Virus record (IMG/VR): IMGVR_UViG_3300028887_000002
Location: 84,278 to 148,277 of that record
Length of the DNA: 64,000 bases
Source of the DNA: a virus
Taxonomy: Duplodnaviria; Heunggongvirae; Uroviricota; Caudoviricetes
Reading direction: 5' to 3' (one strand)
In this document: piece by piece, positions 1 through 64,000 of the stretch
Layout of the letters: each line of letters starts with the position of its first letter
How positions within the stretch are numbered: position 1 is the stretch's first letter
The notes under the pieces: generated by a model
Told to the model about the DNA's origin: nothing
What the model saw: only the letters and a program-made list of their open reading frames with translations
Database searches by the model: none
Position numbers and translations under genes: made by a program

Positions 1-1
1 G

Positions 2-769
2 ATACAGCAGATGATACTGCTAGAACTCAACAAGGTTTGCGTTATACACCTGTATCTTTTAGGGTTCACAGATGACCTTACTAATTTCTCCCTTTCAATG
101 AACAACCCGTCGTCACAGGCTGAGATGCTTGAGATTGAAAACATCGCCAAGAAGGTTCAGACCGCAAAGGATGCTGTTTCCGACCCAGGTGGCGGTATAC
201 CGCTTATGTCTATGACACGCGCATGGAAGGAAGTTATGGGTTGGTCTGAAAAGGAAATTGAACAAAACTGGAACGAAATGCGACTTGAAAAGGCATTGGC
301 ACAGGAACTTGCACAGACCAGTGCAATCATTAAGCGTACTGGTGTATTCGATAGTGTTGATAACATCTATGGTGAACCTGGCGCCGAATATCCTGAAGGA
401 CAACAAGGTGGCGAAGGTGGTGAGGAAGGTGGTATGCCTGGTGGTGGCGGAGGAGGCTTCGGTGGTGGCCTTGACTTCGGTGGCGACATGGGTGGTGACC
501 TTTCTGGTGCTGAAGGTGAGATGGATATGGGTACTGCCGCAGGTGAAGATATGGGTGGTGCTCCTGATATGGGCGGTGGAATGCCCGAACCTCCTGCTGG
601 CGGTAAAGACGGTGGTAATGAACCCCCACAACCTATGATGGAATCTAACGGACAAGTTTCATTGTTTGATAAGGCGTTTTTGGTCAATGAGGAACTTAAT
701 TCGGTGGCAAACGGTCTTAGGAAATATCTCAGCGAAACAAAAGAAAATGACAATATATTCGATAAATAA
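2..769 (+). CDS. Portal vertex protein (T4 gp20-like), 5'-truncated, with Gly/Met/Glu-rich disordered C-tail
   Basis: Frame open from window edge; ELNKVCVIHLYLLGF..DDLTNFSLSMNNPS resembles the C-terminal part of jumbo-phage portals as recalled. Confidence 0.7.
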   Translation: MQQMILLELNKVCVIHLYLLGFTDDLTNFSLSMNNPSSQAEMLEIENIAKKVQTAKDAVSDPGGGIPLMSMTRAWKEVMGWSEKEIEQNWNEMRLEKALAQELAQTSAIIKRTGVFDSVDNIYGEPGAEYPEGQQGGEGGEEGGMPGGGGGGFGGGLDFGGDMGGDLSGAEGEMDMGTAAGEDMGGAPDMGGGMPEPPAGGKDGGNEPPQPMMESNGQVSLFDKAFLVNEELNSVANGLRKYLSETKENDNIFDK

Positions 770-793
770 TAATTAACATAAATTTTTTGAATT

Positions 794-1006
794 ATGAACT
801 GGAAGAAATGGGTTGCTGTTGGGATAGCAACAGCAATAGTTATTACGGGAATTGTTTTGCATCTCGTACAACCGACAATCAGTTTCGCATGGACTGAACT
901 GATGTGTACAGGTACATTCATCGGCGGTGGTATCGCTGGATATTTGTTCGGCAAGAACAATCCAGTTGTTGAACCGAAAGAAGAAAAACAGATTCTGAAC
1001 GACTAG
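794..1006 (+). CDS. Small membrane protein (2 TM)
   Basis: 70 aa, two hydrophobic stretches. Confidence 0.65.
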   Translation: MNWKKWVAVGIATAIVITGIVLHLVQPTISFAWTELMCTGTFIGGGIAGYLFGKNNPVVEPKEEKQILND

Positions 1007-1016
1007 AATTAAAGAA

Positions 1017-1090
1017 GACCACGTGCTAGAATTGGTTAATAGGTCGGTCTGCAAAACCGATTTTTAGTGGTTCAAGTCCACTCGTGGCCT
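1017..1090 (+). tRNA. trnC: tRNA-Cys(GCA)
   Basis: Anticodon arm TCGGT-CTGCAAA-ACCGA; T-arm AGTGG-TTCAAGT-CCACT; U73; A2:C71 mismatch. Confidence 0.9.
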
Positions 1091-1103
1091 CAAGTGAAAC
1101 AAG

Positions 1104-1130
1104 AAAAGCCTGACGTTTGCCAGGCTTTTT
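1104..1130. terminator. Bidirectional intrinsic terminator
   Basis: aaaagcctg-acgtttgc-caggctttt between convergent tRNA units. Confidence 0.75.
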
Positions 1131-1178
1131 GCGTTGTGAAAACACAACAGGGTTATTAACTGTTGTTTTAGAAAAAAA

Positions 1179-1239
1179 GTCTCAGGGACTATCACAAAAC
1201 CACGTTTAGCCGACACTTAATGGTGTGAGAGTTTGAGAC
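1179..1239 (-). ncRNA. Candidate hairpin small RNA
   Basis: GTCTCA/TGAGAC, TCAC/GTGA and ACCA/TGGT stems followed by a U-tract. Confidence 0.35.
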
Positions 1240-1244
1240 ATTTG

Positions 1245-1326
1245 CGGAGAGGACAGGACTCGAACCTGCAAGTCCAGAGGACGGTGGTTTTCAAGACCAC
1301 TGCATTACCAATTATGCTACCTCTCC
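1245..1326 (-). tRNA. trnS: tRNA-Ser(TGA)
   Basis: GGAGAGG/CCTCTCC acceptor, GTGGT-CTTGAAA-ACCAC, long variable arm, G73. Confidence 0.95.
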
Positions 1327-1345
1327 AGTTAGCAAAGTAATGCTT

Positions 1346-1438
1346 TGGCGGAGAGAGGGAGGCTCGAACTCCCGCGCCAGATTTCTCTGGCCTATCGGTT
1401 TAGCAAACCGACCCCTTCACCAACTTGGGTATCTCTCC
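1346..1438 (-). tRNA. trnS: tRNA-Ser(GCT)
   Basis: GGAGAGA/TCTCTCC, TCGGT-TTGCTAA-ACCGA, long variable arm, encoded CCA. Confidence 0.95.
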
Positions 1439-1453
1439 ATTAATAAATCGTTG

Positions 1454-1524
1454 TTATCCCTGGAGGAATCGAACCTCCACGACCAGAACCAAAATCTGGT
1501 GCACTACCATTATGCAAAGGGACA
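1454..1524 (-). tRNA. trnQ: tRNA-Gln(TTG)
   Basis: TGTCCCT/AGGGATA, CCAGA-TTTTGGT-TCTGG, GGAGG-TTCGATT-CCTCC. Confidence 0.93.
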
Positions 1525-1531
1525 TTTTAAG

Positions 1532-1606
1532 CACTCTGGATGGGACTCGAACCCATAAATCTCCACCGTGAAAGGGTGGTGTCCTAACCTATTAGACGAC
1601 CAGAGC
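1532..1606 (-). tRNA. trnE: tRNA-Glu(TTC)
   Basis: GCTCTGG/CCAGAGT, CCACC-CTTTCAC-GGTGG. Confidence 0.93.
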
Positions 1607-1613
1607 AAAAAAG

Positions 1614-1700
1614 TGACAGATTTCTTCAAGTTTTTTAATTTTTTGTTCTAGCCAGTGTTTTAAAACTTGGTGCGTGGCCAGCACTTTACCAGTTCTGTCA
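1614..1700 (-). ncRNA. Candidate structured small RNA with D-loop-like motif
   Basis: Closing stem TGACAGA/TCTGTCA; GAACTGGTAAA; GTGC/GCAC and CAAGTTTT/AAAACTTG helices. Confidence 0.4.
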
Positions 1701-1753
1701 AACATTCCATAAAACAGTTCACTGCCTCAACCTCTCTTTAAACATTTACAGAA

Positions 1754-1841
1754 GACTTATCGCTTTCTTGTTCTTGCTGGGCGCCAATCCAACAAGGAAA
1801 ACTTGCTCCTATGTTCCGTGGAATAGCCTCTACCACGAGTC
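1754..1841 (-). ncRNA. Candidate multibranch small RNA
   Basis: GACT/AGTC enclosing CGTGG/CCACG and CTTGTTGG/CCAGCAAG hairpins. Confidence 0.35.
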
Positions 1842-1883
1842 AAAATTTAGATTAGAAACGTCTTAGTGACCACCGACGTTTTG

Positions 1884-1957
1884 CGGTGTGTATGGGACAC
1901 GAACCCATGACCCTCGGCGTGATAGACCGATATTCTAACCTACTGAACTAACACACC
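1884..1957 (-). tRNA. trnD: tRNA-Asp with non-canonical ATC anticodon
   Basis: GGTGTGT/ACACACC, G73, TCGGT-CTATCAC-GCCGA; T-loop TTCGTGT. Confidence 0.85.
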
Positions 1958-1964
1958 ATAATAA

Positions 1965-2113
1965 AATCCTCATCAGGACTTGAACCTGAACTTCCTTCTT
2001 GCTTGCACACAGGATTACTTTTACGGTTGCCTCACCAACCTCTCTGTACTGATGTTATCTCGGAGCGAGGGTTTACCAGTTCCCCTTCAGTTTGGATTGT
2101 TGTGTGTTCGCCA
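1965..2113 (-). ncRNA. tRNA-part-mimicking RNA (D-arm-like + T-arm, no normal anticodon arm)
   Basis: TCAGG-TTCAAGT-CCTGA T-arm; GGG-GAACTGGTAAA-CCC D-like arm; CACACA/TGTGTG and GGTTG/CAACC helices. Confidence 0.5.
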
Positions 2114-2116
2114 TTG

Positions 2117-2188
2117 TAGCCTGACCAAGAATCGAACTTGAATCTGCGGTTTAGAAAACCGTCGTTCTATCCATTGAACTATCAAGCC
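2117..2188 (-). tRNA. trnR: tRNA-Arg(TCT)
   Basis: GGCTTGA/TCAGGCT, ACGGT-TTTCTAA-ACCGC. Confidence 0.92.
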
Positions 2189-2194
2189 ATATCG

Positions 2195-2770
2195 AGAGTT
2201 TCTTTTCACTCCCAAGCCACTATCTTCTATATTTAGAAGGTCGCGAGTACGGAGACGACCATTGGTGTTTCACCGAGGGCAAGCCCGCAAACCACTCGCT
2301 TGACCGCAAGCATCTCCCGTTTTTTTACGGGGCTTCCGTCGCAGTGACTTGAACGCATAATTCCGTTTTCTACGGAAATTCATAGAAAACATTCTTTTCC
2401 TGCTTCGCCGAGCCACAACTTCTTAGGCCACTCGCGTGACGGTCGTCCATTGGAGGGTTCTCCACAGGCGTAAATTCGGGCGAACTCAGCCCTACTCACA
2501 ATATTTTTAGCCCTTCGTCCCTGATATTAAGGGTGGCGTTTGTTTTCGGTGGATTCTCTTTGTTCATCTCGGCAAGTCCATCCACCAGCAGATACCTGCA
2601 AGCCTTCCTTGTTTAGAGTCGCTACGGTTAGAGGCTGTCATATCCGTCCACGACTTGATGGTGGCTGCCACTTAACGATGTAGTGCTTTCTGTCGGCTTT
2701 CACAACCACCATTACGTGTTATTATCCGACCGCCAGCCTACGTCTACCTCACGGCAGTTGTCTGGTTTAA
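2195..2770 (-). ncRNA. Large GC-rich structured non-coding region (one or more RNAs)
   Basis: No ORF in the track; many hairpins (CCCGT/ACGGG, GCTTG/CAAGC, GGTG-AAA-CACC, GGTGGAT/ATCCACC, ATGGTGG/CCACCAT); lies between co-oriented tRNAs. Confidence 0.5.
2363..2495 (-). mobile_element. Probable remnant of a TnpB (IS605/IS607-type) 3' end / omega-RNA scaffold
   Basis: Translates to VGLSSPEFTPVENPPMDDRHASGLRSCGSAKQEKNVFYEFP*, resembling TnpB C-tails as recalled; terminal hairpin GTTTTCTATG/CGTAGAAAAC then GG. Confidence 0.55.
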
Positions 2771-2775
2771 GTTCG

Positions 2776-2857
2776 TAGCGGAGGCGGGAATCGAACCCGC
2801 GAGGCACAAGGGCACGAGATTATGAGACTCGCCAGCTACCACTACTGACACTCCGCA
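2776..2857 (-). tRNA. trnM: tRNA-Met(CAT), atypical
   Basis: T1:T72 mismatch, GCGGAG/CTCCGC, loop CTCATAA, 14-nt variable region. Confidence 0.8.
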
Positions 2858-2863
2858 ATATCG

Positions 2864-2940
2864 CCGCACCGCCTCGACTCGAACGAAGACCTCATAACGC
2901 TTTTAACGTCATTGCACTACCAGTATTATGCTACAGTGCG
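2864..2940 (-). tRNA. Atypical tRNA, anticodon AAA, 6-bp anticodon stem
   Basis: CGCACTG/CGGTGCG, GCAT/GTGC D-stem, ATGACG-TTAAAAG-CGTTAT, CTTCG-TTCGAGT-CGAGG, G73. Confidence 0.7.
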
Positions 2941-2954
2941 TTTTTTTAATCAAA

Positions 2955-3050
2955 TGGTCGGTGTTGGATTCAAACCAACTCGATGAGTTCTTAGTATCAT
3001 CTTAACCGCATTACTGGCGTACCGACTGTTCAACTATTCGGCAACCGACC
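2955..3050 (-). tRNA. Degenerate class II tRNA, Tyr(GTA)-like, possibly pseudo
   Basis: GGTCGGT/ACCGACC + A73; CGC-CAGTAAT-GCG; long variable arm GATGA/TCATC; T-loop TTTGAAT. Confidence 0.5.
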
Positions 3051-3090
3051 ATTCTCCTAAGAAAGGAGTAGCATGAAAAGTAAAATTGTG

Positions 3091-3172
3091 TGGGAGGAGG
3101 AGGACTCGAACCTCCGAAGGTGTTACCCGCCTGATTTACAGTCAGGTGCAATTGCCACTATGCGACCCTCCC
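3091..3172 (-). tRNA. trnY: tRNA-Tyr(GTA)
   Basis: GGGAGGG/TCCTCCC, CCTGA-CTGTAAA-TCAGG, long variable arm, A73. Confidence 0.95.
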
Positions 3173-3183
3173 GTTAAAAAAAA

Positions 3184-3238
3184 CAGAACCCTTTGATTTA
3201 ACCCGTGCATAGTAAATTGTTTGCTGTTATAGGGTTCC
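3184..3238 (-). ncRNA. ACAGC-motif small RNA, copy 1
   Basis: GGAACCCT-ATAACAGCAAAC...AGGGTTCT-G + U-tract. Confidence 0.65.
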
Positions 3239-3247
3239 ATGAAAAAA

Positions 3248-3326
3248 CAGAAGTCTGGTGATGTTCCTTTTGTGTTTAACTTAAAAAATGCAGAAAGTTT
3301 TAAAAGTTTTGCTGTAAATGACTTCC
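3248..3326 (-). ncRNA. ACAGC-motif small RNA, copy 2
   Basis: GGAAGTC-ATTTACAGCAAAAC...GACTTCT-G + U-tract. Confidence 0.65.
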
Positions 3327-3328
3327 AT

Positions 3329-3394
3329 CATTGGGGAACCCGCTAAGAACCGTTGTAAAAATAAATGTAACGGTGAGAACATCAGCCCTCAATG
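3329..3394 (-). ncRNA. Candidate long-hairpin RNA between copies 2 and 3
   Basis: CATTGAGG/CCCCAATG, GCTGA/TTAGC and ACCGTT/AACGGT stems. Confidence 0.4.
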
Positions 3395-3402
3395 TTTTAG
3401 AA

Positions 3403-3465
3403 CAGAAGCCTAGAATTTTGGATTAACAGTCCAGTCCTTAAAAAGGTTTTGCTGTAATGGCTTCC
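3403..3465 (-). ncRNA. ACAGC-motif small RNA, copy 3, with Asn anticodon arm
   Basis: GGAAGCC-ATTACAGCAAAAC...TGGA-CTGTTAA-TCCA...GGCTTCT-G. Confidence 0.7.
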
Positions 3466-3490
3466 TTAAATATATTTTTTTTTTCAAATC

Positions 3491-3508
3491 CAATATGTCA
3501 AAGAACTT
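3491..3508 (-). promoter_or_regulatory. boxA-like antitermination signal
   Basis: AAGTTCTTTGACATATTG in the leader of the RNA operon; compare rrn boxA GCTCTTTAACA. Confidence 0.6.
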
Positions 3509-3538
3509 TGTCAACTTTTATTTTGTGGATTGACGACA

Positions 3539-3570
3539 CAAAGGTAAATATAATTATTGAGACTACCAAA
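3539..3570 (-). promoter_or_regulatory. Bacteroidota primary-sigma promoter for the tRNA/ncRNA operon
   Basis: TTTG-N20-TACCTTTG. Confidence 0.8.
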
Positions 3571-3585
3571 AAAAATTATTTTTTT

Positions 3586-4926
3586 TTACTTGATATTTTT
3601 CTCGTATTCTACGAGTAATTTATCAAGAAATTTTTGTCCGTCAAATCCAGCCTCCAAGAAGTTAAGAAGCATTGGGTTATACCCTGACATAAAGATATTG
3701 CCGTTTCTGTCCATTTCAGGACAAGTGATGTTACGGCTATTCAAGTTCCACCAAACAATCTTGGTTATATAACCCTTTTCTTTCCAAAGTTTTTCCAGTT
3801 CATCCTTCTTATATTTGGAACCTTCGTCAAATTCCATATCAGAAAGTATGACAAGAAATTCTGGGAGTTCATCCGTATCAAGCAAGAGTTCCATGACTTT
3901 TGCGAGGTCGGTATTGGAACAATCACCAGTTATCATCGAACCGATTTCCTTGCTATAATTGGAGGTTCTGTCACCTATTGGCCTATCATCTGTATGATGG
4001 CATATGTGTTTGTGTTTTTCATTTCCCAATTCTATGATATGCGGGTAAGATGAAAAAGTGACCACGTGGTTGTTAAGGTATGTACTGCACTTACCAAGAT
4101 AGTGACCGATAGATAAAGCCTTGCCAATTGAATCGTTTCGGTCGTACATACTTCCTGATGTATCAACTATAGGCATACAACTTATTGAAATCTTTTCCAT
4201 CTGGTCAAAGACAATGTCTGCATCAATCTTGCTGGCGTTCTTATAAATGTCGTATACGGTAGCCGTTGAGACATTCATCTTGGAAGTACCTTTCTTTACG
4301 CTATCAAGGTATTCGCTATATTTTGGGTTTATATCCTTGCGTGTATTAAAACACTTAGCATATTTTAACATTGCCAGTGACGGTATATGTTCAAACTCGA
4401 TGTTTTCAACCTCGTTTCTTGACAAAGTGTTCTCAATGGTATTGCATTTTATGAACTTACCATATGTCTGTTTATTCATGCCCCACTTTTTTGCAATTTG
4501 TCTTGCAATTAAGAGGTTTTTTGATGCATAGCGTGGCATCCACTTCTTAATGAGTTCGTTTCCTTTTTCAATTTCAGACTTGAGGAACGAAAGAACTTCA
4601 TCGGTTAGTCCGAATATAGCCAAAACATCGTCTGCGCGTCCTGATTTAACAATGCCCTCAATGTTGCACTGAGCAAGTTTCATAAGTCTTCTACCAAGGT
4701 CGCGTCTTCCTAAACCATAACGCGGGTCACGAATGAACCTTGCGAAGATTTTATCCTTTTCGGTTGTACCAATAAGGTCTTCGGTTACTTCACCCAAGTG
4801 ATTCTGATAATATTCAGACAAAAACAACAAGTTTATAAGGTTATTGTTGTTTGATACTTTGGTGTATGCAATGTCACCATTTTCAGTAGTCTTCACGTTA
4901 GCAAATGCTTCCATAATGTTTGTCAT
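3586..4926 (-). CDS. DUF2828-family protein (TROVE/Ro60-like helical domain + vWA)
   Basis: TENGDIAY, RDPRYGLGRR, GRADD, KWMPR, IPSLAM; vWA MIDAS DTSGSM, LSDMEFD, WWNL, SGYNP. Confidence 0.8.
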   Translation of the reverse strand: MTNIMEAFANVKTTENGDIAYTKVSNNNNLINLLFLSEYYQNHLGEVTEDLIGTTEKDKIFARFIRDPRYGLGRRDLGRRLMKLAQCNIEGIVKSGRADDVLAIFGLTDEVLSFLKSEIEKGNELIKKWMPRYASKNLLIARQIAKKWGMNKQTYGKFIKCNTIENTLSRNEVENIEFEHIPSLAMLKYAKCFNTRKDINPKYSEYLDSVKKGTSKMNVSTATVYDIYKNASKIDADIVFDQMEKISISCMPIVDTSGSMYDRNDSIGKALSIGHYLGKCSTYLNNHVVTFSSYPHIIELGNEKHKHICHHTDDRPIGDRTSNYSKEIGSMITGDCSNTDLAKVMELLLDTDELPEFLVILSDMEFDEGSKYKKDELEKLWKEKGYITKIVWWNLNSRNITCPEMDRNGNIFMSGYNPMLLNFLEAGFDGQKFLDKLLVEYEKNIK

Positions 4927-5071
4927 ATTTTTTCCCTTTCTAAAATTTTCTATAAGTGAACGATTTGATTAACAACGGTTCTGATGGTTCATAGTTATTG
5001 TACTCCTTTGTTGGATGCAAGTTGACAATGATATTCATACTTTTTCTTTCATAGTTATTTTTTATTGGGTG

Positions 5072-5102
5072 CAAAGGTAAATCATTTTTTTGTAACTGCA
5101 AA
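5072..5102 (-). promoter_or_regulatory. Bacteroidota primary-sigma promoter for the DUF2828 gene
   Basis: TTTG-N19-TACCTTTG. Confidence 0.8.
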
Positions 5103-5678
5103 ACTTTTTTTAATTTTTTTTCGAGGTTTATATGCGCCACTCTTTTTACCATTCCTCCAATCCCAAATCGTCTTATAGTTAAAGACTTGTGGAACGGTAT
5201 AGATATAATACAAACAGTCCAAAATCTTCTTCTTCATCCATTCGGTGTTAGCGAATCTTGAATTAAATCCATATTCTATCACTACCACATCATTAACTGT
5301 ATAAACTCTTGGTTGTGGTGATGTCGCCTTGTTTGACATGTCGCCCTTGAATCTTCCAATCCAAACTGAAAATCGGATGTCGGGTTTTCCATTGCCCTCG
5401 TGCTTGCGCCATGTCTCAACTTTGGAGGGGTGATTTGATAAACGTATCTTTATTGTGAAGGTCTTGTCACTTGAAACAACAACATCATAGAAACTGTTAC
5501 CTTCTCCACCCATTTCCAGTGAATCTGCTAAAAATAACAGTAGGCTGTCATCCGTTCCGTTCTCGTTGTGTTCCTGATTTCTGTAGTGCTTGATGAATTT
5601 TAGGGCATTCCATCTTTTCTTGGCAAACCATTCAACCGTTGCCTTGTCCAATCTGTCAAAATATCGTCTATTTGCCAT
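5082..5678 (-). CDS. Hypothetical protein (IRLSNH motif)
   Basis: ORF; ATG at 5678 preferred because ACTATTTATA lies just upstream (about 5702-5711). Confidence 0.7.
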   Translation of the reverse strand: MANRRYFDRLDKATVEWFAKKRWNALKFIKHYRNQEHNENGTDDSLLLFLADSLEMGGEGNSFYDVVVSSDKTFTIKIRLSNHPSKVETWRKHEGNGKPDIRFSVWIGRFKGDMSNKATSPQPRVYTVNDVVVIEYGFNSRFANTEWMKKKILDCLYYIYTVPQVFNYKTIWDWRNGKKSGAYKPRKKIKKSFAVTKK

Positions 5679-5732
5679 AGGCTGAAAAATATTTCTACTA
5701 TTATAAATAGTTTTTCGGACGCCTATTGGAAT

Positions 5733-5765
5733 AAAAAAGGGCTGGGATTTTTGCAACTCCCAACC
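5733..5765 (-). terminator. Intrinsic terminator
   Basis: GGTTGGGA/TCCCAGCC hairpin + U-tract. Confidence 0.6.
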
Positions 5766-5884
5766 GTCTAATTCTGAATGATGTCAACTGCTTTACTTGC
5801 TTTCGCCTCGGTTTTTATGCTTCGGACACGGCGCGTTGACTGCGCTCTCACACCATTTGGATATTAGTCCAATCTGGCTTGCGA

Positions 5885-6565
5885 CTATTTCTTTTTTGCC
5901 TTGTTCTTGCCCTTATATACCATCTTGCATTCGTATACATTGTTGTCCGAGTCAAGGAACATGAACTTGTCGGCCAGTTGCATAACACCTAACTTTGGGG
6001 TATTGTTACCGCCGTGAGAAATATTTTCGTTAAGAAGTACCTTTGTAATTGCAGCAAGTTTTGCATCTACGGTTTCGTCTACAATCTGACGTATTTTATC
6101 ATAGTCTATTGTTCCCGTATCTTCATCAAGCGCAGGTAACATTGATTTTTTCGAATTTTCCTTCTGCTGGTCGTATTCCTCAAGTTGCTCGTTGATGCGT
6201 GATATGTTATCAATGCCTGAAATATTGGCAAGTCTATTGGTAAATTCATCCATCCTTGGGTCTGAAGGTGACATTTCACACGGATTCTTCAGTATGCTTT
6301 CCAATATCGCCTTCGGTACACCACACTTGTCAAGATTCTTTGGTTTTCGACCATTCTTGATTTCTTCAAGTTCCTTGTCGGCGCTCCAACTGTCGTCATC
6401 TTTCGGTACGTATTTGCCGAATACCATCTCGTTGAGTTCTTCCACACTACCCGTTACCATCTGTGGCGCATTTCTCTTTTGTGCTGCTGTTGCTTGAACC
6501 CCACCGCTTTTCTGTAGGTCTTTATATAATGCTAAGGTTTCTGCTAATGATTTGCTGTCTGCCAT
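5885..6565 (-). CDS. Hypothetical phage protein
   Basis: 226-aa ORF with upstream promoter. Confidence 0.8.
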   Translation of the reverse strand: MADSKSLAETLALYKDLQKSGGVQATAAQKRNAPQMVTGSVEELNEMVFGKYVPKDDDSWSADKELEEIKNGRKPKNLDKCGVPKAILESILKNPCEMSPSDPRMDEFTNRLANISGIDNISRINEQLEEYDQQKENSKKSMLPALDEDTGTIDYDKIRQIVDETVDAKLAAITKVLLNENISHGGNNTPKLGVMQLADKFMFLDSDNNVYECKMVYKGKNKAKKK

Positions 6566-6586
6566 AATTCTAGAATTTTTATATGT

Positions 6587-6615
6587 AATATAGAGGTTGA
6601 AAATTATAAAACCAA
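6587..6615 (-). promoter_or_regulatory. Sigma70-like phage promoter
   Basis: TTGGTT-N17-TATATT. Confidence 0.55.
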
Positions 6616-7587
6616 CTTCTTGTCAAGTTTTTCTATGCGTTCCATAAGTGAAAGGACTTTCTTGACGCTTTCGTCCATAGTCTCAGCGTTTTGGTCTACC
6701 CACTGGCCACTCATATACTCTTTTTTCTTTGCTCTCTTTTCACGAGCCAGTTGATTTTTCCTTTCCCTTTCACGTTCCTTCTTTTGTTTCTCAATGTCGT
6801 TAAGGATTTCCTCGGTATCATCGTGAACCATATTGCCAGTTTCTTCACGCTCTTTCCATCTGCGTTCCCTGTCCTTGAGATTACGGATGTCCATTTTCTC
6901 TCTGCGTTCCTTCTCCTGCCAAGCCTTTTCCATTTCAGCCTGCTTCTGTGCTTCGGCTTCTGCTTCTTGCGCTTCAACGTCTGCCCATATGTCTTTCTCT
7001 GGTTGGGTTGGTTTCGGTCCTGTCGTTGGTTCGTCCGATGGAGTTTCCTCCTTCTTAGTATCAAAAGCCTTTGAGGTTTTTAATATATCCATTGTAATTG
7101 GTGATTTCAAAAGTTCAAGGTTTGATTTGCCAACATCGAGGCTCTTTTCCGCCGAGGTCATCTTTGGATTTGTTGCATTGTCGACCTGCGGCACTTCTGC
7201 ATTTTTGAATGACACAATCTTGTGAACTGTAGCCATTGTCTTGTCACCGTTAGGGTTGAATTTTCCATACTTTGGGCTTGGTGGATGATTGAACGTCTGA
7301 CCAGTTTCCTTCCATGATGAAATCCTATCGGTTCTGAAGAACTTCCAGTGGGGAACGGTTGTGGTTGTGTCGCCGTAAGGTTCAAAAGCCCTTATGACAT
7401 CGTGACCATTCTTGTCCTGTCCATAAGCATATACCTCTATCACTCTTGCGCCAGTATGTTTGTCCTCACCTTTCGAGTGGTAGTTAATGATAACCCTGTG
7501 GCGATTGTCAATGGCACTTCCGATTTCAGTCGGACTTACTGTTGATTCTTCCAAGAGTTCTCTGAATATGTGTTCAAGCAATGTCAT
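6604..7587 (-). CDS. WYL-domain protein with charged C-tail
   Basis: VIINY...GARVIEVYAYG...IRAF...WKFFRTDRISSW. Confidence 0.75.
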   Translation of the reverse strand: MTLLEHIFRELLEESTVSPTEIGSAIDNRHRVIINYHSKGEDKHTGARVIEVYAYGQDKNGHDVIRAFEPYGDTTTTVPHWKFFRTDRISSWKETGQTFNHPPSPKYGKFNPNGDKTMATVHKIVSFKNAEVPQVDNATNPKMTSAEKSLDVGKSNLELLKSPITMDILKTSKAFDTKKEETPSDEPTTGPKPTQPEKDIWADVEAQEAEAEAQKQAEMEKAWQEKERREKMDIRNLKDRERRWKEREETGNMVHDDTEEILNDIEKQKKERERERKNQLAREKRAKKKEYMSGQWVDQNAETMDESVKKVLSLMERIEKLDKKLVL

Positions 7588-7593
7588 TTCTTC

Positions 7594-7959
7594 CTAAAGT
7601 GTAAATTGTCCCTCATAAAGTTCATCATTATATTCAGGATACGGGAAATCTACATTGTATAGACTCCTAATCATAGACTGCCTCCTTGCATAGTTGTCAG
7701 TGTTGGGGGTATCTATGTTACCATTACCAGCGTTTGAATCGATATCAGTATCGAAATTGGAATAGTATAACCCCCTCGGTTGTCTTGGGTCTGGTAGATA
7801 GAACCCGTGTCCTGGATGTCCTGTACCCTTACCTTGCCAGTCTCCGTCAGCAAGCGCATCGGGGTGGGTCGAACTATACTGGTTCGTCCTTTGGTAGTCA
7901 CTACGGACTTCCATCTCGTGACGTGCGTCCATTGACCGTATTTCAAGGCAGGTCTGCAT
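7594..7959 (-). CDS. Hypothetical protein, paralog A
   Basis: N-terminal ~50 aa nearly identical to 7977..8426. Confidence 0.85.
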   Translation of the reverse strand: MQTCLEIRSMDARHEMEVRSDYQRTNQYSSTHPDALADGDWQGKGTGHPGHGFYLPDPRQPRGLYYSNFDTDIDSNAGNGNIDTPNTDNYARRQSMIRSLYNVDFPYPEYNDELYEGQFTL

Positions 7960-7976
7960 AACTCACTAAATATGAT

Positions 7977-8426
7977 TTAGGTTCTTGCTACTGCTGAATA
8001 ACCACCAACATTACCTCTTTCGGTTCTTGCCCTCATTGATGCTATTGATTCAACATACTGTCCCTCGTTAACATTTGCTGAGGTGTCAATTATATTTTCG
8101 GTGTAAGGATTTACACTGCTGTAGAGGCTTCTTGTCATCATCTGCAACCTTGCCCAGTTGTCAGTATTCGGTGTGCGTTCGTCACCGTTACCAGCATGGC
8201 TTTCGTATGCAGTATCGAAGTTCGAATAATTGAACAGTCCTGTAGGCAAAGTGCAGTCAGGCAACCAGTGCGAATGACCTGGATGTCCCGTACCTTTACC
8301 CTGCCAGTCACCGTTTGCAAGAGCATCAGGGTGGTTGGCGTTATATTGGTTGGTTCTCTGATAGTCACTGCGGATTTCCATCTCGTGACGGGCGTCCATT
8401 GACCTTATTTCCAAACAAGTGCGCAT
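7977..8426 (-). CDS. Hypothetical protein, paralog B
   Basis: HPDALANGDWQGKGTGHPGH shared with paralog A. Confidence 0.85.
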   Translation of the reverse strand: MRTCLEIRSMDARHEMEIRSDYQRTNQYNANHPDALANGDWQGKGTGHPGHSHWLPDCTLPTGLFNYSNFDTAYESHAGNGDERTPNTDNWARLQMMTRSLYSSVNPYTENIIDTSANVNEGQYVESIASMRARTERGNVGGYSAVART

Positions 8427-8483
8427 ATTGTTAAAATTTTTTGTTCTTTATTTTACCTAATAAATAGTTCGGTTTATTGTTTT

Positions 8484-9890
8484 TTATCTGATTTTGTACC
8501 AAAAGTTCTCATACAAATTCACATCCCTCATAATTGAGAGTTTGGATTTTTTGAACCTAACGATAATCTTTCCGATTTTCTTGTATGCTATTTTCAAAGT
8601 TCTCTTCAATCTATTAATGAGATATTTCTTTGAAAAATTGTATTTTATTGCATATGGCTCGGCATATTTATCACCGTCAGAAGATGATAATATTTTCAAT
8701 GCCTCTTCCGTATGTGAAATCATTTGATATAAGGCTGATTCTTTTACTATCTTGTCCACCTCGTTGGGTTGTGGGTCGGATTCTTTAAGTTGTCCATATA
8801 ATCCATTGAGGTAACCATCTAGTTCATAGTCAAATGAAAGATATAACCCTGTTGCCACAGTTCGTTCTTCTAATGTTTCACCATTATACATTATACCTTC
8901 AACAAAGCGATAGAAATCATCATCTTTTCGGTCTTGAAAGTTCAACTTTGTCTTTTCCTGCTGATACAGGTATTCAACCTCGTGGAAGATAGAATCATAC
9001 AAATCATTTGAAACCAAATGTCCCGAAAGGTAGCATAATGCAATATTTATAAACCTCATTCCTTTATATGAAATACTGTTTGCTGGCTTATGGGGTTTTT
9101 CTTTCTCATATTCCTCCCTACTATTGAAATAATAGTTAAAGCAACTAACTAAAATATCACCGACTTTAAATGAGAAATTCTCTTCATCTTTATCAAATCC
9201 ATGCTTCTTGATGTTTGAAAATATTTCAAAACTAATATCCTCTACATCCTTGCTTATGGATAATTCTTCATTGATTATTGAATTTATGTTTTTTTTTATT
9301 ACTTCTTCATTTAACATATTTCTTTTCAATTTTTCAGTTTGTTCTTCTGTTATATAAAAAGTCCTTCCTTCATTTACTGAACTCTTCACCTTGTTGGGTT
9401 TTGTGATTTTGAAACCAGACTCAGCAACATTCAACAGATTCTTGTTAATATCACTCATCTTAATCTTGGTTTCCTTTGGCGGTTTTACAATTCTATCCTT
9501 TGTATGTTCTTTTCTAAAAGAATTATTTAAACCACCCATGGCCTTTGCTTGCTTGAAACCTTTTACTGTTTCAATTGCGGTATTCAAGGTATTTCTCACC
9601 CAGTTTTCCATAGGTTCGCCACCGTTAAGAATATAGTTTACAGAATCCCTGCTACCATTGTAGTTATCAAAGAAGTTCTTTATACGTTTCATTTCATTGT
9701 AGAGGATACCACCTTCGTTGTCATTCATATTGATTATGTTGACAAGACGCTTATAACCTTCCACGGACTTGTCGCCCTTGTACTTGTCGAGGGTTTCTTT
9801 CAAATGTGCATATATGTTCTTTCCCAGTGGAAATCTTCTTCCTTTGAGTTCGCTGTTGCCGTCACCCGATTCAAACAATAAGTGTAACAT
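8484..9890 (-). CDS. Two-domain hypothetical protein; C-terminal degenerate HExxH domain
   Basis: FHEVEYLYQ; C-terminus similar to 17456..17989. Confidence 0.75.
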   Translation of the reverse strand: MLHLLFESGDGNSELKGRRFPLGKNIYAHLKETLDKYKGDKSVEGYKRLVNIINMNDNEGGILYNEMKRIKNFFDNYNGSRDSVNYILNGGEPMENWVRNTLNTAIETVKGFKQAKAMGGLNNSFRKEHTKDRIVKPPKETKIKMSDINKNLLNVAESGFKITKPNKVKSSVNEGRTFYITEEQTEKLKRNMLNEEVIKKNINSIINEELSISKDVEDISFEIFSNIKKHGFDKDEENFSFKVGDILVSCFNYYFNSREEYEKEKPHKPANSISYKGMRFINIALCYLSGHLVSNDLYDSIFHEVEYLYQQEKTKLNFQDRKDDDFYRFVEGIMYNGETLEERTVATGLYLSFDYELDGYLNGLYGQLKESDPQPNEVDKIVKESALYQMISHTEEALKILSSSDGDKYAEPYAIKYNFSKKYLINRLKRTLKIAYKKIGKIIVRFKKSKLSIMRDVNLYENFWYKIR

Positions 9891-9899
9891 GAGTGTAAA

Positions 9900-10238
9900 T
9901 TAGTTTTTAGGGTTGATATTTCTACTATTTTCAATATCCTTATTAAGTTCGTCATAGTTGCTGAATGAAACATCATCATATATATCAACACAATCATCGG
10001 CAGAGGTTGGTCTTGAAGCATAACTGAATGAAGCATATCTTCCCCACATCTGCGGGCAAATCATATTTGCATACTGGTCGGTTGTGGACGGGTTTCCATT
10101 CTCACCTGGTTCAATATATCCATCTGGTTTTATAAACCTCTGTCCTCCATATTCGGGCGTATCGCTTGGATTCTCCGTGTTATATATAATACCGTTCAGT
10201 TGGTCTTCCGTTATTCTGAATATTCTTTTTGGCTTCAT
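9900..10238 (-). CDS. Hypothetical protein
   Basis: 112-aa ORF, FRITEDQL motif. Confidence 0.75.
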   Translation of the reverse strand: MKPKRIFRITEDQLNGIIYNTENPSDTPEYGGQRFIKPDGYIEPGENGNPSTTDQYANMICPQMWGRYASFSYASRPTSADDCVDIYDDVSFSNYDELNKDIENSRNINPKN

Positions 10239-10293
10239 AATTTTTTCAATTATACTATTTATATTTATAAATATAGCATAGATTTGATTTTAG

Positions 10294-12468
10294 ATGTCAA
10301 ACATTCTTAACCATAACCGACTTGACTTTGATTTTGCCCTTAACAAGAGTGAATACTGGGACTTTCATCTCGCAAAGACCCGTCAGTTCCTTCCGTATAT
10401 GTTCGAACTGACCGACAAGTGTCTCTTATCATACATTGATACCAACGACAAGGCTTGCTTGGTGGATGTATCTCTTTTTTCAAAGGACAAGTTTGTTTGG
10501 AATGACGCAAGGAATAATGGCTTGACTTTGGAGAATATCGGTTATACAGGTATTGATAACGGACTTATAACATATAATAAGAATGAAATATCGAACCGTC
10601 AGTTCCTTGAAATATTCGAGAACTCCACGTATTCGATTCCGCAAGACGACTACAGATTCAAGGTAAATCCAGTGGATGGTAATAACCTTATATACGATTA
10701 TGATAGTGAAATTGGTACTTTGAACGGTATTGAGGTTGCAAAACTTAATGGCGGTTTCTATCAAGGGTTCTTCAGGACTGATGATGGTTGTGACTACAGG
10801 GTTTTGCCGTCAAGTCTTGAAAATGGTATAACACTGGAGTTCGTATTGTGCCGTAACGACTTTGAGGTTGATTATGATGAGTGCCGTTATACCTTGAACG
10901 ACAAGTATCAGGGTAACAAGGGTATCTTCTTCTATATGGGAACCCGTGCGGAGAACAAGTGGTGGAAATACTATGATACCGATGAGAAGTTTGAAAAATC
11001 TGGCAACCATTACTTTATTGATGGATATAAGGTTGACGGGTATGAACTTGATGAAAGCACTGAAACGGATGCACAATACTTTGCATTAAGAGACAGGACT
11101 TCCTACTTTGCTGACAATTATGCTGTGGGTGATTATATTACAAGGGAATTTGACGAAAGCGAATATGACTATACCTATATAATTAATGAAGGATATTACC
11201 TTGAGGACATCACCTTTGGTAACGGCAAACCTTTCTGGACTAAGGACGGACATTTGCTTTCACAGCCAAACATTATTGAATATAAGACCGACAACAAGTA
11301 CCTTATGTTTGATAGGACTAAGGAAGGTACTACTGCAAGCACTTGGGAGGAAGGAACTATAGCGATTATCACTGATATTAAGGTTGACTTGAAGGAAAAT
11401 GGGTTCTTGCTATTCAACAGGACTAAGAAAGGTTATACAGCAAAGTCTGTCGGTGAGTTGTACGAGAAGGAATCTAAGCATTACAATGTTGTCAATGATA
11501 TTATCAACAACGCTTTCGGTTTGCAGATAACTGATGATGGCCGAATTGGTTATAAATATATTGTCAGGGATTGTGAGGCTGAACTCAAATACAAGGTTGA
11601 GAGTGAATATTCCTTTGAAAATGTTGTTCCCTACGGAAGATGGTGTGTTATAGATTTAAGAATATTGCCTAATTCAATCCCTGGGATTGCTGGTTACCAC
11701 GCATATAGGAAGGAAGGGCATAAAATGAGACTGATGTTATATGTAAACGGCAGACTTGTAATGGTTTCCCGTGAACTCCCGATGTTAGACCTTCGTATAC
11801 TCAACGATATGTATGACAAGCAGGAGGCAGTTCCCTTCAATATCTCATTGGGTGGTGGTACACAGGGGTTATGTGATGTGGTATATGCAAATTTCAGGCA
11901 GTTACCTGAATATGCATTGCCACTTGAAGAAGCATTTGGCGGTAGTTTCATAGGTTATTTCAAATCCTTCAAGTTCTACAACTGTCTCCTTAACTACAAT
12001 GAGATAAATGAGAACTACGAATACGAGATGAACCTTCTCCGTGGTTATGTTCCTGGATTTGACATTGACAATATTCCGATTTCGGTTGACGAGGCTAAGG
12101 AAACCCGTGAGTGTGGTAATGTAATCAAGAAGATTGCTGTTGATGCGGGCGGCTATATACTGGATACACAAAATCTTGTATATTCAAGCGATAACGATGG
12201 CAAGGTTCTTGGCGTTGAGAACGGTGAACTTGCATGGGTAAGCAAGGGTGTAGGGAAATATAGCGGATATATTCCAGCACACATATTAATTAAGACTATT
12301 CATGCGACAACCCATAATATGGGGCGTGACATCAATGTGCAGGTATTTGAAACTGTCAATCATCAGAGACGCATGGTTCTTGCTGATACTTCGGTTAATG
12401 AGAACGGTGATGTCACAATAAGCGTGAATGTCAATCCGAACGGACTTTATTATAATATAATAGGTTGA
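10294..12468 (+). CDS. Putative virion structural protein (possible LamG/ConA-like beta-sandwich)
   Basis: 724 aa; LMLYVNGRLV...ISLGGG...FIGYFKSFKFYN pattern; first gene of the fibre block. Confidence 0.55.
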   Translation: MSNILNHNRLDFDFALNKSEYWDFHLAKTRQFLPYMFELTDKCLLSYIDTNDKACLVDVSLFSKDKFVWNDARNNGLTLENIGYTGIDNGLITYNKNEISNRQFLEIFENSTYSIPQDDYRFKVNPVDGNNLIYDYDSEIGTLNGIEVAKLNGGFYQGFFRTDDGCDYRVLPSSLENGITLEFVLCRNDFEVDYDECRYTLNDKYQGNKGIFFYMGTRAENKWWKYYDTDEKFEKSGNHYFIDGYKVDGYELDESTETDAQYFALRDRTSYFADNYAVGDYITREFDESEYDYTYIINEGYYLEDITFGNGKPFWTKDGHLLSQPNIIEYKTDNKYLMFDRTKEGTTASTWEEGTIAIITDIKVDLKENGFLLFNRTKKGYTAKSVGELYEKESKHYNVVNDIINNAFGLQITDDGRIGYKYIVRDCEAELKYKVESEYSFENVVPYGRWCVIDLRILPNSIPGIAGYHAYRKEGHKMRLMLYVNGRLVMVSRELPMLDLRILNDMYDKQEAVPFNISLGGGTQGLCDVVYANFRQLPEYALPLEEAFGGSFIGYFKSFKFYNCLLNYNEINENYEYEMNLLRGYVPGFDIDNIPISVDEAKETRECGNVIKKIAVDAGGYILDTQNLVYSSDNDGKVLGVENGELAWVSKGVGKYSGYIPAHILIKTIHATTHNMGRDINVQVFETVNHQRRMVLADTSVNENGDVTISVNVNPNGLYYNIIG

Positions 12469-12475
12469 TTGTAAA

Positions 12476-13189
12476 ATGGTGAAAGTTCTAAGCAATACTA
12501 ACATAGTCGGACAGAGCACAAGTCTTGTGTTCAAGACCTTCAAGGGCGATATAATTGGTCACTACACGATAAAGGACGATTCTATTGAAACCTTATACGA
12601 TGGCATGACCCTTAGGGTAATGCTGACCAAACAACTTGACGATACTAACAATTATCTTTCAGTAATTGGTGCCAATGGTATAAAGATTGGTAACGAGACA
12701 TTGATATATAAGTCCGAAAATGAAAAACTGACAAGCAAGCACTTGAAGAAAAACTCCGTTATTGATTTGACATATCTCGTTATTGACGGAAGGACTGGTT
12801 GGTTTATGGACGCAAACATACTTACAACCCCCGAAATATCAATAGAACCTGCCAGCATAACAATCAATTCAAGGGTGACAAACCAGGGAACTATCAGGGC
12901 TATTACAAACACAACCGAACCGAACTACACACCTACTGGTACGGTGACGATACAATTGTCCGCGCCAGTCAGTGGTGAGCAGGGTGATGTTGTTACTGAA
13001 GCATCAGCAGTTCCTTTTGTTGACAATAATGCAAGTCCAGAGAATTTAATTTTCAAAAAAGCGGAAAAGAAACGCATTGCCGCGATATTTAAAGGTAAGG
13101 GTGTTAAGTTTGTGCATGAAGGTACTGCGGTTACAACGACAGCCGAACCTCATACACATAGGGTTAATATGATAATTGACAATAATTAA
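12476..13189 (+). CDS. Putative fibre-associated protein
   Basis: YTPTGTV and HTH motifs; context. Confidence 0.55.
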   Translation: MVKVLSNTNIVGQSTSLVFKTFKGDIIGHYTIKDDSIETLYDGMTLRVMLTKQLDDTNNYLSVIGANGIKIGNETLIYKSENEKLTSKHLKKNSVIDLTYLVIDGRTGWFMDANILTTPEISIEPASITINSRVTNQGTIRAITNTTEPNYTPTGTVTIQLSAPVSGEQGDVVTEASAVPFVDNNASPENLIFKKAEKKRIAAIFKGKGVKFVHEGTAVTTTAEPHTHRVNMIIDNN

Positions 13190-13206
13190 TAGAAAAATAA
13201 TATATT

Positions 13207-14349
13207 ATGCCAACATATGATTTGATAAGTAAAGTTACGATACCCAACAGCGGTGGTACTAATGTAACCTACGAAATAAAGGACGAATGGGCACGAAATG
13301 CTATAAGCGCACTTGGCGACGTGATGGAATTTATCGGTGTTCCCACTACCCCTATCAGTGACGGTTCAACCACAAACCCAATAGTTATTGACGGTGTAAG
13401 CGTTACGGCTAAGAAGGGTGATGTTGTTCTTCAGAATAACAAGGAGTTTGTCTGGGATGGAACTGCTTGGCGTGAGTTCGGTGATATTGGTACTATTTCA
13501 GCCACAGACTATACCAATGTTACAGTATATTCATCAAACACTTCGTGGGATGTTGGTAGTGGTAGCGGTGAGGTTGATATTACAGCCACTGGTGCCAATG
13601 TTCTTCCTGCCAATGCTACATTTACTACGACAGTTACACCAACCTTGAAGAAATTGTCAACGGCAACGATTACAGGCGTTACGGGCAGTACAACTACGCA
13701 TGATACCCCAACCCTTAATACAACAAGTTATGCAGTTCAATCCATTGATAACTTTGGAACTGATGCAACGGTTGGTAGTGCTTCTGGGTGGAGTGCAGGT
13801 TCTTTCCCAACATTGGCTACAAGCGGAAGTGATAACAGTTCAAATGTTGCAACGGCAACTTGGAATGGTGGCCTTAGCGGTGCTTTGGATACAAACGATT
13901 CTGAAAATCTTATAATATCATATAGCAACGGTAATAATATTTCGGGTACTGTTTCAAGTGCAACACACACAACCTATTCGTTGAGTGGCGGTTCGTTGCC
14001 TTCGTTAACTGTTACAAACACAACGGTTGCTACAAAGGGCAACACTTCAACGAGGGTAATAGGTGCTCCATCAACTGGCGATACAGTTGCGTTGGGTACA
14101 AGCCTGACTGCTGGTTCTTCCGTTACGGTTCCCGTTGCCGATGTAAGTGCTACAACTGTTGCTACGGGTATAAGTAATGATGCTCCTGGTTCGGGTGAGA
14201 CTGGCGTGGCAACTGGTATTACAAGCGCATCTACTACGGCTTCTGGAACAGTTGCTGTTATGACAGATATTAGCCATATCACATTACCACAGATTACATC
14301 AGCTGAAAGCGGTAGCGGACATATGCACACAATTGGTCAGAGCAGTTAA
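13207..14349 (+). CDS. Ser/Thr/Gly-rich fibre protein
   Basis: TYEIKDEWAR, EFVWDGTAWREFG, low complexity. Confidence 0.65.
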   Translation: MPTYDLISKVTIPNSGGTNVTYEIKDEWARNAISALGDVMEFIGVPTTPISDGSTTNPIVIDGVSVTAKKGDVVLQNNKEFVWDGTAWREFGDIGTISATDYTNVTVYSSNTSWDVGSGSGEVDITATGANVLPANATFTTTVTPTLKKLSTATITGVTGSTTTHDTPTLNTTSYAVQSIDNFGTDATVGSASGWSAGSFPTLATSGSDNSSNVATATWNGGLSGALDTNDSENLIISYSNGNNISGTVSSATHTTYSLSGGSLPSLTVTNTTVATKGNTSTRVIGAPSTGDTVALGTSLTAGSSVTVPVADVSATTVATGISNDAPGSGETGVATGITSASTTASGTVAVMTDISHITLPQITSAESGSGHMHTIGQSS

Positions 14350-14375
14350 TATCATTAACACAATTTTTATTGAAT

Positions 14376-14606
14376 ATGGCAGATATTAATAAAATAACAA
14401 TACCAGACAGCAACGGTACGCCACAGACGTATGACCTGAAGGATTCACGCATTGAGTTCAATGGCGCTTCGGGGGAGTTCTTGGCGAGTGACGGCACATG
14501 GCAGACACCCCCTGGTGGTGGAAGCACCTATACCGCAGGTGATGGAATTAATATAGATGCTAACAATGAAATTTCAACTAACAATATAATTTGGAGGACT
14601 TGGTAA
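14376..14606 (+). CDS. Small fibre-related protein
   Basis: TYDLKD, FLASDGTW, YTAGDGINI motifs. Confidence 0.7.
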   Translation: MADINKITIPDSNGTPQTYDLKDSRIEFNGASGEFLASDGTWQTPPGGGSTYTAGDGINIDANNEISTNNIIWRTW

Positions 14607-15430
14607 TGGGACTATATGTTGGAAATACAAGAGTTTCGCCAGTAATTATGGCAACACCTATTTATAGAGGAAGTTATAATATAGTAACTGATTTGGGGTT
14701 GACTACTGACTCTTCACAATCAGATATTATCACAGCATTAGAGAGTGAAATATCCACACCGCAATATGCAAATTATTGTTTCGTTGATATACCTTATGCC
14801 AACTATTCTGAAGTAAGCGGTTATGATGAGTTTACCACTACTGATGATTATGTAGGCTATTATGTGTTGGTTAGTGATGTCTATACATTGGTAACTGCTG
14901 ACAATAAAGATTCATTGAATATCACAGCTGGTACTACCGTTGCATATTCAGTATCATATACAAGTTATTTTGAGAAGATACAGAGATATAGATACAACGG
15001 CAATAGTTGGGAATATGAATATGATGTAGATTTTAGTGGTTATGCCACTGTCAATGCCGACAATTTCACTGATGCTGGAACAACATTTTTAAGTGGACTT
15101 GGAATGCCTGATTGGACACATTATGATATTGTATCAGTTTTAGCTTCTGGTTCAAAATATACAGCACCTGCAAATGGCTGGTTCTTTGCATTTGGAAGAA
15201 CATCCGCATTATCTGGGGCAAATATTAATATGTTTTATAGTGATAATTCCGTTTTTAACGCAAGAACTATTTCTTGGACTTATACAATTTCTTTTGTAGG
15301 GGTATATTTACCAGTTAAGACTGGTGATGAAATTCAAATAAACTATAGTGCATCTATTACATTTACAACATCGGGAGATGGAATTGTTTTCATTTATGCC
15401 GAAGGCAATCCAACACCGCCGCAACCATAA
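14606..15430 (+). CDS. Tail fibre / receptor-binding protein
   Basis: TAATG coupling to previous gene; C-terminal YTAPANGW...PVKTGD. Confidence 0.65.
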   Translation: MGLYVGNTRVSPVIMATPIYRGSYNIVTDLGLTTDSSQSDIITALESEISTPQYANYCFVDIPYANYSEVSGYDEFTTTDDYVGYYVLVSDVYTLVTADNKDSLNITAGTTVAYSVSYTSYFEKIQRYRYNGNSWEYEYDVDFSGYATVNADNFTDAGTTFLSGLGMPDWTHYDIVSVLASGSKYTAPANGWFFAFGRTSALSGANINMFYSDNSVFNARTISWTYTISFVGVYLPVKTGDEIQINYSASITFTTSGDGIVFIYAEGNPTPPQP

Positions 15431-15472
15431 CTAATGTTCCATAATAACTAATTAAATAAATTTGATACGATT

Positions 15473-15862
15473 ATGTTAAAGATATACCAAAACGGCTTAT
15501 TGAAGATAGTTAAAGATGAATGGACAGAAACCGATGCCAAGTTCATCAAGAATGTTGAGATAGTGGAAGACAGCGAGCATACTATTGATGATTTCATTGT
15601 ATGTGGTACTGAATATCTTTTAAAGACTGATGAACGTGCGATAGAATTTTATAAGAACTACACACGACAGATAAGGAACAGTTATCTTGAACAGTATGTT
15701 GATTCGGTTGTATCAAACCCATTGAGGTGGGCTGATATGACGGATGAACAGAAACAGCCATATATTGACTACAGAAGATACTTGTTGGACTTTACAGAAC
15801 AAGATGGCTGGTGGTATATGATGCCAGTTACGCTGGAGGAGTGGAAAAATACTATTGAATAG
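15473..15862 (+). CDS. Tail fibre assembly chaperone-like protein
   Basis: RQIRNSYL...YRRYLLDFT; follows a fibre gene. Confidence 0.6.
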   Translation: MLKIYQNGLLKIVKDEWTETDAKFIKNVEIVEDSEHTIDDFIVCGTEYLLKTDERAIEFYKNYTRQIRNSYLEQYVDSVVSNPLRWADMTDEQKQPYIDYRRYLLDFTEQDGWWYMMPVTLEEWKNTIE

Positions 15863-15898
15863 ACTATATTTATAACGCAAACTAAATTTTTGAATATT

Positions 15899-16567
15899 AT
15901 GGCTGTAAGATATGCTGTTGCAACGGGCAATTGGAATACTGAATCAACTTGGAATAATGGAACTACCCTTGGTATCCCCACAAGTGGTGACGAGGTGTAT
16001 TTGAACGGCTTTAATGTTACCGTAAGTACGACCAACATAACCTGCGGGACAATCCGTAACGACCTGTTTGCTGATACTGGGAATAGTGGGGGAAAATTGA
16101 TAGTTTCTTCTTCAAGTAACACAACAATATCATCAAACCTTATTGCTGAGAATACAATTGTAACATTGGATAACAACATTACCCTAACGGTTAATGGTGA
16201 TATAACTTGCTTGCATTCGTCAGGTACTGCGGCAATTGCAAGGAGTGGGTCTGCAACAATAGTAATCAACGGCAACGTAACCTCTAACGGCGGGTATCTG
16301 TATTCTGCAACTGGTAACGATTCAACCTCAATAACTATCAACGGCAATATAACGATTAGTGGCGGTACATTATTGTCCTATGCTACGGCACCTACGGTGT
16401 TGTTAAATAATGGAACGATAACATTGAACAGTGCGAACATAATAAACATAAGTGCCATCATAAATATTAATAGTTCTGTTCTTCCCCAGTCGGCAATTTC
16501 AAGGATGCAGAATGCCTTGACGGTTGATATTTTCCAGCAGATACTTGATGCACATTTGAATAATTAG
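15899..16567 (+). CDS. Beta-helix-like protein
   Basis: ATGNWNTESTW..IPTSGDEV; repeated ITINGNI. Confidence 0.6.
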   Translation: MAVRYAVATGNWNTESTWNNGTTLGIPTSGDEVYLNGFNVTVSTTNITCGTIRNDLFADTGNSGGKLIVSSSSNTTISSNLIAENTIVTLDNNITLTVNGDITCLHSSGTAAIARSGSATIVINGNVTSNGGYLYSATGNDSTSITINGNITISGGTLLSYATAPTVLLNNGTITLNSANIINISAIININSSVLPQSAISRMQNALTVDIFQQILDAHLNN

Positions 16568-16584
16568 CAAAAATACATAAAATT

Positions 16585-16887
16585 ATGATTATCTTCAATT
16601 TGATAAAGGACAAGAGACCGAACGGCAAGGTTGCGAAGTTCTATAATAATTATGAGAAGTTGAACTGGTTCGGAAAGATGATATGGCATATTGCATTTGT
16701 CAACTGGATTCCTATGGTGGCATCATTGGGTTTCCTGTTGTTGGTAGGAATATTGTGGAACTTTGTTGAATGTGGAACATTGTTCTATATTGCCCTTGGT
16801 ATTGTGGGCGTTGTATTTCTCCCGTGGATTATATATGGACTTGTTTCAATCATCAAGGAATGCAACGATGACGGAAGGACTTTGTAA
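16585..16887 (+). CDS. Membrane protein (holin candidate)
   Basis: 100 aa, 2 TM segments. Confidence 0.55.
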   Translation: MIIFNLIKDKRPNGKVAKFYNNYEKLNWFGKMIWHIAFVNWIPMVASLGFLLLVGILWNFVECGTLFYIALGIVGVVFLPWIIYGLVSIIKECNDDGRTL

Positions 16888-16902
16888 TTTAGAAACTGAA
16901 TT

Positions 16903-17274
16903 ATGCAACTGACGACTGTTTTCATATTGATGCTATTGTTTGTTGTCGCCGATGCGATGCAGGATGGGATTACTCACGACTTTGAGGGAACTGTGTTCAG
17001 AAACCTAAATCCAAAGTTCTTTAACCCTGACGTTTCGTGGGTGAACAAATATAAGGATGACAATCCACTGGAAGGGGAAAAGTTCTTTGGTAGCACAACC
17101 TTCCTTGTGTGGCTTACCGATTTTTGGCATCTGTTGAAGTTTATAAAGATGAACTGTGTGTGGATAGCATTATCCGTTGCAAGCGGTACTTGGTGGCTGT
17201 ACTTTGTCGGTATGACATTTCACGGGGTGGTATTTGAAGTCGCATATAGACTTATAAGAAGGAAAAAGAAATAG
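16903..17274 (+). CDS. Membrane protein
   Basis: Hydrophobic; KFFGSTTFLVWLTDFWHL. Confidence 0.7.
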   Translation: MQLTTVFILMLLFVVADAMQDGITHDFEGTVFRNLNPKFFNPDVSWVNKYKDDNPLEGEKFFGSTTFLVWLTDFWHLLKFIKMNCVWIALSVASGTWWLYFVGMTFHGVVFEVAYRLIRRKKK

Positions 17275-17280
17275 AAACCT

Positions 17281-17403
17281 ATGTTAACCCCAATGCCGTT
17301 AAGTACTTTTCTTGCTGTGTTGTTCGTCGCAATAATTGGCGTTGTCGCGATTGAGGAATATTTCAAGGACAATGATGATAACAAGGGTGGGCAATGTGCC
17401 TAG
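17281..17403 (+). CDS. 40-aa single-TM protein (not in ORF track)
   Basis: MLTPMPLSTFLAVLFVAIIGVVAIEEYFKDNDDNKGGQCA*. Confidence 0.5.
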   Translation: MLTPMPLSTFLAVLFVAIIGVVAIEEYFKDNDDNKGGQCA

Positions 17404-17455
17404 TTCTTGTTTTTGCACTATTTTTAGTAGTGGTGAAAATGATGTGAAAATATAA

Positions 17456-17989
17456 GTGAAAATATTATCTTTCAATATGTTAACAGAAGAAATTGTTAAA
17501 GAAAAAATCAATAAAAGGATTAACAAGGAATTAATAAACACTAAAAATTCCCAAAGGAAATATATTGAAATGAGTTCTATTGCATCAAATAATGGAAAGT
17601 CTCCTGAAGAAAGAAAAATAGCCATGGCAATGCGATTTTCAAGTCCGTTTGAACTTTATAATATTATCAATGAATTGGATAAGCAACTTATTGAAGAATT
17701 TTCATCATTAGCCGAGGTTAATTCTATTGTGAAGAAATCACCGCTATACAAGATGATAATGTTGAGCGAGGAAGCAATCGCTTTGTTGAATAGTCCGAAC
17801 GGCGAAAAATATGTAACGCCATATATAGAATACGGGTTTACGAAGGAGAAAATGATAAAACGAATCAGGGGTGCATTAAAGATTGCATATAACAAGTTAG
17901 GGAAGATAATTGTTAAGTACAAGCAGGATTTTCTTATGGAATCAACGGCACGTAATATTTATTCGCCAATACATTATCTATTTGATTAA
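17456..17989 (+). pseudogene. Truncated paralog of the C-terminal domain of 8484..9890
   Basis: RIRGALKIAYNKLGKIIVKYK vs RLKRTLKIAYKKIGKIIVRFK; GTG start; no HExxH. Confidence 0.5.
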
Positions 17990-18037
17990 AATTTCAAATT
18001 TCCCAACTATTTATTTAATAAAAAAATATTTTGACAA

Positions 18038-19903
18038 ATGGTTAACGGTATAACATACTTTAGGCTTGTATCGAACTACTATGAGGGCGATACTACGAAG
18101 AGGTCGGGTCTTGAAGGGTGTGACATTGACAGGAACTTCTATTTTATTGAAGGAAAGACAATAAAGGAGGTTTTTGTTTCCGAGGACAGACGTGACCTGG
18201 TGATAAAACTTATGGACGGCACTGAAATAGTTGCCGAAAACGCATTCGGTTCAATATCTGACAACTTCTCATTCGATTTCGATGAGGAAACTGGTACTTT
18301 GACAATAAAGTATCTTGGCGAAATTCTTGATGAACTTACTGGCTTTGTAAGCCGAGGCATAATGGAGGAATATGTTTCCGAAAGCAACAGTATCTACACT
18401 GACAATACACTTGTAGGCAACGGCAATATGAGAATGCCTCTTGGTATTCATCCGATGCACCGCACTGGTCTTTATCGTGCTGTTGACAGGTTTATAGATT
18501 CGCGTATAGGTGAAACATTGCCTTCCCCATCGGAAATCGGTGTAGGAGACAGGTTCCTGACCAACGAGGAATTCTCGACCTTCGGCATACTCTACAATTT
18601 TGACGGAGTAAAGAGATTGAAGGAACGTCTTGCAGAAGCGAATTCGCCTTGGAGGATTCCGACAAAGGAAGATTGGGATGATATGCTGAATGCAATTGAA
18701 CCAGACCCAGAATATGCAAATCACGATTCTTATTCGTGCAACAGGTACTTTGGGCAGATGGCTGGTGCAATATTGAGGCAGAACGGAATGTGGACGCTTG
18801 TGAATCCAGTTCCGAACATTCCAGTTGAACAGAATGTAAACAGTAACGATGAAGATGAGGATGGTATCGGCGGTGACTACAGCAACAGTCCGTATTGCCC
18901 TTCACCAATAAGCGACAACCCCGATTTCCTCTGCTTGAACGACTATGGTTTTGACGCTTTGCCGTCTGGCTATTCAAACGACTCCAAGGACTTGGTTTAT
19001 TTTTACGGGGACATTTACGGCGACCCAGGCGAGGTTGTTGAACGGACTGGGTTCTGGACTTCAACTACAAGAAACGACAACAGTGCATACATCAAGCGTA
19101 TTGACAATATGTCGGACAAGATATATCAGGACATTGTTGACGGGTCGGACTATTACTCAATAAGGCTTGTAAAGGATTATACCTATGACAACTATTCCGA
19201 GAGTGAGGAAATCCTTGACGAGACCTACACTACCTGCCTGATGCCTTCAAAGACCAGCGGTCATAAGGTTTGGACTTCGATGAATATTTCAATCGGCGTT
19301 GGAAAATGCAGGTGCTTCAGACCTTCAAAGTATGATGGTGTCAATGTGAGGTATTTTATTTGGGAATGGGACGGAGTTAAGTGGATGCGTAATGAACTCA
19401 GACGTGGCGAGGCTGTCTATATTGACCAGATGGATGAATATACCTATGTTTCTTTTGAACCGACTGACAGTGAGGTTCCAGAAATGGAATGGGAATGCTT
19501 CAATACAGTTGAGGAAATGCCAAAGGCAAGCGCAGTTTCTTCCGAATATGTTGCAGTTGGTAACTGCGTGTTTCAGTATCAGAAATTAAGCGGGACAGAT
19601 TACCCCGAAGCAGTTGAAGTTTCAGATATTCCCGACCCGATTACTATTGATTCTCCACGATATATCAAGATATTTGTAAGTGAAGGTACTTTGTGCTATT
19701 ACAAGTACTTCGAAAAGGTTCTCATTGAAGCCGATGAATATTACAAGAAGGAAACCACTACAACCTTTGACAGCGGTATCTACCTGTTGAAGAAGGTTAA
19801 GGTTGGCGACAAGTACACTATGGAACTCATACTAATCACTGGCGGTGGAACTGGAACCGACAAGACGTTCGAAGATATTCCTTCCGACTGGATGGGTAAC
19901 TAA
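18038..19903 (+). CDS. Virion protein with Fibrobacter succinogenes major paralogous (FISUMP) domain
   Basis: GILYNF, WRIPTKEDW, NDYGFDALPSG, FWTST, YSIRLVKD. Confidence 0.75.
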   Translation: MVNGITYFRLVSNYYEGDTTKRSGLEGCDIDRNFYFIEGKTIKEVFVSEDRRDLVIKLMDGTEIVAENAFGSISDNFSFDFDEETGTLTIKYLGEILDELTGFVSRGIMEEYVSESNSIYTDNTLVGNGNMRMPLGIHPMHRTGLYRAVDRFIDSRIGETLPSPSEIGVGDRFLTNEEFSTFGILYNFDGVKRLKERLAEANSPWRIPTKEDWDDMLNAIEPDPEYANHDSYSCNRYFGQMAGAILRQNGMWTLVNPVPNIPVEQNVNSNDEDEDGIGGDYSNSPYCPSPISDNPDFLCLNDYGFDALPSGYSNDSKDLVYFYGDIYGDPGEVVERTGFWTSTTRNDNSAYIKRIDNMSDKIYQDIVDGSDYYSIRLVKDYTYDNYSESEEILDETYTTCLMPSKTSGHKVWTSMNISIGVGKCRCFRPSKYDGVNVRYFIWEWDGVKWMRNELRRGEAVYIDQMDEYTYVSFEPTDSEVPEMEWECFNTVEEMPKASAVSSEYVAVGNCVFQYQKLSGTDYPEAVEVSDIPDPITIDSPRYIKIFVSEGTLCYYKYFEKVLIEADEYYKKETTTTFDSGIYLLKKVKVGDKYTMELILITGGGTGTDKTFEDIPSDWMGN

Positions 19904-20003
19904 TTGAAGAGACATTTGGTTCAGGCAGGAAGATTTTTCTTGCTTGAACTTTTTTAAGAAGAAACATTGAAAATAATTTGAAATACCAAAATTTGAAAAA
20001 CAT

Positions 20004-22994
20004 ATGAACGGCATAACATACTACCAGACACGTTCGCCTTACAGGGGTGACTTTACCAAGAACTGTAGCCTTAATGGTTTTGAGATAGATTCCAACTTCC
20101 TCAACCTTGAGGGTAGGGATATAAGACGTATGTATACGAGGGGTTGTACCTTGTATGCTGAACTGTATAACGGCGAAACCATCAGCACGACAATTGATTC
20201 CTGCGGGGGCGGAAGTGGTAGCGGTTCGTGCGACTGTGAAAGGGAAATTAACTATCTGGAAGGTGAACGGGATGTTGTTGTAAGATATAACTATTCAATT
20301 GATGGTATTGGTAACTTTGATATATCAGTCGAATGCAGGCTTACCATAAGCGGATTAACAGATATTGGTGAAGCGTCATCGTCCCAAATAAACAATTTAA
20401 CCTTCACACCACTTGGGGAGGAAGAGCCATATAATAGTTTTGAAATTAGCGGAACATATAATAATATACCAATACATATATATACAAGAGGTGCTTTGCT
20501 TACTCAGGGTATATTTAGTGATAGCCAATTTCAAACAAGAATCGGTACTTGTGATGTAATGGTAATCCGAGGTACATATAGTGGGGCTTTAAACGCAGAT
20601 AAGGAAAATATATTTAGGTTTCCAATACTTGACATTGATGGAAGTGGTGAAGAATTAGTCTTTAATGAAAATAGTAGATTTACTTACTCCGACAATGATT
20701 TTGAAATAATGTCTTCAACTTCAAACTACATAATAATAGCACTATCCGACCGTATTGGGAATGTTATTAATACTTGTTATTTAATGGAAGACGGTCATTT
20801 CCAAATCAGTATTTTTTGGTTACCACAGGAGGTAGACCTTATGACCTCTATTACCTGGTCGGAATTAAAGTCACTTAGGGATAACTCGCAACTTATCCCT
20901 GGGATGCAATATAGGATAATAGATTATGACTGCACAACAGTACAGGAAGACACTGATTCTGCACATCATCCGTTCGATATTATAGTGTTTGCTGATGATG
21001 AACATACATTGAATGAGAATGCAAGGGCATGTAAAAGTGAAAGTGATTATCCATCATTAATAATTGAACGAAGTAATGGAGTGCAAGTACTTCTTAAATA
21101 TAGTCAAATGTATACCTATGATGGTATAGAATATGCTTTATTAAGTGATGATGGTAGTGTCGGGTTTGCTTGTCTGTATAAATATGGTAATTTCTATTTT
21201 ATAATCCAAATAGAACCCGAAGGCGCTCAATTGGTTGATTTTGAAACTTTTAAAGAACGGTTTAATACTGAATTTCCCCAAGCGCCACAGATTGTTAGTA
21301 TGGATATAATTAATAGTTATTTTTCAAATTCCAACCTGAATGCATGGGAGTTAAAATACTGCTTGGACAATGATACCAATAGGTTTGGGTGGGCGGCCAA
21401 AATGAATGCAACTATAATATTTGAGAGTAAATACATGTATAATAATAATGGTTATACTATTGTATTAGGACTTAAATTTATTAAAATGGAAACTATTAAT
21501 GATGAAGATTATTTTGTTTTCCAATATGATGATTCTATTGTGACTCCAATCGTACAAACACCATTTTATATTAGCGGTTCAGGTGCATATAATATTGAAA
21601 AGTTATATTATAAGACACAAAACTTATCTGATTCGCCATTTGATGAATATGGTCATTTGTTACAAGGGAAACTCTTTATTTATGATGAAACTACTACTGA
21701 TAGTATGATAGATATTTTAAGTATAATTGATGCAGGTAGTTTTTTTGAGGGGAGATATATTGCGGATACCAACGAAGGTAAAGGTGTAATATATTATATG
21801 AAAGATGAGTGGAATAATGAATGCCCTTATGATTTTAAGAACATTCAGTTTAAACGGCATTATCTTACTGATGAACTTAGTGTTTTAAATGGATTTATTT
21901 CATTTGATGGGAATGTACCAGAAAACATAAGTAGTTTAAATATACCTATATCAACAAGTGCAAGTTATATTGATTTGGATAGTGAACAATACCCGTATTC
22001 TACTCATAATCCATATTATAGTACGGGTAATACCATAATAATACAATCACAATTATATTATAATTGGTCCTATTCTGAAGGTGGTAATGAATTCTCGGTT
22101 TACACTGAAAATGAAATACCTACTGCTGGTGATAAGGTATACAACCATAGTGGTACTGAAATTGGCGAAGTTAAAGGCTATACACCTGCAACATCGGTCT
22201 ATAGATTTGAAGTTGATAAAAATGAATCATACTTGTATACTTTCGATATATTTGTGAATGATGTACATTATGACAAGTCCGTTTATAACAATAATATTCT
22301 TTATTGTTCCAATAATATATTAGGATTATTAAATAACGGTAATAGTTTGCCTATACTTCAAATTCTTAACAATACAGTTTTTTCAACATTCTCAGAAACA
22401 AAATATGTTGTTGGAAACAAATTTGGAGTTGCAAACAAAGACAATACATTTTCACAAGAAACTGTTGAAAATAATTTTGGTGATAACTGTATTGGAAATA
22501 TTGTATTTGTTACTAGGTTTAACACTTTCGGGGATAATTTCAATAATAATGTTATAGGCCGTTCTGATGGTTTTAATAGTAATATCATAGGTAATGATTT
22601 CAGTGAAAATCTTATTATGGTAAATGAGGATAATGGAAAAACTTTTTTCCTAATGAATGTATTTGGCAATAGTGTGTATCAAAATACATTCGGGAACGAT
22701 GTTTGCAATAACACATTCGGGAACAGTGTGTACCAAAATACATTCGGGAACTGTGTACGGCAACTTACTGTTTTTGATGGTGTTACTTATGTATCGGTTA
22801 CTGGAGGAAGTTCGGCAAATTCGTATATTCAAAATGCTCAAATTCTCAACGGAACATGTGGGTCTGGAACTGGTACTGATGCTTATTTACCAATAGATTT
22901 TGCACCGAACTTATCTTGTACGCAAATCGCTGGACTTGATAGTAATGATGTTTTACGGATTTGGAAACCAGCGGATTTGATACCAGCACCATAA
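20004..22994 (+). CDS. Mosaic fibre/adhesin with NTFGN beta-helix repeats
   Basis: N-terminus shared with 18038 gene; KDEWNNECPYDFKNIQF; 9-aa repeats near C-terminus. Confidence 0.7.
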   Translation: MNGITYYQTRSPYRGDFTKNCSLNGFEIDSNFLNLEGRDIRRMYTRGCTLYAELYNGETISTTIDSCGGGSGSGSCDCEREINYLEGERDVVVRYNYSIDGIGNFDISVECRLTISGLTDIGEASSSQINNLTFTPLGEEEPYNSFEISGTYNNIPIHIYTRGALLTQGIFSDSQFQTRIGTCDVMVIRGTYSGALNADKENIFRFPILDIDGSGEELVFNENSRFTYSDNDFEIMSSTSNYIIIALSDRIGNVINTCYLMEDGHFQISIFWLPQEVDLMTSITWSELKSLRDNSQLIPGMQYRIIDYDCTTVQEDTDSAHHPFDIIVFADDEHTLNENARACKSESDYPSLIIERSNGVQVLLKYSQMYTYDGIEYALLSDDGSVGFACLYKYGNFYFIIQIEPEGAQLVDFETFKERFNTEFPQAPQIVSMDIINSYFSNSNLNAWELKYCLDNDTNRFGWAAKMNATIIFESKYMYNNNGYTIVLGLKFIKMETINDEDYFVFQYDDSIVTPIVQTPFYISGSGAYNIEKLYYKTQNLSDSPFDEYGHLLQGKLFIYDETTTDSMIDILSIIDAGSFFEGRYIADTNEGKGVIYYMKDEWNNECPYDFKNIQFKRHYLTDELSVLNGFISFDGNVPENISSLNIPISTSASYIDLDSEQYPYSTHNPYYSTGNTIIIQSQLYYNWSYSEGGNEFSVYTENEIPTAGDKVYNHSGTEIGEVKGYTPATSVYRFEVDKNESYLYTFDIFVNDVHYDKSVYNNNILYCSNNILGLLNNGNSLPILQILNNTVFSTFSETKYVVGNKFGVANKDNTFSQETVENNFGDNCIGNIVFVTRFNTFGDNFNNNVIGRSDGFNSNIIGNDFSENLIMVNEDNGKTFFLMNVFGNSVYQNTFGNDVCNNTFGNSVYQNTFGNCVRQLTVFDGVTYVSVTGGSSANSYIQNAQILNGTCGSGTGTDAYLPIDFAPNLSCTQIAGLDSNDVLRIWKPADLIPAP
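22660..22753 (+). repeat. 27-bp coding tandem repeat (NTFGN)
   Basis: acattcgggaac three times at 27-nt spacing. Confidence 0.8.
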
Positions 22995-22999
22995 ATATT

Positions 23000-23233
23000 T
23001 TATGTGTTAGTTTTTCGCTTTTTTGACCTGACTGAAATCTCCAATTCCTTGTTAAGTAGCATATCAAAAATTTGATGTTCACCTTCCAAATTCACGGAGG
23101 TTATGGTAATTGAAAGGATTTCTGGGTTCTTGCCGTTCATATTGTATATTTCGGTGGATTTTATAGTCCCATCGTCATTACAATGCAATAGTTCATTTGT
23201 CAGTCCTCTAAATTCTATAGTTTGCCCTTCCAT
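23000..23233 (-). CDS. Hypothetical protein
   Basis: TAATG-coupled to the upstream gene. Confidence 0.7.
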   Translation of the reverse strand: MEGQTIEFRGLTNELLHCNDDGTIKSTEIYNMNGKNPEILSITITSVNLEGEHQIFDMLLNKELEISVRSKKRKTNT

Positions 23234-24021
23234 TAGTCGTTCAAACTCCTTACCTCGTATATTGTAAGCAACGGGTTTCCTTCAATGGTTGAAATGAAGG
23301 TATCGTAATAGTTCTTAACCCATTCCTTGTCGCTTATATTGTAGTTCAACTCGTGGTATTCGCCGTACTTGTCAATAACCCCGTAAGTCCAGAAACTGCA
23401 TGAATGTAAAACATAATCCTCCTTGCTGTCAAAGTTTACAAAATATGAAGACCTGTTAATCATATTGTCGCGCAACTTGACTTCATAGTCAGTCTTGGGT
23501 TCTCTGCCTTCAACACATAGTTCCCATACTGTTTCATATACATTCCGTCCGTAAAGGTGGTTCTTTGGCCAATCTATATCATTGAACCTTGCGGAATATG
23601 ATTTACTTCCATCCTTCAATTTGAAAGGTGAACTGAATTCAGCCTCAGTGCCTTCCTTTATTAATCTGTCCTGGTAACATTTGGGGCTTCGATAAAAAGC
23701 CTGCGGGTTACTGGTGGTATAAGCATTGTGGTTTTCATCATATTCACATCCTTCGGTGAGGTAGTCGAAATATTCGGCGTCACTCATATCAGTCAATACT
23801 TGATAAAGTTTTCCGTAACGTTCAAGTTGGACTTCCGTAAGTTTCAAAACCTTTGAATCAAGGATATCCTTTATCAGGGCTACGTGATGGTTATGTAGTG
23901 ACTTAGCCATATCAAATGGATATAGCATATATTTATCAACAGGATGCTCAAGATTGTATTTCTGTATAAGTTCCTCGTGGCAGTCTCCTATTACGAGGAC
24001 GGTTCTCATTACGCTTCTCAT
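23233..24021 (-). CDS. Hypothetical protein
   Basis: 262-aa ORF in operon. Confidence 0.8.
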   Translation of the reverse strand: MRSVMRTVLVIGDCHEELIQKYNLEHPVDKYMLYPFDMAKSLHNHHVALIKDILDSKVLKLTEVQLERYGKLYQVLTDMSDAEYFDYLTEGCEYDENHNAYTTSNPQAFYRSPKCYQDRLIKEGTEAEFSSPFKLKDGSKSYSARFNDIDWPKNHLYGRNVYETVWELCVEGREPKTDYEVKLRDNMINRSSYFVNFDSKEDYVLHSCSFWTYGVIDKYGEYHELNYNISDKEWVKNYYDTFISTIEGNPLLTIYEVRSLND

Positions 24022-24027
24022 AATTCA

Positions 24028-24258
24028 CTAATAGATTTTTCCAACGTTAGTTCTGAATGGGATTTCCTTTAAATAGTGCGGTTTTTCCAATTCACTCTTT
24101 ATAAAATCCGAAAAGAATTCATATAACCATGGTTCCACTGGTACACAGTTGAACAGTATTCTATTGTCAATGATACAGATTTCAGCATTTGCAGGTATTT
24201 CACCCATCTTGCACGAAAATGGCCTTACAAATACAAAGTTATGTGCGTTAGTTGTCAT
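24028..24258 (-). CDS. Hypothetical protein
   Basis: ORF in operon. Confidence 0.7.
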   Translation of the reverse strand: MTTNAHNFVFVRPFSCKMGEIPANAEICIIDNRILFNCVPVEPWLYEFFSDFIKSELEKPHYLKEIPFRTNVGKIY

Positions 24259-24277
24259 AGTTCAAATTAAATTTCTG

Positions 24278-24490
24278 CTAATTATTCAACCTTACGGTTA
24301 TTGACGGGTCAACGAATGTAAATTCACTCTCATTGTATTCCATATATACACCGAAAGGTATGCTTTCTATTCCGCTGTTCTGTATGCAAATACCCTTGTT
24401 GGGTTCACAGAACATCACTACTGCGTTCTTATTGTCTTCCGTCTTGCCTCCGAGGTACGGATATGTTCTATTTTCTACGTTTGATTCCAT
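24278..24490 (-). CDS. Hypothetical protein
   Basis: ORF in operon. Confidence 0.7.
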   Translation of the reverse strand: MESNVENRTYPYLGGKTEDNKNAVVMFCEPNKGICIQNSGIESIPFGVYMEYNESEFTFVDPSITVRLNN

Positions 24491-24511
24491 GTCTGTTAAT
24501 TGTTTTGATTG

Positions 24512-24706
24512 TTATTTTTCTTCTTGACGCTTAACAATATCCTGCGACATAACTATATATTCGGGCGGTTGTGGTAGTTCGTTAAAATATTTCTCAAATT
24601 CAATGCACTTGTCACACTCAAACACAACATTTTCCTTGTTGCCGTCATTCAATTCTACGCAGTATGTGTTATAATTTTTGTCAAAAGTCACTTTTATCTT
24701 CTTCAT
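24512..24706 (-). CDS. Hypothetical protein
   Basis: ORF in operon. Confidence 0.7.
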   Translation of the reverse strand: MKKIKVTFDKNYNTYCVELNDGNKENVVFECDKCIEFEKYFNELPQPPEYIVMSQDIVKRQEEK

Positions 24707-24717
24707 ATTATTTGAAA

Positions 24718-25620
24718 TTATTTGTTTTCGTTAATTTCATTTAAATATAAATCTCTCAATGCAATTCCAAGATATTTTGCACCGCTTTGGCCGAACCAGT
24801 ATTTTTTACTGAAAAGTTGCCCTTTTCCGTCAACAAAGTTATAACCTTTGTCCTTTATGAATATCTTTCCGAACCCATTTTCAAATGGGAAACACTCATC
24901 ATACCAGTTTTCGTGTCCCATATATTTTGCATCATCATTAATGTATTTACCTTCCTTGTTAATATACATCCATTTCAAATATTTTCCACCAGAACCGTCC
25001 ATTACTGAGAAAATCATACATATTCCTGCATAATCATTATGGAATGCGGTTGCATCAGTAAAGAAACGTCCACCAAATGCTTTTTCTAAATTCTTGTCAT
25101 AATAGTACCACATATTATATATTTTCACCAAAGAATATCCACAGGAGAAATTGTCAATATATTCAGCCTTATCAATGAAGGTTATATTTCCCTTTGTGTC
25201 AGCATATCCCCACTTAGTGTCATACCTTACTGGCGCATAATCCCCTTCTGTGAAGTCGCCGACATTGTTAGCCCATTCCTTTAACAGGAACTCACCGTTC
25301 TCATTCATAAAGTTCCAGCGGTTCTTATCGTTGCAGATAGGAATAAAACCATTAATAAATTCACCAGTCAACAACATATGGGGATATTGTGACATATCAG
25401 CCTCAGTAGTTACAGTTGCAGTATGAATATGAAAAACACCCATGCGATAGGTTGGTTCTACCATATCAGTCTCCAATATATACCAGTGCTTGCTGTTCTT
25501 ATATGGAACATATTGAAAACTATGGGGTATAGTATCATATACAGCAATTATGTTGGCATCATTACCAACTACCGACCCGTAGGGCAGTGTGTTTTCTGTA
25601 ACTAATATGACTTGTATCAT
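24718..25620 (-). CDS. WG-repeat (KWG) protein
   Basis: RWNFMNENGE, KWGYADTKGN, KWMYINKEGK, GYNFVDGKGQ. Confidence 0.75.
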   Translation of the reverse strand: MIQVILVTENTLPYGSVVGNDANIIAVYDTIPHSFQYVPYKNSKHWYILETDMVEPTYRMGVFHIHTATVTTEADMSQYPHMLLTGEFINGFIPICNDKNRWNFMNENGEFLLKEWANNVGDFTEGDYAPVRYDTKWGYADTKGNITFIDKAEYIDNFSCGYSLVKIYNMWYYYDKNLEKAFGGRFFTDATAFHNDYAGICMIFSVMDGSGGKYLKWMYINKEGKYINDDAKYMGHENWYDECFPFENGFGKIFIKDKGYNFVDGKGQLFSKKYWFGQSGAKYLGIALRDLYLNEINENK

Positions 25621-25639
25621 CTGTGAGTAGTTTTCTTAA

Positions 25640-25668
25640 AATATAGGGATGATGGGGAAGAAAAACAA
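25640..25668 (-). promoter_or_regulatory. Sigma70-like phage promoter
   Basis: TTGTTT-N17-TATATT. Confidence 0.55.
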
Positions 25669-25677
25669 TATCAAGCA

Positions 25678-26838
25678 TCAATCTTTGAAACTAAGATATG
25701 GAAAATATATCGTTGGCTTCTGAACTTCATCAACACCATATTGTGTTATATCCATTTGTTTCAATAACGCAATCAAGACATCAACAACAATTGAGTTTCC
25801 TGCTTGCTGGTACATCGCGGTGTCTGAACAGACTATCTTGAAATCATCACGAAAGCCCATAAGTCTTAAACATTCGCGGGGCGTTAACTTTCTAAACCTC
25901 CCTGTGTGAGAGACATAGTTATCAATTCCTGCGCGGTGCATCTTATGCATTGAGTGAAGCAACGGCCTTGCAACATCAAGGTCGGTTTCGGTTGAAGTCT
26001 TGAAGTTCTTTGTACCTTCCGTCTTTATGAACTTGGTCATCTTTTCGGAAAGGTAGTATTTTTCAAGAACATCCTTGACTGGGAATACAAACTCATCAAA
26101 TCTTGGATTGTTATAGTCGCCATTGTCGCGTGGAGTTATAAATTTCTGATTTTCACCTTCAATATAAAACCTGTCATCCTTGAAATCCTCAAGAAAATCA
26201 TACATTCTGCATTTCAGTTCAATTGGTTTGGGGTATTGAAACTCTGTTTTCTCTTTAAATCCCAAACAATATAACCTTCTTCGGTTCTGCGGAATTCCAT
26301 AATCACAACTATTCAAGATTCTAAACTTCACATCATAGCCAAATTCTTCAAATATATCGTGGATGACATTCCAAGTCCTACCATTGTCGTGAGTTAACAA
26401 ACCACGGACGTTTTCAAACAGAAAGACTTTAGGCTGAGTCTTCTTGATAACTCTTGCAAACTCATAGAACAATGTACCTCTTGCATCCTCAAACCCTAAC
26501 TTGTGACCGACACTTGAAAATGCCTGACAGGGAGCACCACCTACAATAAAATCAACCTTACCCTTATATTTGGTTGCATCAAAGTCCCTAATGTCAGTGA
26601 ACCAATCGCCTTCGTTAATATCATAGTTTGCGAAATAACTCTTCTTGACGTTCAGTTCAATGTCGCCAGCAAAAACAATCTTGTGTTTAAGTCCCAGCCT
26701 TTGGAAAGCATGTTCTATTGCTCCAATCCCGCTGAACAACGTACCAACACGTACAATCCTTTCGGGGAACTGAAAAGGTTTTTCCTTCCAGTTAGTGTTA
26801 TAGTCAATTGCAGTCTCCTTCAGTTCTTGAAATTCCAA
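25678..26838 (-). CDS. dcm: DNA (cytosine-5) methyltransferase 2
   Basis: LFSGIG, GAPCQAFS, FENVRGL, PQNRRR, QAGNS; only a TTG start; in frame with the upstream MTase. Confidence 0.9.
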   Translation of the reverse strand: MEFQELKETAIDYNTNWKEKPFQFPERIVRVGTLFSGIGAIEHAFQRLGLKHKIVFAGDIELNVKKSYFANYDINEGDWFTDIRDFDATKYKGKVDFIVGGAPCQAFSSVGHKLGFEDARGTLFYEFARVIKKTQPKVFLFENVRGLLTHDNGRTWNVIHDIFEEFGYDVKFRILNSCDYGIPQNRRRLYCLGFKEKTEFQYPKPIELKCRMYDFLEDFKDDRFYIEGENQKFITPRDNGDYNNPRFDEFVFPVKDVLEKYYLSEKMTKFIKTEGTKNFKTSTETDLDVARPLLHSMHKMHRAGIDNYVSHTGRFRKLTPRECLRLMGFRDDFKIVCSDTAMYQQAGNSIVVDVLIALLKQMDITQYGVDEVQKPTIYFPYLSFKD

Positions 26839-26934
26839 TTGTTCGGAATGTTCCCTTATGACTTTCTTTGCTTCAACTATCTTGTCGGATGTTTCACTGA
26901 TGTGGTCGTCAATCTTTGTTATAATATCTTCTTT

Positions 26935-27969
26935 CTATTTCAAATCACCTTTTGAAAAACGTACCGCCAAACCTATTGCTTTTCCTAATAAGCAAGGAAC
27001 TGCATTACCGATTTGAACCAATTGTTTGGCTTTTGTCCCCTCGAAAATAAAGTCATCGGGAAACGATTGCAATCTAGCCATTTCCCTTGCAGTCAATACA
27101 CGTGGAAGTTTTGAATGAACATTCACTCCGCCGTGATTTTCCTTTATGGTACAGGACGCTTCGTTCCAAGGACATTTCTTCCAAGCATCGGAATATCCTT
27201 TATATAGGCTTTTTCCTTCGGGGCATTCTATCATTCGCTGTTGCATTTCCTCACTATGTTTGGTTGGGACGTGATTAAAACCAGGGTCTTCAGGATGATT
27301 TATCAAGTCGCCAATCGCTTCGCCAGTTGTAATATATTCATTTGGCGTTAGTATTGGTTTGGGATGATAATTCGTTGCGCCAATCCGATTTCCAATAAAA
27401 ATCACTCGTTCCCTTTTCTGTGGCGTGTAATAATCAGCAGCACAAAGTGTGGTAACATTCATTTCGTAGCCAATCTCCTTGTAGTCGGAGATAATTTTCT
27501 TCTCCACTTTGCCACCAAGCATACTGCGAAGTCCTTTTACGTTTTCACATATAACAAAATCTGGTTGCAAAGTCTTGACAATTTCAAGCATTTCCTTATA
27601 TAAGGAGTTACGTGGGTCGTCTGCAATACGGTTGCCCGCCATACTGAAACCTTGACAAGGAAATCCTCCAGCAATAATATTCAATTTTCGTCCATTAAGT
27701 TTTTCTTTTACCGCTTGATAAAACTTATCTTTTACATCTTGTTGTTTAATATCGCCCTCAACAAAAGGATGATTAAAGTTACGACGATAGGTCATCCCTG
27801 CCTCTTTGAACCAATCAAGCCCACAAATACCTTGCAAGCCAGCCAATTCAAGTCCTTTACTAAGTCCTCCAGCTCCGCAAAACAAATCAACAAATGTCAT
27901 ATCAGATTTCGGAACATTATCCCAAACTTCACTGATATCAAACCAATTAACAATATCTTTCTTTCGCAT
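26935..27969 (-). CDS. dcm: DNA (cytosine-5) methyltransferase 1
   Basis: DLFCGAGG, GFPCQGFS, ENVKGL, PQKRER, QIGNAV. Confidence 0.92.
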   Translation of the reverse strand: MRKKDIVNWFDISEVWDNVPKSDMTFVDLFCGAGGLSKGLELAGLQGICGLDWFKEAGMTYRRNFNHPFVEGDIKQQDVKDKFYQAVKEKLNGRKLNIIAGGFPCQGFSMAGNRIADDPRNSLYKEMLEIVKTLQPDFVICENVKGLRSMLGGKVEKKIISDYKEIGYEMNVTTLCAADYYTPQKRERVIFIGNRIGATNYHPKPILTPNEYITTGEAIGDLINHPEDPGFNHVPTKHSEEMQQRMIECPEGKSLYKGYSDAWKKCPWNEASCTIKENHGGVNVHSKLPRVLTAREMARLQSFPDDFIFEGTKAKQLVQIGNAVPCLLGKAIGLAVRFSKGDLK

Positions 27970-27974
27970 AATAG

Positions 27975-28358
27975 TTATATAAATTTTCCGTTTTTCAACA
28001 TCAAGTTGATTCTTTTCCAGTCAACGCCATATTGGTTTCTTGGACAACCTAGGTTTGCGTCATCAATATAGATATGGGCATAAACCTTCGGTGAATCAGT
28101 CCATCGCCTTTGTGTTGGATTCTCATTAACTGCATATAGCGGGATATTCCTGTCATTGAACCATTGAACCGCATCATCCAGTACGGTTTTATCTTCATTC
28201 ACTGGTGAAGGTTCGCTTCCTCGCATTGTGAGCAGTATCAGTTGGTGGCCGTTATCAGTCAAAGCCTTCAATGTCTCAACTGCACCCTCCAAATCCTGTC
28301 CAACATTTGGATAGAGGTGTTCTACGCAGGTTCCATCAAAATCAATCGCAAATATCAT
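27975..28358 (-). CDS. HAD-superfamily phosphatase-like protein
   Basis: IDFDGT motif I; YIDD motif IV. Confidence 0.8.
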   Translation of the reverse strand: MIFAIDFDGTCVEHLYPNVGQDLEGAVETLKALTDNGHQLILLTMRGSEPSPVNEDKTVLDDAVQWFNDRNIPLYAVNENPTQRRWTDSPKVYAHIYIDDANLGCPRNQYGVDWKRINLMLKNGKFI

Positions 28359-28605
28359 ATTCTAACTTTTCAATTTCGTTATTCAATTTATCTATAATTT
28401 CCTTCTTGTTCGCAAAGAGTTCCGTTTCCTTGGCTGACGCACTAACCATAATGCCTTCGGAGTTGACAGCACTTATGGAATATACTGGTGTTCCGACTTC
28501 AACCTTAACTGCTTTGACCTCGCATTTGAACGGCAGAGTTGAACCGAATTCCTTTCGTCCGAACATATATGCGATGTCACCTATCTTAAACCTATTTGCA
28601 ATCAT
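28342..28605 (-). CDS. Hypothetical protein
   Basis: Overlapping-operon ORF. Confidence 0.7.
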   Translation of the reverse strand: MIANRFKIGDIAYMFGRKEFGSTLPFKCEVKAVKVEVGTPVYSISAVNSEGIMVSASAKETELFANKKEIIDKLNNEIEKLEYDICD

Positions 28606-28990
28606 ATTCAGCCTCCATTAGAATATTTCGGTATATAGCCTCCATAGCGAAAGTAAGTTTGCTGACAATCTCAAATCGTTCCTTGTTAGACATGACATCA
28701 TTTTTTTCTGGACTGAACAGCATTGAGACAGGATAGTTGTACTCGTCATCGTATATAACTTCAATATAAGTCATTACACGCTTTCCTTTCTGATGTATGG
28801 CATAAGGTACGGTGTAGGTTTTCTTGTTATTTTCAATTGTGAATGTCCCATATACCTCATCGTTATCGTCACAGAGATACTTGACATCAGCATTGAAGAA
28901 AAGCCTATCTTCTTCAAGTCGTATTGATTGGGAGTTGGCTGAAATAATTGTAGCCAGCATAAATGTTAATGTTAAAAATATTGCTTTCAT
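28592..28990 (-). CDS. Hypothetical secreted protein
   Basis: Signal peptide MKAIFLTLTFMLATIISANS-Q. Confidence 0.7.
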   Translation of the reverse strand: MKAIFLTLTFMLATIISANSQSIRLEEDRLFFNADVKYLCDDNDEVYGTFTIENNKKTYTVPYAIHQKGKRVMTYIEVIYDDEYNYPVSMLFSPEKNDVMSNKERFEIVSKLTFAMEAIYRNILMEAEYDCK

Positions 28991-29166
28991 TATCTATTAA
29001 TTAAATTAAAATTCGGGTCGTTGTCAACATCATAAAGGAATCCACACATAAAGGCTGATGAAACCATTGCCCATGTCGGTTGTTCCTGTGTGTTCGCTTT
29101 CATTGCCTTGATAAACCTTTCGGTTGCATCAATGACATTTTCTTTTTTCTTGTTGTTAATTTTCAT
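28990..29166 (-). CDS. 58-aa hypothetical protein (not in ORF track)
   Basis: MKINNKKKENVIDATERF...; TAATG-coupled to 28990. Confidence 0.6.
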   Translation of the reverse strand: MKINNKKKENVIDATERFIKAMKANTQEQPTWAMVSSAFMCGFLYDVDNDPNFNLINR

Positions 29167-29174
29167 CGTATCTG

Positions 29175-29516
29175 TTATTTTAAAACATAAAAAATGCGTT
29201 CAAGCAAATCTATTCGTCTAATCGGGAGTATTTCAAACGGAACGGGGTGTTTGTCTTTGTTGGTTTCTAAAAAGTGTAAATCATTATTATTGAAATTATA
29301 TTCAATATAGGTAACATGCACTTTCTCTTCATTTTCAATATTATATTTTGATATGTCAACCGATAATTCATTTTCCCGTGAACCAATGCGAGGCTTACCG
29401 TATTCTTTGATATATTGTATGACATATGACTTATATTTTTTCCAAATGATACGACGTAATTGGTGAATGATTTCAATTGTTTCATCTCTAAGCCATTCAA
29501 GTTTGTTTTCTTCCAT
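29175..29516 (-). CDS. Hypothetical early protein
   Basis: First ORF after a host-type promoter. Confidence 0.7.
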   Translation of the reverse strand: MEENKLEWLRDETIEIIHQLRRIIWKKYKSYVIQYIKEYGKPRIGSRENELSVDISKYNIENEEKVHVTYIEYNFNNNDLHFLETNKDKHPVPFEILPIRRIDLLERIFYVLK

Positions 29517-29560
29517 ATTATTTCTCCTTTCCTTTTAGTTAAACATTAAGTTTGATGTTG

Positions 29561-29591
29561 CAAACATAAATACTATTTTTGAAACTGCAAA
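29561..29591 (-). promoter_or_regulatory. Bacteroidota primary-sigma promoter
   Basis: TTTG-N19-TATGTTTG. Confidence 0.75.
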
Positions 29592-29619
29592 ATATTTATT
29601 GAAAAAATATTTCAAAACT

Positions 29620-30561
29620 ATGCGAATGCCCAGACCAGTATATAGACTTGCGACAATTGAACAATGTCACTCGTTGCTGAACGAAACAATGCACGTCTCC
29701 ACTGAAATTGACCCTCTGAAAGAAAAGGTGTGTGATTTCATAAATTCCAAGATTGTTGAACAAATTGAAAATGTTGAAGAATATGGGGAATATACTTTTG
29801 TTATCAATAATGAATGGTTTGAGAAACTGAAAATCAATCTATATTTGGAATTTGTCATGCAACAGACCTTGGACGATAGGGGCAATGCAAACTATTACAA
29901 TGAAAATGGGATTGATAACAATGGAAAACTAATCTCACCTGAACTGAATGTTCAAGTACAAGTTGACAAGTTAGGAAAATATGATAAGGGCTTATTATGG
30001 ACAGTTGTGACTCACGAACTGATGCACCTCTATGATGACTGCCGTTGGATTAGAAGGGGACACGATAGTCTGTGTGTGCAACCTTCAACAGTCAGTGACT
30101 ACGGTTTGAAGATATTGGCGGACAATTACAATATAGGACTACTGAAAGCAATATCGTTGGGTTGTTATCTTTCACAGTTCTCGGAAGAAAATGCCTTTGT
30201 CACAATGACGGTTGAAGAATTGAGAGCAATGAATGCGAGGGATGTTAATATCAAGAAGAAGATGAGAACAACCAAGGCATTCCGCAACTATAACAAGTTC
30301 GTTATTGATATGAGATATTATCTTAACAATACAAATGATAGGGAGTTAGTATTTATCAATAACCTTTTGTTAACGAAATTCAAGGATTCTCATGTTCCGA
30401 AGATGAGTGGTAACAATTTCAATCCATCAGCATACAAGGAAAAGTTGTCTAAGTGGAGCAATGAGGTCAAGGTTCATTTTATGAGACGCTTTTGTGGTGC
30501 GGTGCAGTATTATTTGGAAGAGAGGGGACTCCGTAGATTCACTTGTTTAGGGATTCAATAA
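29620..30561 (+). CDS. HExxH zincin-like protein
   Basis: VTHELMHLYD and downstream EENAF. Confidence 0.7.
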   Translation: MRMPRPVYRLATIEQCHSLLNETMHVSTEIDPLKEKVCDFINSKIVEQIENVEEYGEYTFVINNEWFEKLKINLYLEFVMQQTLDDRGNANYYNENGIDNNGKLISPELNVQVQVDKLGKYDKGLLWTVVTHELMHLYDDCRWIRRGHDSLCVQPSTVSDYGLKILADNYNIGLLKAISLGCYLSQFSEENAFVTMTVEELRAMNARDVNIKKKMRTTKAFRNYNKFVIDMRYYLNNTNDRELVFINNLLLTKFKDSHVPKMSGNNFNPSAYKEKLSKWSNEVKVHFMRRFCGAVQYYLEERGLRRFTCLGIQ

Positions 30562-30592
30562 AAAAATCCCCGTCAGTTATCGGCGGGGAATT
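30560..30592. terminator. Terminator between convergent genes
   Basis: aaaaaatccccgtc-agttatc-ggcggggaatt. Confidence 0.7.
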
Positions 30593-30604
30593 GAATGATT
30601 GTTG

Positions 30605-31075
30605 TTATTCCTTGTCTTTGTTGTCATCAACATCCTCAAGAATCATGTCCCGTGCCTTGCGTGGCAGTGAGAAAAAGTCCTTCGGCAAACATTCAAAGTT
30701 ATTTTTCTTGAACTTTTTGAATTTTTCATCGTTCTTCCAGCAATGTTCAAAATCACATTCGTTACACCCATTGTCTGCTGGTTCAATCCATTGTGTTTCA
30801 ACATTCACAGCACCATTGTCGTAATCGTAAGTAACGTTGAGTACTTTATAAAGAGCACCACCTGATTTGATATTTTCACCAATTCTCGGTATAGTTTTTA
30901 AATTTTTGGTGGTTAATAATGGGCAACGTAATGCGCCTTTTCCGTCCTTAAATTCAAAAATAATGTCTTTGCCGTTATTGTCTTTCGGATAATAGAAGAT
31001 ATTCATCTCCCATTTTAAGTCATCCTTAATATATTCACAACAGGAATAATTGCTTTTGCTAGTTTCTGTACACAT
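30605..31075 (-). CDS. Hypothetical protein
   Basis: 156-aa ORF. Confidence 0.75.
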   Translation of the reverse strand: MCTETSKSNYSCCEYIKDDLKWEMNIFYYPKDNNGKDIIFEFKDGKGALRCPLLTTKNLKTIPRIGENIKSGGALYKVLNVTYDYDNGAVNVETQWIEPADNGCNECDFEHCWKNDEKFKKFKKNNFECLPKDFFSLPRKARDMILEDVDDNKDKE

Positions 31076-31086
31076 AGTTATTCAAA

Positions 31087-31512
31087 TTATTTAATCTCCT
31101 TATTATCCACCATAAAGCATTGTTCTTCATCAAACCCCAGCACAAGTTCATGAAAACGGGTGTTCTCACTATCATAATCACCGTCACCTGGGTTGAAAGC
31201 CTTTATGAAACAACCAACATAATATAGGCGGTATATTACATTCCCCTTGTCGTCAATCATATCATAGGAAGAATCAAAACGTTTGTTCCAATCACAATTC
31301 TTCACCTTGTATGGTATTGATGGCTCGTTGCCACGCATAATGTCATAAACGGTAAGTCGTATTTCCTTGCGTTCATTATCAACTTTCACTGTCTTGAAGT
31401 ACCAGTATGGTATGTATAGTTCTGTGTTGGTCACCAAGTCAAAGACAAAGCGGTTCTTTCTTCCAACGAATTTTACTTCTGAATCTGTTATTACTTTTAT
31501 ATCCATAGTCAA
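31087..31512 (-). CDS. Diverged tail-tube (gp19-like) paralog
   Basis: RKNRF..., DDKGNVI..GCFIKAFNPGDGDYDS aligns by eye with 42013..42501. Confidence 0.55.
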   Translation of the reverse strand: MTMDIKVITDSEVKFVGRKNRFVFDLVTNTELYIPYWYFKTVKVDNERKEIRLTVYDIMRGNEPSIPYKVKNCDWNKRFDSSYDMIDDKGNVIYRLYYVGCFIKAFNPGDGDYDSENTRFHELVLGFDEEQCFMVDNKEIK

Positions 31513-31526
31513 TTAATTTTTTTATC

Positions 31527-31555
31527 AATATAGACCACTTTCTAAAAAAAAGCAA
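31527..31555 (-). promoter_or_regulatory. Sigma70-like phage promoter
   Basis: TTGCTT-N17-TATATT. Confidence 0.55.
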
Positions 31556-31623
31556 TAAATAATTGTTTCTTCGGACTATTTATAATAGAAAAAATAATAA
31601 CGAAATAAAAATAATTTTTGAAT

Positions 31624-31932
31624 ATGGCAAAGCAAGTTATTAGACTTAACGAATCAGACCTTGCAAGAATGATTGGCGAGGCTGTAAAGGAACTCAAGAA
31701 AGAAGGTAAGTCCCACAAGAGAGGTGAAGATTGCAGAGGTGGAAACTGTGACGGTCACAAGACCAAGATGAAACCCTACAAGGAACCGAAGTATCGCGAT
31801 TTCAATTTCGATGAAGAGGAAGACGAAGTAATAGTAAATGAAAACGTCAAAAAGAAAAACTCTCGTTTAACCGACAATATGATTTCGGAAGCAATCAGAC
31901 ATACAATAAAGGACTATATCCGCAAGAAATAA
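31624..31932 (+). CDS. Hypothetical late protein
   Basis: VIRLNESDL motif; ACTATTTAT upstream. Confidence 0.75.
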   Translation: MAKQVIRLNESDLARMIGEAVKELKKEGKSHKRGEDCRGGNCDGHKTKMKPYKEPKYRDFNFDEEEDEVIVNENVKKKNSRLTDNMISEAIRHTIKDYIRKK

Positions 31933-31964
31933 CATTTCTTTTCTTTTTCCATAGGCAAACAAAT

Positions 31965-31997
31965 GAACGAGTGTGGTGTCCGCGCTCGTTTTTTTTT
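31965..31997 (+). terminator. Intrinsic terminator
   Basis: aacgagtgtgg-tgt-ccgcgctcgtt + U-tract. Confidence 0.7.
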
Positions 31998-32000
31998 ATG

Positions 32001-32414
32001 CTATATATATTTGAGGACTAATCCTCTCTCTGACAACATATCTTCAACATCCCGCAGGTTATTACCGAAATGGATTACAATCCTGTATGGTTCGGGATAT
32101 TCTTCATATCCGTTTATATCCTCATATGCCAATGCAACCACCCCGTCACGGCAGTCCTGCATCGTGAAACAGTTGTTATCCTGTGCAAGTACCAGGTTTA
32201 TACTAGTCTTAAGTTCCTTTACATACTGATATTGACTCCTATCAGGTATTAGTATATCATTCCTTATATTACCAGCAGGGCAATCATCCCAGCCTTCAGA
32301 AAAGACATCCTCGTCATTCTCGGCAAGCAGGAAATGGTAGACATTCAAACCGTCAACATCCATACCGATATATGATATGTATACAACTTTCAAATCATTA
32401 TTAGGTTCTTCCAT
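32001..32414 (-). CDS. Hypothetical phage protein
   Basis: 137-aa ORF. Confidence 0.8.
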   Translation of the reverse strand: MEEPNNDLKVVYISYIGMDVDGLNVYHFLLAENDEDVFSEGWDDCPAGNIRNDILIPDRSQYQYVKELKTSINLVLAQDNNCFTMQDCRDGVVALAYEDINGYEEYPEPYRIVIHFGNNLRDVEDMLSERGLVLKYI

Positions 32415-32421
32415 ATGAAAT

Positions 32422-32979
32422 TCAATCTTTCTTAATTATAAATTGTGTTAATTGATATAAATCCTTGTTTGGAACTAAAACATTCACATCTTTATGCCCA
32501 TAAGACTTCCGTTGATATGGGACGTATGGTTTTTGGGGATTCTTGAATACTATTTCTTTTCCTTCAACTTTATCCTTTACAAACTTTGTGAGTTTTTCTC
32601 GTTGCAGAAATAAGAAGTCGTCATATGTTTCAATCATAAGGTAGTCATTGGAAGGTTTGATTTCAAACCCGTATTTTGCAAGATTCTCCGTCTGTGGGGT
32701 TGCCGAACCAGGAAATCCTGTATTGCCCACCAGTTCAATCCATGTCATTTCATTGGAGGCATTCTTGCTGGAACGACTGACTTTTTTTATCAACTTCTTG
32801 TCAATCGAACAGACTGTATTGTTAGTGCTTATCCATATGAAGTCTGTATGACAGTTGATGTCCAGTTCCTTGGTGGTCTTAATACACTTGCCACCGATTT
32901 TTTCCTCAATCAGTCGCATGGCTTCATCCTCGTCCTTGCTACCTAACTCTAAATATTTCCCATACTTCTCCAAGTCCAT
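32422..32979 (-). CDS. PD-(D/E)xK-like nuclease candidate
   Basis: HTDFIW...SIDKK...WIEL. Confidence 0.5.
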   Translation of the reverse strand: MDLEKYGKYLELGSKDEDEAMRLIEEKIGGKCIKTTKELDINCHTDFIWISTNNTVCSIDKKLIKKVSRSSKNASNEMTWIELVGNTGFPGSATPQTENLAKYGFEIKPSNDYLMIETYDDFLFLQREKLTKFVKDKVEGKEIVFKNPQKPYVPYQRKSYGHKDVNVLVPNKDLYQLTQFIIKKD

Positions 32980-34871
32980 TATTTGTCCTTTTCTGACTTT
33001 ATTGTTTCATTAGCAATCATTTCCTTGTAGATTACCTTGTCAAACATATCCTCACTGACTGAATCTGTAAAGAGTTGATATATGCATTGTATATCCCTTG
33101 TCTGTGTAATACGGTAGATACGGTCTTCCGCCTGTTTATTTACTGCGGACGACCAGTCATAACTGTTAAACGCGAGAAAACGTGCAATCGGAAGGCTAAT
33201 GCCCACACCGCTTGCAGCCACGTTGCCTATAAAAACCATTACTTTAGGGTTATTCATAAACTCATCCTGCGCCTTATCCTTTGCCTTGGTTGTCATCTTG
33301 CCGTTATAATAGACACACTTCTTTCCATAATGTTTAACAAGAATATCCATCTCTTCCTGAAATGTTGTCATAATAACAACCTTTTCGCCCGACTCAATCA
33401 GTTCGTCCACCAAGTCAATCGTATTTGATGTCATTTCCTTAGCCAAGAACTGTCTAACAAGCATACCCTCAACCAACTGACGGTATTCTTCCGAATCGTT
33501 ATTACCCATCTGTTCCTGCGCTTCCTGATATTCCTTCCACAACTTGTCATAATGTGCTTTCTGCTTATCATTGAGGTCGTAACGCTTGGTAATAATCTCC
33601 TTCTTTACCATATCACCGATTTCATCGGCGGTTCGTCTTACATAAACATGCTTTATCTTTTCTCGTAGTTCGTCAAGGTTGGTAGCATCACCCATCTTCA
33701 TAATGGTTCTACCGTCCCTTAATCTCATTTCCTTACCACCGCAGAATTGTTTAACATAGTAGAAGTAGTCGTTTGTTATTTCGGCATTGATAAGTTTTAG
33801 GATATGATAGAGGTTGATAGGTCTGTTGGTTAATGGAGTACCAGTTGCAAGGAAAACATATGAAGGTTTGCTTTTTTGTAGGAAGTCCGCAATAGTCTTG
33901 TAACGTATTGATGTGTTATTTGAAAGTTTATGCGCTTCGTCGATAATAACACAATCAAAATGGTTAGTAAATAATGGAGATTTCATTAGTGCTTCGTTAA
34001 TTTTATCCTTGTTGCGTGACTTGACGGTCTTCTGAACCATCTCACCAGTTGACTTGGATTTAACCATTACAGGCACTTTCATTACCTCAACAACATTTCC
34101 GTCTTGGTCTTTGACTTCAACGTTTTCGTATAGGGGGTCAGTTGCTATTTCATAGAAGTTTTGGACTATATCGTAGTTGATTATAGTAAATTTCTTTATA
34201 TCTCCCCATTTTGAACCATTAATAATTGTTATGTTGTCAGGACTTTCGTAAAGTTCAATCTCCTTTTGCCAATTTGACTTCAAAGATGCTGTTGTAATAA
34301 CAAGAATATGCTCAACACCAGTCTCCATTGATGCAACTATTGAAGAATTCGTTTTGCCAAGACCCATACCATGGGCTAAAATACACTTCTTGTTTGCAAG
34401 CATAAACTTTACAGCTTCTTTCTGATGTTCCTTGATTTTACGTCCATGGGTTTTCTTGTCATACTTGTCAAAATCAACCTCAATGCTACTGCTGTCAACA
34501 ACATTCAATGGTGATAGAAGGCTTCGCTTTGACACATACATAAGTTGAGGTTCTACAGACTGACGGTACTGAACGTAGCAGTGGTAGCAGTCGTTTATTT
34601 CGCCTATAACTTTTCCAATCTTTATCTTTGTTGGTAGGAAATCAATGAAATACTTTTCTTTTATCTTTTCAGCAAAAGCCTTTGTGATTCCAATTACCCT
34701 ATTTACTTCAAATGGGACATAATCCTTGTTTTTCATTATGTAGTCAATAGCAAAATCGTCCAACAACAAGTCACCTTTCTTGTATTTGGACTTGAAGTAA
34801 CGGATGAGGTTGTTTTGACCTTCATAATCCTTTACTATCGAATATGCTTTCGTTATTCGGTCTGTTGCCAT
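32979..34871 (-). CDS. SNF2/HARP-like SF2 helicase
   Basis: GMGLGKT, IIDEAH, TGTP, QAEDRIYRI. Confidence 0.9.
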   Translation of the reverse strand: MATDRITKAYSIVKDYEGQNNLIRYFKSKYKKGDLLLDDFAIDYIMKNKDYVPFEVNRVIGITKAFAEKIKEKYFIDFLPTKIKIGKVIGEINDCYHCYVQYRQSVEPQLMYVSKRSLLSPLNVVDSSSIEVDFDKYDKKTHGRKIKEHQKEAVKFMLANKKCILAHGMGLGKTNSSIVASMETGVEHILVITTASLKSNWQKEIELYESPDNITIINGSKWGDIKKFTIINYDIVQNFYEIATDPLYENVEVKDQDGNVVEVMKVPVMVKSKSTGEMVQKTVKSRNKDKINEALMKSPLFTNHFDCVIIDEAHKLSNNTSIRYKTIADFLQKSKPSYVFLATGTPLTNRPINLYHILKLINAEITNDYFYYVKQFCGGKEMRLRDGRTIMKMGDATNLDELREKIKHVYVRRTADEIGDMVKKEIITKRYDLNDKQKAHYDKLWKEYQEAQEQMGNNDSEEYRQLVEGMLVRQFLAKEMTSNTIDLVDELIESGEKVVIMTTFQEEMDILVKHYGKKCVYYNGKMTTKAKDKAQDEFMNNPKVMVFIGNVAASGVGISLPIARFLAFNSYDWSSAVNKQAEDRIYRITQTRDIQCIYQLFTDSVSEDMFDKVIYKEMIANETIKSEKDK

Positions 34872-35119
34872 TATATTACACTCATTATTTCATCACTACC
34901 TAATATGATACCACCAAAAGCCAAAGGGCTTATACGTAACAGAGTGGCAGCTACGGGATTTTTCTTTTCACAACTTACTAGCAATGAATTATTATCACTT
35001 TTATCCGTAGTATCCGTAATTATTTCCATATCCCAGTCTTCTATCCTGTATGTTGCACCGCCCCTGATAATTTCAAGGCTCTTAGTGTTAAATTCTTCTC
35101 CGTTAATCTTCACTATCAT
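34871..35119 (-). CDS. Hypothetical protein
   Basis: TAATG-coupled to the helicase. Confidence 0.65.
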   Translation of the reverse strand: MIVKINGEEFNTKSLEIIRGGATYRIEDWDMEIITDTTDKSDNNSLLVSCEKKNPVAATLLRISPLAFGGIILGSDEIMSVI

Positions 35120-35143
35120 AACATATAAAATTCAAAAACTCCG

Positions 35144-35175
35144 CAAAGGTAGGAACTATTTTTCGAAAAACCAAA
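35144..35175 (-). promoter_or_regulatory. Bacteroidota primary-sigma promoter
   Basis: TTTG-N20-TACCTTTG. Confidence 0.75.
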
Positions 35176-35199
35176 TATTTATTAAAAAAATATTTTTTA

Positions 35200-35718
35200 A
35201 TGCCAAACAACAATGCACGAGTAACCCGTAACAACCTGTTCTATTCAGAAGAGGATTTCAAACTTGAAACTGACATTGTTATGGGATATATGGAGGAGGA
35301 CTTAAACCAGACGGTTGTTGTATATGAAGTTGACAGGGTTGCAACCCAAAGTGATGACATATACAAGGACAGCGTAGGTGACATACGGTTTAAGATGCCG
35401 TGTGAAATACCCTGCTTGTACGAGATTAAGGACTCGCAGATGAAGTCATATAGTTCCAAGACACAGAACGGCGCTTATTCGATAACTGGAAATCTGACGG
35501 TCTACACAATGCCGAAGATTCTTGAAAAATATGACTGTGACATCAAGAGGGGTGATTATATTGGCGTACTGGTCGAGAACGGACGTATGATATACTTTGC
35601 AGTTGTTGATGATGGCAAGGTAAATTACTATAACCAGTCATACATCGGAGCATTTAAGCCAGCATATAGGGTTATACAGGCAGCCCCAGTGACTGATGAA
35701 GAGTTTAAGGGTATTTAG
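35200..35718 (+). CDS. Probable neck/head-closure protein
   Basis: Position upstream of sheath; DIKRGDYI. Confidence 0.45.
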   Translation: MPNNNARVTRNNLFYSEEDFKLETDIVMGYMEEDLNQTVVVYEVDRVATQSDDIYKDSVGDIRFKMPCEIPCLYEIKDSQMKSYSSKTQNGAYSITGNLTVYTMPKILEKYDCDIKRGDYIGVLVENGRMIYFAVVDDGKVNYYNQSYIGAFKPAYRVIQAAPVTDEEFKGI

Positions 35719-35729
35719 TTTTTGAAGTT

Positions 35730-36776
35730 ATGAAGCATACTAGGGATAACATAGTGAAAGTTGACCTGTCGCATTATTATGACGGGGACATCAAGCGTTT
35801 TATGAACCAAAGTGAAATACTTGAAGGCGAACCTAACTTTCCACAGCCAGTAGAATATGTCGATATTGACAAGGCGATGATAGATTTTGTCAATGAAAGA
35901 ATACCGATGTATGCTGACGAAAAACTTATCCCAACTTTCACTCTGTACAGCAATCAAAGATTCTCTGAATATTCGCAGACATGGGAACATACTGATGAGG
36001 ATGGTAATCTTTTGATGAATTTCAAGACGGTTACAAGAGGTACTTCGCCTAAGGCTGGCTCGTTACTAGGTGGTGCAAGGAATATTCCAGGTGATAGGAA
36101 ATACACTTTGAGGATTAAGAACGTACTTGAAGACAATGGTAATGAAGCGTATGAGATTTATTCAATGAAACAACCGTTTACGATTGATATGGACTATTAT
36201 GTAGCATTTGTTACTTCAAAATATGAACATTTGAACTTATTTAACACTTTAATCAATGATTTGTTCAAATCGTTGCAGTGTTATCTACAGGTCAACGGAC
36301 ATTGGTTTCCATTACTGCTTGATGACATAAGTGATGAAACTGAATATTCGATTGATAGTCGAAAGTTCTTCGTTCAAGCAGCCGCAATAAAGGTTAGGGC
36401 ATATATCATACGGAGAGAAGACTTTGAAGTGAAGAAATACCCGAAGAAAATGAGGGTCAATCCTATTCTTGACAGGAAAAAGCCTCATATATCGTTCTTT
36501 GAAACGGAAGAACACGGAGAGGGTGCATTCAATGAACTGAACATTGATTTTGTCAGGGGGATTGACAAGGTTTCTTTTGATGTAAACTTTGATATGGATG
36601 TATGTGACATATCAACCACGAATGTTAGGGTGTTCAAGATATATGCAGATGGCGAACTTCTTAATTTGAAGGACAATCAGATGAAAATATTTGAAGGAAC
36701 AACACTCAAGGTTGTGATTATACGATTCGACAAATCCCAAAAGTCAACCGTCACTTTCAAGGAACGAAATTTTTAG
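35730..36776 (+). CDS. Probable tail completion/terminator protein
   Basis: Immediately upstream of sheath. Confidence 0.45.
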   Translation: MKHTRDNIVKVDLSHYYDGDIKRFMNQSEILEGEPNFPQPVEYVDIDKAMIDFVNERIPMYADEKLIPTFTLYSNQRFSEYSQTWEHTDEDGNLLMNFKTVTRGTSPKAGSLLGGARNIPGDRKYTLRIKNVLEDNGNEAYEIYSMKQPFTIDMDYYVAFVTSKYEHLNLFNTLINDLFKSLQCYLQVNGHWFPLLLDDISDETEYSIDSRKFFVQAAAIKVRAYIIRREDFEVKKYPKKMRVNPILDRKKPHISFFETEEHGEGAFNELNIDFVRGIDKVSFDVNFDMDVCDISTTNVRVFKIYADGELLNLKDNQMKIFEGTTLKVVIIRFDKSQKSTVTFKERNF

Positions 36777-36803
36777 TCTCAAAAACGCACGTTCAAAAAT
36801 TTC

Positions 36804-36912
36804 TATAGTCTATAAGACGTTATATATTAAAAAACATAAAAGTTTTTAATTTACTTTTATGTTTTAAAGTAGAATATTATTATAAGACGTCTTATTATAT
36901 ATTAGACTATAT
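36804..36912. repeat. Nested AT-rich inverted repeats/palindromes
   Basis: tatagtcta...tagactata; aaaacataaaagt/acttttatgtttt; tataagacgt twice; ataagacgtcttat. Confidence 0.7.
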
Positions 36913-37043
36913 ATGTCCATTGTTCAAGTTGAATGGGCTAGGTGTGAAAATCCCCACTTATCAAAAATTGAAGAAAATTTGCATTTTTGGATTTGAGTTG
37001 ACTATTTATTAAGTAAAATAACTATATAAAAATTTATTGAAAT

Positions 37044-40000
37044 ATGGCAATAATGAACAATACTGGACGTAAACACTCAACACCTGGTGTTTATTTTAGT
37101 GAAGTTGATATGACATATGCTTCAAAGTCACTGGGTATCACTACGCTGGGCGTTACTGGTGAAACACTCCGTGGTCCTGCCTTTCAACCGATGATGATTG
37201 AGAACTGGAGACAGTTCCAGACTTATTTCGGTGGTACTTCAGTTGAAAAGTACAGAGGCAGTCAGTATCCAAAGTACGAACTTCCGTACATAGCAAAGAC
37301 CTACTTGGAGCAGTCACAGCAACTTGAAGTCGTAAGGGTATTGGGACTCAGCGGTGTTAACGCAGGTCCTGCTTGGGTACTCACAGCAACAAAGCATAAG
37401 TTATACACGGGTTATTCGTACACTGAGATTGAAAAAGAACCCGAAGTACCAGAAGGATATTGGGATGACAAGACTTTCCCGTCAGACGCAGATGTACCTC
37501 AGATTCCAAACGTAACCGAAATTGACCCCGACTATGTAAGGGTTCTTGAAGGCTACAAGTGGAAAACTGACTGCTACTACGAACCGACTGTTACATTTGA
37601 CGAAAACGAGACCTACATTGACGGTGAAACTCTTCCAGAACCTTACGAGAATGGCTTGATGAGAATCGTTAACAGCACAAGAATCGTTGACGTTAAGGTA
37701 GTAAATCCTAACGATGCACAGGCTTACCAGGAATACCTTGAAGAATACAACCTTGATGCTGAAACAAGGGCTAACATACTTGCCCACGGTGCAATGGTTG
37801 CAAAACTTGGTGTACCTACAAGTGATGTTACCTACTGGATGGTTAAGTTTGATGAAAATCCTGCTACTACAAGCAGTCCTGCTGCAACTATTCAGATGTT
37901 GAACGACAATGCTGAATATGTACAGGACGAAAACAGCGGTGTTATCACATTGCCTGCTGGCAGTGAATACTTCCTGTTGAGTTTTGACCAGATAGCAGAT
38001 TTCCCGACTGAATTTGATACCCTTGATTCAAGCAATTTCTGCGTTGTAACAATCGATTCAGCAGACTTGGATATTACTGGTTCAAGCGTAACGCCAAAGT
38101 ACATCTACTATCATTCAGAACCATACTACGCATACTACAAGAAGGTTTACAAGGTAAATGTTCAGACCGAAGAGGAAGATACCTGTTCAAATTACCTTAA
38201 CACGGTAATCGGTGTATTGCGTTCACGTGGCGAACACAAGAAGGCTAAACTCTTGAGAACTCCGACTGAAAGCGACATTGAAAACGGTATCTGTGAAGAT
38301 GTTTATGAATACGATGGTATCGAATACTATGCTAAGGAAGTTAAATTGGTTCCTTCAAGCACTCTTAAACTCGGTAGTTCATGCAACCCAGGCTTCTCGG
38401 CAACAACTGGCGATTTCAGCATTGACGCTAACAACTACGGTACTTTCACAATCGAAGTTACTTATGCTTACGATGATAATAACGAACCATTGATACATCG
38501 TTATCCTGTAACTCTCAACAAGGGTGACAAGAACTATATCTACAACGTAATCGGCGGTGACCCAGAGGTTGGCGAATCCGAAGTTTATGTTGAAGAACTT
38601 TATGATGTTTCACTTGAACAACTCATTGAAAGCGGTGAAGTAAATGCAATCAATAGCGAATTGGTATCATACCCAGAAGTGTACATCGTTCCAGACCTCA
38701 AGCCTGTTAATGACTTGCTGACTATGCCTGAATCAAGCCTTACAAAGAAGGACTTGGGTAAGAGATTCCTCTACAGCGCCAACGAATCGGTTGTTGAAGA
38801 AGAAGGTGTAGTTACTCCGATAACAGTTCACTATTCATTTGACAACGGCAACACTTGGGTTGAAGCAGAAGGCAAGACTGGATACATCTACACGGTTGTA
38901 AGTCACCTCAAGACTGATGGTAAGAAGGAATATTTCTATGGAGCATACGTTGCTAACATTGAATTCGGCTACGAAAAGACAAGTTGTCTTGATATTCCTA
39001 AGTCATATGAATGGTTCAAGTGTACTGAATCCATATCGGGCGCAGTAAAGAACACTTTCGGTTATGATGATGGTTTTGATGAGACCAACTTTGAAGAGTT
39101 CCTTGCTAACTACGACACGACTGTTGAGTCTCCGCAGTACATGAGACTTGTAATCGGTGGTTTGACAACTACTGACGAGGGTGACGATACATTTATGTGC
39201 TACAAGAAGGTTATAACAAGCCTCGTTGATTCGACCAACGCAACCTACAAGACTGAATACATTACCCCGTTCAACTACAAGACTGACGTAGAGGCTGAGG
39301 GTACTCGTATTTTCAGAAATACGGTTGAAGTTCTTGCCGACAGGATGTACTACATTTACCTTGAAGATGATGATGTTTATCCTATCACACTTGACTTCAA
39401 CAACTACAAGGAACAGTACAGATATGCTTCGACTCCTTGGATACTTTCCGAAATCAAGGGTTCGGCTACTGATATTGAATTGAACAGACTTTTCAGATTC
39501 CACACCATTTCTGATGGTAGTGATTCTTCTGTAGAAGTTAAGATTTCAATTGAAAACATTGACCCTGACAATGGTGTATTTGACGTAGTTGTTCGTGATT
39601 TCAATGACAATGACTACAATATCAATGTTCTTGAACGTTATGGTAAGGTTAACCTTACCCCAGGCGACCCAGATTACATTGCATTGCGTATCGGTTCGTT
39701 TGATGAAACTTACGAATCTGTTTCAAAGTACATCACGGTTGAAGTCAACGAAAACGACAAGACTAGAAAATCGATACCTTGCGGTTTCTTGGGTTATCCT
39801 GTAAGAAACTACTACGGACTTGGTGTTTACGAAAGTGAGATGCATTATAAAAAGGTTGCTGAATCAAAGGTAACTGTTGATGATTCCTACTGGACTGAAC
39901 ATCCTGAATATACCAAGCAGAGCGAGGAAGAAATCATTTCAATTGAACCTACTTATGACTCACCTGAATACTTGAGATACCCAATCAACTCAACAAGTTA

Positions 40001-41483
40001 TGTATACTATGAAAAGGTTGACCAGATTCGTCCTACACAACCTTATTTCAGATACAACACAACTGTTGACGAGGATGTAAGAATCAAGAAGCAGTACTTT
40101 GGTCTTTCTGATATTTCGGGTATTGACGAGGATATGTTAAAGTATAAGGGTGTTGAGGCTTACAATGGTTTACCTGATGGTATGACTGCTGCATTCCACC
40201 TTGATGCTCGTATTTTCAACGGCAAGCCAGACCCAGACGGGTATATCTACGATGGTGAATTGAAACAGAAGGTTACAGTTGATGGTATTACTGGTTATAG
40301 TTGGGTTACCGTATCGAAGAACGAAGTTACCAGCGCAGGTGAAGAACCAAGAATGGGTACTTCCGAAACTATGATGGGTACTATCTATGAAGACAAGAAA
40401 TACCGCAAGTTCACTTGCTGCTTCTACGGCGGTTGGGATGGATGGGACTACTACCGTACATCACGTTCGAACTCTGACGAATACCGTTACAGCAAGTATA
40501 AGGGTGCTATCAACAAGTCAAGCGGACACGGAACAATGTTCAACGTTCTCAGCAACCCAGAGGCTTTTGGTTTCAGTGGTGAGGACAGAATCATAACTTC
40601 CGACTACTATGCTTACCTTGCTGGTGTTAAGCAATTCTCCAACCCGAAGGTTATTGAAATCAATGTACTTGCAACTCCTGGTATTGACTATGTTAACCAG
40701 CCAGCACTCGTTGATGAGGTAATTGAAATGGTTGAGGATGAAAGGGCTGACGCACTTTATGTTGTAACTACACCTGACAAGCCGTTTGGCGCTTCTGACA
40801 ACGAAAGTGAAATGTACACCCCAGAAGATGCTGTTTACAACCTTGAGGATACTGGTATTGACAGCAACCATGTTTGTACTTACTATCCTTGGGAGAAGTA
40901 TTTCGACAGTGCAAACAGCCAGTACATCTACTTGCCTATCACCCGTGATGTTTGCCGTAGCATTGCCTACACAGACAACATTGCTTATCCGTGGTACGCC
41001 GCTGCTGGTTGGAACCGTGGTAACTTGAGCGGTGTCCGCCCAAGAAAGAAACTGAAACTCGGCGAACAGGATACCTTGTATGATGGACGTATTAATTTCA
41101 TCAACTCGTTTGCTAACGAAGGTGATAAGATTTGGGGTGACAAGAACCTCCAGGTTGCTGAATCACAGATGAACAGGATTTCAAAGAGGAGACTTATGCT
41201 CCGTATTAAGAAACTCTGTGAAAACGCTTGCATCAGCCTGATATTCGACCCGAACGACCCGACAGCAGGAAAAACCTTCCGTACTGTTGTCAGCGACATT
41301 CTCGACAATATCAAGTCCAACCGTGGTATCACTGACTACAGGATTGAAATTGACGACAGCCCTGAGGCTCGTGAAAGATTAGAACTCAATGCGACAATCT
41401 ACATTAAGCCGACACAGTTGTTGGAATATATTGATATTCAAGCAGTTATAACCCCACAATCAACAAACTTCTCAATTGGTTAA
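37044..41483 (+). CDS. Tail sheath protein with large insertions
   Basis: TPGVYFSEVD N-terminus; LATPGID, YYPW, PWYAAAGWNRG, IWGDKNL, RISKRRL, IYIKPT. Confidence 0.92.
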   Translation: MAIMNNTGRKHSTPGVYFSEVDMTYASKSLGITTLGVTGETLRGPAFQPMMIENWRQFQTYFGGTSVEKYRGSQYPKYELPYIAKTYLEQSQQLEVVRVLGLSGVNAGPAWVLTATKHKLYTGYSYTEIEKEPEVPEGYWDDKTFPSDADVPQIPNVTEIDPDYVRVLEGYKWKTDCYYEPTVTFDENETYIDGETLPEPYENGLMRIVNSTRIVDVKVVNPNDAQAYQEYLEEYNLDAETRANILAHGAMVAKLGVPTSDVTYWMVKFDENPATTSSPAATIQMLNDNAEYVQDENSGVITLPAGSEYFLLSFDQIADFPTEFDTLDSSNFCVVTIDSADLDITGSSVTPKYIYYHSEPYYAYYKKVYKVNVQTEEEDTCSNYLNTVIGVLRSRGEHKKAKLLRTPTESDIENGICEDVYEYDGIEYYAKEVKLVPSSTLKLGSSCNPGFSATTGDFSIDANNYGTFTIEVTYAYDDNNEPLIHRYPVTLNKGDKNYIYNVIGGDPEVGESEVYVEELYDVSLEQLIESGEVNAINSELVSYPEVYIVPDLKPVNDLLTMPESSLTKKDLGKRFLYSANESVVEEEGVVTPITVHYSFDNGNTWVEAEGKTGYIYTVVSHLKTDGKKEYFYGAYVANIEFGYEKTSCLDIPKSYEWFKCTESISGAVKNTFGYDDGFDETNFEEFLANYDTTVESPQYMRLVIGGLTTTDEGDDTFMCYKKVITSLVDSTNATYKTEYITPFNYKTDVEAEGTRIFRNTVEVLADRMYYIYLEDDDVYPITLDFNNYKEQYRYASTPWILSEIKGSATDIELNRLFRFHTISDGSDSSVEVKISIENIDPDNGVFDVVVRDFNDNDYNINVLERYGKVNLTPGDPDYIALRIGSFDETYESVSKYITVEVNENDKTRKSIPCGFLGYPVRNYYGLGVYESEMHYKKVAESKVTVDDSYWTEHPEYTKQSEEEIISIEPTYDSPEYLRYPINSTSYVYYEKVDQIRPTQPYFRYNTTVDEDVRIKKQYFGLSDISGIDEDMLKYKGVEAYNGLPDGMTAAFHLDARIFNGKPDPDGYIYDGELKQKVTVDGITGYSWVTVSKNEVTSAGEEPRMGTSETMMGTIYEDKKYRKFTCCFYGGWDGWDYYRTSRSNSDEYRYSKYKGAINKSSGHGTMFNVLSNPEAFGFSGEDRIITSDYYAYLAGVKQFSNPKVIEINVLATPGIDYVNQPALVDEVIEMVEDERADALYVVTTPDKPFGASDNESEMYTPEDAVYNLEDTGIDSNHVCTYYPWEKYFDSANSQYIYLPITRDVCRSIAYTDNIAYPWYAAAGWNRGNLSGVRPRKKLKLGEQDTLYDGRINFINSFANEGDKIWGDKNLQVAESQMNRISKRRLMLRIKKLCENACISLIFDPNDPTAGKTFRTVVSDILDNIKSNRGITDYRIEIDDSPEARERLELNATIYIKPTQLLEYIDIQAVITPQSTNFSIG

Positions 41484-41500
41484 CCAAAAATTTTCTCACA

Positions 41501-41539
41501 AAAATAGGCGCATTATCTAATGCGCTTATTTTTTTTTTT
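41501..41539 (+). terminator. Intrinsic terminator
   Basis: aataggcgcatta-tc-taatgcgcttatt + U-tract. Confidence 0.75.
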
Positions 41540-41623
41540 CACTCCTTATGAAAAATAGTTTACCAAAATTATCATTTCCCACTAATTATAATTGATAATA
41601 AGAAGAAAAAATATTTTTTCGAT

Positions 41624-41989
41624 ATGAAAAAAAATTATAGTAATATTTCACGCATCAACAAGATGCTTACGGAAAATGCCAAGAGACGTATGACATTGGA
41701 AAACCTCATTATGGATAACGGTGAGTACGATGAATATGACAATGGTGAAGATATGGGGTTTGAAGAAGATGGAAATGTTGATATACCAGAAGGCGGTAAT
41801 AATACCAACGCAAAGGAATTAATAAATGATATCAGACAGATTGCATTGCAGGGTGTATCTTCATTGGCAAGTAATGTTACTGACCCAATGTACGAAGTAT
41901 TCAAGAAGATTTGGAATATTTGTGACAGCAGTGTAAATATTGAAAACAAGAATAAGATGTCCAAGGATGGACAAAATGGTATAAAATAA
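41624..41989 (+). CDS. Hypothetical protein
   Basis: 121-aa ORF between sheath and tube. Confidence 0.8.
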   Translation: MKKNYSNISRINKMLTENAKRRMTLENLIMDNGEYDEYDNGEDMGFEEDGNVDIPEGGNNTNAKELINDIRQIALQGVSSLASNVTDPMYEVFKKIWNICDSSVNIENKNKMSKDGQNGIK

Positions 41990-42012
41990 ATTGAAATAAA
42001 AAACATACAATT

Positions 42013-42501
42013 ATGTCAGATTTATTGATAAAAGCGCCTATTGAATACGAACTTTTAAGAAAGAATCGTTTCTTGCTCCGTTTCCCGTCAGACTTGGGAA
42101 TACAGGAATGGTGGGTGGATAGTGGCAACAGGCCTCATTTTTCACAGAACTCAACTGATATACATTTTCTGAATACTCAGACCTATGTAATCGGTAAGTA
42201 CAAATGGGAAACCATGTCGTTTACATTACGTGACCCAATAGGTCCGTCGGCATCACAGGCTGTGATGGAATGGGTACGTCTTCACTCCGAATCAATCACT
42301 GGCCGTCAGGGTTATGCTTGCGCATATAAGCGCGACCTTATCCTTGAAATGCTTGACCCTACTGGAACTGCAATTTCACAGTGGATTATCAAGGGTGCGA
42401 TGATTACTGATGTAAACTTCGGCGACCTTAACTATAGTAGTGATGATTTGGCTACAATTGAAATGACAATTCAGCCAGCATACTGTATCTTGTCGTTCTA
42501 A
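42013..42501 (+). CDS. Tail tube protein (T4 gp19-like)
   Basis: RKNRFLLRF, LRDPIGPSASQAVMEW, LDPTG..WIIKGA, FGDLNY. Confidence 0.88.
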   Translation: MSDLLIKAPIEYELLRKNRFLLRFPSDLGIQEWWVDSGNRPHFSQNSTDIHFLNTQTYVIGKYKWETMSFTLRDPIGPSASQAVMEWVRLHSESITGRQGYACAYKRDLILEMLDPTGTAISQWIIKGAMITDVNFGDLNYSSDDLATIEMTIQPAYCILSF

Positions 42502-42617
42502 GAATTGGTTTTGGAACATTCGATAATGTAAGCGGATATCTTGTTATATACCGCTTGCATTTCTATTTTTATAAGAAATATTATGAAAAATATAACCAAT
42601 ATCATTTATATAAACTT

Positions 42618-43157
42618 ATGCGACAGCCGATAAAGGGAGAACACAAGAAACCTAAAACCATAATTCCTTCAAGACGTAAGGTAGTGAAGAAATATGGAAC
42701 ATCGAAACTTGAAACTTTTTTTGCTCATGAATACCTTGACCGTTTGGGGTTGAAATACATATACGAATACAACGCCAAAGATATCGGTAGGTTTTTTGAT
42801 TTTGCGATAACAATCTATGATTATGATTATATTATGGAATCGAAGAATGATATTGTTGGCGTTCGGCAGGAGAAACAGATAGTACCGATTGCCTTTATGA
42901 TTGAGATTGATGGTGACTGGTATCATGGAAACAAGGAAGTTTTAGGTGAAAAGAAATTAACCAAAATGCAGTTAAGGAATAAGGTTGTTGATGCTATCAA
43001 GGATAAGTGGTGTGCAATGCATCACATTCCAATATTAAGACTTTGGGAAAATGATGTTAGGAAAAATCCTAAGAAGATATTTGATGAACTGAATGCTTTT
43101 ATCGATGAAGCCAAGAGGCAACGTCGAATTCTTGAAACAAAACAAAGGCCTCATTAA
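42618..43157 (+). CDS. Vsr/DUF559-like endonuclease
   Basis: SKLE, FDF, IEIDGDWYHG, ILRLWENDV. Confidence 0.75.
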   Translation: MRQPIKGEHKKPKTIIPSRRKVVKKYGTSKLETFFAHEYLDRLGLKYIYEYNAKDIGRFFDFAITIYDYDYIMESKNDIVGVRQEKQIVPIAFMIEIDGDWYHGNKEVLGEKKLTKMQLRNKVVDAIKDKWCAMHHIPILRLWENDVRKNPKKIFDELNAFIDEAKRQRRILETKQRPH

Positions 43158-43215
43158 AAGTTGGTTTTATTTTATTATTCCACTATTTTATTTGGAGAAA
43201 AAAAAATACAAGTTT

Positions 43216-43836
43216 ATGAATGCAGTCGGTAAAAAAGAATCAACCTATACGCTTATGGTTCCTTATAATTACGGGGATGCCATAGAAGATTACAACTATA
43301 ATGGGCGTGATTTTACAAAAGAAGAATATGCCAAGATGGTTATTGACAGTTACAAAAAATACAAGGGCGGTATTATTGAGACGCTCAATCAGAGAGGTAT
43401 TGGTCACAATCTTGCATTAAACAACTTAAAAAAAGAGAATGTAAGATTTAAGGCAACTGCCAACTATTTTGTCGGGACGAAGATAAACCTATACGACTTG
43501 AACAACCAGGAGCCGAGCATTGACGCATTAATACATTACTATCAAACGGGTGAACCTTTTATTCTTATGATTAATATGTATCATTTAGGTGATATGGAAC
43601 TTGCTGACCTTGAAAGTGATATAAAGAATTGGGGGCGAGAAAGCCGTAAGATTATGAACTCAAAGAAGTTTACTGAAGCAGAAAAGATTACAGGTCTTTC
43701 AAAGAAGGACTTGAAGTTGAAGTTTGATGATGCAAAGTCCTGTGCGATATTGAAGAACTGCAAAATGATTGAATATATCAACAACCGAAAGTTCGCCTTT
43801 CTTGTTGAACGGATAATTTTTATAACAGAAGGATGA
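43216..43836 (+). CDS. Hypothetical protein
   Basis: ATG at 43216 follows TTGGTT-N17-TATTTT (43161-43189). Confidence 0.75.
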   Translation: MNAVGKKESTYTLMVPYNYGDAIEDYNYNGRDFTKEEYAKMVIDSYKKYKGGIIETLNQRGIGHNLALNNLKKENVRFKATANYFVGTKINLYDLNNQEPSIDALIHYYQTGEPFILMINMYHLGDMELADLESDIKNWGRESRKIMNSKKFTEAEKITGLSKKDLKLKFDDAKSCAILKNCKMIEYINNRKFAFLVERIIFITEG

Positions 43837-43837
43837 T

Positions 43838-44206
43838 ATGGGTTGGATATTGGAACACGTCAGTGACGAAATAGTGAAGAATAGTGCCGAATACAAGGAA
43901 CTTCAAAAGTCAATGGTTGAAGAATCGGTGCTTGAAAGATACATTCTCCCGAAACGTGATGAAATTCTCGCCATAAACGAACTTGCTGAGGTTAAGGCTA
44001 AGGAGAAGAATAAGGAGATAAGACGTATCGTAGAAGAAAGGTTGAATTTGGAAGAAGGCCGATGTGGAACGCCTCAAAATACAGAGAAAACATACGAAAC
44101 AACTATGACAAAATATCAGGAGTTTGAGATTGAACGAGCAAAGAAACTCCTTCAAGAACAAGGATATGATGTAGTGAAGAAAGAAGAAATAAATAATTTG
44201 AAATAA
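43838..44206 (+). CDS. Hypothetical coiled-coil protein
   Basis: 122-aa ORF. Confidence 0.75.
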   Translation: MGWILEHVSDEIVKNSAEYKELQKSMVEESVLERYILPKRDEILAINELAEVKAKEKNKEIRRIVEERLNLEEGRCGTPQNTEKTYETTMTKYQEFEIERAKKLLQEQGYDVVKKEEINNLK

Positions 44207-44220
44207 AAGAATTTAACTAT

Positions 44221-45792
44221 ATGGACGGCACTATGACAAAGAACGGAAAGACAAAATACAACCGCGACAAACAACTTGCGATTTTAAAGGCTGAAAACCA
44301 AATGCTTGAGGATGCAAAGCAGAGTATACTTGAAAAGATTGGTGATAATGGTGACACATTAATTGAACAGATTTCAAATGCTCAGGAGGAAAATCTTAGA
44401 TTAGGACGCGAACAACTTGGTGCGTCCCCCAACGAGATAAAGAATGCTGAGTATGGAGAACCTTCCAAACTGGAGGTTGAAAAGTACGAACGACATCTTA
44501 AAGCCCGCAAGGTAAGTGATGCTGAAATGAGACGCAAGGATATTACAGTCCAACTCGTGGAAAAGGAAAAGAAGGATGGAAAACTATTAAAAGGCTTTGG
44601 TGATAAGGTACTGACTGTGGTTTCAGGAAAGAAAAAAAAGAAAGTGGAAGATGAAGAAGAAGTCATAACCAAGAGTGCAAGCGAACTTTTTGAAGGTAGA
44701 ACTGAAAAAGGCTTGGGGTATGTTGAAGAAGAAAGCACAAAGAAGGTAAGTTCTGAAAAGATGAACAAGCAGTTGGTTGATATTGCGGAAGAAATTGCAA
44801 AGCCGATTGATGAAGCCCCCAATGTTGTTGAGACTAATACCAGCGTCCTTGACAGTTTTGACCCACGTGACATTCCCGACTATGTTCAGTATGACATAAT
44901 TCCATTGCCTTCAAAGGGCAAGTGCTATCCAGTTGGTAGTCCTTTAAGATGTGGTAGGATACCAGTGGCGTATCTGACTGCTTCGGACGAGAACCTTATT
45001 GCATCACCAAATATGTATCGTGACGGATTGTTGATTGATACTATCATCAAACGTAAAGTATTGGATAAGAATATTGATACGGATGAATTGGTAAGAGGCG
45101 ACAAGGATGCGATTGCATTGTGGCTTAGGGCGACAGCCTACGGCAACGAATTCCCGATAGTCGTGAGAAACCCGAAGGATGTTTCAAAGAAATACGACAG
45201 GGTTGTAGACCTTTCATCGTTTGAGTATCTGCCGTTTGATATTGAGTCGGATGAAGACGGATATTTTGAATACAAGACTTCCAATGGGGATATAATCAAG
45301 TTCAGCGTATTGAATACAAGGGAATATAAGGATATTGAGAAGTTGATGCGCAAGGACTTGGTAAACGAGAGTAAGACACAGGTGGTTGAAAATATCACCA
45401 GCATACTTGAAAGCATCAATATTAACCGTGACAACATTGATTCCAACGACCTTGAAATCTTGAAGGAATCCTGTTCAAACATTAGAACTTGGGCTGAAAC
45501 ACTACCAGATAAAAAAGAAAAGTTGCCCGCTTCAAATACTCTTTATAGCGAAACGATAACGATGGAAATGAAGAAGTACACCAAGTCGGTAAACGGTAAT
45601 AGTAATAGGGAATATGTTGAAAAATACATTGAAAATATGCGGGCAGGAGAATCAAAGAAGTACCGAGAATATGTAAAGGCAAACATTCCTGGTGTTGATT
45701 TTAGTATAAAGATAGAAATCCCCGAAGCTGATGGAGGCGGCTTCTTTAATACCTTTCTTACCTACGATGACACTATTTTCATCAATATATGA
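44221..45792 (+). CDS. Baseplate hub / tail assembly protein (gp26-like C-terminal domain)
   Basis: IPLPSKGKCY, YLTASDEN, GDKDAIALWLRATAYG. Confidence 0.7.
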   Translation: MDGTMTKNGKTKYNRDKQLAILKAENQMLEDAKQSILEKIGDNGDTLIEQISNAQEENLRLGREQLGASPNEIKNAEYGEPSKLEVEKYERHLKARKVSDAEMRRKDITVQLVEKEKKDGKLLKGFGDKVLTVVSGKKKKKVEDEEEVITKSASELFEGRTEKGLGYVEEESTKKVSSEKMNKQLVDIAEEIAKPIDEAPNVVETNTSVLDSFDPRDIPDYVQYDIIPLPSKGKCYPVGSPLRCGRIPVAYLTASDENLIASPNMYRDGLLIDTIIKRKVLDKNIDTDELVRGDKDAIALWLRATAYGNEFPIVVRNPKDVSKKYDRVVDLSSFEYLPFDIESDEDGYFEYKTSNGDIIKFSVLNTREYKDIEKLMRKDLVNESKTQVVENITSILESININRDNIDSNDLEILKESCSNIRTWAETLPDKKEKLPASNTLYSETITMEMKKYTKSVNGNSNREYVEKYIENMRAGESKKYREYVKANIPGVDFSIKIEIPEADGGGFFNTFLTYDDTIFINI

Positions 45793-45967
45793 CCCGCAGT
45801 ATGAGAAACGATTAAAAGAAGAATTATATTCCTGTCATAAAAATATGAAACTCTCAATGACGGAACTCCTCAGGATGCCAGTAATGGACAGACGGGCGTA
45901 CATTGGCGTGCATAATAAGTTAAGCGAAGAGGAAAGGAAACGAATGGAAGAGAAATCAAGGCATTAA
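45767..45967 (+). CDS. Small tail-assembly protein overlapping the hub gene
   Basis: ELLRMPVMDRRAYI; sits directly before tape measure; start uncertain. Confidence 0.6.
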   Translation: MTLFSSIYDPQYEKRLKEELYSCHKNMKLSMTELLRMPVMDRRAYIGVHNKLSEEERKRMEEKSRH

Positions 45968-46020
45968 TTTGGTGAAATTAGTGCCTTTTTGATATTTATT
46001 GTAGATTAATTTTTATTGTG

Positions 46021-49000
46021 ATGGCTTTTAGTGGTGGACAAAGAATATCTGATGCAACATTAGGAAATTTAGAAGAAGTAATCAAAAGCGCTATGCGTGG
46101 TCATGGCGGCTTTGGTGGTACTGGTAGTGCTATAGGTGGAATCAATGACAGTTATGGTGGTGGTTACGGAGGTGGTGGTTATGATGGTGGCGGTTATCCT
46201 AGTAGTTTGCGTGAGATAAAAAACAAATTCATGGCAAACAGGGAAGAATTAAAATACAGCAGGGATTTTTCAGATATAAAGAAAGCAAAGGAAGAAGAAA
46301 CTTTCAATAAACTCAAGGAAAACATTCTTAAACGCAGGGGCAAATTTGACACGAAAGATGAAGAAAGAGCAAGAAAGATAGCATCAAAATCTGGACTGAA
46401 AGAAGCCAAAGAAGGTGCTGACCTCAAGAGGGCTGAACGTGCTGATGTCCGTGCAAAAGGGGCTGCCGCCGCCGCCGTTGGTCAAGAGATTGGCCAAAAG
46501 ATTGGTGATGCAATCAACGAAATTATGGACTTGTATCTCACTTGGTTTACTTTCCAAGAAAAGACTACAATTGCCCATAATAAGATGATGCATGCCATTA
46601 TGCTTAATAAAATGAATAATTACGGAAAAATCCTTTCAAGTAGCATAAAGAATACCGTAGGCTCATTTATTGGGGGTTCAATTACTGAATCGGCAAATGC
46701 TATGGGTAGAATGGGCAGTGAGGCAATGTCTTCAATGGTTAATATGGCGACAACACAATTAAAGGAAGAAACTGCTTTCTATACCCAAAAAATGGAAGGA
46801 CAAATGAACGCCCAAAATAAGACGATACAGACAACAGCAAACACCCTTGCTGGTATTGCTGGCGCTTGTGCATTAATACCAGGTATTGGTTGGGTGGCAG
46901 CAGGAGTTTTAGGCGTAGTTTCTGGTGCATTGAGTGGTATTGCAAAGGCATATACATCATTTCAAAGTGCGAAACTTGAAATCGCAATGGAAAATTTAAA
47001 AGAATTTACCGATTTTCAAATTGAAACAACCGAAAAGGTGACTGAAAACATCACCAGTACTATGGAACCAATCATAAAAATGAGCGAAGATATTCAAAAA
47101 GAAGTCCTTAAATTGGGTACTGTTATAATGAAAACTGTTGGTGAATTTAATTACGGCGAGGAGAATATTGAAAAATATAAAAACGCCTTATTTAATGTAA
47201 ATTTTGAATTGGCTAATTTGGGTAAAACACTGGAAGATTACGGGAAGATACAAACGACATATAGCGAAGGAACTGGTCGTGCTATAAATTTATCTGGACG
47301 TGATGCAATGAATGTATTTGCAACCGCAAGGTTATATGGGTTGGATGATAGTGCAAGTGCTCAATTATATTCGGATATGAATATATTCAATATGTCTATC
47401 GAAGACGGCAGTGATATGTTAACTTTGATGTATAAGAAAGTTAGCAATATGGGGTTGTCCACAAGAAAATTCGGTAAAGACCTTGCCAAAAACATGAAAC
47501 TTGCGGAAAAATATGATTTCAAGAATGGTGTAAAGGGGTTGGCTGAAATGACTGCGTGGGCGGAAAAGATGAGGTTTAATATGGACAATTTACCATCAGC
47601 ACTTGATAAAATACAAGAAGGTGGTATTGAAGATGTACTTTCAAACTCAGCACAATTACAGGTGCTAGGTGGTAATTTTGCAATGTATTCCGACCCAATG
47701 GCAATGATTTACGAAGGGTTTAACGACCCTGATGCTTATGCAAAACGTCTTACCGAAATGACCAAAGGTATGGGCTATTTTGACAAAAGTATTGGGTCAG
47801 TGCATTTCAGCATGTCCGACCAAATTATGTTACGACAATATGCTAAGACTGCTGGTTTGGATTACAATGATGTTCGTAAACAAATTAACGAACAAATGAA
47901 GCAGGGCGAAGTTATGAAAACCTTAAGAGGTAGTAGTTGGAGTGACGAACAGAAGGGTTTGTTAAGTTCAAAAGCACAATGGGATAAGGACGAACAGACT
48001 TGGAAGGTAAACGTGATGGAAAAGAATGCCCAAGGTCAGTATGAGTATGTTTCCAAGAAATTAAGCGATATTGGTGCAGAAGATATTAAAAACATAGTTC
48101 CTGAAGATACTGATGAACAAATGATTGATATTGCAAAAAAGCAACTATCGTATGAAGAGCAGACTGCCAATGCGACATTATCAACCGCTGCATTATTAGA
48201 AAAATCTAATTATGGAGTTACTGAAGCAGAAGCAAAGAAAAGGATTGACATACAACAAAGCAAGATGTATGAAATTGATGAAAAAATGAAATACGCTCAT
48301 CCTAAAATAGAGGAAATAAAGACTAAAAATTATGAAGTCGGTATTGAAAATACGTTAGCAATATTAGACAAGAATACTAAACTGATGGATGCTTATTTTG
48401 AAGGTCAAAATAAGGCTATGGAACGTTTTAGGGAAAATATGATTGAACATATAAATTTTTTGGCTGAATTGCAAGAAGATATAACAAAACATAAAGGAAT
48501 TTTAGGTGATTTGATGACTAGTAAGTTAGGCGGGAGTGCCAAAGGGTATCAAGAAAAAGTTAAGATGAACGTTGCTGAAGGTAATATAGAAGATTATGTT
48601 GATGAAAATTATAATGTAAATGAAGAATATAGAAATGACGATACACAACGTGCTGAATTGTCAGAAGCGATAGCGCAAGTTTATCAGCCACCAGAACTTG
48701 ATGCAATAACTAAAATAGTTGGAATGACTCCTACAGGTCAGATTGTAAATACTATTAATAGTCTTTTCGGTATAGATGATGATATTAGGGCAGATTACAT
48801 ATCTAATATGATTAAAAATGGACTACTTAAATATGACAAAGATAGCGGGTCGTGGGTGATGAATTCTGAAGATGGTATCATTTCTCCTAACGGTTCGCCG
48901 CATTTAATACCAATCAATGATGGGTTTGTCAAAACCCATCCAAATGATACTATATTAGCCGCCAAGCCAGGAGGCCCGTTCGATACACTGTTTGATGGTA

Positions 49001-49230
49001 TATTCGGCATGGTCAAGGAGATACATTCAGCCCTTACCATTAGTGGTAATGGTAACATAAATGTGAATGTAAATGGTGGTATTGACTTGAAGTCCAACGG
49101 TATGAATATTGAAAACCTACGGAATAATGAAATGTTGAAGAGGGCAATAACGGAAGTTGTACTGGAGAATATGTCCAACAAAGTTAATGGTGGAAAGAAT
49201 GATATGTGGAAAACAAACTTCCGTCAATAA
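46021..49230 (+). CDS. Tape measure protein
   Basis: About 1070 aa, helical Ala/Gly/Met-rich, TM-like segment, position. Confidence 0.8.
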   Translation: MAFSGGQRISDATLGNLEEVIKSAMRGHGGFGGTGSAIGGINDSYGGGYGGGGYDGGGYPSSLREIKNKFMANREELKYSRDFSDIKKAKEEETFNKLKENILKRRGKFDTKDEERARKIASKSGLKEAKEGADLKRAERADVRAKGAAAAAVGQEIGQKIGDAINEIMDLYLTWFTFQEKTTIAHNKMMHAIMLNKMNNYGKILSSSIKNTVGSFIGGSITESANAMGRMGSEAMSSMVNMATTQLKEETAFYTQKMEGQMNAQNKTIQTTANTLAGIAGACALIPGIGWVAAGVLGVVSGALSGIAKAYTSFQSAKLEIAMENLKEFTDFQIETTEKVTENITSTMEPIIKMSEDIQKEVLKLGTVIMKTVGEFNYGEENIEKYKNALFNVNFELANLGKTLEDYGKIQTTYSEGTGRAINLSGRDAMNVFATARLYGLDDSASAQLYSDMNIFNMSIEDGSDMLTLMYKKVSNMGLSTRKFGKDLAKNMKLAEKYDFKNGVKGLAEMTAWAEKMRFNMDNLPSALDKIQEGGIEDVLSNSAQLQVLGGNFAMYSDPMAMIYEGFNDPDAYAKRLTEMTKGMGYFDKSIGSVHFSMSDQIMLRQYAKTAGLDYNDVRKQINEQMKQGEVMKTLRGSSWSDEQKGLLSSKAQWDKDEQTWKVNVMEKNAQGQYEYVSKKLSDIGAEDIKNIVPEDTDEQMIDIAKKQLSYEEQTANATLSTAALLEKSNYGVTEAEAKKRIDIQQSKMYEIDEKMKYAHPKIEEIKTKNYEVGIENTLAILDKNTKLMDAYFEGQNKAMERFRENMIEHINFLAELQEDITKHKGILGDLMTSKLGGSAKGYQEKVKMNVAEGNIEDYVDENYNVNEEYRNDDTQRAELSEAIAQVYQPPELDAITKIVGMTPTGQIVNTINSLFGIDDDIRADYISNMIKNGLLKYDKDSGSWVMNSEDGIISPNGSPHLIPINDGFVKTHPNDTILAAKPGGPFDTLFDGIFGMVKEIHSALTISGNGNINVNVNGGIDLKSNGMNIENLRNNEMLKRAITEVVLENMSNKVNGGKNDMWKTNFRQ

Positions 49231-49282
49231 AAAAAACGAATAACAACTATTTATCACTATATTATTATAAAGATTTTTCAAT

Positions 49283-52200
49283 ATGGCAGGTTTGATTAAC
49301 AGTTCGATAAATGATACGATAAGCAAGTTTACTCCAAGGGGTAAGAATGGTTACGGACAGATAACCGACAATATAGATAGTTTATCCTTGGGTGAACTGA
49401 AGAATTTTGCAACCTCCATATGCGACCTTGTAATTGGGGATTTTCCTACATTCAACCAGTATATGTATTCCTGCATGTACCGACTTATGCTGATAAACAT
49501 CGTTGAAAAGGATGTTACGTTGAATGCACTTGGTGCAAACGCCTATGACGGTGGTGATTCAAGGAATATCGGCACACGAGTTGAAAGACCGCCTTATGCT
49601 GAGGAAATAAACTACCTCAACTTTGCCGACAAGTTAAGATATGCTGGTGGGACAAGGGAATATTCAACAAGGGAGAAGGAAAAGAACGACCCATATTTTG
49701 ATTACGACAACCTTTACCTTGATGATACCAACAAGGGTACGTTCACAAACAAGTGGGCGACCAATATTGACAGAAACTCAATCTTATATAAAACAAAGAG
49801 GATTTTCAATGAAAATAAAGCCAATACCATAATATCCCAGTTCGGCACAAACTGCGGTGACGGAACACCCAACAAACCAAGGAAGGGTGTTACGTATGAC
49901 GGACAGGTTAGGACGCAGTTCGGCGAATCACATGGACGCAACTTACTGACAAGGGATGCTGAATACAACGGTATTGCACAGAATATCAACGGTTATATGA
50001 ATCCCTACTGCCGTGTATGGACGCATCATCACAAGATGGACAGGTATTCACGAGCGATGAGACCGTTTGACGGAGACCGTGACAAGATACATCACTGGGA
50101 AATGTTCAACATTGAAGATGATAACAAATGGGGCTGGAAGAGCAAACAGAACGATGGGTGGCAGTATTCCGTTATGAACAAGGATACTGGTTTTATAAAT
50201 ATGACGCCATCCTATCAGAATGGTGGTGGTTACAATAATATACATTCAAAACAATGTATGTTCTCCATCGAAAACCTTGCATGGAAGGACTATGACCCTT
50301 ATGCATTTGACCAGTGCCTGTCGTGGGAGCAGAGAGGCCCGCTGGGTGGTCGCATAATGTGGTTTCCGCCATATGATTTGCAATTCAGTGAAACTGCTTC
50401 AGCACAATGGACGCCAAGCACTTTCATTGGTAGAGGCGAGGATGTATATACATATACAAATAGTTCAAGGACTGGAACATTGAGTTTCATAATGCTGACC
50501 GACCATCCGTCAATAACTGACTATGTAACTTGGTATCAACCTAATGATACAGGAAGTGAGGGTGGTGCATCACAAATTGGAATAACACTGGACGGCAATA
50601 CTACAACGACTATTGTCAATAAGGTAAAGGATACCGACTGGCTACGTTTCTTTGCTGGATGTGATAAGGATACCATATTTGAACGAGCAGTTCCTACGCC
50701 CTTGACTGACGAGGGTATGCAGATAGTTGCCCCTCCTGATAAAGAGACTGTAAACACCAAGGAAAGCAAGCAGGAAAATGTAGAGGAAACTATAAAAGCG
50801 AGAGTTTATGTATTTTATCCTAACAACTATTCAGGACAATTTGATAGGGATGGTGTTGTTGACCCAATTGTTTATCTGCTTGCAGGTAGGGGTTGTCAGA
50901 AAAACGGCGAGAATGATATACCGATTGACTGGAACGATAACTTTGACCCCGAAAATGCATTGGGTTATGAGATGGGCAACGAAACCGTAAGTTATGGTTT
51001 GAATGTCACGATAGAGGGTAATACTGACCTTAGAAAGTCAACACAGTTCAAGGATGACAAGAATATTATATCATATAACAAAACCACACATCAATATGAT
51101 GAGAGCAATCCAATAAAGTGGTACTATAGGATTGATGGCGAATATAAGCCGACGGGCGATAGGGTTAAAAACACTTACGACCAAGCGTTGGTAAGGCCTA
51201 GCGGTGCATCAGAAACAACCGCTTGGACAAACACGAACTATTGGGACTTGGAATCATTACATCTGAATACCAATATAAATTCAGTCAAGAACAATTTAAA
51301 ACTTGGTGATGATGATAATATAAAGTTATATTCTTTAGTTGATTTTGCTTGTGCTTACGCTAAATTGAAGGGCTACACTAAAATGGAAAAGTACTTAAGG
51401 GATAAGTTTAACCTAACGTCAACGGTTGTAAATTCTGATACAAACTATTCACCAGAGGAAAGTACACCTAATTACTCACCTACGGACGAAAGGAATAAAT
51501 TCAATTCATTATCTTCAGTTGACCAGATATTAACTTTATTTGATGAATATGAATTAACTAGTATTGTATCTTGTGGTAATGCTCCAAATGATGGTATTGA
51601 CCCTGAACCAAAGAACAACAAGAGATTAGACCGTAACAACAACTTGGCCAAAGAAAGAAGTTGTACTCTTATGACTTGGTTGAAAAAATTTAAAGAATGC
51701 AGTGCAACAGAATACGGTCCGAATACGATTACAAAAGTGCCAAGTCAAAACCAATACAATAATAACGGCAAGGAAAACAAGTCGGCAAGATTTGCTTATG
51801 CTGATTTAACCTTCAAAAAATCCAGCGTAGTAACCACAACCGTCAACGTTACATCCGAGATTGATGTTTATAACGGCTATATGTATTATGCCGATGACGA
51901 GGAAGGTCACAAGATGTACAAGGACAAGGAAGGCCGTATTTGGATTGATGTTAACGGAAAGATGGTTCTTAGGGACTTTTATCTAACAGATGTTGTTGCT
52001 AGGGATAACGATAAGAATGGTAACTCCAACGATGTAAAGACCATCAATATGTATCAGTCCAACAAACTCCGCTACGACCAGGAATATCATTTCTACAAGA
52101 AGTTGGAGAGAGACCACCCTGCCGTATGGACTAAACTGACCGACAAGTTGAAGTATTTTGACCCAGCGTTCCACAGCATGACACCCGAAGGATTTAATGC

Positions 52201-52930
52201 AAGGCTTACGTTCCTTAACCAGTGTGTAAGGCAGGGCAATACGCTTACAATGTCGGATACTATTGGGTCAACGGCAAATAACTTGGCGTTTGGACGTGCA
52301 CCCTATTGCGTCCTGAGGGTTGGAGACTTTTATAACCAAATGATAGTGATTGACAGTATCAACATTGACTACAAGGTATCAGATGGCTTGCAGTGGGACT
52401 TGAATGACGAGGGTATTGGTGTACAGCCGATGCTTGCAAGGGTGAGCATTAACTTCAAGTTCATTGGCGGTGGCGACTTGGCGGGACCTGTCAGACGACT
52501 ACAGAATGCTATGTCGTTCAATTATTATGCCAACACCCGTCTCTATGATAACAGGGCTGACCGTATGGTTTATAATCCCGACGAACGTGCGCAGGGTGGC
52601 GGCGGTCACGATGAACCCGACCAACTGAAGAGTTACGCTTATGTCGGTCGGTATTATGATGAGACTAAGGCTACAGGTGTAACTTCGGCATTGAGTGGTA
52701 CTAGTGGTAAGGAAAAGGCCGCGAAGACTATGGACTTCAAGGAGTTCAAAGCTCAGACTGGACTGGATAAGTACAAGGATAATGAGGATGTTATCCGCGA
52801 AATATCCAAATATACTGGTGTAGGAATGAACGAGATTGAAAAGATGATTGATGAGGAAGGCAAGGTAAATATGGATGACTATTCACCATTCGCCGACTAT
52901 TATAACAATAATAATTCACCTAGCAGATAA
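49283..52930 (+). CDS. Large baseplate/tail protein
   Basis: GRIMWFPPYDL, FIGRGEDVYTY, FHSMTPEGFNARLTFL, CVLRVGDFY; follows tape measure. Confidence 0.65.
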   Translation: MAGLINSSINDTISKFTPRGKNGYGQITDNIDSLSLGELKNFATSICDLVIGDFPTFNQYMYSCMYRLMLINIVEKDVTLNALGANAYDGGDSRNIGTRVERPPYAEEINYLNFADKLRYAGGTREYSTREKEKNDPYFDYDNLYLDDTNKGTFTNKWATNIDRNSILYKTKRIFNENKANTIISQFGTNCGDGTPNKPRKGVTYDGQVRTQFGESHGRNLLTRDAEYNGIAQNINGYMNPYCRVWTHHHKMDRYSRAMRPFDGDRDKIHHWEMFNIEDDNKWGWKSKQNDGWQYSVMNKDTGFINMTPSYQNGGGYNNIHSKQCMFSIENLAWKDYDPYAFDQCLSWEQRGPLGGRIMWFPPYDLQFSETASAQWTPSTFIGRGEDVYTYTNSSRTGTLSFIMLTDHPSITDYVTWYQPNDTGSEGGASQIGITLDGNTTTTIVNKVKDTDWLRFFAGCDKDTIFERAVPTPLTDEGMQIVAPPDKETVNTKESKQENVEETIKARVYVFYPNNYSGQFDRDGVVDPIVYLLAGRGCQKNGENDIPIDWNDNFDPENALGYEMGNETVSYGLNVTIEGNTDLRKSTQFKDDKNIISYNKTTHQYDESNPIKWYYRIDGEYKPTGDRVKNTYDQALVRPSGASETTAWTNTNYWDLESLHLNTNINSVKNNLKLGDDDNIKLYSLVDFACAYAKLKGYTKMEKYLRDKFNLTSTVVNSDTNYSPEESTPNYSPTDERNKFNSLSSVDQILTLFDEYELTSIVSCGNAPNDGIDPEPKNNKRLDRNNNLAKERSCTLMTWLKKFKECSATEYGPNTITKVPSQNQYNNNGKENKSARFAYADLTFKKSSVVTTTVNVTSEIDVYNGYMYYADDEEGHKMYKDKEGRIWIDVNGKMVLRDFYLTDVVARDNDKNGNSNDVKTINMYQSNKLRYDQEYHFYKKLERDHPAVWTKLTDKLKYFDPAFHSMTPEGFNARLTFLNQCVRQGNTLTMSDTIGSTANNLAFGRAPYCVLRVGDFYNQMIVIDSINIDYKVSDGLQWDLNDEGIGVQPMLARVSINFKFIGGGDLAGPVRRLQNAMSFNYYANTRLYDNRADRMVYNPDERAQGGGGHDEPDQLKSYAYVGRYYDETKATGVTSALSGTSGKEKAAKTMDFKEFKAQTGLDKYKDNEDVIREISKYTGVGMNEIEKMIDEEGKVNMDDYSPFADYYNNNNSPSR

Positions 52931-52935
52931 TATTT

Positions 52936-53253
52936 ATGGCAAGTACTTACGACAGATATGCAAAGTTCAGACAGAACGGATATGTAGGGAAAGTCCCGTT
53001 TATTAGGATTGCTGAAAGCGGGGACGACCTTACGGTTACATACGACAAGGGGACTATGAGGATGGATATTTTGTCCAACTACTATTATGGCGACCCCAAC
53101 TTTGGGTGGCTTATATTACAGGCCAATCCGTCACTTCCATCATACGAGTACCTTATTGACAGTGGTGTAAGTATAAGGATACCTTATCCGTTAAGCAGTG
53201 CATTGTCACGCTACGAATCAGCGATAGAATACTATTTTGAACACGGGGAATAG
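52936..53253 (+). CDS. LysM-like baseplate wedge protein (gp53/gpX-like)
   Basis: RMDILSNYYYGDPNFGWLILQANP...IRIP. Confidence 0.75.
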   Translation: MASTYDRYAKFRQNGYVGKVPFIRIAESGDDLTVTYDKGTMRMDILSNYYYGDPNFGWLILQANPSLPSYEYLIDSGVSIRIPYPLSSALSRYESAIEYYFEHGE

Positions 53254-53254
53254 G

Positions 53255-53283
53255 TTGATTTTCCATTCTATTTTCACTATATT
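53255..53283 (+). promoter_or_regulatory. Sigma70-like phage promoter
   Basis: TTGATT-N17-TATATT. Confidence 0.5.
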
Positions 53284-53304
53284 TATTTCTAAAAACACAC
53301 GATT

Positions 53305-54348
53305 ATGCCTGACAATGAACCACTAGTTTCAATGTATGACCTCAACGAACAAATGAAGGGTGCTAAAAATCCTGGCGGTACTAGAATTATTTATGTTGAA
53401 CCTAACGATGCCAGCGGATATGTTGGTATCGGGAATGGGAAAGATGATTTTAGAGAATATTTAAAAGACCCAGATAAATACACGAAGAAAAATAACCCAG
53501 CAACAAAGCCTCCTGTACCATTAACCCCTGACTACACAAAGTTCTGTATCAGTTTCGACCTTATCGTTGAAAAGGTGAGCAGAATGAAAAGGGATATGAA
53601 TACCGTTGACAAGGAATGGGTTATAATTTCATGGACTTCGGATTTCAATACTGGAAAGGATACTGACAGCAAAGACCCAAGTGACTTAAAGATTTCGCCA
53701 GTAAGTTTCTTGCAGGGACAAACATTTGACAACCATGACTTCTTGACAACATATTACACTGATGCGCATTTCAATGAGATATTGAAGAATCAGGAAAAGA
53801 AGACTGTGGAAGGGTTGGGTGTTGAATCGGTAACCCTTGCATTTGAGAACTGGTATTGTCCCGTTGCAACAATAAAGTTCGTTGATGTAAGAGGTTCTTC
53901 GTTGTTTGGTGTTGAGGAACATAACCATAGGACACCTAAAGGTGAAATTACAGCCGACACCGTATTCGGTTGTTTCTTCACATTCCCATATCCCAAGTTC
54001 ACCTTGCAGTTGAAGGGTTTTTACGGACAGGCAGTAAGTTATCAGTTGTCCTGCAAGTCGTTTAAGGCTAACTTCAATTCACAGACTGGTAATTTTGAAG
54101 CGACTGCAAGTTTTATCGGTTACCAGTATGGCATATTGACGGATGTTCCGATTTCATATTTGGTAATTGCCCCCGAATGTACATACGGCGATAGTGGTAG
54201 TGCTTACTGGAATATGAAGACTGAGGACAAACCCGAAAATGACGATTGGCGGTTAAGCAACGGACAGATGCCTATCAAGTTAAGACAACTTGTGGAGAAT
54301 ATGAACAGGGCGTTGAAGGGTGGCGCGGAGAATAATGAGAATCAATAA
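53305..54348 (+). CDS. Baseplate hub-like protein, N-terminal part
   Basis: IKFVDVRG, FFTFPYPKFTLQLKGFYG; ends 2 nt before the next ORF. Confidence 0.6.
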   Translation: MPDNEPLVSMYDLNEQMKGAKNPGGTRIIYVEPNDASGYVGIGNGKDDFREYLKDPDKYTKKNNPATKPPVPLTPDYTKFCISFDLIVEKVSRMKRDMNTVDKEWVIISWTSDFNTGKDTDSKDPSDLKISPVSFLQGQTFDNHDFLTTYYTDAHFNEILKNQEKKTVEGLGVESVTLAFENWYCPVATIKFVDVRGSSLFGVEEHNHRTPKGEITADTVFGCFFTFPYPKFTLQLKGFYGQAVSYQLSCKSFKANFNSQTGNFEATASFIGYQYGILTDVPISYLVIAPECTYGDSGSAYWNMKTEDKPENDDWRLSNGQMPIKLRQLVENMNRALKGGAENNENQ

Positions 54349-54350
54349 GG

Positions 54351-57300
54351 TTGGATATGACTTTGCAAGAAAAAGAAGAAGAAATCAAAAGAAAATTTAA
54401 TAAACTTAACCCTGTTTCCGATAAAGTTACATTAGAAAGTTTTCGAAATATCGGAACTAAAACCGAGACGGACGAATCAGTATATGTTCTGAAATTTAAA
54501 GGGGTTCTTAATGAATATAGAAGTTCTATCAACTACAAGGAACTTGATGGTATAAGTCTTATTGATGCTACGGTAAATGAAATAAAATCTAAGGCGCTAT
54601 CCTTAGTTAATGACGATGAAAAACAACAAAAGGTTAAAGAGAAAAAATCATACTTAGCAACTCAAGCACAAGCGATAAAAGCAAGTGTAAGTGCCACTGA
54701 AGGTGACAAGTATTATGAAATATATGAACAATACAACAAAGTAATAAACCTGTTCAATTCAATAGATTCATCACATAAATACGTTATCAATTCCATATAC
54801 AATCAGGGGTTTAAAATAATAATTGCTAATGTTATACAGAATATTTATGAAAGTAATAATATCAGTGAAGACACCCTTGAAAAGATTGCAACTGAATTAA
54901 AGAAACTGTGGGAAATATGCAAGAAGAATAACTATGTTGTTAATTCCGATGGTAATGCAAATGGGTTCCCTTGCCACGTTTCCGCATATGACATAGAAGG
55001 GAAATCAGATAAGAAATACATTGAATACAACAAGTTCAGGTCTTCAAGACTTGGCGCTGAGTACGGTACGTTTTATTATAATGGTGAAATATTACTAAAT
55101 GAATTTAACGAGGAAAACGAAGACATAAAATCGACAAAACGTTATTTTGTTAATCTGCTTGCACCTAGAAAGGGTGTGAAACCTCTTGGTGATATTGGTT
55201 TTTATTGGCTTTCAAAGGATAATCCCGACTATGGTACGCATAATGACAAGGATGTAATTGTTGATTACCCAGAACGTTTTAAAACAGAAATGGGTGCCCC
55301 TTTTGGCGTTGAGGTTAGTAAAGAGGAATATACTAAAGCATTAGAAGAAATTCAAAGTTTATATTCATTTACTAAGATTGATGAAAAAACTTTATTTCAA
55401 AACATTTCATTCTTAATCTACGACGACTGTGACTTTGGTAAAAACTTGATTGATGAAATCAGTAATGCAAGGAAGACAATTGATGAGATTGACAACAGCA
55501 TTGCAAGTAACAACGAGGAGCAGAAAAGAGACTTTTTGGCTGAAGCAGGAATGCCACCAACCCTTGGGGACTTGTTCAAGACGATTATGTGCCATCTTGA
55601 GACCTTCACCCATATGGTATTCACTTGTTCGCAGACAATCTACAATCAAATCAAGGACAACGAGCGAACCCCTGACAAATTACATCTCAACCTAGACGAT
55701 ACCGACATTATCAACTACGATATAATTACGTCAAACAAGAGTGTAACACCAGTAACACCATTTCCAGGAATATATAGGGAACAGGATTATAGCAGTACTA
55801 ACAAGGAGTCGCTTCATCCGCTTAGGGGACAGCCGCCTGACGGCATAAAGTCAATGTCGTGGACTGGCGAAATTGACAAGAACTTGGAAAAGAAGATGGA
55901 AGAGACTATACTTGTTGAGTCCATTTACAATAAAATTACCAGTGTATACGAGAGTATGCAGGAAAGTGCTGGCGAGGAAATACCTACGTCCTATGGTATA
56001 ATGCCTTACCCAATACTCCCGACCGACCTCAACCACTCATTGTTCCCAGCATATTCTATTGACAGGATTGACGGACTTGCGGCATATTTGGCGTTTAGGA
56101 TGTCACTGCTTCATTATTGTAAAAAAATCAATTCAGACCAGTACCAAATGGGTACTATTGGCGAAGTGGACGGATTCAATTATTGGGAAACGTTACGTTC
56201 AAGTGTTGGTAGCGATAGCGGTGCATTAAATATATTAAGGAACATCAACGATAAGATAGGCGGACTTGATAAGTTTGATGAAACCGTTAGGCAGATAGTA
56301 ACCTGTACTTCCGAAGACGATAGGTTTAAGACTGACGGCCGATACATATTTGAACGCTACGCCAAGACCTTTGGCATCGTGGATACCTGTAATGATGATG
56401 GGACTTATACTGAAGGAAGAGAGTTAAAGAAATCTCAACGCATATTAGCGGAAGGCAACAACAGACAAGGGATTTCCGAATACCAATACAGGTATATGGA
56501 GGATATCAAGGATAGCAGTCTGGAAGAAAACAACTACTATCATCGTTTCAAAACCAACAAGTTAATACCTATCGGTATGGAAACATTCGATGAACTAGCC
56601 AACATTGTCACTCCAAAGAGGAATGACACTGGGTACTTAACTTTTGACATTAAAGCCAGCAACACTACTCCGCCAACACAAAATGACGTTGTAGTATGCG
56701 GAACTCCAACTCACAATCCATCTGACGAACATATTCAATATGAAGTCACAAACAATGATATGTTTAGGGTTTTTATTGATGGTGGTGATAAGTATGGTGA
56801 ACGTGCGATTGGACAGATAAGGGACAGCATACTTAACACATATAAAGACGGTGACGTTGAAATTGGTGGTGGAAATTATAAGCAAACGTTCAATTTAAGC
56901 AATATTAGGGAAAGTTATTTCAATATAGATGATTCTGATTTTGTTAAGTATTTTGGTGATAAGAAATTAAGTTTATATCCAAACACGGCAATACAGGAGG
57001 AAATAACTGACGTTGCTGACCCAAATTGCATCTATTTTCCAACGGACAAATCTTCAATAAGAATACCTAACGGTTATATCCAATCAACTAGAAACAACGG
57101 AAAAGCCAAAGTCGATGCGAAAATTTTATATGACGAAAATATTAAAGTTGTAAAGTCTAAACTATACAAGAGCGACGGGGAGACATTGGTAGGCAATGAG
57201 AACCAACTTAGTGATGAATATCTTAAATTAGTTGGTGACGGTACGGCTGACTTAAAAACCTTAAAATTAAGGGACTTTGACATTTATGTCAGTATCAATA

Positions 57301-60300
57301 ACGCACAAAAAGAATTGGTATCGCTCTTTGGTTCCCAACTCTACTATAAACTGAATGAAGGGTTAAGGGAAAACCCGTTTGCCTGTGATGCGGCAAAAGC
57401 ATTTCTATTTCTACATACATTAAAATATGACATTAAAAGCATATACAAGTTAGGGTATGGGGCGGTCTGTGTTGATGGCGTTGATGAACGCCCAATGATA
57501 GTGCCTTATGGTTGTTTGCTATTGGAGGGCGCACTGATATATCGTTACAGATATTGGAACAAAGCAGCAAAAGATTTGTTATCACCAATATATGCTGACG
57601 AAGATGGTGATGAGCCTAGTAATATCACTGCCGATGACGGGTGTGGCTTCTTATTCTATGAAGAAGGTGCATTGACAACCCCATTTATATTTCCAAGAAT
57701 TGCCATTCAGCAGGAAAAATCGAAGCATTTCCTATATAAGAACTTAGCGATATCACAATATTACGACTTATATACACAAAACGAACTCCTGCATAAGTTT
57801 GAAGATTTTGTAAAGGGTGACTGGCAGACGATAAAGAATGCCTTGGAATTAAAGCGTGGCGATGGCCGAGTTCTTTCGGTTGAGGAATTTAATGGTTTTG
57901 CTGCAACGATAAAAACGTTTGTTGACAATAACGACACATCAGATATTTGGCAAGTTCTTAGTGAACACACACCATTTAATTATACTACAAGTGCTGATGA
58001 AAGCCGAGAATGTAAACTCAGTAACTTTGTAGGTAATTATTGGTATATAAAGCCGACGCCAAGCGGAAACTTGCAATTGCGGGTATATGAGGGTAATACA
58101 TTAATCAATGATTTGTTTTATGCCGTCTACCTTTCAAAGATACTTGTTTCTTCAACAGTCGGGTATAATACAGGTACTGTACTCAGTATTGGTAAGAACG
58201 CATTTAATAACTATCTGAATGGTTTCAAGAAGACCATTACGGGCATCTACAATGCAAACTCCGAGGCTGTTACAGAAGAACCGCAACGGGAGAATACCAC
58301 ACAACTGGACAAGAACATTGACCTTAAGGTGACCATATATATGTATATCAAGAACCTTTGGGACAGATGGCTTCTCCATAACAACAATATGGGTGATATA
58401 GTCAAGGACAACCCATATAGCGTAAGGAACTATTTCATCAATTTCATGTTCTGTGATTCGTTCTACCGCAATATGTACAATATGACGGTAAATATGGAAC
58501 ACGCCGCCAATATGATTTCAAACGACCACGTGACAGATGCCCCGAAGTCACTTCATTCATATCTGGGTGATATTGCGTGCGAGAACAAGTGTATATTCCT
58601 TGCTTTGCCAGATACCGTTGACTTGGGTAATCCCGATACTGTCACTGCTATTGCCAATATGAACAGTATGTTTGTACCATATACTTGGAAGGAGAAGAAA
58701 AAGATTCGTCAGGAAAATAAATTCATTGTAATGCACTGCTATACCGACAGCGGTGTAATCGGAAAACAGCAGGAAGCCGCTGGTGAGGGGTTTGATTTAT
58801 ATGCATTTGATGACGGGAAGAATGTGACCTCAGTGGCTAAGGGGGCAACGGAGTTGTTTAAAAATCTGGTAGGCGAGAAGGAGGATGCCTTGCGTAAAGC
58901 GAATAAAAATAATCCCGACGACCCGTTTTACAAACTCAATATGCAGAAGATTAGGTATGGATACAATGTACCTTCTTTCGGTGTGGCATTTAGTAGGCAG
59001 AACAACAGCATCTTCAAGAACATCAACGTCAATATGGACACCCCAATGGTAACGGAGGTCTATTCAAAGACATATGAGGACATAGTGAACAAGGCCAGTG
59101 GCAATACCGCCCACGTTACATTCTACGGACAGGACATATATCCAGTATTCCAAAACTATTCCTACCAGTGCGAGGTGGAAATGATGGGTAATGCGCAGGT
59201 TACGCCGATGATGTATATACAGTTGCTCAACATCCCGTTGTTTAACGGGGCATATATGATAACCTCGGTACAGCACGACATGAAGCCTGGATATATGACG
59301 ACCAAGTTCAAGGCTATAAAGATGTCAAAGAGATGCCCAAGGTATGTTGACAGCGCATATGTTGAAACTGACGGAACATACGGTGGTGTCAGTGGTGGCG
59401 GTAGTGCTGGCGGTGGAACCTATATTGATACAAGTTACGGGTTATCATACGGTTGTAACGGGTTTGATATTACAAAAGCAAAACAAGGTGGTTATAACTA
59501 TAAAGGTAGTAATATGCCAAAAATCGTAAAAGAAATGCACCAATTCAGTGGTTGTTGTGTTGGTGGCGTACATCAAATGTTTAATGGTGGATTAGGAAAG
59601 GCTTGGGTTGATACTACCCCTAATTATGGGTGGGCTGGTTATAGTGCATACATACCTTTTGAAGATTTATTTTTAAAACAAAGTCAACTTTACGAATTAG
59701 TTGCATATGTCGGTGCTGACGGACGTTATCCTAGTGATGCCCCAGATGTTAAAAACAATGATGATAGAAAAAAATGGAACGAATGGTTTTCAAAAACAGA
59801 ATACTATAATAAAGATTGTTGTGTTATGTTTATGACACATGGACAGCATCCTCCAAAAACTGGTGATAAATGGAACAGAGAAAGTCAAAACAATCAACAA
59901 TTAACTAATGAATTATATAACACAAGGGCAGATTTTAATTCAAATAACTTCACTGATAAGACCAGAGAATACGGACATGGTGTTTGGTGGGATGCACAAT
60001 CACATCATTGGGTAAGCGATGTGATACAAACAACAGATGTAGTAACAGGTGGTAAAGGGTTAGCAATATCAGGACCAATATGTTATAGTGATGGCGCAAA
60101 GTACTGGCGTTTATATGCTTTGCGTGATGATTGTAAAGGTGAAGGTAAAATAGAAATTACAAGCAATACTGATGCTACTGCACACGATGCAAGTGAAGAA
60201 CAAAAGAAACGTGGTGAAGAAGTAATGCGCTTGTTACGTAAAAATATACCATCATTAACTCCAGTTCAAGCCGCAGGTATTGCGGGTGTTTGGGGACACG

Positions 60301-60857
60301 AAAGTGGTGGATGGAATCCAGAAGCAAGTGCAACACCTAATAGTTCAGCATTTGGTTTAGCACAATGGGTAAAGATAAGAACGGCTGGTAGTGAAAGTAA
60401 CACTAACGGTGATTTTGTACAGTATCTACAAAGAAAAAAACCAAGTGAATATGAGAATATTAAAAATATGAATATTACACAGGTTCACGATTATTTCAAG
60501 GCAAATTACAATACAATAGAAAAGCAGATTGTTTTTGCCGTTTATGAGATGACCGAAATTCCACAATTCAAACTTAATAGCGGTAACAAATGTAATGTAT
60601 TAGGCAATGAAGCAAACTATAGCACCTCAACTATATACAATACTGGCAACATTTTGTCTGTTAATTATGCACCATATCCCGACAATAAGACTTTTGAAGG
60701 AAACAAGACTGCAATTCACGATGTTATAAGACGTTTTTTGTTGGGTTATGAAATGCAAAATCAGCCACCGAAAGCAGACGAGGTTAAAATGGAATCACGT
60801 CTGGGGTGGGCTAAAATTGCGTTTGAAATAGCAATGGATAAAAATATATGGGCATAA
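54351..60857 (+). CDS. Giant tail/baseplate protein with C-terminal amidase-like and tail-lysozyme domains
   Basis: CEVEMMGNAQ..P..Y..L; GCCVGGV..YGHG..WVSD; AAGIAGVWGHESG..FGLAQW. Confidence 0.75.
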   Translation: MDMTLQEKEEEIKRKFNKLNPVSDKVTLESFRNIGTKTETDESVYVLKFKGVLNEYRSSINYKELDGISLIDATVNEIKSKALSLVNDDEKQQKVKEKKSYLATQAQAIKASVSATEGDKYYEIYEQYNKVINLFNSIDSSHKYVINSIYNQGFKIIIANVIQNIYESNNISEDTLEKIATELKKLWEICKKNNYVVNSDGNANGFPCHVSAYDIEGKSDKKYIEYNKFRSSRLGAEYGTFYYNGEILLNEFNEENEDIKSTKRYFVNLLAPRKGVKPLGDIGFYWLSKDNPDYGTHNDKDVIVDYPERFKTEMGAPFGVEVSKEEYTKALEEIQSLYSFTKIDEKTLFQNISFLIYDDCDFGKNLIDEISNARKTIDEIDNSIASNNEEQKRDFLAEAGMPPTLGDLFKTIMCHLETFTHMVFTCSQTIYNQIKDNERTPDKLHLNLDDTDIINYDIITSNKSVTPVTPFPGIYREQDYSSTNKESLHPLRGQPPDGIKSMSWTGEIDKNLEKKMEETILVESIYNKITSVYESMQESAGEEIPTSYGIMPYPILPTDLNHSLFPAYSIDRIDGLAAYLAFRMSLLHYCKKINSDQYQMGTIGEVDGFNYWETLRSSVGSDSGALNILRNINDKIGGLDKFDETVRQIVTCTSEDDRFKTDGRYIFERYAKTFGIVDTCNDDGTYTEGRELKKSQRILAEGNNRQGISEYQYRYMEDIKDSSLEENNYYHRFKTNKLIPIGMETFDELANIVTPKRNDTGYLTFDIKASNTTPPTQNDVVVCGTPTHNPSDEHIQYEVTNNDMFRVFIDGGDKYGERAIGQIRDSILNTYKDGDVEIGGGNYKQTFNLSNIRESYFNIDDSDFVKYFGDKKLSLYPNTAIQEEITDVADPNCIYFPTDKSSIRIPNGYIQSTRNNGKAKVDAKILYDENIKVVKSKLYKSDGETLVGNENQLSDEYLKLVGDGTADLKTLKLRDFDIYVSINNAQKELVSLFGSQLYYKLNEGLRENPFACDAAKAFLFLHTLKYDIKSIYKLGYGAVCVDGVDERPMIVPYGCLLLEGALIYRYRYWNKAAKDLLSPIYADEDGDEPSNITADDGCGFLFYEEGALTTPFIFPRIAIQQEKSKHFLYKNLAISQYYDLYTQNELLHKFEDFVKGDWQTIKNALELKRGDGRVLSVEEFNGFAATIKTFVDNNDTSDIWQVLSEHTPFNYTTSADESRECKLSNFVGNYWYIKPTPSGNLQLRVYEGNTLINDLFYAVYLSKILVSSTVGYNTGTVLSIGKNAFNNYLNGFKKTITGIYNANSEAVTEEPQRENTTQLDKNIDLKVTIYMYIKNLWDRWLLHNNNMGDIVKDNPYSVRNYFINFMFCDSFYRNMYNMTVNMEHAANMISNDHVTDAPKSLHSYLGDIACENKCIFLALPDTVDLGNPDTVTAIANMNSMFVPYTWKEKKKIRQENKFIVMHCYTDSGVIGKQQEAAGEGFDLYAFDDGKNVTSVAKGATELFKNLVGEKEDALRKANKNNPDDPFYKLNMQKIRYGYNVPSFGVAFSRQNNSIFKNINVNMDTPMVTEVYSKTYEDIVNKASGNTAHVTFYGQDIYPVFQNYSYQCEVEMMGNAQVTPMMYIQLLNIPLFNGAYMITSVQHDMKPGYMTTKFKAIKMSKRCPRYVDSAYVETDGTYGGVSGGGSAGGGTYIDTSYGLSYGCNGFDITKAKQGGYNYKGSNMPKIVKEMHQFSGCCVGGVHQMFNGGLGKAWVDTTPNYGWAGYSAYIPFEDLFLKQSQLYELVAYVGADGRYPSDAPDVKNNDDRKKWNEWFSKTEYYNKDCCVMFMTHGQHPPKTGDKWNRESQNNQQLTNELYNTRADFNSNNFTDKTREYGHGVWWDAQSHHWVSDVIQTTDVVTGGKGLAISGPICYSDGAKYWRLYALRDDCKGEGKIEITSNTDATAHDASEEQKKRGEEVMRLLRKNIPSLTPVQAAGIAGVWGHESGGWNPEASATPNSSAFGLAQWVKIRTAGSESNTNGDFVQYLQRKKPSEYENIKNMNITQVHDYFKANYNTIEKQIVFAVYEMTEIPQFKLNSGNKCNVLGNEANYSTSTIYNTGNILSVNYAPYPDNKTFEGNKTAIHDVIRRFLLGYEMQNQPPKADEVKMESRLGWAKIAFEIAMDKNIWA

Positions 60858-60859
60858 AT

Positions 60860-60890
60860 TTTGCAGTTTAAAACAAATGACGTATCTTTG
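60860..60890 (+). promoter_or_regulatory. Bacteroidota primary-sigma promoter
   Basis: TTTG-N19-TATCTTTG. Confidence 0.7.
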
Positions 60891-60896
60891 CCCCCG

Positions 60897-61517
60897 ATGA
60901 AAACTATAGGTAACATAGTGGGGGCAAAGCCCATAGACTGCAACATTGGTATTATTACCCAGTGTGATACCATTACTGATATACAATCTCTTTCATTACC
61001 GACCTTAATAGTAGGGTTTGAAAATGCAAGGAATACAATACCAGACTTTAACATATTGGACAAGCATCCATATAAGAACTTATGGTGGACTTACAGGAAG
61101 AATGAGAACCGATATGAACACGAAACGGATATAGGTAGTTTCACTGAACTCTGCATAAATAACTCGTTGGAGAATATAGGATACAAATACATAGACCTAA
61201 TAAACTTCAACTGGTGCAGGACAAGGAAGATGTTGAAATATCTTTCAAACAAGAAGAAGGAAAAGATACTACATTATACAAGAGGGCATAACTTTATGTT
61301 CATATATGTACCAACAGACAAAACTGTATATGGTATTTCCCTAACCCTCTGTGAATATCTTGGATATGACAGGGAGAAGGTAATGGCACTTGCAAAAAAA
61401 CTTCCAAATATGACATTAGTAAATGATTATTCCTTTATAATTGGAAAGGTGGGAGAAATTGCCAATGACAGCCAGCATCTTGTACCCGTGATGTTTGATA
61501 TGTGGAGAAGAAAGTGA
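60897..61517 (+). CDS. Hypothetical protein
   Basis: ATG right after the promoter; PTLIVG, WWTY. Confidence 0.75.
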   Translation: MKTIGNIVGAKPIDCNIGIITQCDTITDIQSLSLPTLIVGFENARNTIPDFNILDKHPYKNLWWTYRKNENRYEHETDIGSFTELCINNSLENIGYKYIDLINFNWCRTRKMLKYLSNKKKEKILHYTRGHNFMFIYVPTDKTVYGISLTLCEYLGYDREKVMALAKKLPNMTLVNDYSFIIGKVGEIANDSQHLVPVMFDMWRRK

Positions 61518-61571
61518 CTTTTTTGTTAATTTTTCTTAATCACAACTATTTATAATAAAAATTTTATTGTA

Positions 61572-62048
61572 ATGAGAGAAAAATTAGTAAACGAAAAGCA
61601 TTTTTCGAGGAGCATGAGAAGACAGATGCGCCTTGACGGATATTTCAATGGACTTTTGAATAAGAAGAACAAGGTTGAAGAACCGAAGAAGATAAGCGCT
61701 CCAACACCAACAAAGGAGGAAGCAAAGAAACTTATGGACAGACTTTTCGACACAACCCGTATGGACAGCAAGGTATTGGTTGAAGAGGAAGAAGTAAAGG
61801 TTGAACCAGTTGAAACAATTGAAGTTGCCAATGAGGTTATAAAGGAAGAACCAATCATTGAAACCGTTGTTGAAGTTGCAGAACCAGTGGTTGAAACGGG
61901 TGAAGACGGAATAAATCCAAATCCAGTTAGACCTACTGAGGAAGTTGAGTCAGTTGCAGAAGAAACCGAACCAGATATTGAGGAAAAGCCGAAGAAGAAG
62001 AGAGGTTCAAAGAAGAGCAAGAAGCAGACTTCCGAGACAGAAGAATAA
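61572..62048 (+). CDS. Glu-rich hypothetical protein
   Basis: ACTATTTAT upstream. Confidence 0.8.
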   Translation: MREKLVNEKHFSRSMRRQMRLDGYFNGLLNKKNKVEEPKKISAPTPTKEEAKKLMDRLFDTTRMDSKVLVEEEEVKVEPVETIEVANEVIKEEPIIETVVEVAEPVVETGEDGINPNPVRPTEEVESVAEETEPDIEEKPKKKRGSKKSKKQTSETEE

Positions 62049-62069
62049 TCATACAAAAGCATTTTCATT

Positions 62070-62231
62070 ATGGGAAGCAAGATTAACGACATAAAGAACA
62101 TACTTGACCCGTCAAACGAATCCGTTCCAAGAAAGGTCAAGGTGGAAAAGAAGGACAAGGGACTTTTTGAACGCACAGAATGCAGTACAATGCTTCTGAC
62201 AGAAGATAATAAGGTATTGTTAACTGACTAA
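62070..62231 (+). CDS. 53-aa protein (not in ORF track)
   Basis: MGSKINDIKNILD...KDKGLFERTE...LLTEDNKVLLTD* fills the operon gap. Confidence 0.7.
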   Translation: MGSKINDIKNILDPSNESVPRKVKVEKKDKGLFERTECSTMLLTEDNKVLLTD

Positions 62232-62237
62232 TGCATT

Positions 62238-63071
62238 ATGGATAAGGAACTGGTTAAAAGATATCACCTTGAGGAAGCCTTGAAGCGCTATCAGCAAATA
62301 AACGAATACAGTTTTGTTACCGAACAGGGTGAAGAAGACGAACAACAGCCACCGCAGGATGGTGGAATGCAACCTCCACAACCATCACAGGGTGGACAAG
62401 ACAACATGCAACCCCCGATGCCACAAGACCAGGACGGACAGATGCCTCCGATGGATAACAACGCACCGCAGGGTGATATGGGACAAGGTGGAGACATGAA
62501 TGCCCCAACACCACCAATGGATGACAATGCTGAACCGCCGATAGGTGATGAAGGAATGCCAGCACCCGAAGGCGATATGGGTGGCGATATGCCAGAAGAA
62601 GGTGGAGATATGGGAGACGTTGATACCATGCAACCCGATGACGAGGTGATTGATGTGGACGAACTGACACAGGCGCAGGAGACCAACGAATACAAGATTG
62701 ACGGCGTTGATGAAAAACTTACCGCCCTTCTGAAGATAGTTGACAAGTGGTCGAAGGCTATTGACAACAACACCAGGAAGGTGGAAGACTTGCAACAGGA
62801 ACTTGCTATGCGCAATCCGACCGAAAAGGAACGCCTTAACATAAGGTCACAGCAAAGTATGCCGTTCGGGGAATCCCCAAAGGAATATTGGGAGAAGAAG
62901 ACCAGCGACCCGAACTCCAACTACGAGGTAATGTTCAATAACGACATTGCGCCGAGCCAGGAACAGAAACAATATACCATTACAAAGGGTGACATTGATT
63001 CGATGAATGACAAAGAAGTGATGAAGTCGATGGATTTCCCGAACCTTAAACTAAAAGATTATTTTGAATAA
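62238..63071 (+). CDS. Hypothetical protein with Pro/Gly/Met-rich region and coiled coil
   Basis: 277-aa ORF. Confidence 0.8.
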   Translation: MDKELVKRYHLEEALKRYQQINEYSFVTEQGEEDEQQPPQDGGMQPPQPSQGGQDNMQPPMPQDQDGQMPPMDNNAPQGDMGQGGDMNAPTPPMDDNAEPPIGDEGMPAPEGDMGGDMPEEGGDMGDVDTMQPDDEVIDVDELTQAQETNEYKIDGVDEKLTALLKIVDKWSKAIDNNTRKVEDLQQELAMRNPTEKERLNIRSQQSMPFGESPKEYWEKKTSDPNSNYEVMFNNDIAPSQEQKQYTITKGDIDSMNDKEVMKSMDFPNLKLKDYFE

Positions 63072-63091
63072 TAATAAAAAAGACATTAACT

Positions 63092-63535
63092 ATGAACCCA
63101 AATGAAGAATTTGCATACTATAACAAAATAATGGCTGAAAATCCATATCTTGTACAAGAAATTATTGAAGAGGTCAAGACTATAATTGCCGAGTACGAGA
63201 AGAACAAGGACACCCACCCAGACGGCATACAGCCATATCATTGGACTGCACATCTGTTATCACAGACTGACGGACAGAACACTATGTCGTTATGCTCCGA
63301 CCTCGCACAGACATTAAGCACCTATGTTTTTGAACCTTTCGAGGAAGTTGGTTTGGATAAGCGGACAACCCCACGCTTCATAGCATATGTACTTCAGATG
63401 TACTACGGACGCAAAGGCGGTGCAAGAAGAAAAAATTTGCGTGAGGACAACGTTCGGAGAACAATCGTACTTACTGAATCCGACTTGCACAATATGGTAA
63501 GGATTGCAGTGAAAAAACTGTTAAGACACATTTAA
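63092..63535 (+). CDS. Hypothetical protein
   Basis: C-terminal IVLTESDLHNMV motif. Confidence 0.75.
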   Translation: MNPNEEFAYYNKIMAENPYLVQEIIEEVKTIIAEYEKNKDTHPDGIQPYHWTAHLLSQTDGQNTMSLCSDLAQTLSTYVFEPFEEVGLDKRTTPRFIAYVLQMYYGRKGGARRKNLREDNVRRTIVLTESDLHNMVRIAVKKLLRHI

Positions 63536-63555
63536 GTTCAATGACAATTATAAAG

Positions 63556-63584
63556 AAAAGCACCTTATTTTGAGGTGCTTTTTT
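63556..63584. terminator. Bidirectional terminator
   Basis: aaaagcacct-N-aggtgctttt. Confidence 0.75.
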
Positions 63585-63602
63585 AGTTTTTAGACGTTTC
63601 AA

Positions 63603-64000
63603 TTATTTCACATAGAATCCAAGAGGCGTTCCCCTCTTTGCCTTGATAAGATTCTCAACAAGGTTGGCGTTTTTCTCCATAACAGTATATGGCGACATCC
63701 TTTCAAGTCTTTCATCCAAAGCCTTTAATACATTTTCCTTTTCCTTATTGCCGAGAGACATCAATGACTGGTAGTCCATAGTCAACGGCGAAGAAATCAT
63801 CTGTATAGCACCAGAAAACTTACCTCTTACAAGACTTAATGTTTCGGCAGCCTCAGCAACAAGCAACTGACGAATTGTCTGCTTTGCTGGGTTATTGAAC
63901 AAAGCATAGTCAAGTTTCCCCAGTGGAACCTGGTCGGGAGACAAAAGAGTATCAGGGTTTAACCTGTGACATTCATCAACATCATCAGGCTCATAGTAGG
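63603..64000 (-). CDS. Neck protein (T4 gp13-like), 5'-truncated
   Basis: AAETLSLVRGKFSG..LTMDY; frame runs to the window edge. Confidence 0.6.
   Translation of the reverse strand, partial: YYEPDDVDECHRLNPDTLLSPDQVPLGKLDYALFNNPAKQTIRQLLVAEAAETLSLVRGKFSGAIQMISSPLTMDYQSLMSLGNKEKENVLKALDERLERMSPYTVMEKNANLVENLIKAKRGTPLGFYVK

What the first reader, a model, noticed from the sequence alone, without database searches (positions are those of the whole stretch)
3184..4926. DUF2828 (Ro60/TROVE-like) gene with an array of three related ACAGC-motif small RNAs heading a tRNA operon: candidate undescribed ribonucleoprotein system
Seen: directly downstream of the DUF2828-vWA gene, under their own promoter, lie three 55-79 nt units on the minus strand with one grammar: 5'-GGAA-stem, then AT(A/T)1-2 and ACAGCAAA, a variable interior, then stem-TTCTG and U residues. 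The terminal stems differ but stay paired (GGAACCCT/AGGGTTCT, GGAAGTC/GACTTCT, GGAAGCC/GGCTTCT), which is compensatory change. Known: Ro60/Rsr (TROVE + vWA) binds adjacently encoded Y RNAs through a terminal stem while the interior acts as an effector, and is linked to RNA repair and decay. Inference: DUF2828 may be a Ro-like ring with its own cognate RNA family (fixed protein-binding handle plus swappable cargo) that protects, repairs or decoys tRNA during infection.
Basis: partly seen in the sequence, partly recalled or inferred. Interest (0 to 1): 0.92.

Follow-up and report, generated by a model that had tools for sequence, protein, structure and literature searches.

The report
Phage Ro60-like protein with handle RNAs
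A 339-kb rumen phage encodes a protein predicted to fold like the RNA-binding ring Ro60, followed by three small RNA genes that share one conserved "handle"; this pairing recurs beside the same gene in many very different phages, is in no RNA catalogue, and closely resembles the unexplained Class I RNAs of the amoeba Dictyostelium.

Summary
On the minus strand, gene 3586-4926 (Pfam DUF2828 + DUF7788) is followed by three units: 3465-3403, 3326-3248 and 3238-3184. Each has a 7-8 bp terminal stem, then 3-4 nt, ACAGCAA, a variable interior, the 3' arm and G-UU. tRNA-Tyr starts 11 nt later.

- **Protein:** the predicted fold is Ro60 over both domains (Z 11.5-15.4).
- **Specificity:** a covariance model built from such units finds only these three in the 339-kb genome.
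- **Association:** the model found 69 of 72 hits (viral loci, partly its own training units) and 41 of 41 (independent MAG loci) on the gene's strand. A separate stem+ACAGCAA scan put the nearest unit a median 81 nt from the gene.
- **Cargo:** interiors are anticodon hairpins (unit 1 shows CUGUUAA), capped and permuted whole tRNA bodies (weak YrlA matches), or intact tRNAs.

The most likely reading is a Y-RNA-like particle, probably used in counter-defence. The homologue Bas63 gp130 counters the Ppl defence system.

The protein's Ro60 likeness is already annotated or published for homologues. I found no description of the RNA family. All three units match the Dictyostelium Class I RNA model below its threshold; one relative passes it.

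This scan has noted the same system before on other DNA, in more than 200 genomes.

The parts
3586..4926 (-). Gene for a 446-aa Ro60-like protein: an N-terminal helical TROVE-like ring (Pfam DUF2828) and a C-terminal vWA domain (Pfam DUF7788) with DxSxS at D255, S257 and S259
   Evidence: Pfam. PHROG 850 'RNA-binding protein' at 4.8e-44. AF2 model with pLDDT 83.8. Ro60 chains at Z 11.5-15.4 with 353-383 residues aligned. Invariant residues.
3403..3465 (-). Handle RNA unit 1. Stem 3465-3459 pairs with 3410-3404; ACAGCAA lies at 3455-3449. The cargo is an anticodon-arm look-alike: UGGA-CUGUUAA-UCCA at 3433-3419, framed by AAGGAC and AAUUCU.
   Evidence: R1 at 48.6 bits. RF01414 at 30.4 bits. The same frame with other stems and loops occurs in 9 of 10 relatives.
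3326..3402 (-). 77-nt spacer with a predicted hairpin. Together with unit 1 it forms the 139-nt cassette (3465-3327) that is missing from the 95%-identical relative L007.
   Evidence: Pairwise alignment. Fold at -16.2 kcal/mol, z -1.1 (not significant).
3248..3326 (-). Handle RNA unit 2. Stem 3326-3320 pairs with 3255-3249; ACAGCAA lies at 3315-3309. The interior is A/U-rich, with AAAAGGAACAUC before the 3' arm.
   Evidence: R1 at 34.0 bits. RF01414 at 27.5 bits. Conserved in L007.
3184..3238 (-). Handle RNA unit 3. The 8-bp stem 3238-3231 pairs with 3192-3185; ACAGCAA lies at 3227-3221. A U8 run follows, then tRNA-Tyr.
   Evidence: R1 at 30.9 bits. RF01414 at 23.2 bits. Conserved in L007.
3466..3585 (-). 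Intergenic leader between the gene and unit 1, holding promoter-like strings only: TTACCTTTG at 3547-3539 and TTGACA-16-AAAAAT at 3501-3474
   Evidence: not above shuffles. The leader is conserved in L007 apart from a 6-nt change in the length of an A run.
1244..3172 (-). Downstream same-strand array of nine tRNA genes (Tyr, Phe, Met, Arg, Asp, Glu, Gln, Ser, Ser) that the units head
   Evidence: ARAGORN and Rfam. These nine plus the opposite-strand tRNA-Cys are all the tRNAs in the phage.

Best explanation
The gene and the three RNAs together encode a Y-RNA-like ribonucleoprotein.

The protein is a structural relative of Ro60: a helical ring followed by a vWA domain with a metal-site motif. 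Each small RNA closes its two ends into a 7-8 bp stem. This stem, the adjacent single-stranded ACAGCAA and the 3' G-UU tail form a constant 'handle'. The handle is the likely docking site for the protein, in the way that the Y RNA stem docks on Ro60.

The interior of each RNA is exchangeable cargo, and across the family it displays tRNA parts. These include bare anticodon arms (unit 1 shows an Asn-type loop, CUGUUAA), whole tRNA bodies that are circularly permuted with the acceptor end capped so they cannot be charged, and intact tRNAs.

The particle most likely acts in the phage-host conflict. It would offer tRNA look-alikes to tRNA-directed host enzymes, or tether such enzymes to the ring, and so help the phage evade a defence system.

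Shown here: the anatomy, the RNA-level pairing, the strict gene-RNA association and the predicted fold.
Inferred: binding of the handle by this protein.
Speculative: the decoy or tether role, and any role in counter-defence for this particular phage.
For: **Fold.** The ten best PDB matches are all Ro60/TROVE chains spanning both domains. Foldseek gives E 3.6e-8 to 1.3e-5; VIA-align gives Z 11.5-15.4 with 353-383 residues aligned. vWA-only hits reach about Z 9. Eleven of 42 family members weakly match Pfam vWA_Ro60.

**RNA-level structure.** On 70 distinct units, 77% of stem cells pair against 61% in shuffles. There are 100 double-change cells against 43, with 0 of 500 shuffles as high. The outermost pair is G-U in 33 sequences, which only pairs on this strand.

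**Association.**
- R1 hits fall on the gene's strand in 69 of 72 cases in viral loci and 41 of 41 in 31 independent MAG loci.
- In my stem+ACAGCAA scan, 60 of 70 non-redundant loci have a unit within 600 nt of the gene, at a median of 81 nt. Twenty-six of the 33 loci with no free-standing tRNA gene still have one.
- Only three units exist in the 339-kb genome, all beside the gene.
- Reverse test: of 73 database matches to a handle string, the 4 that lie in a locus with the gene all have a closing stem and lie 127-414 nt from it. The 66 matches without a stem have no gene in the locus.

**Cargo.**
- Weak YrlA matches of 28-45 bits occur in relatives.
- All 15 permuted cargos become ARAGORN tRNAs after in-silico rotation.
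- In the unit-1 subclass, 9 of 10 instances pair fully, with 6 different stems and 6 different anticodon-type loops.

**Modularity.** A 95% relative lacks exactly unit 1 plus its spacer.

**Function lead.** Bas63 gene 130 is a 27%-identical homologue with three such units after it. It is reported as Ro60-like and as a counter of the Ppl defence (bioRxiv 10.1101/2024.10.10.617714). A canonical phage Ro60 binds adjacent Y-like RNAs and host PNPase (PMC12135203).
Against: - There is no expression, end-mapping or binding data for this phage.
- The fold is a prediction. Sequence profiles do not reach Ro60 or Pfam TROVE.
- On their own, the three units do not fold better than shuffled sequence (z -0.4, +1.3 and -0.7). 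The support is comparative only.
- Ten of 70 loci show no unit within 600 nt. A few units lie kilobases from the gene or elsewhere in a genome.
- The phage has no RtcB or Rnl1 and only one distant RNA-ligase-family gene, so an RNA-repair setting is not evident here.
- The Bas63 phenotype concerns the protein gene of a distant homologue and says nothing about the RNAs.
Confidence: 0.7

Rival explanations
1. The handle is a processing signal rather than a protein dock. It would mark tRNA-like precursors for cutting and rejoining, as in the circularly permuted tRNA genes of the red alga Cyanidioschyzon (my own knowledge of Soma et al. 2007). This would yield working tRNAs or tRNA halves, with the DUF2828 protein acting only as a chaperone or being unrelated.
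For: Fifteen cargos are complete tRNA bodies split near the 5' side of the anticodon stem, and they become recognisable tRNAs once rotated. Eight units enclose an intact tRNA. The units sit in tRNA operons.
Against: In the permuted cargos read by eye (for example L047 and L031), the acceptor stem is closed by a short loop with no discriminator or CCA. About three quarters of units, including all three in this window, have no T or D arm to mature. This phage has no RtcB. The handle stays next to the protein gene even where no tRNA genes are nearby.
Confidence: 0.1
2. The units are independent small regulatory or anti-defence RNAs, such as decoys or antitoxin mimics, that need no dedicated protein. 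They sit next to DUF2828 only because both ride in the same early or tRNA operon.
For: The arrays gain and lose units between close relatives. One relative carries an abiF RNA motif above Rfam's threshold between two units, which suggests a mixed array of anti-defence RNAs. Some units lie far from the gene.
Against: The same short handle is kept next to homologues down to about 22-27% identity, in phages of Prevotella, E. coli and Mycobacterium and in MAGs. Such conservation of a 7-nt single-stranded motif plus stem position implies a common ligand. The one gene always present is the Ro60-like one.
Confidence: 0.1
3. The repeats act at the DNA level, as recombination or cassette-capture sites, like integron attC hairpins.
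For: A whole cassette (unit 1 plus spacer) is present or absent between 95% relatives, with break points at the GGAAG starts of two handles.
Against: The elements are strictly strand-specific relative to the gene. G-U pairs, which are mismatches on the other strand, are common (33 of 70 at the outer pair). The cargo consists of RNA folds (tRNA bodies). I saw no recombinase among the neighbouring ORFs.
Confidence: 0.03

Closest known systems
Ro60/Rsr with Y RNAs, especially bacterial and phage YrlA (Rfam RF02553; Chen et al. 2014, PMC4201824) and Thermus phage phiLo Ro60 with Yrl1/Yrl2 (PMC12135203)
   Same: A ring plus vWA protein with small RNA genes encoded right beside it. The RNA ends are closed by a stem, with a short conserved motif on the 5' side. 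The interior can be a tRNA mimic in the order T arm, capped acceptor, D arm. Relatives' units hit YrlA at 28-45 bits.
   Different: The protein belongs to Pfam DUF2828/DUF7788, not TROVE, and is related to Ro60 only by predicted fold. The motif is ACAGCAA, not GNCGAA. The units come in arrays of 1-5 or more, with exchangeable cargo. The tRNA-type cargos keep and display an anticodon arm. No unit reaches the YrlA threshold of 69 bits.
Dictyostelium Class I RNAs (Rfam RF01414; Kjellin et al. 2021, PMC7919456)
   Same: A 5' G, a 6-7 bp terminal stem, the motif (C)NUUACAGCAA directly after the 5' arm, a variable interior, a 3' arm followed by CUGU, a size of 42-80 nt and many copies. RF01414 ranks the window's units far above the next-best hit in the 339-kb genome (30.4, 27.5 and 23.2 bits against 13.4). 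One relative scores 41.8 bits, over the 41.5 threshold.
   Different: Class I RNAs are eukaryotic nuclear genes with a DUSE promoter, reported as unique to Dictyostelia and known to bind the RRM protein Rnp1A. The window units fall below threshold. Whether dictyostelids have a DUF2828 protein could not be tested here.
Escherichia phage Bas63 (JohannRWettstein) gp130, and mycobacteriophage LeBron gp53 'Ro-like RNA binding protein'
   Same: Both are homologous DUF2828/DUF7788 proteins. Each is followed by three handle units, one of which carries a permuted tRNA-like cargo. gp130 is reported as Ro60-like and as a counter of the Ppl defence.
   Different: They are only 22-27% identical to the window protein and come from other hosts. 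The published work treats the protein only and merely guesses at Y RNAs among the tRNA genes. The handle family is not described there.
Circularly permuted tRNA genes (Cyanidioschyzon merolae; my own knowledge)
   Same: In 15 relatives' cargos, the 3' half of a tRNA lies upstream of the 5' half.
   Different: Here the break lies at the 5' side of the anticodon stem and is occupied by the handle. The acceptor end is capped by a loop. The window's own units carry no such cargo.

Membership tests
Ro60 / TROVE protein family | Helical-repeat ring followed by a C-terminal vWA domain (Ro60 fold) | tested here: met
   This rests on a predicted model only. Ro60 chains are the top ten matches, aligned over model residues about 8-430, at Z 11.5-15.4. 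vWA-only matches reach about Z 9.
Ro60 / TROVE protein family | Sequence match to Pfam TROVE (PF05731) or to Ro60 sequences | tested here: not met
   No TROVE hit at E <= 1 for any of 42 members. The family profile finds no Ro60 chain in PDB sequences at E <= 10. The only sequence-level hint is a weak vWA_Ro60 match (PF25045) in 11 of 42 members.
Ro60 / TROVE protein family | MIDAS metal-site motif in the vWA domain | tested here: met
   D255, S257 and S259 (DxSxS) and D363 are invariant; T333 is nearly so, across 42 sequences.
Ro60 / TROVE protein family | Binds adjacent Y RNA through its terminal stem | not testable with these tools
   Only co-location and strand linkage are shown.
YrlA (Rfam RF02553) | Score at or above the gathering threshold of 69 bits | tested here: not met
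   There is no YrlA hit on the window. Relatives score 27.9-44.8 bits and LeBron 39.8 bits.
YrlA (Rfam RF02553) | tRNA-like module: T arm, capped acceptor-like stem, D arm | tested here: not met
   The three window units have no T or D arm. The module is present in 15 relatives' units.
YrlA (Rfam RF02553) | Ro-binding motif GNCGAAN0-1G on the 5' strand (Chen 2014) | tested here: not met
   The conserved motif read in all units is ACAGCAA, or CAGCAA in distant clades.
Dicty_Class_I_RNA (Rfam RF01414) | Score at or above the gathering threshold of 41.5 bits | tested here: not met
   The window units score 30.4, 27.5 and 23.2 bits. One relative, L011 4726-4798, scores 41.8 bits.
Dicty_Class_I_RNA (Rfam RF01414) | Short terminal stem starting with G, an 11-nt motif (CCUUACAGCAA; U3, C6, C9, A10 and A11 near-invariant) next to the 5' arm, and a 3' end of CUGU | tested here: met
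   Unit 1 reads C-AUUACAGCAA, which is 10 of 11 identical. All three units end in UCUGUU. All three align to the full model, positions 1-56. The defining features are taken from PMC7919456.
Dicty_Class_I_RNA (Rfam RF01414) | Dictyostelid nuclear gene with a DUSE promoter about 60 nt upstream | tested here: not met
   The source is a phage genome with direct terminal repeats, so a eukaryotic promoter context is not applicable.

The most novel reading that the evidence does not exclude
The ACAGCAA-handle RNAs and the Dictyostelium Class I RNAs are one RNA family, by descent or gene transfer, and they are read by DUF2828-type Ro60-like proteins. This protein family also occurs in fungi and in giant viruses. 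If so, the unexplained and abundant Class I RNAs would be the Y-RNA-like partners of a still unnoticed amoebal Ro60-like protein. An RNP first visible in phages would then span viruses, bacteria and eukaryotes.
Probability: 0.15. Interest if true: 0.95.

Novelty: new variant of a known kind. Interest (0 to 1): 0.8.

Why it matters
Ro60/Y-RNA particles are a classic but still poorly understood RNA-surveillance system. This work points to a second, much larger viral branch.
- **Size of the protein family:** 4358 clusters at 50% identity.
- **Reach:** relatives occur in 700 GenBank phage records, including Felix O1-like, Listeria, Staphylococcus, Campylobacter and mycobacteriophages and the Lak megaphages.

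The RNA partners of this branch have a simple, searchable signature, and their cargo openly displays tRNA anticodon arms.

That gives a concrete handle on three questions:
- how phages fight tRNA-directed defences;
- why many 'gaps', and perhaps some mis-called genes, exist in phage tRNA arrays;
- what the Ppl-countering protein Bas63 gp130 needs in order to work.

It also makes an old puzzle directly testable: what Dictyostelium Class I RNAs bind and do.

Tried and rejected
- **Rfam.** No family reaches threshold on the window. The weak DUF2693 RNA hit at 3454-3506 covers only the A/U-rich 5' part of that model, so I read it as a shared leader or promoter-like string.
- **Thermodynamics.** Single-sequence folds of the units are no better than shuffles, so I relied on comparative evidence.
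- **MAFFT alignment of units.** A second attempt (A4) scrambled the 3' arms and was dropped. R1 was built from A3 with a hand-set 7-bp stem, and variable linker length still causes some register slips.
- **Promoter claim.** Sigma-70 scan results equal the shuffles. TTACCTTTG occurs 3 times against 0.94 expected, which is only suggestive.
- **RNA-repair context.** The phage has no RtcB and no Rnl1. One RNA_ligase-family gene lies about 20 kb away.
- **Dictyostelid DUF2828.** Three protein searches and one Atlas query returned only phage, metagenome, fungal and giant-virus proteins, with no amoebal names. The question stays open. Avesson 2011, which lists the four Class I-binding proteins, is not held.
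- **Giant viruses.** Eleven GVMAG loci have no exact ACAGCAA unit and no RF01414 hit. Arrays of a variant (stem-UC-CAGCAA) follow the gene in L182 and L174.
- **Reverse pattern scan.** Sixty-six of 73 matches to GGAAGNCNTTACAGCAAA were stem-less sequences away from any DUF2828 gene.
- **Literature.** Searches for DUF2828, PF11443, DUF7788 or ACAGCAA gave nothing about RNA.
Full report
**1. What is there**

On the minus strand, an ORF at 3586-4926 encodes a 446-aa protein. It matches Pfam DUF7788 (residues 249-427, 1.2e-12), DUF2828 (7.4e-9) and PHROG 850 'RNA-binding protein' (4.8e-44).

A 120-nt leader follows, then three units:
- U1, 3465-3403: GGAAGCC-AUU-ACAGCAA ... GGCUUCU-G.
- U2, 3326-3248: GGAAGUC-AUUU-ACAGCAA ... 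GACUUCU-G.
- U3, 3238-3184: GGAACCCU-AUA-ACAGCAA ... AGGGUUCU-G.

Each unit is followed by UU. tRNA-Tyr starts 11 nt after U3 and heads a nine-gene tRNA array on the same strand.

The record is a 339-kb virus genome with direct terminal repeats. This cluster holds all ten of its tRNAs, and there is no Asn or Lys tRNA. The closest named relative of the protein is Prevotella phage Lak-A1, at 52.7% identity.

**2. The protein**

An AlphaFold2 model built from a 42-sequence alignment has pLDDT 83.8 and pTM 0.81.
- Foldseek's best PDB matches are all Ro60/TROVE: 9kop (E 3.6e-8), Xenopus Ro 1yvr, Thermus phage phiLo Ro60 9l5y and Deinococcus Rsr 2nvo.
- VIA-align gives Z 11.5-15.4 with 353-383 aligned residues across both domains. 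vWA-only structures stop at about Z 9.
- The DxSxS metal-site motif (D255, S257, S259) and D363 are invariant.

At sequence level the link to Ro60 is nearly invisible. There is no TROVE hit and no Ro60 chain in PDB sequences. Only a weak vWA_Ro60 match appears, in 11 of 42 members.

The family is large. It has 4358 clusters at 50% identity with E <= 1e-3, and 1206 with E <= 1e-30. Relatives occur in 700 GenBank phage records.

**3. The RNAs are a real, strand-specific family tied to this gene**

I built a covariance model, R1, from 26 units with a 7-bp terminal stem.

*Search results with R1:*
- In 44 sources totalling 362 kb, it finds 72 matches at E <= 1, and 69 are on the gene's strand.
- In the window, and in the whole 339-kb genome, it finds only the three units.
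- In an independent set of 31 MAG loci that played no part in the model, it finds 41 matches at E <= 0.1. All are on the gene's strand, in 24 of the 31 loci.

*Pairing in the stem:*
- 77% of stem cells pair, against 61% in shuffles.
- There are 100 double-change cells against 43, and 0 of 500 shuffles reach this.
- Slid controls score lower.
- The outer pair is G-U in 33 of 70 sequences, so the pairing works only on this strand, that is, in RNA.

*Position relative to the gene:*
- A strict motif scan gives 43 adjacent same-strand units and none on the opposite strand. Shuffles give 1.1.
- Of 70 non-redundant loci, 60 have a unit within 600 nt of the gene, at a median of 81 nt.
- Twenty-six of the 33 loci with no free-standing tRNA gene still have one. 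The link is therefore to the gene, not to tRNA arrays.

*Reverse test.* I searched the viral collection for the handle string GGAAGNCNTTACAGCAAA and found 73 matches.
- Seven have a closing stem.
- Four of those lie 127-414 nt from a DUF2828 gene on the same strand.
- A fifth lies in a genome that carries the gene elsewhere.
- None of the 66 stem-less matches has the gene in its locus.

**4. Cargo**

Among 172 distinct units:
- 44 carry a T-arm motif, and 21 of these also carry a D arm;
- 58 carry only an anticodon-loop-like hairpin;
- 70 carry nothing I could classify.

Of the 21 units with both T and D arms, 15 have the order T arm, acceptor, D arm. They hit Rfam YrlA below threshold, at 27.9-44.8 bits. 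Rotating them in silico turns all 15 into ARAGORN tRNAs: Thr, Ser, Phe, Cys and Gln. In the examples I read by eye, they are whole tRNA bodies. The acceptor end is capped by a loop, and the handle is inserted between the D arm and the anticodon stem. Eight units enclose an intact tRNA.

The window's U1 belongs to a conserved subclass: ACAGCAA-N-AAGGAC, a 4-bp stem, a 7-nt loop, the 4-bp return strand, then NAAUUCU. Nine of ten instances pair fully. They use six different stems, and the loops are CUGUUAA, CUGCUAA, CUUUUAA, CUGAUAA, UUGCUAA and CUUGUAA.

A 95% relative (L007) lacks exactly U1 and its 77-nt spacer. The break points lie at the GGAAG starts of two handles, so units come and go as cassettes.

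**5. Cultured phages and published work**

Mycobacteriophage LeBron gp53 is annotated 'Ro-like RNA binding protein'. By Pfam it is DUF2828 + DUF7788. Three handle units follow it. The middle one has AGCAGCAA and a permuted tRNA-like cargo that scores 39.8 bits against YrlA.

The Felix O1-like E. coli phages adrianh and Bas63 (JohannRWettstein) have the gene followed by three or four units inside their tRNA array.

The PhageMaP preprint reports three things about Bas63 gp130 (bioRxiv 10.1101/2024.10.10.617714):
- it is structurally like Ro60;
- its deletion cripples the phage on hosts carrying the Ppl defence, and complementation rescues it;
- some of the 'tRNA genes' next to it may be Y RNAs.

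Bas63_0130 is the homologue found here. A canonical phage Ro60, from Thermus phage phiLo, binds two adjacent Y-like RNAs with a CGAA motif and also binds host PNPase (PMC12135203). Bacterial YrlA uses the motif GNCGAA (PMC4201824).

I found no paper or Rfam family that describes the ACAGCAA handle.

**6. The Dictyostelium resemblance**

All three units align end to end with Rfam RF01414 (Dicty_Class_I_RNA), at 30.4, 27.5 and 23.2 bits against a threshold of 41.5. They share:
- the 5' G-A;
- the 6-bp stem;
- the motif UUACAGCAA;
- the 3' UCUG.

In the 339-kb genome the next-best hit to that model scores 13.4 bits. In eight related loci, 14 units hit the model. One of them, L011 4726-4798, reaches 41.8 bits, which is over the threshold.

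Kjellin et al. define Class I RNAs by exactly these features and report them as unique to Dictyostelia. They give Rnp1A as a direct binder, with three other associated proteins (PMC7919456).

DUF2828 proteins exist in fungi and in giant viruses. Arrays of a handle variant (stem-UC-CAGCAA) follow the gene in one giant-virus MAG locus and in one other distant locus. Eleven giant-virus loci lacked the exact motif.

I could not test whether dictyostelids have the protein. Common ancestry therefore remains a minority reading, which I put at about 0.15.

**7. Mechanism and verdict**

*Shown:* the anatomy, the RNA-level pairing, the strict gene-RNA linkage across distant phages, the modular tRNA-type cargo and the predicted Ro60 fold.

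*Inferred:* the handle is the docking site of this protein, by analogy with the Y RNA stem plus motif on Ro60.

*Speculative:* the particle displays uncharged tRNA look-alikes or bare anticodon arms to tRNA-directed host factors, as decoy or tether, and this serves counter-defence as in Bas63.

Against this reading:
- There is no expression or binding evidence.
- The units' fold energies are unremarkable.
- The promoter is not established.
- This phage has no RtcB-type repair genes.

I class this as a new variant of a known kind: a Ro60/Y-RNA-type particle with a different protein family, a different RNA handle and arrayed cargo.

Earlier notes of this scan describe the same system in more than 200 other genomes. 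I treated them as leads only. I re-derived the handle-gene association and the Class I match independently here, and reproduced the giant-virus claim only partly, through a handle variant.

Noticed in passing
window 2955-3050 (-): An atypical tRNA-like cloverleaf lies between tRNA-Phe and tRNA-Tyr. It has a 7-bp acceptor stem ending ACCA-like, a good T arm, an oversized D arm, a 3-bp anticodon stem with loop CAGUAAU and a long variable arm. ARAGORN does not call it, and it scores 20.6 bits against Rfam tRNA (threshold 29). Its fold z-score is -2.4.
   Followed up: partly
window 1883-1957 and 2863-2940 (-): ARAGORN assigns unusual A34 anticodons: tRNA-Asp (AUC) and tRNA-Phe (AAA). tRNA-Phe and tRNA-Met also score low for tRNAs (34.6 and 41 bits).
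   Followed up: no
window 2397-2468 (-): A weak RAGATH-18 match (23.4 bits) lies inside the 590-nt gap of the tRNA array. Other notes of this scan read it as an orphan TnpB guide-RNA remnant.
   Followed up: no
window 3454-3506 (-): The leader just upstream of unit 1 matches the first 45 positions of the DUF2693 RNA motif (21 bits). It holds two TTGACA copies and an A10 run whose length differs by 6 nt in the 95% relative. It may be a shared phage promoter or leader element.
   Followed up: partly
L015 4517-4553 (+): An abiF RNA motif (RF03085) scores 49.8 bits, above its threshold of 37. It sits between two handle units directly after the DUF2828 gene of a related phage contig, so a defence-associated RNA motif is carried in the same small-RNA array.
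   Followed up: no
L245 (Escherichia phage Bas63, MZ501086.1) about 3924-4198: Two small opposite-strand CDSs are annotated here (bas63_0137 and bas63_0138). The first overlaps a handle unit with a permuted tRNA-like cargo, so it is probably a mis-call.
   Followed up: partly
L011 6319-6524 (+): A group I intron-like match (42.6 bits, threshold 50) lies next to a tRNA-like hit, about 2 kb downstream of the DUF2828 gene in a related phage contig.
   Followed up: no
G000:C1:65783-66235 (-), about 18.5 kb before the window: This is the only RNA_ligase-family (PF09414) gene in the phage, a 476-aa ORF. The genome has no RtcB and no T4 Rnl1-type ligase.
   Followed up: no

What the first reader, a model, noticed from the sequence alone, without database searches (positions are those of the whole stretch)
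3403..3465. Copy 3 displays a stand-alone tRNA-Asn anticodon arm
Seen: the interior contains TGGA-CTGTTAA-TCCA, a canonical 7-nt loop (C32 U33 GUU A37 A38), with no D- or T-arm. Just before it, CC-TTTTTAA-GG resembles a Lys(UUU) loop, and copy 2 has CTTTTAA at a similar position but without a stem. No full Asn or Lys tRNA occurs in this window. Known: anticodon nucleases such as PrrC, colicin E5, VapC and PARIS AriB cut specific anticodon loops. Inference: these could be decoy substrates for host anti-phage tRNases, presented by the DUF2828 protein.
Basis: partly seen in the sequence, partly recalled or inferred. Interest (0 to 1): 0.8.

Follow-up and report, generated by a model that had tools for sequence, protein, structure and literature searches.

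The report
Phage small RNA displaying tRNA-Asn anticodon arm
A giant gut phage encodes a ~63-nt RNA that shows only the anticodon arm of tRNA-Asn on a conserved "handle" shared by partner RNAs of a Ro60-like phage protein; related phages keep this layout with other anticodons, so it looks like bait in the phage-host conflict over tRNAs.

Summary
On the minus strand, 3403-3465 is a small RNA gene. It has a 6-7 bp end clamp, the motif ACAGCAA, a hairpin UGGA-CUGUUAA-UCCA and a UGUU tail. There is no D or T arm.

The hairpin is a conserved module, not chance:
- In 17 related units its 5-bp stem covaries, and U33, U36, A37 and A38 never change. The anticodon varies (Asn, Lys, Ser, Thr).
- Among 213 non-redundant units, 70 carry an anticodon-like hairpin, against 22±4 in shuffles.
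- Longer relatives hold whole or circularly permuted tRNA bodies.

The neighbouring DUF2828 protein folds like Ro60 (TROVE+vWA). The handle occurs on its strand 280 times against 4 on the other strand.

The complete 339-kb genome has no tRNA-Asn or tRNA-Lys.

The closest relative lacks exactly this unit, so it is a gain/loss cassette.

I read it as a Y-RNA-like particle: the handle binds the Ro60-like protein and the anticodon arm baits an anticodon-loop reader. The decoy role is untested (about 0.3).

This scan has already met the same RNA-protein family on other genomes. I found no published description. It also occurs in cultured Felix O1-type and Listeria P100-type phages.

The parts
3403..3465 (-). 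Unit 1 (the finding): a handle-tagged small RNA. 5' clamp strand 3459-3465, ACAGCAA motif 3449-3455, outer helix AGGA 3435-3438 with UUCU 3412-3415, tRNA-Asn-like anticodon arm 3418-3434 (loop CUGUUAA 3423-3429), 3' clamp strand 3404-3410, tail UGUU(C) 3400-3403.
   Evidence: Sequence. Stem-plus-motif scan. Sub-threshold Rfam RF01414 match at 30.4 bits. Alignment A2 and pair counts.
3248..3326 (-). Unit 2: same handle (GGAAGUC ... GACUUC-UGUU). Its interior has no anticodon-like hairpin. It belongs to a subclass with an AAAAG(G/A)A element near the 3' clamp.
   Evidence: Conserved in L004.
3184..3238 (-). Unit 3: same handle (GGAACCCU ... AGGGUUC-UGUU) with a short interior. It abuts tRNA-Tyr.
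   Evidence: Conserved in L004.
3327..3402 (-). Spacer of 76 nt between units 1 and 2 with a weak hairpin. It is missing together with unit 1 in the closest relative.
   Evidence: Alignment A3. Fold z = -0.95.
3474..3501 (-). Sigma-70-like promoter match (TTGACA-16-AAAAAT, 10 of 12), ending about 9 nt upstream of unit 1. It would head the small-RNA and tRNA operon.
   Evidence: This is only a consensus match (3 found against 1.5 expected). The region is conserved in L004.
3586..4926 (-). Gene for a 446-aa DUF2828/DUF7788 protein with a Ro60-like fold (TROVE-like helical ring plus vWA domain). It is the presumed protein partner of the handle.
   Evidence: Pfam. PHROG 850 'RNA-binding protein'. 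AlphaFold model with pLDDT 81.6. The top 13 Foldseek hits are all Ro60/TROVE, E 1e-8 to 1e-5.
1244..3172 (-). Co-oriented array of nine tRNA genes (Tyr, Phe, Met, Arg, Asp, Glu, Gln, Ser, Ser) directly downstream of the three units. None is Asn or Lys.
   Evidence: ARAGORN.

Best explanation
Unit 1 is one of three tandem small RNAs of an undescribed Y-RNA-like family.

Shown: all members share a 'handle', namely a 6-7 bp clamp formed by the two RNA ends, ACAGCAA 1-3 nt after the 5' strand, and a 3' UG(UU) tail. They lie in the same phage genomes, and on the same strand, as a gene for a Ro60-like (TROVE+vWA) DUF2828 protein.

Shown: the interior is a swappable module that copies parts of tRNA. 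In unit 1 it is the anticodon arm of tRNA-Asn alone. In relatives the same scaffold shows Lys, Ser, Thr, Tyr, Phe, Ile or Pro loops, a lone T arm, or a whole tRNA body in normal or circularly permuted order.

Inferred: the handle docks the RNA on the Ro60-like protein, as the conserved stem of a Y RNA docks on Ro60. The exposed anticodon arm then acts as bait for a factor that reads anticodon loops.

I think the most likely factor is a host anticodon-loop nuclease, soaked up or sensed by the particle (about 0.3). Next comes a tRNA-modifying or repair enzyme recruited to it (about 0.2).

The unit is probably transcribed with the tRNA array from a promoter just upstream. It is an accessory cassette that is gained and lost by recombination between handles.
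For: Handle and synteny:
- All three window units have covarying clamps (GGAAGCC/GGCUUC, GGAAGUC/GACUUC, GGAACCC/GGGUUC) plus ACAGCAA and UGUU.
- In the 339-kb genome, only these three sites show the GAA-type clamp, ACAGCAA and UGUU-tail grammar of the family; 16 other lower-quality pattern matches are unrelated.
- In 155 sources, 280 units lie on the gene strand against 4 on the other strand.
- An RNA-first pattern scan gave 8 viral contigs. Six encode a DUF2828 homologue; the other two are fragments 14% and 56% complete. All eight units lie in or beside co-oriented tRNA arrays.

Protein: Ro60/TROVE fold.

Anticodon-arm module:
- In 17 aligned units, all five stem pairs show double changes. 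88.7% of cells are paired against 35-52% when the partner is slid, and 0 of 500 shuffles reach this.
- RNAalifold independently predicts the 5-bp stem and 7-nt loop.
- U33, U36, A37 and A38 are invariant.
- Enrichment over shuffles holds in both data sets.
- The loop equals that of real tRNA-Asn genes.

tRNA bodies in long units: T-loop hairpins in 33 of 45 against 0.3 expected; Rfam and ARAGORN tRNA hits inside clamps.

Accessory nature: the 95%-identical relative lacks exactly 3327-3465.

Expression in a relative: Listeria phage LP-048 has three units just upstream of its homologue. This matches the three very highly transcribed regions reported upstream of the Rsr-like gene of the P100-like phage CKA15 (PMC12282133).

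Precedent: Ro60 binds Y RNAs whose modules mimic tRNA (PMC4201824).
Against: - No binding, expression or processing data exist for this phage.
- Unit 1's own stem has only 4 bp plus a C.A mismatch.
- Its minimum-energy fold (z = -0.64) even pairs part of ACAGC with the loop's CUGU.
- The protein has no sequence-level match to TROVE or to any solved structure.
- In large phages, anticodon-arm units can lie 10-80 kb from the gene, so the link is at genome level and not strict adjacency.
- Units 2 and 3 of the same array have no anticodon arm.
- This genome has no RtcB, so an RNA-repair context is not evident here.
- The invariant U36-A37-A38 could also reflect descent from ANN-reading tRNAs rather than selection by a partner.
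Confidence: 0.55

Rival explanations
1. Decoy in the strict sense. The displayed Asn anticodon arm is a competitive substrate or inhibitor that soaks up a host anticodon nuclease and so spares host tRNA-Asn, which the phage does not encode. The Ro60-like protein stabilises or presents it.
For: - The arm copies exactly the loop of tRNA-Asn, and the genome has no tRNA-Asn or tRNA-Lys of its own.
- The anticodons shown across relatives (Lys, Asn, Tyr, Thr, Ser) include classic nuclease targets. From my own knowledge: PrrC and PARIS target Lys, colicin E5 targets Asn and Tyr.
- AriB recognises the anticodon stem-loop (PMC11464382).
- The same scaffold carries different anticodons, and the unit is present or absent between near-identical phages, as expected for arms-race cargo.
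- The units sit in tRNA arrays, which are themselves thought to counter tRNA nucleases.
Against: - There are no cleavage, binding or rescue data.
- Many nucleases also need body elements or modifications that a bare hairpin lacks.
- Other units display T arms or whole tRNA-like bodies, or nothing recognisable. A pure anticodon-decoy model does not explain these.
- No defence system of the unknown host can be named.
Confidence: 0.3
2. Tether for tRNA enzymes, as in the Y-RNA model. The arm recruits a tRNA-modifying, repair or decay enzyme to the Ro60-like protein, which then works on damaged or misfolded tRNAs. Candidates are the t6A37 machinery, which reads U36-A37-A38, or a ligase or exonuclease.
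For: - U33, U36, A37 and A38 are invariant while positions 34-35 vary. This fits one enzyme reading the 3' side of the loop.
- YrlA modules are substrates of tRNA enzymes, and Y RNA tethers Ro60 to PNPase (PMC4201824, PMC12135203).
- Listeria phage LP-048 has an RtcB-like ligase and an HD phosphohydrolase next to its homologue.
Against: - This genome has no RtcB, and no RNA-repair gene was recognised beside the gene.
- Some relatives show A36 or G36-G37 loops (Phe, Tyr, Pro), so no single enzyme explains all of them.
- The t6A determinant is recalled from memory and was not tested.
Confidence: 0.2
3. Relic or chance. The hairpin is a decaying fragment of a captured tRNA-Asn gene, or a chance hairpin in AT-rich spacer, with no role of its own.
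For: - The single-sequence statistics are weak: 7.6% chance of an anticodon-like hairpin and z = -0.64.
- The window stem has only 4 bp.
- The unit is dispensable in the closest relative.
- Units clearly exchange material with tRNA genes.
Against: - Compensatory changes occur at all five stem pairs while four loop positions stay invariant across 17 units.
- Enrichment is 3-fold (loose definition) to 13-fold (strict) over shuffles.
- Size and flanks (UUUAGGA ... AAUUCU) are conserved in phages whose proteins are only 46-62% identical to the window's protein (identities).
Confidence: 0.07
4. Processing cassette. The clamp and ACAGCAA are merely cleavage or maturation signals that punctuate the phage tRNA operon, and the interiors are by-products.
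For: - The units are embedded in co-oriented tRNA arrays.
- Some clamps enclose full tRNAs, like a paired leader and trailer.
Against: - Most tRNAs in the same arrays have no clamp.
- The handle tracks the DUF2828 gene even where no tRNA is near, as in the Lak phages.
- Interiors are themselves conserved and covary.
- The Listeria units are among the most abundant phage transcripts (PMC12282133).
Confidence: 0.05

Closest known systems
Ro60/Rsr with Y RNAs, especially the tRNA-mimicking YrlA of bacteria and mycobacteriophages (Chen et al. 2014, PMC4201824; Thermus phage phiLo Ro60 with Yrl1/2, PMC12135203)
   Same: - A ring-plus-vWA protein of Ro60 fold is encoded beside small RNAs whose two ends pair.
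- The rest of the RNA is a module that mimics tRNA.
- Long relatives of unit 1 have the same permuted order as YrlA: variable or anticodon hairpin, T arm, capped acceptor stem, D arm.
- The system occurs in phages.
   Different: - The protein is DUF2828/DUF7788, not Pfam TROVE. The likeness is seen only at fold level.
- The handle is a short clamp plus ACAGCAA, not the bulged helix with GNCGAAN0-1G.
- No Rfam Y-RNA match was found.
- Unit 1 shows an isolated anticodon arm, the one tRNA part that YrlA lacks.
- Arrays hold up to 6 units in the 155 loci scanned here (12-14 in earlier scan notes), often inside tRNA operons.
Class I RNAs of Dictyostelium (Rfam RF01414; Kjellin et al. 2021, PMC7919456)
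   Same: [quoted passage not shown]
- The motif (CC)UUACAGCAA lies directly after the 5' strand.
- The 3' end is C-UGU.
- The interior is variable and the RNA is about 60 nt long.
- All three window units hit RF01414 and no other non-tRNA family at comparable E.
   Different: - Scores (30.4, 27.5 and 23.2 bits) are below the gathering score of 41.5.
- Class I RNAs are eukaryotic, with their own promoter element, and are reported as unique to Dictyostelia.
- Their known direct binder is the RRM protein Rnp1A.
- No tRNA-like interior has been described for them.
- Whether dictyostelids have a DUF2828 protein could not be checked here.
Phage-encoded tRNAs that escape or replace tRNAs cut by host defences (e.g. 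T5 tRNA-Lys against PARIS, PMC11464382)
   Same: - They lie in the same operons.
- They concern the same anticodon loops (Lys, Asn, Tyr and others).
- They may serve the same conflict.
   Different: Unit 1 cannot decode. It has no acceptor end, D arm or T arm. It could act only as bait or competitor, not as a replacement tRNA.

Membership tests
ACAGCAA-handle RNAs linked to DUF2828 (undescribed; defined from the loci gathered here) | 6-7 bp clamp formed by the RNA's 5' and 3' ends, covarying between copies | tested here: met
   GGAAGCC pairs with GGCUUCU (3459-3465 with 3404-3410). Clamps differ yet stay paired in units 2 and 3 and in more than 200 relatives.
ACAGCAA-handle RNAs linked to DUF2828 (undescribed; defined from the loci gathered here) | ACAGCAA 1-3 nt after the 5' clamp strand, and UG(UU) directly after the 3' strand | tested here: met
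   AUU-ACAGCAA at 3449-3458 and UGUU at 3400-3403. The motif is exact in 279 of 290 units.
ACAGCAA-handle RNAs linked to DUF2828 (undescribed; defined from the loci gathered here) | Same genome and same strand as a DUF2828/Ro60-like gene | tested here: met
   The gene at 3586-4926 (-) lies 120 nt upstream. Strand bias is 280 to 4. The RNA-first scan found the gene in 6 of 8 contigs.
tRNA anticodon arm (mimic) | 7-nt loop with pyrimidine 32, U33 and purine 37, identical to a real isoacceptor | tested here: met
   CUGUUAA equals the loop of four genuine phage tRNA-Asn genes.
tRNA anticodon arm (mimic) | 5-bp stem | tested here: inconclusive
   The window copy has 4 bp plus a C.A at the position of pair 27:43. 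Twelve of the other 16 aligned relatives have all 5 bp, and every pair covaries.
tRNA (Rfam RF00005) | Cloverleaf with acceptor stem, D arm and T arm | tested here: not met
   ARAGORN and Rfam find no tRNA at 3403-3465.
Y RNA / YrlA | Partner protein is a Ro60 (TROVE+vWA) orthologue encoded nearby | tested here: inconclusive
   Fold match to Ro60 with TM about 0.5, E 1e-8, probability 1.00. There is no Pfam TROVE hit and no sequence hit to solved Ro60.
Y RNA / YrlA | Ro-binding helix with the conserved GNCGAAN0-1G motif (PMC4201824); match to the Rfam Y-RNA models | tested here: not met
   The motif is absent from the unit. No Y-RNA family appears among Rfam matches up to E = 10.
Y RNA / YrlA | tRNA-like domain with T arm, capped acceptor stem and D arm | tested here: not met
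   Absent from unit 1. Present in long relatives such as L039 4132-4253 and L029 3937-4063.
Dictyostelium Class I RNA (RF01414) | Score at or above Rfam's gathering score (41.5 bits) | tested here: not met
   30.4 bits, E = 0.0013 over 801 bases. No hit at gathering threshold in 12 related loci.
Dictyostelium Class I RNA (RF01414) | 6-bp end stem, 11-nt motif next to the 5' strand with U3, C6, C9, A10 and A11 conserved, and 3' end CUGU (PMC7919456) | tested here: met
   AUUACAGCAA keeps all five near-invariant positions. The 3' end reads C-UGU.

The most novel reading that the evidence does not exclude
The ACAGCAA handle is a universal docking tag for Ro60-like DUF2828 proteins. Phages use it to display interchangeable tRNA parts. 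Units like this one are programmable anticodon-arm decoys that neutralise or sense host anticodon nucleases. Their anticodon is swapped cassette-wise as host defences change. The same tag in Dictyostelium Class I RNAs would then mark them as partner RNAs of a eukaryotic DUF2828 protein.
Probability: 0.25. Interest if true: 0.85.

Novelty: new variant of a known kind. Interest (0 to 1): 0.72.

Why it matters
It would add a second, very widespread branch to the Ro60/Y-RNA world. DUF2828 homologues occur in 700 of 50,697 deposited phage genomes, including cultured Felix O1-type coliphages and Listeria P100-type phages. More than 1,800 homologues were found in metagenomes.

It gives a function-shaped clue for an orphan protein family. 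It shows that phages encode isolated anticodon arms and T arms as well as whole tRNAs, which bears on how phages cope with tRNA-directed immunity.

The system is directly testable in E. coli and Listeria phages.

The shared handle also offers the first lead on the unexplained Class I RNAs of social amoebae.

Tried and rejected
1. The 'Lys(UUU)-like' CC-UUUUUAA-GG loop. The stem is only 2 bp. The CC is unique to the window copy, while UUUAGGA and AAUUCU are conserved and can pair as AGGA/UUCU. Rejected as an anticodon mimic.

2. Single-sequence thermodynamics. Units 1-3 and the spacer fold no better than shuffles (z from -0.95 to +0.10). This was uninformative.

3. Known RNA families. Nothing reached a gathering score except tRNAs.

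4. Sequence search of the protein profile against solved structures gave no real hit. Only the fold search worked.

5. A single-protein locus search found just one relative. The alignment-based searches were needed.

6. RNA-repair context in this genome. There is no RtcB. The six upstream ORFs have no family apart from two sub-threshold hits, WYL and DUF211.

7. Link to Dictyostelium. I could not find what DDB_G0281243 is. It is a protein of unknown function pulled down with a Class I RNA (bioRxiv 10.1101/2020.04.05.026054). Neither a paper search nor the supplements helped, and Avesson et al. 2011 is not held.

8. PARIS paper. It does not mention Asn or Thr tRNAs as targets, so I use it only for 'AriB recognises the anticodon stem-loop'.

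9. Complex prediction was not used, because the partner in question is an RNA.

Full report
WHAT IS THERE

The window comes from a complete 339,287-bp phage genome with terminal repeats. It is distantly related to the Prevotella Lak megaphages.

On the minus strand, a 446-aa DUF2828/DUF7788 gene (3586-4926) is followed by three tandem units and then by a co-oriented array of nine tRNA genes that starts with tRNA-Tyr at 3090-3172. The units lie at 3403-3465, 3248-3326 and 3184-3238.

Each unit has the same grammar:
- a 6-7 bp clamp made by its two ends (GGAAGCC/GGCUUC, GGAAGUC/GACUUC, GGAACCC/GGGUUC: different letters, same pairing);
- ACAGCAA two to three bases after the 5' strand;
- a variable interior;
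- UGUU after the 3' strand.

A sigma-70-like promoter match ends about 9 nt upstream of unit 1. This is only a consensus match.

THE OBSERVATION

Neither ARAGORN nor Rfam sees a tRNA there.

The loop is letter for letter the anticodon loop of four genuine tRNA-Asn genes from related phages. The complete genome has ten tRNAs and none for Asn or Lys.

Taken alone the hairpin is only suggestive. Shuffles of the 38-nt interior give an anticodon-like hairpin 7.6% of the time and a Y-U-NNU-A-A loop 0.7% of the time. The unit folds no better than shuffles (z = -0.64), and its minimum-energy fold competes with the hairpin.

COMPARATIVE EVIDENCE

The protein has more than 1,800 homologues. I fetched 71 viral and 80 metagenomic loci around them.

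A stem-plus-motif scan found 290 units (228 non-redundant) in 126 of 155 sources. 280 lie on the gene strand and 4 on the other. In the window's own genome, only the three units beside the gene show the family grammar; the same scan also returns 16 lower-quality matches elsewhere that lack it.

Seventeen units share unit 1's exact layout: UUUAGGA, a 5-bp stem, a 7-nt loop, the stem's return strand, then AAUUCU (alignment A2).
- All five stem pairs show changes on both sides, in 7, 9, 3, 5 and 8 sequences.
- 88.7% of cells pair, against 35-52% when the partner column is slid.
- No shuffle out of 500 reaches the observed covariation.
- RNAalifold predicts precisely this 5-bp/7-nt hairpin.
- U33, U36, A37 and A38 are invariant. 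Positions 34-35 change, giving Asn (GUU), Lys (UUU), Ser (GCU) and Thr (UGU, CGU).

Over 213 non-redundant units of at most 135 nt:
- 70 hold an anticodon-like hairpin, against 22.2±4.3 in dinucleotide shuffles (maximum 35 in 300 shuffles);
- 30 hold a strict Y-U-NNU-A-A loop, against 2.3±1.5 (maximum 7).

Units of about 80 nt carry two such hairpins, a Pro-like UNUGGGA loop and then a second anticodon loop.

Long units (110-130 nt) hold tRNA bodies. T-loop hairpins occur in 33 of 45 against 0.3 expected. Several are called as tRNAs by Rfam or ARAGORN inside the clamp. Many are circularly permuted in the order anticodon-like hairpin, T arm, capped acceptor stem, D arm. This is the topology of bacterial YrlA (PMC4201824). 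Other units carry a lone T arm.

WHAT IS NOT SUPPORTED

The 'Lys-like' CC-UUUUUAA-GG has a 2-bp stem whose CC is unique to this copy. Relatives conserve UUUAGGA, which can pair as AGGA/UUCU around the anticodon arm.

Copy 2's CUUUUAA has no stem. Units 2 and 3 belong to other subclasses.

THE PROTEIN

An AlphaFold model (pLDDT 81.6, pTM 0.79) matches Ro60/TROVE structures in its first 13 Foldseek hits: Thermus phage phiLo, Xenopus, human and Deinococcus Ro60 (E 1e-8 to 1e-5, TM about 0.4-0.56). vWA/MIDAS domains follow.

There is no sequence-level match to TROVE or to solved structures. PHROGs calls the family 'RNA-binding protein'.

TURNOVER

The closest relative (protein 95% identical, flanks nearly identical) lacks exactly window 3327-3465, that is unit 1 plus its spacer. 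The junction falls in the GGAAG shared by units 1 and 2. Unit 1 is therefore a cassette gained or lost by recombination between handles.

REACH

An RNA-first pattern scan for this subclass hit 8 viral contigs. Six encode a DUF2828 homologue and the other two are fragments. All eight units sit in or beside co-oriented tRNA arrays, sometimes 10-80 kb from the gene.

Homologues occur in 700 deposited phage genomes.
- E. coli phage heid (Felix O1-type) has four units inside the tRNA array after its 'vWFA protein' gene.
- Listeria phage LP-048 has three units just upstream of its 'RNA-binding protein', with an RtcB-like ligase and an HD phosphohydrolase downstream.
- The Listeria arrangement matches the three very highly transcribed regions upstream of the Rsr-like gene of phage CKA15. 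The authors guessed these might be Y RNAs (PMC12282133).
- crAss001's 'TROVE domain protein' is an early gene (PMC10136315).

HOW IT MOST LIKELY WORKS

Shown:
- a conserved handle;
- genome-level linkage to a Ro60-fold protein;
- modules that copy tRNA parts;
- a covarying anticodon arm with a tRNA-exact loop;
- cassette turnover.

Inferred from the Ro60/Y-RNA precedent: the handle docks on the protein and the module engages another factor.

For unit 1 that factor must read an anticodon loop. I favour a host anticodon nuclease, with the RNA acting as decoy, sponge or sensor (about 0.3), over a tRNA-modifying or repair enzyme (about 0.2). My reasons are the swappable anticodons on a fixed scaffold, the presence or absence between near-identical phages, the setting inside tRNA arrays, and the lack of a tRNA-Asn gene in this phage.

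The invariant U36-A37-A38 fits a single reader of the loop's 3' side equally well. From my own knowledge, this is the signature of t6A37-bearing tRNAs that read ANN codons.

Relic or chance (0.07) and a mere processing signal (0.05) are disfavoured by the covariation and by the linkage to the gene.

COMPARISON WITH WHAT IS KNOWN

The system works like Ro60 with YrlA-type Y RNAs, but it fails their membership tests. The handle motif differs, there is no Rfam hit, and the protein is recognisable only by fold.

The handle matches Dictyostelium Class I RNAs in every described feature: the end stem, UUACAGCAA next to the 5' strand and the C-UGU end (PMC7919456). However, it scores below Rfam's threshold (30.4 against 41.5 bits).

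One Class I pull-down protein, DDB_G0281243, is of unknown function (bioRxiv 10.1101/2020.04.05.026054). I could not check whether it is a DUF2828 protein.

PRIOR NOTES OF THIS SCAN

After my own analysis I found that this scan had already followed up the same RNA-protein family on at least eight other genomes, with the same reading. I found no published description: 'DUF2828' returns five unrelated papers.

- the covariation test of the anticodon arm;
- the invariant loop positions;
- the rejection of the Lys-like loop;
- the indel showing cassette turnover;
- the RNA-first test of linkage.

Noticed in passing
window 1883-1957 (-) and 2863-2940 (-): ARAGORN calls a tRNA-Asp with anticodon AUC and a tRNA-Phe with anticodon AAA. 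A34 is unusual for both. The closest relative L004 has tRNA-Asp GUC at the matching place and also tRNA-Phe AAA.
   Followed up: no
window 3327-3465 versus L004 about 2060: A clean 139-nt presence/absence of unit 1 plus its spacer between two phages whose flanking DNA is nearly identical. The junction lies in the GGAAG repeated at the start of units 1 and 2.
   Followed up: yes
window 6604-7587 (-): A 327-aa ORF four genes upstream of the DUF2828 gene has a sub-threshold WYL-domain hit (E = 0.005, 17.2 bits against a cut-off of 21.8). An earlier scan note links WYL regulators to DUF2828/RNA/RtcB cassettes in a Clostridia bacterium.
   Followed up: partly
window 2190-2770 (-): A G+C-rich stretch with no ORF of 50 aa or more and no tRNA call lies inside the tRNA array, between tRNA-Arg and tRNA-Met. 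Other first-reader notes call it an omega-RNA-like or ornate RNA. I did not examine it.
   Followed up: no
L156 (Listeria phage LP-048, NC_024359) about 1890-2170 and 4346-6155: Three handle units (clamps AGGAAUC, AGAGAGC, AGGAAGC; 3' tail GU) lie directly upstream of the Ro60-like gene. An HD phosphohydrolase and an RtcB-like ligase lie downstream. The units probably equal the three hyper-transcribed regions reported for phage CKA15 (PMC12282133).
   Followed up: partly
L155 (E. coli phage heid, MN850577) about 3945-4720: Four handle units are interleaved with tRNA genes after the 'vWFA protein' gene. One has the variant motif UCAGCAA and one holds a circularly permuted tRNA-like body. This is a cultured E. 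coli K-12 phage in which the system could be tested.
   Followed up: partly
handle of all units, e.g. window 3452-3455 and 3402-3405: The ACAG of the motif is complementary to the C-UGU that ends the RNA. It is also complementary to CUGU in the Asn loop, and AGCAA is complementary to UUGCU in the Ser loops. The minimum-energy fold of unit 1 uses the loop pairing. The same ACAG/CUGU pair exists in Class I RNAs. The meaning is unknown.
   Followed up: no
L159, L161, L162 (Lak-type contigs of 74-554 kb): An identical Lys-type anticodon-arm unit sits next to tRNA-Cys. In the two contigs where the DUF2828 gene was located it lies about 55-60 kb from the gene. Lak phages also keep one unit directly upstream of the gene.
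   Followed up: partly
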